Positions 1 through 48,419 are shown, numbered from the whole stretch's first letter. The stretch is 48,419 nucleotides of DNA, filler included, from Catajapyx aquilonaris (GCA_000934665.2; 2 parts of 2 records of this genome joined end to end with filler, not necessarily neighbours in it); one strand, 5' to 3'. The notes: a model not told the origin generated them from the letters alone. Numbers and translations are program-made.

Positions 1-109
1 CACTCTCCACATGACGATGTCCGAACACGACCAGTTGCCAGGTAACGCCAAAGTCGTTGTTTACACTTGTTATATGCTATTGTGTCCAGCACTGTACCAT
101 ATCAACCAT

Positions 110-927
110 TTACATTGTCGTGTAAATGTGATCAAAGTACAATTTACGCCTATAGAGAGGCAACCACGCATCAGCGGACCAAGTTCTTATGCGAAAGGTT
201 CTAACATGGACCTAAACATATCTCCTCACACTTTGACACTTATCGATGGCCAGATTTTTTTGTGCAAAAGGTGATCACGTTCAGGTGGAATTGCCCAGTA
301 GCGGACCAAATTTGTTTGGAACTATTTATAGATATATTAAAACTATAACTACATTAACTATATTATTAAGTGAATTAAACACAAAGGACAAGCGTACACT
401 ACCTGAGACATGAAGACGGACCTAGGTGGGCCGCTCATTTTCATTCAGCGGCGTGGCCACTAGCGCAGCGCTCCACGTCAGTACCTATAGCTCCGGAACC
501 ATTTCGTATTCCAAAATTCCGTTTGTACCACTGATAGAGGACACTGTGAGGTGTATTTTGATATCAATATAATGCCATTTGACTTTGGCTCTCTTTTTGA
601 AAATGTCATTTGTTTGCAAAAATGTCGCATTTTGACATGAATTTGCACAGCTATCGGAAAGTGACTATTTTTGTCGGAAAGAGGAGACAATTTCACATAT
701 GAAACATGTATTACATCATGTATTTACGTTGTCATGTAAATGTAATAGTGGGGCGCCTCTAACTGTGATCCAAGTGCAATTAGCGCCTGTAGATAGGCAA
801 CCACGCATCGGCGGACCAAATCCTTATGGGAAAGGTCATAACTTGACATGGACTCAAACATATCTCACACTCATCGACGGGCAAATTTTTTCGTGAAAAA
901 GGTGATCACGTTCACGTGGAATTGCCC
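110..927 (+). repeat. Diverged ~190-bp direct duplication (110-297 and 724-927)
   Basis: Shared aggcaaccacgcatc.gcggaccaa and aaaaggtgatcacgttca.gtggaattgccc. Confidence 0.8.
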
Positions 928-1185
928 TGATATATTGGCAGAAAAAGAGAACCTATAAAGTGCAGAACAATCAATTCACAGCTCAGTGGCACAATGTCGA
1001 AGAGTAATCAAAATAAAAGAATGTGTGCATCTGATTCGTATTATTCATTATACAGTATGCATCAGTGTGTGCTTGCTTCAATATGTATACTGTATATAAA
1101 AGGGAAAGTTCGTCTGTATGTCTCATATCACTTCCCCCCTACCACACCCCCTCCCCCTAACGGGGCGTTAGCAACGAGGTTTGCA

Positions 1186-2671
1186 TCTCTTCTCCTATAT
1201 GTCTATAAATAAGGAAGTTTGTTTGTGAGTTTGTTTGTTTGTCCCTTATAGAAATCCAGGGGATGACCCCTACACCGCCTTAAATTAGCATGTCGGGGGT
1301 TATATTTTCCAAGGAATCTAACGCCGCATGTTTCAGCTTCCGAAAATGAACCTAACTCCCACAACATGCATATTCCCGAATCTTCTCGCGTCTCAGCCTC
1401 AACAACTTACATAAACATCAAATAACAATATATCAATTCACATTCCCATGGAAATGCCCTTATGCAACAATACCACCTGGAAAATTAAGGCATTGCCGTA
1501 AATTCAACGCATCCACCAATTACGCTAATTGTCCACCTCACGTGAGTTCGTATCGTATGGTCATTCCGGGATTTGCAACTAGACTTCCAGACAAAAATAA
1601 GTACAATAAAATATCAGTAACACTTCCATAAGTCGACGTTCTCTATAAGTCGAAGAAAATGATGAGCTTGGTTGGTCACAATGTAATCGTAATGTAATGT
1701 AATGTTTTCGTAGGAAATAAACTTCCCTAACTCGAATGTCTATAACTCGAAGTTCTCCATAGCTCGAAGTGCAGGCAGGGCTTAACGATGGGATATCAAT
1801 GCATTTTCAGTCTCCCTAAGTCCAAGTTAATGTTGGCGACGAGTACGGAAAATTGTCTCATTTCCCAGCCGAAGGGTCGAGAGTATAGGCCACATGTACA
1901 GAAAGGCTCAATTTCCTGATCTCCATCTACCAGACATAACCAAAGAAGTGTTTGACTCTATTGTGACAATTAAATCCTTGAATTTAACAGTAGCCAAATA
2001 TCCATAACTGAGATTTTTTTTACAACAAAACAATGAGAAACATAAGTGTGATAGTGACAGTTATTTTTAAGTTTTGAACACCTTTCGTCGCTGGATATAA
2101 CGTTAGATGCTTAAATAATTCCAAACTTCTCTAACTCGAATCTTCTCTAACTCGAAGTTTTTTTCAGGTCCCATGGAGATTCGACTTAGGAAGTTTTACT
2201 GTAATACAGTATTTACAAATATTACTACGAACTACGTGTTGAAAACCAAATTTCCCACCATGCATCTGTACGTACATAATTCTAAATTTCTTCAGAGCAA
2301 ACATATGGAACGAGGTGGGGGTGTGAAGTGGAGTTGGGGGGTCAAGGGGTCAAAAATGCAGGGGGGGAAACACATGGCTGTGCAGTCTTTTCCTGGGCCA
2401 ACTCCATCCGCATTCCTCTTTTTACACATCCAATCAGAATATCTGTGTCGACTATACGCTATAAGACAAGCAGGTAATCTATCACAGATAGTGACAAACT
2501 TTGGCTTATTGCAACTTATAAGGCCCATTTTAAGACATATCGAGCTTCGAGTGTATGGAAGGGAAATATTTCCAAACAAACACACTTCCTAAAATACTGT
2601 ATATGTACTGTACATACCCCTACCTTTACCAGCACCCCAAGATGCCCGGGCAACGTCGGGTAACCTGCTAG
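1186..2671 (+). mobile_element. Non-autonomous Helitron-like element (copy 1), containing a nested MITE
   Basis: 5' A|TC with a (GTTT)n microsatellite near the start; 3' hairpin cccgggcaacgtcggg followed by CTAG|T. Homologous inverted copy at 44779-45682. Confidence 0.75.
1615..2201. mobile_element. Tc1/mariner-pogo(Tigger)-type MITE inserted in Helitron copy 1
   Basis: TIRs cagtaacacttccataagtcga and tcgacttaggaagttttactg, with TA at both flanks. Absent from Helitron copy 2, which shows the empty site. Confidence 0.75.
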
Positions 2672-2751
2672 TATAGACATTACAAAACATTACTCCCATC
2701 CTATATCGACAAATGCGGGCCCTGATTGCGATATCAGGATTACAAGTGGGA

Positions 2752-4542
2752 TTACATTTTCTTCACCATTTCGACCGCAAGTCCCATCAAAGACGCGCCC
2801 ATTCCTCCGACAAGAATGAGGAAGGCTCCCTTCAGATTCAACCATGTGAGCTTGGTGGGTCCTTCCTTCTGACCCTGAGGGTCATCACTCCATCTGGTGT
2901 CCCTGGCCGAGTTCCAAGCCTTGAGGAATCCGGACAGGCGACTCATCCTCTGGTCCATCCCGATGGAGTGGTAGAGATGGATGTTCCTCTCGAAGGCCTC
3001 CGAATGGACGCTGTTTTTGGGGAAGGCCAAAGAGTACTGGAGGTTCACGTAGGCCTTTTTGGCCAACATAATCTTCAGACGACCATTCTGATCGTAGCAC
3101 TCGCGTTCCACCAGAGCAATACCTAGTCGATGACCTTCGGTGGTAATGCAGGCGTCGTCACCACTCACTACCAACCTGCAGATGTTTGTCGGACTGGGCA
3201 ATGGCCGGTACTTGGCGATTATCTGGATCAATACTTCCGGAATGATTTTTGTGTCCCAGTGAATTGACATGGTTTTAATGTCAGTGTCTTCCATGTAGAT
3301 GTTGAAATGAGAGTTGTTGACCAATGCTTCCAGAGTTCCAGGCAGCCTCTCCTTATCCGGATGAACAAGAATAGACAGCAGGTTGGTTTTATAGCCTACG
3401 CCTATTATCCAGGCGAATATGGTCCAGAACAAGATTGTCAATCTGAGAGTGGACTGGGCTGGAGTTGGAGGATACTGCTCCAGGAATATCCGGGCCATTC
3501 GACCGATCCCTTCCAAGCAGTTGTGCCGTCTAATCCCGGATATCAACCGGCTGTAAATGCCTTCAAAGGCTGTTAAAATAATACCGACTGTAATAACTGC
3601 AGTTAGAATGAGCACCCAAACTGTCTGTTGGTAAGGAAAGATGAAGACGAAAGGTCTCACTTCATCTCTCGGCAGACGAGTCACGAACGTCAATTTTCTC
3701 ATGTTGTAACTGTCTACAAAATCTAATCTGGAAGAGAGGCGGTATGACCTCGTCAGACTCCAGAAAAACGACGTGTCTCCAGTAATGACCTTTATGACCG
3801 CATTTCTGAGCTCACTGAGGTTGCTGTAGTCGACACCCTCAATGTCCCATGTGAAATTAAGTGCTTGCTGGAGAAAGCACATCATGTGGAAGGCGAAGGT
3901 CCAGCTGCTGCAGTTGGATGGAGATGATTTGTAATAGTACACGCCTTGCAAGAACTTCCCGTGCAGATCGTCGGCCGTGTCTGCAAACAAGGCTGGAGCA
4001 GGCAAATCAGGACCAATCGTTTCAACCACTGGTTTTCCTCCGTCACAAAAGTAGCACACTCTAGTGATCAGCATGTCGGGGTCGAAGTGCACCGCGATCT
4101 TGTACTTGACCTTTTGCAAGTGCGTCTCCAGCAAATGGTCACTGTCCCTCGCCCACACTACGAACCGATCTCTGGTTGGACGAATCTGGACTGACCTGTT
4201 GACCTGATCGAGTGTCGCGTCCAGGTTGCGGTCAAAGGTCGTGAGGAAGTGGACGGGGCAAGTGCCGGCTGACCCTTTTGGACTGGTGGACTCGAATCCA
4301 ACAATGGTCTGGTTATTGATGCCGAAGATGAGGGCGGGCCTTCCGATCAATGCCTGATCGAACATCAATTGTTGCAGTGTTTTAGGCAATACTTGTGCAT
4401 AGTCATGACCGATGACCAACGAGCAGAACGAGTCGATGTCGTCCAAAACGTGAGCCAGAAATTGCCCCACTAATTGAACCTTGGTAAAGTCACCCACAGC
4501 CCAACCGAGGAGCACCATCACAGTCACCAATCCGGTCTCCAT
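2752..4542 (-). CDS. Divergent ionotropic receptor (IR, iGluR-derived chemoreceptor family), intronless, 596 aa
   Basis: Single ORF with a hydrophobic N-terminus (METGLVTVMVLLGWAVG), S1 end SLTRSYRLSSRLDFVDSY, M1 PYQQTVWVLILTAVITVGIIL, pore loop ARIFLEQ, SYTANLAAF-equivalent GYKTNLLSIL and last TM LTWLNLKGAFLILVGG. Short N-terminal domain and very short C-tail, typical of divergent IRs. Confidence 0.88.
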   Translation of the reverse strand: METGLVTVMVLLGWAVGDFTKVQLVGQFLAHVLDDIDSFCSLVIGHDYAQVLPKTLQQLMFDQALIGRPALIFGINNQTIVGFESTSPKGSAGTCPVHFLTTFDRNLDATLDQVNRSVQIRPTRDRFVVWARDSDHLLETHLQKVKYKIAVHFDPDMLITRVCYFCDGGKPVVETIGPDLPAPALFADTADDLHGKFLQGVYYYKSSPSNCSSWTFAFHMMCFLQQALNFTWDIEGVDYSNLSELRNAVIKVITGDTSFFWSLTRSYRLSSRLDFVDSYNMRKLTFVTRLPRDEVRPFVFIFPYQQTVWVLILTAVITVGIILTAFEGIYSRLISGIRRHNCLEGIGRMARIFLEQYPPTPAQSTLRLTILFWTIFAWIIGVGYKTNLLSILVHPDKERLPGTLEALVNNSHFNIYMEDTDIKTMSIHWDTKIIPEVLIQIIAKYRPLPSPTNICRLVVSGDDACITTEGHRLGIALVERECYDQNGRLKIMLAKKAYVNLQYSLAFPKNSVHSEAFERNIHLYHSIGMDQRMSRLSGFLKAWNSARDTRWSDDPQGQKEGPTKLTWLNLKGAFLILVGGMGASLMGLAVEMVKKM

Positions 4543-5254
4543 GTCTGCCTTTCGTCCACTGTTTTTCCCTCATCCAATCGGACTGATTGTATACGAGCAT
4601 ATGGGACATCCATCAAATCTCTCAGAAGTGCATGAAAGAGACCTTTAAGAAAATGTAACCGCACAACAAATGACTGCACTTATCGTTATGGGAGTGCCCG
4701 CTTTTCCCGCCACAAAGTCAACATGAGAGTCGCTAAATGGATTTCCAATGTTTTGTCAGACTGTTACATCATATCGTAGGCGATACATAAGCAGTGCTTT
4801 TCCGACTCTTTCCATAGATCAAACTGCATTAACACGACAATGGTAGATGACGGCAGATTCAATCAATCTTCACATCGAACAACTACTGTCCAACTTGTAT
4901 AGAAACATACTTGAAGAAAATGTCACGGCAGAACAAGAGTGACAGCGCTTCACACTGGAAATAATTGGAGTGCCCACTTCGAATAAGTCTATGAGGGTCG
5001 ATACTTAAAAGGTTTCTATTGTTGTGTGACTTGTAATTTGACATCGTGCATTTGTAATAATTATTTGCCCCACGATTGACCCCATTGAGAGGTCATCGCT
5101 CTTTTAGGGGGAACACCACAATATTTTCCATTTTTCTTGTGATTTTCTTCAACTCCGGGCAGGGAAGAAAGGACTATGGGGTCGGGATTGGGATTTTTGG
5201 GAGGATGAGACGCGGGTACTAGTGCAATCAATGTCTGAAACTAAGTCATGTGCA

Positions 5255-5498
5255 GGGTCGTCTCTGATGGCTTCGTCTCGGGTGGGTTTCCTTGGGACTA
5301 ACCACCCGGGGGAATTAACAAAATGACCATAGCAACGACATTGCACTTGCACTTTGCACATCCTCTCCCAGTCACTCTCCCAGTGGGCCCGGGCTCTTCG
5401 TTAAAGGCTACAGTATGTATGGTACGACAACGGTACAGTACAATAAAGGTCTGTGCTACATAGCCTACCCTCTCTAGTCTAGGTGAAGCACTACTCGG

Positions 5499-5576
<78 letters not shown>
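5255..5576 (+). mobile_element. 5'-truncated SINE (family B) with (ATT)n tail
   Basis: Shares body and core (ggcttcgtctcgggtgg...cattgcacttgcactttgcacatcc...gggcccggg) with the copies at 37575-39465 and 47862-48210; (ATT)n tail at ~5499-5576. Confidence 0.7.
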
Positions 5577-6396
5577 GAGTGCGTTCACATACTATACAGA
5601 AAATCAGTTACTTAACCGGTATTGTTGTGTAACATAATTATGCTGCACCTTCGAGTAACCTTGACCAGATGCGAATAATGACATATCCATATCAATGAAC
5701 CAAGAAAGGTTGATCTGTGCAGAATGTGACAGCATGACATGCATTGTTTGCTTACTCTGTGCCCTATACAATATATCAGGGTTTTACTTGGATCTGACAC
5801 AATGTTCATTGCAATTAATATTACCGTGATTATATCACGTAGTACTTAGGTACTAATCTTCACGCATAGATGGCGCATCTATACTTTACACACTACTCCT
5901 GCCACCATCAGGTCATGCGAGAGATAGTGGCACTATCAGGTCGGACAAACATCAGATGGAGGGACGTAGTATTTTATATGCATGGTATTTACAGGGGGAG
6001 TTCTTATTTTCTCTGTAGTAATACTTATACTTCGGTCACGAGTCAGGTGGGGAAATCACTTCCCACTATTACATCCGTTCTAATTATTTTGATACGGGTA
6101 TGAATTAATTCCTCCTGTATTATTGGGAAAGTCGGAAAATACTGTATGTCGCTTATTAATGACGTTCAGAGGCGGGATGATTCAGGTGAGTCCCATTGTC
6201 TCTCGCTGCCCATTGTCGCTTGTGTGTTAATGAGAATATTTAGAGCTTGACAACCAAATGGAACTGGCTTTTTGTTTGTGCATATCCGCACTGTTTTGTG
6301 TCGTTGTATCACTTGTTGTAGATTGCGGTTGGCTGGAAGACCGTCCTTTGAATATAACAGTGCAGAGTGCGTGATACATCAAGACGTGCCGCCAAG

Positions 6397-7571
6397 ATGG
6401 GGTACAATTTGTGCAGTGGTGACTTCCAACTCGCGATGAACAAGTTCACTGGTCTGGTCCACCCTCACCTGGCCCTTGTCCTGTGCATATCGGGCTCTGT
6501 GTCCAACATCCTCTGCATCGTAGTCCTGTCCAAGAAGAGGATGGTGTCCTCCATCAGCACCATCCTGGTGGGACTGGCAGTGTCGGACCTTCTGGTGCTG
6601 ATGGCCTACATGTGCTTCGCCATTATGCAGGAGATGTACGGGGACAAGGTCGAGTACGCACTGCAGGGGACGTCCAAGCACTTCTCACTGGCAGAGTATC
6701 AGATGATCAACACAATGTGGTTCAACAAGGTACTGTCACAACAAGGCACATGGTCATGAAATATACAAAGTTCGGCTTCTCTTTTTGAGTGCAGGTGATG
6801 CACGCTGTGTCCATCTGGCTGACCGTGACCCTGGCAGTGTGGCGATACCTCGTGATGTGTTGGCCATACAGAAGCGAAGATTGGTGCAGCCAGACCAGGG
6901 CCAAGTGGACAGTGGTCAGCGTGTACGTCGCTGTGGCCATCCTTCACACGCCTTACTACTTCATATACCATGTAGAACCTCGCGGGTCATACTTTCACAC
7001 TGGTGCGATGTACAGCGATGTGACCAAGATATTCATACCGAGTGTTGAGGCCATGTTCTGGATCATGGCCATCTTCGTGAAGCTGATTCCTTGCTTGTTG
7101 CTGTCCATCTTGACCCTGAGGCTAGTCTGGGTATTGGTCGAAGGCAAGAGGAGAAGAAGGTACTTAAGGAACAATTTAAGCTGCTCAATAAGCGTAGGTA
7201 CTAAGAATAAATGCGAAGTGGATCTCAAGATGGAGAGGACAACTCGGATGGTGATATTGGTCCTCTTTGTCTTTTTGGTCACCGAGTTTCCAGGAGGCAT
7301 TCTGGCTCTTATTGGTGCCATCAGAGGGTTGGGATATTTAAACGATTGCTATTACTACATGAAAAGACTCCTGGATGTGATAGTGTTACTGAACAGTGCC
7401 ATCAACTTTGTTCTCTACTGCACGATGAGCAAGGAATTCAGGGACACCTTCAGACAACTGTTTGTTCTCAAGGGAGTGTGTTGCAAGAAGTGTTTTTCCT
7501 TCATTAGAACAAGGCTGTATAGTGCAACAGTGGTTGATGGCACTGGAAGTACAGAGTCGCCTTCCGTTTAG
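6397..7571 (+). CDS. GPCR-1: myosuppressin-receptor/DMSR-like class A GPCR, 369 aa; exons 6397-6729 and 6795-7571
   Basis: ATG at 6397 (MGYNLCSG). 65-nt GT-AG phase-0 intron 6730-6794 joins FNK|VMH. Motifs GLAVSDLL, SIWLTVTLAVWRY, KLIPC, ERTTRM, TEFPGG, NSAINFVLYCTMSKEFRDTF match the myosuppressin receptor/DMSR family. Confidence 0.9.
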
Positions 7572-8853
7572 ACAGAAGTGATGACCATTTCGTGTCATAT
7601 TTGTGATAAACGGGTCCTGCAGTGAACACAGAAGATGCGACAGCTCCTAAACCCCGGTGGAGTGCAGTCCCCATATTAGTGTTTTCATGGAAAGCAACAT
7701 CATTTGAAGACAAGATTTGCAGAAGGATATGTGCTGTTACAGCAAAGAGACAGATGGTATACTAAAACATAATATTATCACAATGTATGAAGTAGTATTC
7801 AGAGTAGGCTATGTAATTTTTATACATTACACAGTCATTGAAAAGGGTGTGGTGAGAAATCCTTAACGGATATCGTCTCGTGTCACATTATAATTATTAC
7901 TCAAGGTCACTCAGGTCATAATACTGTGACCAAGGTAAGCCCATGCAACTCTTAACACCATTCGATAAAAAATATATAATTATTTGAAATGGTTTGAGTT
8001 ATAAAAAATTGCAATTTGCAGATAGAACCTTATGGCTCCGAAAATGTGCAATGAAGTATAATTTTAGCGGTGCAGATAGAACCTTTTTGCCCTGTATGAT
8101 TGCAAAAATGTAGCATTAAAGGTGTTCTAATAAATTATTAATTATTACAATAATATAATGACTATTAATAATGTTACTACAGTTAGTCTTTGGGTTGAAA
8201 ATCTCATTCATCTTTAACCACCTCATACGTAGTAATGCCATCGCACTCTCTGATCTTTGCCTTTGCACGAGCACGTGTCTGAAATAGGAGTAAGCAAGAG
8301 TAAAAACGCTCAAGAAAATGGGATTTATCTTCTCTCTTGTCCTTTAGTCATATAACCAGTCAGCCACATCTGCATCCACTTGAACATGTATGTAATAATT
8401 TATTATTACAATATCCTTTTTCTTATTCTCAGGGATGTCGCTTGAATTAAACAAGATTGGCAAATCACGTGAGCGTTTATTTAATTTAATTAATTTAATT
8501 AATTTTTAGTTTCTTTTCATTTAAATTCAATTCAATTTAAATTCAAATTTCTTTTAATTTTCAGAAGTACTCCCTAAAACGCACAGCAGTGTATTTTCTA
8601 AAAGAATAGCTACTTTTAAGGAAGTTAATTATGTCAGTAAAACTGAGGTATGGTACCAGAATGGCGCAATAACTTTGATCATTATAATTAACTGAATATA
8701 TCAGAGACTAGTGTTATGCATAATCTGAATAAACACTAACCTGGTTGCTATATAGAGCCCGGTTTCTTCATGATCATCATGACTGTCTTCTGAGTGGTTT
8801 TCCACTTGAGTGGCCATGTGAAATATCAATAGGATGACTTGTGGTGATGGTGA

Positions 8854-10017
8854 CTATTTCTGGTTGTGTCCAGCGCAATTGCGTTTATTCGATTCCTTCA
8901 TTGGACAGGTGAAGCACTTATTGCGACACACTCCTTCTGGAACGAACGTGTCTTTGAAGGTCCTCCTGAAATCATTGCTCATCGAACAGTACAATAGGAA
9001 GTTGACAGAGCTGTTCAACAGAACTATGGTGTCCAGAAGCCTCGAAAAGTAAAGGTAGCAGCTGTAGAAGTAGTTGTGGCCCCAAATAACGACGAGCAGA
9101 GTGACTATTCCTCCTGGAAACTCGGTGACCAAAAAGACGAAGAGCACAACAACCACCATCCTCGTGGTCCTGTCCATCCGGCGGTCAACCTCGATATCAC
9201 CGTGGACTGACCGGTTCCTGCTGTCCATCAGAAACTTCCTGATCTTCTTGGCTTGGAAGAGTTCCCAGACCAGCCTCAGAGTCAGGAGGGTCAGGAGGAT
9301 GCAAGGAACCAGCTTGACCAGCACTCCAAGGATAAAGTAGTTGACCAGAATGCTCATGTCAAACCCACCGGTTGTGACATTGACCATTGACCTCCTGAAG
9401 TTCACCTCGTAGTAAGACCCACGATAGTCCACCTCGTACATGAAGCAGATAGGGATGTGCACCAGTGTCACGCATATGTACGTGCTGACCACTGTCCACT
9501 TGGCCCTCCTCTGGTTGCACCACTCTTTGCTTCTGTTGGGCCAACACACGACGAGGTATCGCCACACAGCCAGGGTCACGGTCAGCCAGATGGACACCCC
9601 GTGCATCCCCTGGGAAAAGTGGAATAATCACCCGTGTGTCCGAACCAATATTATGCTTATGCGAACAGTACTAAATAAACTTCACACCCTGTTACAAACG
9701 ATGTTGGCGATCTGATACACAGTCACGGAGTAAGATTTGGATATTCCTTTCAGTCCGTACTCTGCCTTGTCTCCGTACATTTCTTGCAAGATGGCGAAAC
9801 ACAAGTAGGACACCAGGACCAAGAGATCAGCCACGGCCAGTCCCACCAGGATGGTGCTGGTGGGGGACACCATCCTCTTCTTGGACAGGACGACGATGCA
9901 GAGGACGTTGGACACCGATCCAAAGGAGCACAGGACAAGAGCGAGGTGAGGATGGACCACACCAGTGAACTTATTCATCATTAGCTTGAAGTCACCGCTG
10001 CACAAATCGTACCCCAT
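8854..10017 (-). CDS. GPCR-2: myosuppressin-receptor/DMSR-like GPCR, 361 aa; exons 10017-9688 and 9609-8854
   Basis: ATG at 10017 (MGYDLCSG). 78-nt phase-0 intron 9687-9610 (CNR|GMH) at the same position as in paralogs. VWRY, KLVPC, DRTTRM, TEFPGG and NSSVNFLLYCSMS present. Confidence 0.9.
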
Positions 10018-10586
10018 CTTCGTTCGTGTTTACACTGTCCACTGCTGTCCTCAAAGGACAGTCTTTCACTCAATCCCAACTGGCACCAAGTGATTCAAAA
10101 AGACAAACAAATGCGTGTTTTATTTCGTAATAAAAAGCCAAGTGTAATTTGCCTATCAGTTATCATAAAACGGATGCTAGTCAGGGACAAACAATGGGAC
10201 TGGAACAGGAAGTCACCTGTCCGGATAGATGTAGTCTTGACAGATCTCGTAACAAAGGACTCGTCGTACTTTAAAATGCGGAAACAGCACTACTTATGGA
10301 GTGATTAAGTCGTCATTTGGCACTACACTGACGCATTCAAGTCACATTTTGTATATACGAACTGACGCCATATTTATACGGAGGACGAATTACTTGTATT
10401 GCGTGATCTGAGATGATTATTAATATTAATAATCTCAATATCATTCACATTAATGACACACGGTTCCGTTGTGTGGAGGACGCGACTTTTACGTGACATG
10501 CATTGCGTCACTTGCACAAGGCTGGTGAATGCGATGGAGCTCAGTGCACGTCCAGACGCTTCTCCAGAAGGACGCTTCTTCCTAAA

Positions 10587-11723
10587 ATGGACGTGTGCAT
10601 TGATAGGTTCACCCACCAGGAGGATTCCTACTGCAGTCCAAGACTCATGTCATGGTTGGAAGTGTTTGTGACTGACCACAACCCCTGGATATCACTGATG
10701 CTCTGCGTCTTCGGCTGTGTCTGCAACCTCCTCTGCATCTTGGTGCTGACCAGGCGGAGGATGCTGACCTCCACTGGAACCATCCTGACCGGACTGGCCA
10801 TCTCTGACCTCTTGGTCCTGGCCTCCTCCCTGCCACTCTTCGCCATGCAGCTGAATGAAGACGAAAGGGACAACTATGCATTGTATGCGGCGTCTAAATC
10901 ATACTCACGGGCTGCCTACGCGATTGTCGCCTTCATCTTCTTCAAGGTGATGTTCCCTCATAGTCTACTGAGGAATATTGTTTGGCTCTTTTTACTCCCT
11001 CTGTAGGTCATGCATGTTGTGTCAGCCTGGCTGACCTTGACCCTGGCTGTTTGGCAGTACATGCTGGTGTGCTGGCCCATTCCGAGCAAACAATGGTGCA
11101 CCCCGCAGAGGGCCAAAGTGACGGTGGTGGCAGTGTACGTGTGCATAGTCCTGCTGCATACCCACTTCTATTACGGCTATGAAGTGGACAAGAACCAAGA
11201 CTATTACATTCCGGGCATGCGGAACCGGTTCATAGACGAAGAGACGGGGGGACTGGACTTCACGTATGTGGCTGACCTCTGGGTGACTGGCGTGTTGGCT
11301 ACCCTGGTCCCTTGCATTTTGGTCACCTACCTGGCTGGGAGGCTGGTCTGGACCGCGGTCGAATCGCGGTGGATCAGACGTGATGGTGTCGCACCGGACC
11401 AGACTTGGCTGGTGGTGTCCGTCCTGTTAGCATTCCTGGCGACTGGTCTTCCTGATGGCGTCGCCTCTCTTTTGTTGGCACTCTGGGGGCCCTTCTTCTC
11501 ATTTGAATGCGCTCTGACCAAACTTCTGGAGACGATCGTCCTTCTGAACTGCGCCGTACACTTTGTGCTGTACTGCGCCACGAGCTTCGAGTTCAGGCAG
11601 ACCTCGAAGGAACTCTGGAGTGCCAAGAAGGACTGCTTGTCCTGGCTACGAACCGCGATCGAGACGCGGCAGAAGGACGACCAGGCCGTGACTTCAGACG
11701 CGGTCATTCACATGATCGTGTGA
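10587..11723 (+). CDS. GPCR-3: highly divergent member of the array with altered signalling motifs, ~358 aa; exons 10587-10946 and 11007-11723
   Basis: ATG at 10587 (MDVCIDRF). 60-nt intron 10947-11006 (FFK|VMH). Seven hydrophobic segments, but WQY instead of WRY, TGLPDG instead of TEFPGG, NCAVHFVLYC instead of NSAINFVLYC, and a short ICL3. Confidence 0.85.
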
Positions 11724-11894
11724 GAACCCAAAGGTCAACGAGAATAAGACCCACAGCACAGAACATGTTTAACCAATCAACTTACTATTGAAAGTATTTT
11801 TTTGCATATAGCAATTAGCAAATAAGTAATAATATCGCAATTATTATTTGCACTCTGTTGTTTCCAGTGTCAGATATTGTGTTAGATAATGCAA

Positions 11895-12250
11895 TTAACA
11901 TAAATTATATTCTGGGTGCATTTGCATACAATGGAAGGCCCGTTTTCATGCACCGAGAGACATACCGAGGTTTTGATTTTTTTTTTTCATGATTTAAAAC
12001 AAAAAAATGCACCAACAAAGGCCGAATTATTGTTACAAGGTAACGTGACCTCGGAGTAATTACATTGAATAATGCTGCACAGACCGTACCACATCTTGAC
12101 AGTGATGTTTGTGATTGTGCGAACCACTTTTTTCCCCTGTTGCATAGTCCTTCAATGCTTCCGTCCATTGAACTTGTGCAACCAACCACAACATGTGGCA
12201 ATAAATGATTGAACTTCAGTTGACAGATCGGTCAATGTCACACGCGGAAA
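11895..12250 (-). pseudogene. Ghost GPCR locus: 5' flank, ATG and about 7 codons, and 3' flank of a GPCR-7-like gene with the CDS deleted
   Basis: 11895-12070 aligns with the GPCR-7 3' flank (~17050-17225; shared catacaatggaag and gagagacataccgaggtttt). 12084-12250 aligns with the GPCR-7 start and 5' flank (~18518-18700; shared gcaaccaaccacaacatg and cagttgacaga). Minus-strand ATG at 12094 reads MWYGLCS, like the paralog starts MGYGICS and MGYDLCS. Confidence 0.75.
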
Positions 12251-12371
12251 GGCGGGACTTCACAGCTCTGGATGACATTATTTTGGGTCCTGGTCTGCGC
12301 CAAGAAGGACCCCAAGGAGGGCCACGCAGTTGCTAAGTCATATCCGGAGAGGACAGACGTTGCGCACAGAC

Positions 12372-13460
12372 ATGGGTTACACCAACTGCAGTGATATCTC
12401 GTTGAGATTGACCGAAGGGTACAGCGCAGATGTCCACTCCTTCTGCGCCCTAGTGACCTGCGTGTTTGGGTCAGTGTCCAGCGTCCTCTGCATCGTGGTC
12501 CTGACCAGGAAGACCATGGCTGCTTCCTCCACCAACACCATCTTGTTGGGTCTGGCCATCTCGGACATGGCCGCCATGCTCTCATACGCGCCACTGGCAG
12601 CCTTTGCAGTCGCTGGAGAAAAACAACTCTACATTACCAAAGGATTGTCCAAAGAGCATTACCAAACGGTGTACTGGATATTCCAACGTGCATTCTTTAA
12701 GGTACGTACTATACCAACTGTTCTTTTCACGTTATCGTCGGGGTTGTTGTTGTTATTTTTACTAATATTATTAATTTACCAGGCGATGCACGCGATCTCC
12801 GCTTGGCTGACGGTGACCCTGGCCATTTGGCGTTACCTGGTTGTGTGTTGGCCTTACCAGAGCAAGGACTGGTGCAGCAAGGGAAGGGCCAGGCTGGCTA
12901 TGGTTTCCGTCTACGTCTGCGTCATCCTCATGCAATCTCCTCAGCACATCAGATTCAAAGCGGTGTCAGATGGCCCTTACAACTACTATGCCGCCCAGTG
13001 GAACCCCAGTTTGGACAAATCAGAAGCTTTCTTCCCTGCCAGAGAATTGACCTTTACTCTCTTGATGCACATTGTCCCCTGCCTGTTCCTCATCTGTCTT
13101 ACCTTAAGACTGGTTCTGGCCCTGGTGGAGGCCAAGAGGAGGAGACGTTACCTGACCAACACCCAGGGTCCTTCCCAGTTCGACAGGCAGATGGACAGGA
13201 CCAACAGGATGGTCACGGCCGTCCTCTTCCTCTTCGTCGTCACAGAGGTTCCAAAGGCCACACTCCGCCTCCTTGGGGTAACCAATGGAAGCACCATCAA
13301 AGACAACATCTGTATCTTATTTTTGAAAAACCTTGTGGACCTCTTAATCTTGCTGAATAGTGCCATCAACTTCCTATTGTATTGTACCATGAGCCGGCAG
13401 TTCAGGCGGACATTCAAGGAGCTCTTCTTGCCGAAGAAACAGTGTTGGACACAACAATAG
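12372..13460 (+). CDS. GPCR-4: divergent myosuppressin-receptor/DMSR-like GPCR, 335 aa if spliced; exons 12372-12701 and 12783-13460
   Basis: ATG at 12372 (MGYTNCSD). 81-nt GTACGT...CAG intron 12702-12782 at the conserved position (FFK|AMH); it is in frame and stop-free, so the ORF track reads through it. IWRY, HIVPC, DRTNRM, TEVPKA and NSAINFLLYCTMSRQFR present. Confidence 0.87.
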   Translation: MGYTNCSDISLRLTEGYSADVHSFCALVTCVFGSVSSVLCIVVLTRKTMAASSTNTILLGLAISDMAAMLSYAPLAAFAVAGEKQLYITKGLSKEHYQTVYWIFQRAFFKVRTIPTVLFTLSSGLLLLFLLILLIYQAMHAISAWLTVTLAIWRYLVVCWPYQSKDWCSKGRARLAMVSVYVCVILMQSPQHIRFKAVSDGPYNYYAAQWNPSLDKSEAFFPARELTFTLLMHIVPCLFLICLTLRLVLALVEAKRRRRYLTNTQGPSQFDRQMDRTNRMVTAVLFLFVVTEVPKATLRLLGVTNGSTIKDNICILFLKNLVDLLILLNSAINFLLYCTMSRQFRRTFKELFLPKKQCWTQQ

Positions 13461-13670
13461 TGCGCTTATTCTAGTCGCATGAATTTGTCATAAAAATTTG
13501 CACGTGTTATCTATTTTCCACATATTTTACATGGAGAATAATGAGATCAAAGCTTTCACATGAAATATTTCGTTTCCTGTGTGTTGTACACTATGCCAAT
13601 TACTGTATAAATAATGACAAAAAATGAGTAATGGTGCATAATTTTGCACGACACTTTACGTGTACTTGAG

Positions 13671-13806
13671 TGTCCACTCCTGCTGTGCCCTTGTGACCTG
13701 CGTGTTTGGGTCAGTGTCCATCATCGTGGTCCTGACCAGGAGGAGCATGGCCTCCTCCTCCACCACCAACACAATACGGCTGGGTTTGGCCATTTCCGAC
13801 ATGGCC
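13671..13806 (+). pseudogene. Partial duplicate of GPCR-4 exon 1 (TM1-TM2)
   Basis: Reads VHSCCALVTCVFGSVS---IIVVLTRRSMASSSTTNTIRLGLAISDMA, against GPCR-4 VHSFCALVTCVFGSVSSVLCIVVLTRKTMAASSTNTILLGLAISDMA (12431-12582). No homologous start or exon 2. Confidence 0.85.
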
Positions 13807-15129
13807 TGCACTTGTGCACCAGCAGCACCTATCAGACCACAAGATTCCACTTTGCTCAACACTCTGCTGGCCACCGTTTGGATTGTCACTGTAGGTCAGG
13901 ATGTCACTAAAATCAATGCAGATTGTAGGCCTGGCTGGCATCGGACTTTCTCCACAACAATAACTATCGTTGGACGCATTGTTTGTCCAGCAAATGCACT
14001 TCCTGCAACCGATTCCTTTTGGAATGAGCAGTTCCTTGAAAGTTTGCATGAACTCCTTGCTCATGGTGCAGTAAAGCCCAAAGTTGATGGAACTGTTCAG
14101 AAGGACAATCACGTCCAGAAGTGTTGTCAGGTAAGTGTAGCAGTCGTTGAAGTAGCCGTACCCACGTATTGCAACCAGAAGAAGCAATATTCCACCAGGA
14201 AATTCGGTGACCAAGAATACAAAGAGGACCACCACCACCATCCTTGTGGTCCTCTCCATCTTGCGGTCCACCTCGGTGGTTGTCCCCTTGTTTGGACATA
14301 TGTCCCGCCTACTCCTCTTGGCCTTGACCAATGCCCACACCAGTCTCAAGGTCAGGAAGGTCAGGATCAGGCAAGGAACCAGCTTCACGAAGATGGCCGT
14401 GATGCACAAGGTGGCTAAGACGGTGACTCCGAATTTCAAGGTGACACTGCTGTACATTGACCGGACAAAGGAATCTTCGTAGTATGACCCGCGAGGTGCC
14501 ACCTGGTAGACGTAGTAGTAAGGGGTGTGCAGGATGGCCACAGTGACGTACACGCTGACCACTGTCCACTTGGCCCTGGTCTGATTGCACCAATCTTTGC
14601 TTCTGTTGGGCCAACACACCACGAGGTATCGCCACACTGCCAAGGTCACAGTCAGCCAGTTTGAGACCGCATGCATCACCTGTACACGGAAAGAGAAGTC
14701 AAACTTGACAACACTGCCCAGCCCAGCCCAAACAAACAAACAAACAAAATAGAGATATAAATGAAGTCCACTTTTGAGGACTTTTGATGAGCTTCATACC
14801 TTGTTGAATATGTCGTTGAAGAGGTAGTACACAGCCAAAGAGTAAGACTTGGACGTGCCACTCAGACCGTACTCTACTTTGTCCCCGTTGGTCTCCTGGA
14901 AGGTCGCAAACATGAGGTAGGCCATCAGCACCAGAAGGTCCGACACTGCCAGTCCCACCAGGATGGTGCTGGTGGGGGACACCATCCTCTTCTTGGACAG
15001 GACGACGATGCAGAGGACGTTGGACACAGAGCCAGATATGCACAGGACAAGGGCCAGGTGAGGGTGGACCAGACCAGTGAACTTGTTCATCCGGAGCTTG
15101 AAGTCGCCTCCGCAATACCCGTATCCCAT
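13711..15129 (-). CDS. GPCR-5: myosuppressin-receptor/DMSR-like GPCR with extended C-tail, 432 aa; exons 15129-14800 and 14679-13711
   Basis: ATG at 15129 (MGYGYCGG). 120-nt phase-0 intron 14799-14680 (FNK|VMH). VWRY, KLVPC, ERTTRM, TEFPGG and NSSINFGLYCTMS present. Confidence 0.88.
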
Positions 15130-15422
15130 TATGCTGAGCCAGAACAGTTGTCTTCTCAGTAAGGCATGTTGCGAGAGATTAAAACGGGTTCGCAACGCCT
15201 GAAAAAAAATTGCACACAAAGCGAATGAGAGCACATTGCGTGAAGAAATAGTTGCATAATAGGTATAGTGTCAGAATAATAAGCTGTGTCCATCGGAGTA
15301 TAAAGTGATACATCCGACTATTTACAACGCAGAAATTTGGCATAACCTTGGCACAATAAATATTTCTGAAACACTGAAACACAAAATTCATGCACATGAA
15401 ACACTTGTTTGCTGAAAGAACT

Positions 15423-15502
15423 CACCAGTCTTTGGTTATGTTGGGCCAACATATACCACGAGGTATCGCCACAGGGTCACAGTCAGCCAGAGGCATCTCC
15501 TG
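15423..15502 (-). pseudogene. Degenerate relic of a GPCR exon-2 start (TM3/ICL2)
   Basis: ttgggccaac...accacgaggtatcgccac...ggtcacagtcagccag matches the WLTVT..WRYLVVCWPN region of GPCR-5/6 but carries deletions and frameshifts. Confidence 0.75.
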
Positions 15503-15611
15503 TCAAGAAAAACTTTGATGAAACTATGCGCAGTTGCATAGAGAAATACGAGTTGGACACAGCAGTGTACACTTTACAGTACATGGTGTGAAAGTACTAA
15601 CCTGGCAACTA

Positions 15612-16880
15612 CTATCCAGATTCACCAACTTCACTGTCTCCTCTTCCAGCATGTTCTCTGCAGTACCCGTTGTCACAAAGACTGCGCGAAATTGTCAAAA
15701 CGTAAGGCGAGTCTGTACTTCCAGTGTCATTAACATCATGTGCGAGAGTCAGCCTTGTCCTAATCCAGGAAAATATATTCTTGCAACACTCTCGCTTGGG
15801 AACGAACACTTCCCTAAAGGTGTCCCTGAATTCCTTGCTCATCGTGCAGTAGAGAACAAAGTTGATGGCACTGTTCAGTAACACTATCACATCCAGGAGT
15901 CTGGCCATGTAGTAGTAGCAGTCGTTGAAGTATCCGAATCCCCTGATGGCAACGAGAAGAGCCAGAATTCCTCCTGGAAACTCGGTGACCAAAAAGACAA
16001 AGAGGACCACCACCACCATCCTGGTCGTCCTCTCCATCTTACGATCCACTGCGGAACAACTGCTCGTTTCTTCGGTTATTGAGCAGCTTCTGGTATTCCT
16101 TATGTACTGTCTAGTCCTCTTGGCTTCGACCAGTGCCCAGACCAGCCTCAGGGTCAAGATGGACAGCACCAGGCAAGGAATCAGCTTCACGAAGATGGCC
16201 ATGATCCAAAAAGTGATAATGACAGTGACTTGAAATGTTTTGGTCACATTGTTGTACATCGCATGGGAGTAGTAGACCTCGTAATAGGAACCCCGCGAAG
16301 ACACAACGAAGACGTAGTAGAAAGGAATGTGCAGGATGACGACAGCGACGTACACGCCGACCACTGTCCACTTGGCCCTGGTCTGGTTGCACCACTCTTT
16401 GCACCTGTTGGGCCAACACACCACGAGGTATCGTCCCACTGCCAGCATCACAGTCAGCCAGATGGACACGGCGTGCATCACCTGCACACGGAAACAAATA
16501 AATCGTCACTCTCACTTGTAACAATACCGAGAACGGTGGCGATGAGGTACCTTATTGAACACCAGGTTGACCAGATGGTATTCCGCTCCGAAGAAGTACT
16601 TTGACGTACCCTCCAGGCCGTACTCTGTCTTGTCCGCGTACACCTCCTGCAAGATGGCGAAGATCAAATAAGCCGCCAGAACCAGAAGGTCCGCCACAGC
16701 CAAGGCGACGAGTATTGTACTGGTTGGCGACACCATTCTTCGTCTGGTCAGCACAACAATGCAGAGGACGTTGGACACAGAGCCGAACGTGCACAACACT
16801 ACGGAGAGGTGTGGGTGGACATCCGATGTGAAGTTGTCCATCAGGAGTTTGAAGTCACCGCTGCAGATTCCGTACCCCAT
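15612..16880 (-). CDS. GPCR-6: myosuppressin-receptor/DMSR-like GPCR, 399 aa; exons 16880-16551 and 16481-15612
   Basis: ATG at 16880 (MGYGICSG). 69-nt phase-0 intron 16550-16482 (FNK|VMH). VGRY, KLIPC, ERTTRM, TEFPGG and NSAINFVLYCTMSKEFR present. Confidence 0.9.
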
Positions 16881-17256
16881 GTCCGTGTGTGTATACCGGT
16901 ACACTTCTACAAACTGCACTCAACTAATGTCCTTCGTCTGTTTGTTCCGTTCTCAACTCAATCCCAGCTTTGATTGATAGACACTAAAATAGTGATGACA
17001 CATGCTGGATAATAATAACAGGGTGTGATTGGCTTTCAACGCCTGAATAATCAAATTACCATAAATAATGTCGGTGCATTAACATACAATGGAAGCCTCG
17101 TTTTCCTGTGCACTGAGAGACATACCGAGGTTTTTAAACTAAGCTGAAGTGACACTAAGCACTATTTACGTAGGACAAATTGTTACAACGTGACCTGCGA
17201 GTAAATTACATTACATTGGAAAATGTGTACCAACCTGACCAATTATTATTGAACTA

Positions 17257-18527
17257 TTAGACTCTAGTTTCGGAATAATCATCACTGTGGTCTTCGCCTC
17301 TTGGATAGGGACTGCACGAAGTAATTTCAATGTCACTGGTCATGTCCCGGGTTGTTAGAACAGAACTCGTCCAGATTCTGATTGGTCCACGTTTTGGCCA
17401 GTTTCTCATCCAGGACAGACATATCTTGCAGCATACTCCGTTGGGAACAAACAGGTCTTTAAACGTGTACCTGAATTCCTTGCTCATGGTGCAGTACAGG
17501 ATGAAATTAATGGCGCTGTTCAACAGAACTATGATGTCCAGCAGTCGTGTCATGTAGTAATAACAATCGTTGTAGTACGCGATCCCCCTGATGGCAACGA
17601 GAAGAGCCAGAACTCCGCCTGGAAACTCGGTGACCAAAAAGACGAAGAGGACCACGATGACCATCCGGGTTGTCCTCTCCATCTTTCGGTCCACATCATC
17701 CGACTCACTGCTGGTATGGCTGACAACTGAACGTCTCCCGAGGTACCTCCGCCTCCTCCTGGCCTCGACCAGTGCCCAGACCAGCCTCAGGGTCAATATG
17801 GAGAGCAACAAGCAAGGAATCAGCTTCACGAAGATGGCCAGGATCCAATAAGTTGCTGCAACACTTCTTCCTTCAAATGTCTTGGTCTTGGTCACCTCCA
17901 TTGGGTTGGAGTAGTACACTTCGTAGTATGACCCGCGAGGTAGCACTTGGTACACGTACACGTAGTAGTAAGGAGTGTGGAGGATGGCCACAGCGACGTA
18001 CACGCTGACCACTGTCCACTTGGCCCTCCTCTGGCTGCACCACTCTCTGCTCCTGTGAGGCCAGCAAACCACAAGGTATCGCCACACTGCCAGGGTCACG
18101 GTCAGCCAGATGGACACGGCGTGCATCACCTGTACACGGAAAGAGAAGTCATACTTTTCATGGCATTGTTGTAGCAGAGTAGTACCTGGTTAAAAATGGT
18201 GTTGATCAGTTGGTACTCTGCCAGCGAGAAGAACTTGGATGTCCCCTCCAGTCCAAACTCTGCCTTGTTCCCGTACATCTCCTGCATGATGGCGAAGCAC
18301 ATGTAGGGGATCAGCACCAGGAGGTCCGACACGGCCAGTCCCACCAGGATGGTGTTGGTGGGGGACACCATCCTCTTCTTGGACAGGACAACGATGCAGA
18401 GGATGTTGGACGCAGAGCCCAATACGCACAGGACAAGGGCCAGGTGAGGATGGACCAGTCCAGTGAACTTGTTCATCATTAGCTTGAGGTCACTGCTGCA
18501 CCGACCGTATCCCTTGCCGTACCCCAT
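17257..18527 (-). CDS. GPCR-7: myosuppressin-receptor/DMSR-like GPCR, 404 aa; exons 18527-18186 and 18129-17257
   Basis: ATG at 18527 (MGYGKGYGRC). 56-nt phase-0 intron 18185-18130 (FNQ|VMH). VWRY, KLIPC, ERTTRM, TEFPGG and NSAINFILYCTMS present; ends in ETRV. Confidence 0.9.
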
Positions 18528-19799
18528 CCTGACAGCGATGCGTGTGCCTTTTTTTCTGCAATGTCCCCCATTGTCCTTCGACAAGCCCGTCCGTTGAACT
18601 TGGGCAACCAACCACAACATGACGCAATAAATTATTGAACGCGGGATTTAGGGTGGGACGCCACAGCAGTTGACAGACCGGCCAATATGTCGCGCAGGAA
18701 GTGTCGATTCGAGTGCATGACCGACTTTTTAAAACAATACGTAAATAATCCGACAAGCAAGCAAGTGCCATTGTGTAAAGGACTCTCAGGTGGCTCCTAT
18801 CGGGCTAATTTTCACATACACTGTACTCACGATTATATCCGGGAGCGGATTATCCGTGCTTCGCCAAAAAAGGAAATCAAAATCCGAAAAAATGAGTCGA
18901 ATTTTCGTCCCACTGCTAGATACTTCTATGTTAGAATCGCGATTGAATTCCGACCCAGTTTGTTTGTTGTCACCTCACAGACTGGGAGGACTGGCCGTGG
19001 AGGGAATGATCTACATTGCTGCAAAGTCAGGGCGACAAAAAGTAATCATAATTATTCCTTCTGCAGATCTTGGCCACACTGTGTTGTTGCTTGCACAAGC
19101 CCGGAAATATTGGCAGAAAAGAACACCGGATTTTCGGCAAGGCCAAAGCTCAGGCCATTACCCGCAAAATAAACGAGACATTTGATTTTTGTGCATATCA
19201 TTTTATGTGCATGTATGAAGGATTGCATATATAACTGAACTTCAGTACATTAACATAATGATCAGTAAGCTTCACGGGTACAATGTGAGGAAGAACCGCA
19301 TAATGAACAATATTTGGGATATAATCAGCTAATAAAACTACTCATAATAAACATGAATGCTAACAGGCATAAGTGATACCATAGTACTACATTTAATTAT
19401 ATGTGCGTCCGTATTGTTTGACCTCTGTGACCAAATAAATTGAACACATTCCAACTGATCACTCTGCATAGAATAATCTCGTGAGCATCCAATTATGTGA
19501 AATCATTTCAGATAATCCCTCATAAGAGTTTCATTCTAGTTTGCATCAGTTACATTATGGAAACTTAAATGCACCAGAGGAACTTCAGTTTTAGTGGTCG
19601 AAAATCAATCAAGTTGCTTTACCTCATAATAATTACCACGTTATGATGACACTGGAAACATCTCGCACAAGGGTTACAGGAAGCATGATATTGTTGAACA
19701 GTAATGTATGTAGATTTAACTGTCTCTAAAAGTACTAAGCTTTAGGAATCAGAAAACTGCCTGATACCTATAGTTCACGGTGAATTTTACGATGTCATC

Positions 19800-20696
19800 C
19801 TAAATGTGCTCGGAGGCCCACTCCATGCACTTTCTCTTCAGATAGGGGCAGTTGAAAGTGTTGGCCTGGTCCAATGTCTCCTGAAAGTTGCTCGTGTCCA
19901 GCTGTCTAGCCAAGTGCACCTCGCACATTTCCTTCAGGTCCTGCAGGTCGTACTTGTCTGCCGCCTGCAGAAGAGACGATGCCATCGGGCCTAGTTGTCC
20001 AGGCTCTTTCCCTGTGTACACGTGATGGAGCATCTCCCTGATCAAGTCGGAGCTGAAGTCGGGCATGGTCACCTTTCCAGTCTTCTTCTCCAGCATGTCT
20101 CGCTCGAACATGGCTGCGAAGACGGGGCTCTTGAGGGACAGTATGCGACGGTGGGCAGTCACTTCAACCTCGTCGTTTCCCATCAGAATGACGTCGGGGT
20201 CGCCCCCCAACTCGTACAACTTCATGTCGTCAGGGAGTGCGGGAGCAGGAAGTGAATATTCCCGCCGTTTCACGTCTACACTTATTGAAAGGTTAATAAA
20301 TATTGACCCCGATACCGTGTCATGTTCGCAGAAGATACTAATGTAATTCCAGACGTTGTCTGAAGTTGTTTTCTGGAAAGACCTGTTACCCAAACTGACA
20401 AACCTTTCCGAGGCAAAGAGATAAATGCACCCTACTGGTGGATCTAAAACATTAACGGCGCCCTTGGGTGGTGGCGAATATCGAAGGTAGATCGACAAGG
20501 CACTATCATTACCACCACCCCTCACCTTGTCCAGCCACATATTCCATTCTCCAGGAATTCCACCGAGTGAGATGCGAGGTGAATGCAGCCTCCCAGATGT
20601 GTCGCGGAAAGCGTCGATTTTCCACTCGATGGAGAAACCGAAAGAGTCATCCTTAGTAGGGCGGCCCGTGAGGATGCGCCCAGTTGTAGTGGCCAT
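19800..20696 (-). CDS. Intronless MATH-BTB protein (SPOP/roadkill/TDPOZ-like Cullin-3 adaptor), 298 aa
   Basis: Degenerate MATH-like N-terminus (FSIEWKIDAF...WNMWLD...LSIYL), clear BTB (DVIL...AHRRILSLKSPVFAAMFERDMLE...EMLHHVYTG) and 3-box/BACK start (LLQAADKYDLQDLKEMCE...LKRKCMEW). Confidence 0.88.
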   Translation of the reverse strand: MATTTGRILTGRPTKDDSFGFSIEWKIDAFRDTSGRLHSPRISLGGIPGEWNMWLDKVRGGGNDSALSIYLRYSPPPKGAVNVLDPPVGCIYLFASERFVSLGNRSFQKTTSDNVWNYISIFCEHDTVSGSIFINLSISVDVKRREYSLPAPALPDDMKLYELGGDPDVILMGNDEVEVTAHRRILSLKSPVFAAMFERDMLEKKTGKVTMPDFSSDLIREMLHHVYTGKEPGQLGPMASSLLQAADKYDLQDLKEMCEVHLARQLDTSNFQETLDQANTFNCPYLKRKCMEWASEHI

Positions 20697-21094
20697 GGTG
20701 CTACTGAACTGAAATTAGATGAACAATACCTCTGTAATTGGGCCTGGAACACCTTAATTCGCAAACTCGCAAACACACAGCATGTTGGCTAACGTGCATG
20801 CAATACTCTTCAAAATGGCATATTATTAAAATAATAAGGACGGCAAATTCCGTCATTATCAATCCACTTCAGGTATTGGGTCGTTCAGCAACAGTGCTGG
20901 TCACCAAAATGTTGCATTCATTTTTTGAGAACATGGGTAGAAATTAGTTTTTATTAGAGGAAAGACGGTATAACTAGGTCCACTTCAGAGTTTACGACTG
21001 ATATTTAACTTTTAACGCACATAGCAATTTCCAATTACATAAGTTATTGCAAATGAAAACAAAAGTGAGTGACAGACATTAAGACCAAAATTAA

Positions 21095-22787
21095 TCTAAT
21101 ACATATTTCAAGACCTATGTCTGTCTATCTGTGAGCGATGCCCATCCATACGGAGGCCTCCACATATGCCCCAGGGGTATCACTAGGGGTAGTTTTTTAC
21201 CGGAAATAAGGTTCGTAGCGCATTGGAATTGACCTCCGAGGTCATCCTTGGCCGCAGGAGGCGAAAAAGTCTTTGGAACACTCTTCTAATAATGAGCAAC
21301 TGGCTGTAAACATCACCTGTCTTGGGTTACCGGGGCAACCACTGTATGCCCAAGGCCATGAATCGCCCCCTCCCCACTGCCCCCCCACTCCTGTCCCATG
21401 CACCCACCCTCCCACTCCCCCCCCCCACCATCCCCGTTCCGTAACAATCAACCATATTTCATTACATTACAAACGCAACAAAAAAAACGTTCCCGCGGCA
21501 ACGACGTTCCAACGCGGTCAACAAGCAGTTCCATAATCTACAGCGGCGCATTAGCAAAAAAAACAAAAAAAAAACTGTAACAATGAAGCCAGTGGCGACG
21601 ACCTAAACAAACTCGCTTATGCATGGGCAGCATATGGGGATTCGACATGTCTACGCTTCTGCGGCCGTAGTACGGCGCAAAAATGGTGCAATGGACACAG
21701 ATATTACACCAAAAAATAGGACATGATCTGGCGCAGGGCACCTTCGGCGTCATTTTACCATTTTCAGCCTAGAAGTGACCTTTTCATCGAGTTCAAGTGA
21801 AAGGAAAATGGCGTTCCCCAAAAGCCCAGTTCAATAACATGGCGGCAGGAAACGCGACAAAGTCGGGAACGCTTCTGCGCCCGTATGTCCACAATTTTAA
21901 TGCAATCATATCGAGTATGGTGGGGAGGTGTAGATGGCCGAGATGGTAACGTCTCGGCTTGCTGAGTGAAAGGCCCCAGGTTCGATCCCCACCTGGGGAA
22001 CTTTCACCTGCTTCAGGAGGGTCTCTGACCTGCACCAAGGAGGTGTCTGGCAACCTAACCTCCTGGGGAACAGCACATGACCCATAGCTACGACATTGCA
22101 CCTTGCACCCATGTTCCCTCCCCCAAAATCCCTATCCTTTCCCATTGTCCCTGTTTCCTTGCACAGGTGAATGAAGCAGAAAATATATACAGAAAACTGA
22201 TGGTGGTATGCCATCCCCCTATAGCACCCGTAAGGGTCATCACCGGGTAAACTAAATAAAATCAAAAAATCAAAAAAAAAAAATCGAGTATGGTACCAGT
22301 AAAGGCCAAACCTTTGCGCAGGGCACCTTCTTCGATTAACGGTGCGTTTCGCCACAAAAATATAAAATTCCCTCAAAAATGCACCTACCGTATTTTTACT
22401 AATGCGCCTTGAGTTCTCCAGCGACCCCAAAGCTGCCTGCTGGCACAGTCATCCAGGCCAGATTGGCCATTTTGGGGTTGGGGAATGACTAAGAGAGGTG
22501 CCGGTCTTTCATTGCTATTCTACGAGTACATATTAAACTGCACACTGCACAGCCTTCAATTTTTCATTACATGCTTTTGCTGGATTTTTAAGGCGTATTG
22601 TGTACTCTCTTACAATCTGACATCCTTAGTGTGTTGTTTGGACTTCATGCACATGCAATATGCTCCATGTCACAGGTATGCCAACATTGTATAGCCATAA
22701 TTATTTCAAAGGTTACTACCAAATCAATAACTTACACCTACATGGAAAAGTCTTTCATAACCCGAGCAACGCCGGGTATCCTGCTAG
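21095..22787 (+). mobile_element. Probable Helitron-like non-autonomous element hosting a SINE
   Basis: 3' end cccgagcaacgccgggtatcctgCTAG|T resembles that of the 1186-2671 family. The 5' boundary (tctaatacat...tgtctgtctatctg) is tentative. Confidence 0.45.
21922..22282 (+). mobile_element. Full-length tRNA-derived SINE (family A)
   Basis: A-box TGGCCGAGATGG, B-box GGTTCGATCCC, A-rich tail and a perfect 12-bp TSD atcgagtatggt (21910-21921 and 22283-22294). Confidence 0.88.
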
Positions 22788-23383
22788 TGTGTTGATAAAT
22801 TGATAAATTCCCTTTTATAGCCTACTATTGTTTAATAAATGCAGGGTTTTGCAAATATAAACCAAATTTTTCTTGCTCTCGGAAAAAACGAAGATACTTT
22901 TTCATGAAATGGTGTGATTTCCATAGCTTTACCACCATATGCAGTGCCATAATGATCTTCGGATTGATCACTGGTTTTAGATATATTACTAGGAAAATCC
23001 TCGCTCCGCTCGCTGTTTTCTAGGCCTGCGGCCTGCGGTGTAGGCCATGTTCTTAATGATGCTCACCCAACAATTATCCTCATCATACTCCCCTTCCCCC
23101 GACCTCCCCCCCTCCTTATATTAAACCTTTGACGGCTAAGTAAATCATAATGTTACGATGTACTGATGGTTTGTGAATTCAGCCCTCGAGGATGTGCATA
23201 GAGAAGGCGAACTTTTCAGTGCCAAACCCTGTTCAATATGCTCCTGCCATCTCTTGGATTGTGACTCAACTACTGTACCATGGCAATTCCAGATCGCCCC
23301 CCCCCCCCCCCCCCNGTCGAGTCGTACATGCCAAGGTCACGTTGCTCCCACGTGATCGCTTATGTAAACATGTTCCCTCAGTA

Positions 23384-23914
23384 CAGGGTGCCCCGTAAAG
23401 TGTGGACTCTTGGGAGGTTTTTTTTTTTAAAGTTACCCCGTGATAAGGCAGAGCCTTTTTAGGGGGGTGGAATACCACCATTTCACTCCATTTTTCTAGA
23501 TTTTAACTTCAATATCCGCTGCAAGGAGTCAAGGATGTAGGGTAGGGGTAGGGATTTTTGGGGAGGGAACACAGGTGCAAGTGCAAGATCTGTAAAGGGG
23601 TCATGTGCTGTTCCCCAGGAGGTTAGGTCGCCAGACACCTCCTTGGTGCAGGTCAGAGACCCTCCTGACGCAGGTGAAAGGAAAGTTCCCCAGGCGGGGA
23701 TCGAACCTGGGGCCTTTCACTCAGCAAGCCGAGACGTTACCATCTCGGCCATCTACACCTCCCCGACCCTTGGGAGTTTATCATGGCACAGTGTTGTGGT
23801 AATATTATGTAACCATAAGAACAATGTACCATAGTCACTGAGTAAACTTGTGAGGCCTATCGACTTTCTGAGAGCCGGACGATTCTAAAAAAGTTTATTT
23901 TGCTGGACACCCTG
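23384..23914. mobile_element. Tc1-like MITE hosting a SINE
   Basis: TA|CAGGGTGcccc ... tggaCACCCTG|TA ends. Confidence 0.5.
23520..23764 (-). mobile_element. Second copy of SINE family A, inverted
   Basis: Near-identical reverse complement of 21922-22140. Confidence 0.85.
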
Positions 23915-24166
23915 TATATGAATTTTTCTCCGCCATTTTACAATCAAAAGGACCACCACGAATTTAAATGATTATTTTTGGCTCAAAGTTGTTATTCATT
24001 AATATCACTCCTACATGGAATTTTGAACAAAAAGAAGGAAAGAAACGGCCCAGAAACGTGCCAAAAACCTGTGAAAGGGTTAAGGGTGCGCAATTTGAAA
24101 ATACAGTTCCCATCTGTGGTTCCAATGATGCATGTGATTCAAGGTGGCGAACCGAGCCTACCCAGT

Positions 24167-24266
24167 NNNNNNNNNNNNNNNNNNNNNNNNNNNNNNNNNN
24201 NNNNNNNNNNTTAATTAATTAANNNNNNNNNNNNNNNNNNNNNNNNNNNNNNNNNNNNNNNNNNNN
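24167..24266. other. Artificial assembly gap spacer
   Basis: 44 N + TTAATTAATTAA (stops in all six frames) + 44 N = exactly 100 bp. Confidence 0.97.
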
Positions 24267-24276
24267 GATCAAATGA

Positions 24277-24410
24277 CTGTCGGTGAAACGCCCTGTCGGG
24301 GAATCTCCTTGTCGGTGAAATGCAGAAATGGCTTGTCGGTGGAATGGGTATGTCGGTGAAATGTCTGTCGGTGAACTGGCTTGTCGGCCGGGTGGGTGTC
24401 GGTGAAATGA
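24277..24410. repeat. Degenerate ~20-bp tandem repeat with core tgtcggtgaa
   Basis: About seven imperfect copies of tgtcgg(tgaa) immediately right of the gap; resembles transposon subterminal repeats. Confidence 0.6.
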
Positions 24411-24424
24411 CCCACACCCGGTTC

Positions 24425-24640
24425 ATCACCGAAGAGAACCGCGGGCCCCAAATTTGGGCACCGTATGTAATAATTATGGGAAGAACATTCGAATTAAATA
24501 GCCTGATTGCAACCTGAATATCTCTAATTTTTAACTTTATTAGGGTCGACCACATTGAGTTTATCGCAGCCAAGGCTTTAGTTTTGAAATATTGAGCTGC
24601 TACATTAAATTTCCCTGCACATGACCTATAGTAGACATTC
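24425..24640 (-). mobile_element. Non-LTR retrotransposon (LINE) ORF2 fragment, post-RT region
   Basis: Translation AIRLFNSNVLPIIITYGAQIWG matches the LF.S.V.PIL.YG..IWG motif found after RT in CR1/L2/RTE-type elements. Confidence 0.65.
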
Positions 24641-24996
24641 ACGAATGCCTCATCTTGTGAGAATAATTATTGTTCTTGCACTTTTGCACGTTACACATAC
24701 AACTTTTCTTTCGACAACAACAAGAGAGCAAGTGAAACTTCGGGTGAATGAGGAGAGGCTCCATTTGGCACGAAGACACGTGACTCGTCTCTTGCAGTAT
24801 TCTATTGGTTGAGCGCCCGACTACGACATGACCATCATCTAAGCTGGCAGAGATTGTCTCCTGACAAATTAGTCGTTGCACTTGCCACGTCTGGCAACTA
24901 TGACATGCATCGTTTACTCTCTTGTCGTGGAGCAAACAATATCTGTGTGTAAGGAGTGGAAGGGATACAACTCAGAATAATTCACGAGCCTCTTAA

Positions 24997-25467
24997 CCCT
25001 TAACTACGTAGGTGGGTGAAACACCTTTAACTACGTAGGTGGAGCCTGAGAGGCTCCAACGGTATATTTAAATTTCTGCTTATCAACTAAATTGTTATAT
25101 TGGACTTTTCACATACAGAAAGTGCAGTTCAGATCATTAGGCTTCCAATAACGTAAAAATCACACGCTGAGTCACCATATTCCGACAGGGAAAAATTCTT
25201 AATTAAAAGGTTACATCATGCTTGATCCGCTCAGTCTTCACCTGCATAGGTAGAGCCAGTATAGAGTCCAGGAGGGACCTGTTCCTCGTTACGAATTTTT
25301 TTAAACCGAACAATAGGGACTAAATTTTTTTTTCTTTCCTTTTCATGCTTAGGAAGGTTTGTCTGACAAAGTCACGGAAGGACAGGGGAAAATAAAATTC
25401 GATGAAAAAGTTACATGCGTTTAAATAGTGCTTGGAGCCTCTCAGGCTCCACCTACGTAGTTAAGGG
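24997..25467. mobile_element. piggyBac-type MITE
   Basis: TTAA|CCCTTAACTACGTAGGTGG ... CCACCTACGTAGTTAAGGG|TTAA, with an internal second copy of the left TIR at ~25027-25059. Confidence 0.88.
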
Positions 25468-26111
25468 TTAAAGAGCGGGTGCCACTCTCTGAAGCACATC
25501 GTTCTCTACCCATCCACCACCCTTCGACCCAGTATCGGAATGAACCCTGAGAAGCTTCCTCCTGTCTTTAGGGTACAATAAACACGTCCATTTACTTGGC
25601 CTTCTCCTCCTGAAATTTGTGCGTTTATTATGGCAATCAGTTGTGCTTAGTTTGTGCCGAGAACCCGGTATTTTTCGCTTTATGGTTCCCAGGGTAATTA
25701 TTTTTAAACCGAACGTTAGCAGATGTCAGTAGAGTCAAATGGTTTTCAACATGATTCTATAATGGAATAAGGATGAGATATGAAGAAATATGCAGAACCA
25801 ATTTAATTCATCCCACTATTAGTTAATAATTTATAATCGTAGAACTTTTACTCGTTTTCCAGTTCTCTCTCATACTTTAAAGCATCCTTTCCGGGATTGA
25901 TTTTGCTCTCGGTATCGATAATGTTTACTAAATGTTGTCGCTAATAATATTATACAGGTATTCCTCGTTTTACGCCGGGGATTGGTTCCAGAAACATGCG
26001 GCGTAAAATGACAATGCGTAAAACGAAACAAAATTATAATGTAAGTAAATGAGATAGGCTCCAATATTTTCAAAATTTTCCCACTGACCATAATAATATT
26101 GCTGTTTTTAA

Positions 26112-26651
26112 AGGGACACTCCACTCAAAATACAAGGTGGGCTTTAAAGATCGGGCAAAAAATCCTGATTCCGATGGTATAAGCCGTTTTTCTGAGAGAC
26201 GAACGGTAAGGCCAGGACGAGAGGTCAGATTCGTCAAATAATAGTCTCCCGCGCAGTGAGTGGTGAGAACAAAACCCCTCCAGCGGCTCGACGGCGAACC
26301 ACACGGATGGACGGGGCTGTTCCGGGACCGAATATCATGGAAAAAAGAGTGCACGACCTGATACGAAGGCTAACGAGGCAGTCAGAAGCCCCAACGGTGC
26401 TGAGAATGCATCACTTAGCTCGGACGGGGGGAAAGCACGTTAAGCACCTTGTCTAGTTCCGCCCGGTTCCGCTCCTCTGGTGGCGACGCCACCTGCGCCC
26501 ATCTGCGCCGCGCGCGGTTTTCGAACGACACACTTCCAGCTTTCACCCTGGCCTTATCGTTCGTCTCTCAGAAAAACTGTTTACACCCTCGGAATCCGGA
26601 TTTTTTGCCCGACTTTTAGAACCCAACTTGTATTTTGAGTGGAGTGTCCCT
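26112..26651. mobile_element. TTAA-specific MITE with AGGGACACTCC ends (Kolobok-like), copy 1
   Basis: TTAA TSD; TIR agggacactccactcaaaatacaag extending imperfectly for about 100 bp. Confidence 0.8.
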
Positions 26652-26875
26652 TTAATGCTGAGTATTTGAAACTATGCATGTTTAATGGGAGGTTCCAAGT
26701 TGAGGGTCATCAGGTTCTGAGGGTTCCTTTCCCTTCTTTGGCAAAAACTGCAGTACACTTTCTGCATTGTAATCGATATCGACAGCAAAATCAGTGTACA
26801 GGAAGGGATTCTTTTTTGGAATAAAACGTAACTGAGATTATAACAGTGAGGAGGTTTTAGGTCGGGTTGGGAGTA

Positions 26876-27279
26876 CAGCCAGTCCCCGACTTGCTAGCTC
26901 CGACATGAGCATATGAGGACTTACCTAAAAAATTCCGACGTGCGCAAATCTACAACACAAACTGTTAATCTAAAATGGCAGAAATTACAAAAAAAGGAGT
27001 TACCGTACATATCTCTATGAGGTAACTAGGACTTGCCCGCCTAGACTCATTCCCTCACTCGTCAGTTTACATGCACGTGACAGACTTTTGCGACCCGCTT
27101 CTGGGTCTCGCGAAGAATCCATTCTCACTCGCAATGGCCGCAACCGCAACTGAATGAATACAAGCGACTTCAGTATCGATGTATCCTGCCTAATTAAAAA
27201 ACACTTTCCGAGTTACGTAAAATTCGACTTACGCATAGTGTTGCGAAACGATCCATTTACGTTAGTCAGGGACTGGCTG
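26876..27279. mobile_element. TA-flanked MITE with CAGCCAGTCCC ends
   Basis: TA|cagccagtccccgact ... agtcagggactggctg|TA, a 16-bp TIR with 1 mismatch. Confidence 0.6.
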
Positions 27280-27530
27280 TATTCTGATCCTGAAAGTCGG
27301 ACATGTCTGGGAGTGAAATGGCGACAGTTGTTAATCAACATCTCGTTAGAGGCTTTAGTGTACCTCAATAACAGGTAGACCTACTGTACATTGTCGACGG
27401 GAAATGGTGTAATAGTGGAAAACAAGTAGAAACGAAATTCCACATGAGCAACGATGACCGTTGTACTGTATATACACGACCATCACAAAGGTTGTCGAAA
27501 AATTCACCGCGTTATTTTTTTTAAACAATC

Positions 27531-28080
27531 CACGAAGGCGAATCAAAAAGTAATTCACAACTTTTTTTTATTTCCGAAGCTTCACAACAGAAACTGAAAC
27601 TGAGATATACATATGTAAGGGCAAATCTTTCTCCCATTTTAAATATATTCACCACGCACTTTAGTACACTTGTCCCACCGGGACACGAGTTTTTCCATGC
27701 CACTGCAGAAAAAGCGTCGGGCAGGATGGGAAACCAGGCAATGACGCCCTCTTACACTTTCTCGATGTTGCTAGTACTTTTTTTTGGTCAGAAGAGATGG
27801 TAGACCATGGTTAAGATTATCATTTCGTACCAATAAAGGAGCACCTGGCCGGTCAGAACTTCAGTGACATCGAGGAAGTGAAAGAAGCCACTGCCTCTGC
27901 CTCTGGATTCTCAGCCAGTCTGGCCCTTTTTTCTGCAGTGTCATGAAAAAACCCGTGTCCCGGGGGGGCAAGTGTACCAACGTGTGTGGTGACTATGTCT
28001 AAAATTAGAGAAAGACGTCCTTTCATATGTTTCAGTGTGAGAGTGTATGTTGTGAAGCTTCGAAAAAAGTTGTGAATTAT
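27531..28080. mobile_element. Foldback made of two inverted 3' ends of a mariner element
   Basis: The plus strand at 27815-28005 reads, with frameshifts, DYHF..IKEHLAGQNFSDIEEVKEA...KPVSRGGKCTNVCGDYV (mariner transposase C-terminus). 27531-27770 is an inverted second copy ending in the mariner-like TIR cgaaggcgaatcaaaaagtaa. Confidence 0.75.
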
Positions 28081-28873
28081 CGGTACATTTCGATTAGCTC
28101 TCATATAATACATAGCATGCATGTCACTCTTCGGCATTTTTATCTGTAATGTTTCCAGCTTGTGTTATTACACTCTTTGCTCGGCGGATCCCAGTTAACG
28201 CGTATCTTGCGGAGGTTATACCACAATGGTGTCTGATATCATAAATCGCAATACTGTATTAAATATAGGCATCAATTTACATGCCTTAAATGCAACAACA
28301 AATGATAGCTTCAAGATATAGTATGGGGCGTTTTCCTTGAGCTGCCTGGTCGACACCAAAAAGTTGAACATATAAAAAGTACGAATAGGAAGAAAGCAAG
28401 CATGACTTGTCAACCCATTGGAGAATAATTTATGTGACAGGTACCTTCTCTCTCCCACGGCCCCCCTCCCTGCACCCCTCTTCTTCTGGTACCCTCGCAA
28501 CGGAAGCCCTCCCACTTCCCTCTCCCCTGAAGCCCCTTTGATTTGATGGGAAGTCGGAAGAACCTGCATGAGAGACGCTCCAACTCGGCAGCAAACTTTA
28601 CCCTCCCACAAAACTTGGGAAAGGGGGAGGGTGGTGGGTGAGCAAAACTTGAGATCACAGTTAAATTCTAGACTGAAACCTGAGGGGATTGTGCAGTCAG
28701 AAGCGGCCTCTTTGTCATACAGATGCCAACTTCTCAGAGGCCTATAATGAACACATGCACAAGCATACATATTACGCAAGTCACACAAGGGTATAAAAAC
28801 CATACCTAGGGAAAGTAATTTTCAGTAAAGACGGGGATTGTAAGATGTAATTATGTAATGCACTGGACGCTAC

Positions 28874-29034
28874 CTTGGCAGAAGCGTTGAGACGCAGCTT
28901 CTTGGAAGTGGCCTCGACGACTTCGAGGACAAAGTGTTGCGGCAATCCGCCGTCGAAGCCTTCTGTGCACTCCACGTTCAGGGAATCTGCAGTTTGGTTC
29001 ACCACGCTACAGTTACGTGGCGGGAAAGGACGTC
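28874..29034 (-). CDS. Next internal exon (first half of FN3 domain) of the same Sidestep-like gene
   Basis: Acceptor ttgcAG at 29036-29035, donor GTagcg at 28873. Its phase-1 start is compatible with the upstream exon (G|GA = Gly). Encodes RPFPPRNCSVVNQTADSLNVECTEGFDGGLPQHFVLEV...NASAK. The intron between the two exons is 6913 nt. Confidence 0.87.
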
Positions 29035-29443
29035 CTGCAAGTACAATCATAGGAAATACCAAGGGAAGAGTTCAGGTATAACATAAGGCTCACTTCTCTT
29101 ACAACATCCAGTTGGCTGGTCATGTATCTAGTCTAATTATTGTTATCAATAATGCACTGTGCCGTTAATTTATTGACAATATACCCGGGTTCTCTGCTTG
29201 GAATATGATTAGTAACTGTTTGAATGGGGGAAAGCCTGGTGATCAGATGTTTAGGCCAGATTGCATGATCCTTCCAGAGGTGTGCAGGGTTGCGTGCAGT
29301 GATCCACTTAGCTCGGTCAAGAATTAACAAAGTTAAGTGAAAGATTTTTGATGCAAAATATAGTAGTCAGATATATAAAATGTCAGGATTATCAACTAGA
29401 ACACAATATTTATTAATTTCCTGCCACATTGTGCTATACTGTA

Positions 29444-30460
29444 CAGGGTCATCGCAAAAGAATGTCCCATTTTTAAAACCCTATATAACTGGAAAACTTG
29501 CAGACATAATATCTTAATGATTTAAGTGTTGAAATCAAGGACGTAATCACTCGACTGAAAAGTGCACACTGGAGTACCAAATTCAAGGAGTACCAAGGAG
29601 TAATAAAGAGTGAGGTACCTGAGGAGTACCTGGGAGTACCACTCGCAGGTGTACATCGGAGTACCGAAGTGGTTACTCCCTTGGTTGAAATACTAAGAAC
29701 GGTCAAAAGTTTTGATCTCACCTTAGTATGTTTCGGGGAATTTCCATGATGCATCCGTCCGTTTGTAACACAAGTTTTGCCTACGTGCACAACTGTATTT
29801 TATTATAACAATGACAAGATGCATGCACTGCATGCTTAATCCATTTCATGCAATGTGTGTGTATTGTTACAATAAAACATGCTAGTACATGTCTGCAAAA
29901 CCTGCGTTACGAACGGACAGTATGTCTGTGTTTGCGTGGAAATTCCCTTCGATATGAATGTGTCGCTCGGCAGATTAAACTGGTGGTAGGCGGTGTCGTG
30001 CCAAACCCGTTCAATCATATCTGCAGTTACCGTTGCAATGCTATACTGTAGGTCCTGCATATGTGATGGGTATTTACACCACACACATTGCTCTTGATGA
30101 TGCACATAAAAAGATTAGTCGCTTCATCCATGAAACAAACATGCCGTAGGAAAGTTTCATTTGTTCAGCCTCCCAGTGTGCCAAGTCTTGAATGAGAAGT
30201 TTCCCAATGCCTCCCCCCCTCCCCCCCCTCCCCCCAGAAGCCCAGATCTTACCGCGAGGGACTTTTTTGTGGAGATACAAGTATGGTGAAAAGATTCGCC
30301 ATCTCCATCACCTACGGGTAAAGATTTCAACGGTAATGCCAGACATGCCTGAGCGGGTTAGGCAAGACACCGATTACTTTATTTACATGTTTTGAGCGAC
30401 ACAAGGAGCTCATATCGAAACCAACTATGGTAAGACCAAACCTTTATTACATTGTGGTCT
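29444..30460. mobile_element. Degraded foldback of two inverted 3' ends of a Tc1-like transposase element
   Basis: Plus arm 30232-30450 reads PRSPDLT..DF...W.Y...MPDMPERVRQDT...GAHIE. Minus arm ~29680-30130 reads IATVTADMIERVWHDTAY. TA|CAGGGT end at 29444. Confidence 0.6.
29736..29947. mobile_element. Palindromic MITE with GGG ends and 4-bp TSD (Sola2-like), copy A
   Basis: TIR gggaatttcca/tggaaattccc; TSD TTCG on both sides; second copy at 38769-38985. Confidence 0.8.
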
Positions 30461-30552
30461 TCAATTGCAATCTACTGTAATAGCTGAGCGTTGTTGCAGT
30501 GCCGTTCATTGAAGTTGAGACATAGGTTACAGACTGTTTCTCTCTGACTAAC

Positions 30553-31074
30553 AACCAAAGTCACTCTTCTTACCCTCTTAAATTTTGAAATTTTTTGGAT
30601 TGGCTTATAGTGTTGTGCAAACATCACCTCTGCTGCTAATTTTCATGTCAAAATACAAGCTAAATGCGTCATTCCGAAGCCACAACACCTAGTCGCCGGT
30701 CGCGGGTCGCAGGTCCCCGGTTGCCGTGACTGTAGCGCGCTCTAGGGTGGTGCGAGCAAGTAGAATATGACCTCACACGCTTCGAAATCGATTTTATATA
30801 GCAATTATGAATCAAGTTTCATAAATCATTTACATATCACTCATATCAGTCGCGACGACCCGCGACCGGCCTGCCGGGACCGGCGACCCGCCACCCGCGA
30901 CCGGATGCAGGTGTTGTGCCTTTGGAATTTCGGTCCTTTGGCTTGTATTTTGACCCTGCTACCGTGAAAATTAGCAGTATAGATGATGGTTTGCACAACA
31001 CTATAGGTCAAGCAGAATTAGAAAATCCAAAAACTTTCAAAATTAAGGAGGGTAAGAAGAGTTAGTTTGGTTAT
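30553..31074. mobile_element. Long-TIR foldback/MITE
   Basis: Imperfect inverted arms of roughly 180-200 bp (ctcttcttaccctc...tatagtgttgtgcaaac...cggtcgcgggt versus their reverse complement). Confidence 0.75.
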
Positions 31075-31611
31075 AAGATTCCTTGCAATAGACAGCCCTA
31101 GAGGAAATTACCCCAGTTGATTCTGGCGATTTTGGCATCATTACAAAGATAATCGCATTTTAAATTAGGTTATGTTGTCCTAGGCTATACGAAATACGAC
31201 AACAAGTATCTTGCGCCTCAGGCGAACCATGCAACAAGGTTGGTTGGGGATGAAAAAACCCGCAATATGACTATTAGGTATTAACTTCTCTGACAAATCT
31301 GAAATTGCAATTCAATTATCTCCACATAATGGAGAGGATTTCTCCAAAATCAACTACATAGGGTAATTTTGTCTGCAATATTGCACGAAATCTACGTGCC
31401 TCCACTCTTACGAACACACTACATAAGACAATCCAGTAAGACGTAAGACAATACAGTAGATTATACTGTATATCCTGAGCTGCATTATTTTACCGATTGA
31501 ATGCCAAAATGTCGACATTTCTCTTATTTCTCAATTTTTCCTATTATAGACTAAGCATGACCATTGTCGCTATCATTCCAGAAATTACATTTTTACGCAG
31601 TTTTGTGTTAA

Positions 31612-32037
31612 AGGGACACTCCACTCAAAATACAAGTTGGGTTCTAAAAATCGGGCAAGAAATCCTGATTCCGAGGGTATAAGCAGTTTTTCTTAGAGAC
31701 GAACGGTAAGGCCAGTGTGAAAGCTGGAAGTGTGTCGTTCGAAAACCGCGCGCGGGGCAGGTGGGCGCAGGTGGCGACGCCACCAGAGTGGAACCGGGCG
31801 GAACTAGAGAAGGCATCCTGGCGCGGCAGTTGCTTGTTGAGCACCTTCTCTACTTCTCCGGTTTGCCGCGAGATGCTGTTGTATCGCCCTTCTTAGCAGA
31901 CGACGCGAGACGACGTGTGTAGATATATGATTTTCCGTGTTACAGTTGAGCGTAGAAAAAAAACGATTGCACATTCGGAATCAGGATTTTTTGCCCGCTT
32001 TTTGGGGGGCAACTTGTATTTTGAGTGGAGTGTCCCT
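31612..32037. mobile_element. Kolobok-like MITE copy 2, opposite orientation and different interior
   Basis: TTAA TSD (31608-31611, 32038-32041) and the same TIR as 26112-26651. The first ~195 bp are the reverse complement of the right end of copy 1. Confidence 0.8.
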
Positions 32038-33427
32038 TTAATGATACTTATTTTCAGAATGCAAAATCTCACGAAGCCATTTCATCGTTTAGTCGTTCAT
32101 TTCATCCGCATAACAAAATATTTTTGACCTTGCTGCTCTCACAACAAAATCTAATCTGTGATACCTATCAAGGTTAAACATACACGCAAACGCAATCTAT
32201 TCATTTTTTTGTGTCATCTATTACGGCTGCTTTTTCAACCGGCTCTCGCTGATTATTATTTGTGCAAGTGAAAAACAAATTAAAACTCACAAGAGTCAGA
32301 ACACTAGTCCGCGTGACTGGCAATTTCAGTTTTTTCAATTAAAACCTGCAATAAGTGAGCGTCTGAATGACTTCATCCCTATATAAGTGATCATCGATTT
32401 GTCGTGCCACCGAGGCACCATTTATTCTCACCTCCCTTCTCTCCCCTCAAAAAACGAACCCTCCTTATGCTGATACCACGCACATTCATCTCCTAATGCA
32501 TGAAATCGACCCTTCCATCCAGAATTTCAACAACTGACGCGAACAATCTACCAACGTAGTTCAGGGAGAATTATGAATCTATACCTGTCCCAATCACAGC
32601 TTGTGTCAACAAATCCATGACTCTGCCCCCGCCCTAATTACAAAACGTGTCTAGATAACCAGTGATTAGTCAATGAGTGGCATCCCTTACACACCCGAAC
32701 CCCTCTCGATACCGTTTGGCTCGGGGATTTACGGTACCTTTTCCAAATTAGCGTCGTGAGCGTCGTGAGAACTCGGCCTCCTAAAGGCAGCCACCAAAGT
32801 CCTCCACGCGGGGATTACTACTGCTTAAATTGCGGGTCTATGAAAATGAGATTCTGTTCGATTATTTACGGTGGGGGTATTAGAATGTTCCCTATGAGTT
32901 TGTTGGCGTGCTTTCATTAACTGCAATTTCTCCTCCGTGCCCTTGTTATCCTACCGCTTACAAATCCTGCACTTTTACTAGCGGTTAGTGACATGGTGAT
33001 CATTATGATTAGGATACTCTTCTTCAAGTCGTCACAAAGAGTGATTTCATATAACTTATAATTATTATTATTTCAAATCATAGTCTTTTATTGAAGTCAT
33101 ATTCCATGTTGCAAAAAATGTCGAATTAGTTGAATCCACTTACAAATGTCATATGTTGATGTCGGTGGAATGGTATTTTGATGGCGGCTAATTGCCTTTT
33201 CGGTCTGGAGGCTTACAGTACCCTTCTGTTTTTGTCGCAGCTGTCAAACATGAACTATAAGCTTTCAAATCGACAACTTAACATGGAAGTAATTCTTAAC
33301 CTGAAACTATTCTATATAACTTATGACTTATGTCGCTCCTTTTTGAGTTCTAGACTCAAATTGCCTTTAATAATTTTTCTAGCGGTATGCCGTAAATATA
33401 ACGGCATGTTAAATAATTCTACGAATC

Positions 33428-33693
33428 GGGCGGAAAGATCATGTAGTCTGTATAGTGGTTAGCGCCACAGCCTTCCACCTCTGAAGTCCCGATCCCGGAT
33501 CGGACAGAGGATTCTTATGCGGATAAAGTTCCGATGGGTTCTCTCCGTGTTCGCGTGGGTTTTCTCGGGCTCTCCCGTTTCCTCCCACTATCAAAACCTA
33601 TCACAGCACCGGCAAATGATTAACGACTGTTAATGAAAAGATGATCCCCTAAAAGGCCCAAGGAGGCCTATCACGAGGTATCCATCATCATCC

Positions 33694-47395: not shown

Positions 47396-47861
47396 TGTAA
47401 CCCCTTGCCACTCCTTACGGGGTATTCGGGGAGAGCCATTGCTCCTATACAACAACAACAACAACATCACGACATTTCCCTATGAGGGGTAGTCAGCGAT
47501 GAAGGGAGACCCAACATATGAACTACATTAAAACTTGTGAAAATAAAACTATAAACTACCCGTCCCACACCCCACCCCTGCCCATCTCAGACGACACACA
47601 CTGAATATTAAATTTAAATATTACACTATGCAATACGTTACTTCGCCAAATCAAGCCCCCTCGCCACCAGCGACTACTCCGGACGCCCTGGCCACGCCGA
47701 CGTGTATGGCACCACCCTTGCACCTCATCGACCCCGCCAAGGACGTCTCTACTCGCCGGAGCGAAGGAAGCCTTATCCTCAGACCTATTCACCTATTTAC
47801 CCATTAATTAACCTACGCCATTTGCACCTATCCAAACAAACAACCCTAGCCTCAGTCCATG

Positions 47862-47927
<66 letters not shown>

Positions 47928-48210
47928 GCTCCTATACGCCATCGATTAAAGTCCGATAGAAACTTAGACCACGTAACAAGCGCCCGGGCCTACGGGCAGG
48001 GGGACTGGGGGATGTGCAAAGTGCAATGCATCGACTAGTAAGGTCATTTTGTGAGCTCCCCTGGGTGGCTTAGTCTGTTGGAAATACCACCCGAAACGAA
48101 GCCAGAGACGACCCGAGAACTCTGCACAGGGGTAACCCCGGGTTGGGTTCGAACCCGGTACCTTAACATCCGTGGGCGCGTACGTTACCGCAGCGCCACT
48201 CCGTCTCCCC
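47862..48210 (-). mobile_element. Intact SINE family B copy with (AAT)n tail
   Basis: tRNA-like head with GGTTCGAACCC, the shared core cattgcactttgcacatccccc, and a microsatellite tail at 47862-47927. Confidence 0.8.
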
Positions 48211-48419
48211 GTCCCATAATGGCCCATAAATGGCTATTTTGAACAAGTGAAGCCCGATGGGGGTCAGTTTGAACGGTTTCAATTTGTCATGCGCCGCATA
48301 CATCCTGAGCTGCGGACATACAAGGTGCAGTCATTAAGTTCGAAGCCCGAATTAAATCTCGGCTCCCATTTAACATATCACGGCCAAATATTTATGGCAC
48401 ATCGAGAGACTCTTTAGGG

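Follow-up and report, generated by a model that had tools for sequence, protein, structure and literature searches.

What do the seven receptor genes of this locus in the arthropod Catajapyx aquilonaris respond to? The window, by which we mean the whole stretch of 48,419 nucleotides analyzed (filler included; GCA_000934665.2), carries an array of myosuppressin-receptor-like genes next to a gene resembling an ionotropic glutamate receptor (IR). A first-pass annotation had proposed that the array is a neuropeptide receptor independently co-opted for sensing external cues, possibly coregulated with the IR. We favor, at a probability of roughly 0.55, a different reading of the sequence, in which the genes would form a lineage-specific, locally duplicated subfamily of class A GPCRs of the MsR/DMSR type (MsR, myosuppressin receptor) with shifted ligands that are probably endogenous peptides.

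Results

Seven receptor genes and two relics

Seven class A GPCR genes, all intact and each with two exons, lie at 6397-18527 (Table 1) and encode 335 to 432 aa. Their strands read + - + + - - - from G1 to G7, and the gene models bear out the seven intact paralogs in mixed orientation within about 12 kb that had been annotated. The single common phase-0 intron is likewise real: each of the seven genes has one GT..AG intron of 56 to 120 nt, in phase 0 and at an identical alignment position, inside TM3 and directly before a conserved MH(A/G/V)(V/I)S. All 14 exon ORFs of the array match Pfam 7TM_GPCR_Srw and/or 7tm_1, with E values for the seven exon-2 ORFs of 1.8e-10 to 4.9e-28 (Srw) and 1.1e-7 to 1.3e-14 (7tm_1). 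Reading frames are open and splice sites intact in every gene. The intron of G4 is in frame and lacks a stop, and the long tail of G5 is an antisense read-through of relic 1. Beyond the stop codon of G1, likeness to the tail of G6 runs on to about 7628 (tblastn and blastn), and beyond that of G2, tail homology runs on to about 8740. G3 is the most divergent copy, and the upstream ATG at 10587 is more likely to be its start codon than that at 10647.

Table 1. Genes and relics of the locus, in window coordinates
Feature	Span	Strand	Exon 1	Intron	Exon 2	Length (aa)	Remarks
IR-like gene	2752..4542	-				596	single intronless ORF; length from first ATG, plus stop
G1	6397..7571	+	6397-6729	6730-6794 (65 nt)	6795-7571	369	
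G2	8854..10017	-	10017-9688	9687-9610 (78 nt)	9609-8854	361	
G3	10647 (or 10587)..11723	+	to 10946	10947-11006 (60 nt)	11007-11723	338 or 358	length depends on start codon used
G4	12372..13460	+	12372-12701	12702-12782 (81 nt)	12783-13460	335	
G5	13711..15129	-	15129-14800	14799-14680 (120 nt)	14679-13711	432	
G6	15612..16880	-	16880-16551	16550-16482 (69 nt)	16481-15612	399	
G7	17257..18527	-	18527-18186	18185-18130 (56 nt)	18129-17257	404	
Relic 1	13671..13827	+					G4-like exon-1 fragment (TM1 to TM2) with deletions; overlaps G5 3' end on other strand
Relic 2	15423..15492	-					70-nt piece of exon 2 TM3/ICL2, frameshifted, then stop

A spliced form of one copy was found among the sequencing runs. 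In one contig of run X5, position 10944 is followed directly by 11005 (GT..AG), so that precisely the intron of G3 is missing; no such joint occurs in DNA run X1. X5 is one of five runs matching the stretch, none of which is on record as RNA, and its own type is unrecorded. Over 382 nt of G3 exon 1, comparison of the X5 contig with the window shows 28 differing letters and 6 gaps, and the contig may come from an allele, another paralog, or a retrocopy. The gaps that X5 leaves in the coverage of G1, of G7, and of portions of other genes are not interpretable, and summed contig depth, such as the 645 at exon 1 of G4, is no measure of copy number.

Three relics had been annotated, and tblastn and blastn found two. 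Relic 1 resembles G4 at 72% aa identity (tblastn, E 9.6e-15) and at 81% over 145 nt (blastn), and relic 2 is 75 to 82% identical in nucleotides to six of the seven genes. The third candidate, at 19584-19723 on the minus strand, scored at chance level by tblastn (E about 1) and had no blastn match. The seven paralogs derive from a single ancestral gene, and the birth-and-death history first suggested for them, local duplication with loss, is supported by their single clade (see below), the two relics, and the mixed orientation.

The IR-like gene is intact and matches Pfam Lig_chan over residues 315-590 (E 4.9e-8; score 33.3, cut-off 30.8), and the ten Atlas clusters nearest to it belong to arthropod IR/iGluR types, at 0.96 to 0.98. 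The annotation of an intronless, divergent IR about 1.9 kb from the array was accurate: the start codons of the IR-like gene and G1 point in opposite directions, 1,854 bp apart. Coregulation with the array is unsupported, because the neighbor is one IR gene only and the spacer is partly a high-copy repeat, together with an (ATT)26 microsatellite.

A private branch of the myosuppressin-receptor-like family

The assignment of the array to myosuppressin-receptor-like proteins held up, on named matches, on grouping, and on family motifs. The best named matches are dmsr-1-like proteins, and the insect match P0014 groups with the Rhodnius MsR and Drosophila DmsR-1/MsR1. The closest solved structures are peptide receptors, namely, neurotensin receptor 1 (E 1.9e-8) and the opioid, TRH, GPR139, and orexin receptors. 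Among 1.84 billion representatives, the top public match of the array proteins is 43% identical over the matched stretches.

In an IQ-TREE PMSF quick tree of 70 rows, G1 to G7 form one clade (SH-aLRT 100) on a stem of length 1.38, nested within arthropods (support 96) and within the pancrustacean set (support 90). The copies are not orthologs of separate known receptors in this tree, which was rooted with lophotrochozoan family members only and has the SPR, FMRFamide-receptor, and nematode DMSR/srw references outside it. Judged by sequence, the array is a private, fast-diverged branch of the myosuppressin-receptor-like family of pancrustaceans. P0278, a mealybug protein whose branch has a length of 2.9, appeared as sister to the array in FastTree only and not in the PMSF tree; we treated that pairing as long-branch attraction. 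The pancrustacean sub-clades form a polytomy, and a tree in which the array and the canonical insect MsRs are united survives the AU test (p 0.235). Thus, on placement, the copies could still be the lineage's own myosuppressin receptors. In the literature searched, with subscription journals and supplements outside its scope, we found no description of a tandem MsR-like array or of an MsR-derived chemoreceptor family in an arthropod.

Constraint and sequence exchange among the copies

The array copies are under purifying selection. All 21 pairs have dN/dS of 0.21 to 0.58, and regional pN/pS reaches at most 0.76, with 0.59 in ECL2, 0.44 at the TM3 top, 0.32 in ECL1, and 0.34 in ECL3. Positive selection in the ligand-contacting parts was not detected, no region exceeding 1 in pairwise and regional ratios among the seven copies. 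The copies are old, as dS between them is 0.5 to 1.9, to be read with the reservation that neither pairwise dS nor the internal tree is reliable under gene conversion.

Gene conversion has acted among the copies in the helices and intracellular parts, and ECL2 stays distinct in every pair. G1 and G5 are 94 to 97% identical in nucleotides over TM1-TM2 and 59 to 74% identical in ECL2 and ICL3, and G1 and G6 are 91 to 96% identical over TM7 and helix 8. Across all pairs, nucleotide identity in ECL2 is 46 to 76%. Such conversion would bias or confound site-model selection tests on the array.

Motifs kept and pocket residues replaced

The signaling core of the family is largely present. We took as family motifs LAVxD in TM2, WRY at the DRY position, PC in TM5, TEFP in TM6, and NSAINFxLY in TM7, a set derived here from 51 relatives rather than a published definition. 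The earlier description of intracellular motifs as largely conserved is partly borne out: the set is complete in G1, G2, G5, and G7 (4/7), and the activation motifs among it (WRY, TEFP, and NSAINFxLY) are retained by four to five copies. G3 reads WQY, TGLP, and HF (HFVLY) and so is without R3.50, E6.48, and N7.49; G6 carries GRY for WRY; and G4 shows Ser at N1.50 and TEVP in TM6. N-termini are indeed short, with 26 to 40 residues ahead of N1.50, but insect myosuppressin receptors are similar (33 to 77), and crustacean relatives have 75 to 102.

Variability is concentrated less sharply than had been described. Within the set of five closer copies, the 7TM core varies most in ECL2 (45% aa identity) and at the TM3 top (48%), as claimed, but ECL1, claimed with them, is only moderately variable (64.5%), and ICL3 (50%), ECL3 (58%), and helix 8 (58%) are comparable.

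Family-conserved residues of the extracellular side have been replaced across the array. Of 87 columns conserved in at least 85% of 45 arthropod relatives, the array keeps 58, a column being kept when at least five of the seven copies retain it. TM1, TM6, and TM7 retain most of theirs (6/7, 9/11, and 9/12), and the extracellular parts keep none of two at the TM3 top, none of three in ECL2, and two of five in ECL3. At the position of the TM3-top His, which 45/45 relatives have, G1 to G7 carry N, N, A, Q, N, N, and N in turn. By the arthropod-conserved pocket residues, which are this His, Tyr/Ser/Leu of ECL2, and Phe-Phe plus Gly of ECL3, the array proteins depart from canonical MsRs. Because residues of the TM3 top, ECL2, and ECL3 that are invariant or almost so in the 45 arthropod relatives have been lost in the array clade, a change of ligand is likely.

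Discussion

How the array receptors would work can be outlined from their sequences. G1 to G7 would act as ordinary G-protein-coupled receptors, each binding its ligand in a predicted outward pocket formed by the TM3 top, ECL2, ECL3, and TM6/7. Since the pocket residues conserved in other arthropod members are replaced, the ligands have probably shifted away from canonical myosuppressin. By analogy, they are most likely other endogenous peptides, probably of the RFamide type or of unknown kind, and the lost residues would fit nonpeptide or external ligands equally well. A six-frame search of the window for the RFamide precursor motif RFG[KR] gave one match, which falls within the IR gene but not in its reading frame. 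Ligand preference and expression site probably vary from copy to copy. G3 may have atypical signaling or be heading for loss, even though spliced G3-like sequence exists.

The genes may instead still be myosuppressin receptors, the lineage's co-orthologs of canonical MsR divided by tissue or by signaling properties, a possibility to which we give a minor share of belief. The AU test accommodates it, most copies have all of the MsR-typical activation motifs, and the lobster has five putative receptors with differing neuronal distributions. Retention of the old ligand, however, sits poorly with a TM3 top and an ECL2 that keep none of the conserved residues when all other arthropod sub-clades, the deorphanized insect group included, keep them. 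Moreover, the stem branch is long, and the array is 35% identical to insect MsR where insect orders are 50 to 60% identical among themselves.

A chemosensory role in which the receptors detect peptides, pheromones, or other molecules from outside, arising by independent co-option of a neuropeptide receptor, seems unlikely to us. A tandem birth-and-death layout with relics would suit such receptors, as would the loss of family-conserved extracellular residues, the diversity of ECL2 and the TM3 top, and conversion tracts that leave ECL2 distinct. Parallels also exist in print. The nematode srw family is the chemoreceptor family closest to peptide receptors and has srw-like genes in insects and molluscs; the class A GPCRs that have expanded in Lophotrochozoa and been proposed as chemoreceptors (PMC11886862) resemble the array in forming tandem clusters without one-to-one orthologs; and the chemosensory organs of decapods are enriched in orphan GPCRs (PMC8177520). 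The srw paper, however, states that no srw gene has experimental proof of a chemoreceptor role, and the main text of PMC11886862 has no occurrence of myosuppressin, DMSR, or Srw. PMC8177520, where candidacy comes through expression in sensory organs, places MSR solely among the neuropeptide receptors, and its introduction notes that no GPCR has yet been demonstrated as a crustacean chemoreceptor. In the window, only seven copies are visible, their age speaks against a fast-turnover repertoire, their dN/dS exceeds 1 in no region, and the IR neighbor is a single gene. Known expansions of the family point away from chemosensation as well, since the deorphanized C. elegans members bind endogenous peptides and the lobster copies occur in nervous tissue. 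We conclude that the co-option first proposed is unsupported here. Its most specific form, an arthropod chemoreceptor or pheromone-peptide receptor family derived from a myosuppressin-type receptor, with a core kept uniform by conversion and private ECL2/upper-TM3 pockets for each external ligand, is a shade less likely still.

That the array is decaying and most copies are nonfunctional is very improbable: the two relics, the missing microswitch residues (three in G3, the W before R3.50 in G6, and N1.50 in G4), and the tails of G1 and G2, shortened by stops relative to G6 and G7, are what decay might leave, but all frames are open with splice sites intact, dN/dS is well below 1 in every pair despite the depth of dS, and a spliced G3-like sequence exists.

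For now, the array counts as an ordinary example of receptor expansion within one lineage and is no evidence for GPCR chemosensation in arthropods. If, as we favor, its ligands have changed, it is a compact natural experiment on the gain of new specificities by a conserved neuropeptide receptor, with seven copies that have one signaling core, differ mainly in ECL2 and upper TM3, and still exchange sequence. It also offers seven defined targets for deorphanization.

The closest comparison is with the canonical insect MsRs, that is, Drosophila DmsR-1/CG8985 and DmsR-2/CG43745 and the Anopheles and Rhodnius receptors (here P0014, P0208, P0218, and P0199). Array and insect proteins belong to one arthropod family, match Pfam Srw best and then 7tm_1, have a short N-terminus, and have in common LAV(A/S)D in TM2, (A)(V/I)WRY, xxPC in TM5, TEFP in TM6, the ECL3 Cys-Tyr, and NSAINFxLY in TM7. 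Unlike the insect receptors, those of the array lack FH(x)(H/N)-F(x)Q at the TM3 top and the conserved residues of ECL2 and ECL3; the identity of 35% given above extends over 79% of exon 2. The array also has seven tandem copies, whereas insects are reported to have one or two receptors. That low number, taken at the outset as usual, is correct for insects but does not extend more widely, and the array shows that arthropods as a group have no fixed copy number of one or two in the myosuppressin-receptor family.

The lobster Homarus americanus provides a precedent for several divergent MsR-like genes in one pancrustacean. Its five putative receptors, MSR I-V, are expressed in nervous tissue, and a division by tissue or signaling properties has been suggested for them. 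MSR-IV and MSR-V are 32 to 37% identical to MSR-I and cluster with the Drosophila orphan CG13229. Relatives of MSR-V (P0275, QNH74783.1) were among the neighbors of the array clade in a first FastTree, but the PMSF tree does not join them. A Cys at the start of ICL2 is common to the array and the MSR-V group; unlike the array, the lobster receptors keep the TM3-top His and have N-termini of 81 to 102 residues. Expansion has gone further in C. elegans, which has 16 myosuppressin-like receptors (DMSR-1 to -16), compared here with nematode sequences outside the trees. The DMSR set parallels the array as an expansion specific to its lineage, putatively within one receptor family, and its deorphanized members are activated by endogenous RFamide peptides.

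Results

The receptor array is real and complete. The window's DNA is of a eukaryotic, arthropod type; it has a G+C content of about 44% and carries trinucleotide microsatellites. Between 6.3 and 18.7 kb, seven pairs of stop-to-stop ORFs all match the Pfam families 7TM_GPCR_Srw and 7tm_1. When joined by GT..AG introns of 56 to 120 nt, the pairs give seven open frames of 335 to 432 aa, the myosuppressin receptor (MsR)-like genes G1 to G7. The introns share a single alignment position, in phase 0, in transmembrane helix 3 (TM3) just 5' of a conserved MHxxS, and the genes are oriented + - + + - - - with intergenic gaps of 119 to 1282 bp. Thus, the seven intact paralogs, mixed orientation, and common phase-0 intron reported by a first-pass annotation were all recovered. 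For G3, the upstream start is likelier because it restores the N-terminal Cys of the other copies. Moreover, a BTB-domain gene lies beyond the array at 19800-20714, and therefore the whole array falls within the window. That adjoining minus-strand ORF (304 aa; BTB/POZ domain, E 3.8e-20; weak BACK_BPM_SPOP match) is possibly a SPOP/TDPOZ-like gene.

Coordinates of the receptor genes, their relics, and the adjoining ionotropic receptor (IR)-like gene
Feature	Position	Strand	Description
IR-like gene	2752-4542	-	single intact ORF, 596 aa; Lig_chan E 4.9e-8; arthropod IR/iGluR clusters nearest
G1	6397-7571	+	two-exon open frame
G2	8854-10017	-	two-exon open frame
G3	10647-11723 (likelier start 10587)	+	two-exon open frame
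G4	12372-13460	+	two-exon open frame
G5	13711-15129	-	two-exon open frame
G6	15612-16880	-	two-exon open frame
G7	17257-18527	-	two-exon open frame
Relic 1	13671-13827	+	G4-like exon-1 fragment
Relic 2	15423-15492	-	frameshifted TM3 fragment, 70 nt

Of three relics originally counted, two are clear and the third was not found. The long tail of G5 (432 aa, versus 335 to 404 aa in the other copies) crosses relic 1 in antisense at 13711-13827, and G4 exon 1, read in antisense, is likewise matched by its final ~40 residues. This extension is probably read-through into the remnant of a dead gene rather than a conserved domain. Beyond the G1 and G2 stop codons (7572-7628 and 8740-8853), the sequence still resembles the G6, G5, and G7 C-terminal tails, and therefore the G1 and G2 tails were shortened by new stops.

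Five public sequencing runs contain this stretch: four DNA runs of one sample and X5, a run of unrecorded kind; none is recorded as RNA. When X5 was mapped on positions 2700-18700, a 625-nt contig joined 10944 to 11005, skipping 60 nt with GT..AG ends that are exactly the predicted G3 intron, and the joint was absent from DNA run X1. Relative to the window, the contig has 28 letter differences and 6 gaps in exon 1, and thus another allele, a paralogue, or a retrocopy could be its source. The contig supports the G3 splice model and carries no tissue information.

The intronless IR said to lie about 1.9 kb from the array is indeed a single-ORF IR-like gene, and it runs in the opposite direction from G1 with 1,854 bp between the two starts. 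The suggested co-regulation of IR and array did not fare as well, as the 1.85-kb spacer contains a very high-copy dispersed repeat (4836-5369; summed contig depth ~8,765 in X1, versus roughly 30-150 across most of the other bins) together with an (ATT)26 microsatellite (5499-5576), and nothing indicates shared regulation. We note that the sole X1 contig over the 3' portion of the IR gene (2977-3261) has 24 listed differences within ~285 nt, caused either by strong heterozygosity or by a closely related IR paralogue elsewhere. Close to both window ends, 1356-2592 and 44857-45606 encode a near-identical pair of ORF translations on opposite strands and look like inverted copies of a ~1.2-kb dispersed element. 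The translated minus-strand ORF at 35829-36371 has a poly-Asn run followed by what looks like a putative immunoglobulin-type domain exon.

With G6 exon 2 as the query, the best named matches, 33-42% identical, were "dmsr-1-like," "sex peptide receptor-like," and "FMRFamide receptor" proteins from scorpions, priapulids, insects, springtails, and molluscs. Because automatic protein names are unreliable, the Anopheles match P0014 was itself used as a query, and its relatives include "Myosuppressin receptor [Rhodnius prolixus]," "DmsR-1 [Drosophila busckii]," "MsR1 [Drosophila pseudoobscura]," and "myosuppressin receptor 1" of Glossina and Lycorma. The insect group with P0014 is 50-60% identical between orders and, judged by these matches, represents the true MsR orthogroup. 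Against 1.84 billion cluster representatives, an exhaustive phmmer search returned 3,834 proteins at E <= 0.001, of which 55 reached E <= 1e-30; the best has only 43% identity over matched stretches. Among solved structures, the nearest are those of peptide receptors, namely, neurotensin receptor 1 and the opioid, TRH, GPR139, and orexin receptors.

In a FastTree phylogeny of 213 proteins, G1 to G7 formed a single long-branched clade next to a mealybug protein and to a group with named amphipod, shrimp, and lobster proteins, including "putative myosuppressin receptor V [Homarus americanus]." A profile search built from these neighbors and the G1 to G7 exons added decapod, stomatopod, ostracod, insect, and chelicerate members. 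An IQ-TREE analysis of 70 rows (LG+C20+F+G4 by PMSF, short search, lophotrochozoan root), with SH-aLRT support only, recovered arthropods (96), a pancrustacean set of 52 rows (90), and G1 to G7 as one clade (100) on a stem of 1.38; the mealybug protein fell elsewhere. Thus, G1 to G7 are copies from a single ancestor rather than orthologues of separate known receptors, as the first-pass annotation had anticipated. Their clade is part of a polytomy that also includes the canonical insect MsRs, a second insect clade, the clade of malacostracan MSR-V proteins, springtail genes, a single ostracod gene, and two unnamed groups. Short Drosophila proteins occur in the second insect clade, which may be of the CG13229 type.

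Pairwise identity among the copies is 37-73% (58-73% within G1, G2, G5, G6, and G7). They share with relatives the motifs LAVxD, (A)(V/I)WRY, xxPC, TEFP, and NSAINFxLY, which we derived from 51 relatives, with exceptions in G3 (WQY, TGLP, HF), G6 (GRY), and G4 (Ser at N1.50, TEVP); they also share a Cys-Tyr in extracellular loop 3 (ECL3) that among relatives is pancrustacean only. Five or more of the seven copies retain 58 of the 87 columns that are at least 85% conserved across 45 arthropod relatives, and the losses are concentrated on the outside. TM1 (6/7), TM6 (9/11), TM7 (9/12), and intracellular loop 2 (ICL2; 2/2) keep most or all of theirs, whereas ECL3 keeps 2/5, ECL2 0/3, and the top of TM3 0/2; a TM3-top His present in 45/45 relatives is replaced by N, N, A, Q, N, N, N in G1 to G7. 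The most variable core parts of the five closer copies are ECL2 (45% identity), the TM3 top (48%), and ICL3 (50%). High variability had been claimed for ECL2, the TM3 top, and ECL1, and it holds for the first two but only moderately for ECL1 (64.5%). The short N termini are confirmed at 26-40 residues before N1.50, like those of insect MsRs (33-77) and unlike those of crustacean relatives (75-102). Taken together, the alignments point to a preserved signalling core and a remodelled outward pocket.

By Nei-Gojobori, dN/dS is 0.21-0.58 in 21/21 pairs (dS 0.52-1.95), and the highest regional pN/pS values, in the C-tail (0.76), TM4 (0.73), and ECL2 (0.59), do not exceed 1. Nucleotide identity is mosaic: G1 and G5 agree at 94-97% in TM1-TM2 and 59-74% in ECL2 and ICL3, while G1 and G6 agree at 91-96% in TM7 and helix 8, 93% in TM5, and 69-74% in TM1-TM2. 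ECL2 stays at 46-76% in all pairs. The pattern is the signature of inter-copy gene conversion sparing ECL2, which also accounts for the low synonymous divergence in conserved regions. As a result, neither simple tests of selection nor the branching order within the clade is reliable. Separately, an X1 contig runs from G7-like sequence ending at 17887 through 37 unmatched letters into G5-like sequence from 14481, both breaks being in the ECL2 coding part, and resembles an additional mosaic copy or haplotype that carries a separate piece of ECL2.

Discussion

The array represents a lineage-specific, gene-converting expansion of MsR-like GPCRs. The likeliest reading of their function, at a probability of about 0.55, is that they receive endogenous peptides other than, or besides, canonical myosuppressin. 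That they still receive myosuppressin is a distinctly lesser possibility: in its favour, an AU test did not reject a clade of G1 to G7 with the canonical insect MsRs (p 0.235; lnL difference, 11.6); against it, the TM3-top His of all 45 arthropod relatives is gone. Somewhat less probable again are external chemoreceptors, as the first-pass annotation had proposed, a claim that is so far a hypothesis only. Class A GPCR expansions have been proposed as chemoreceptors in lophotrochozoans (PMC11886862), and decapod sensory organs are enriched in orphan GPCRs (PMC8177520), but neither paper concerns the MsR-like family. A 2014 paper describing srw-like genes outside nematodes states that chemoreceptor function had not been demonstrated for any srw gene. 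A decaying array, with its two relics but seven open frames, is very unlikely.

Endogenous-peptide reception would have parallels among known MsR-like receptors. The literature searched gave no account of an arthropod with a tandem MsR-like array or with a chemoreceptor family derived from MsRs. The premise of one or two MsRs stands for insects, with two in Drosophila and one in mosquitoes, but not beyond them. In lobster, five putative MSRs were cloned from nervous tissue. Two of them, MSR-IV and MSR-V, share just 32-37% identity with MSR-I and group with CG13229, a Drosophila orphan that did not respond to myosuppressin. Caenorhabditis elegans has 16 myosuppressin-like receptors, and the deorphanised ones answer RFamide peptides, some promiscuously. 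Lineage-specific receptor expansion is thus an already known kind of event, to which G1 to G7 add a new case.
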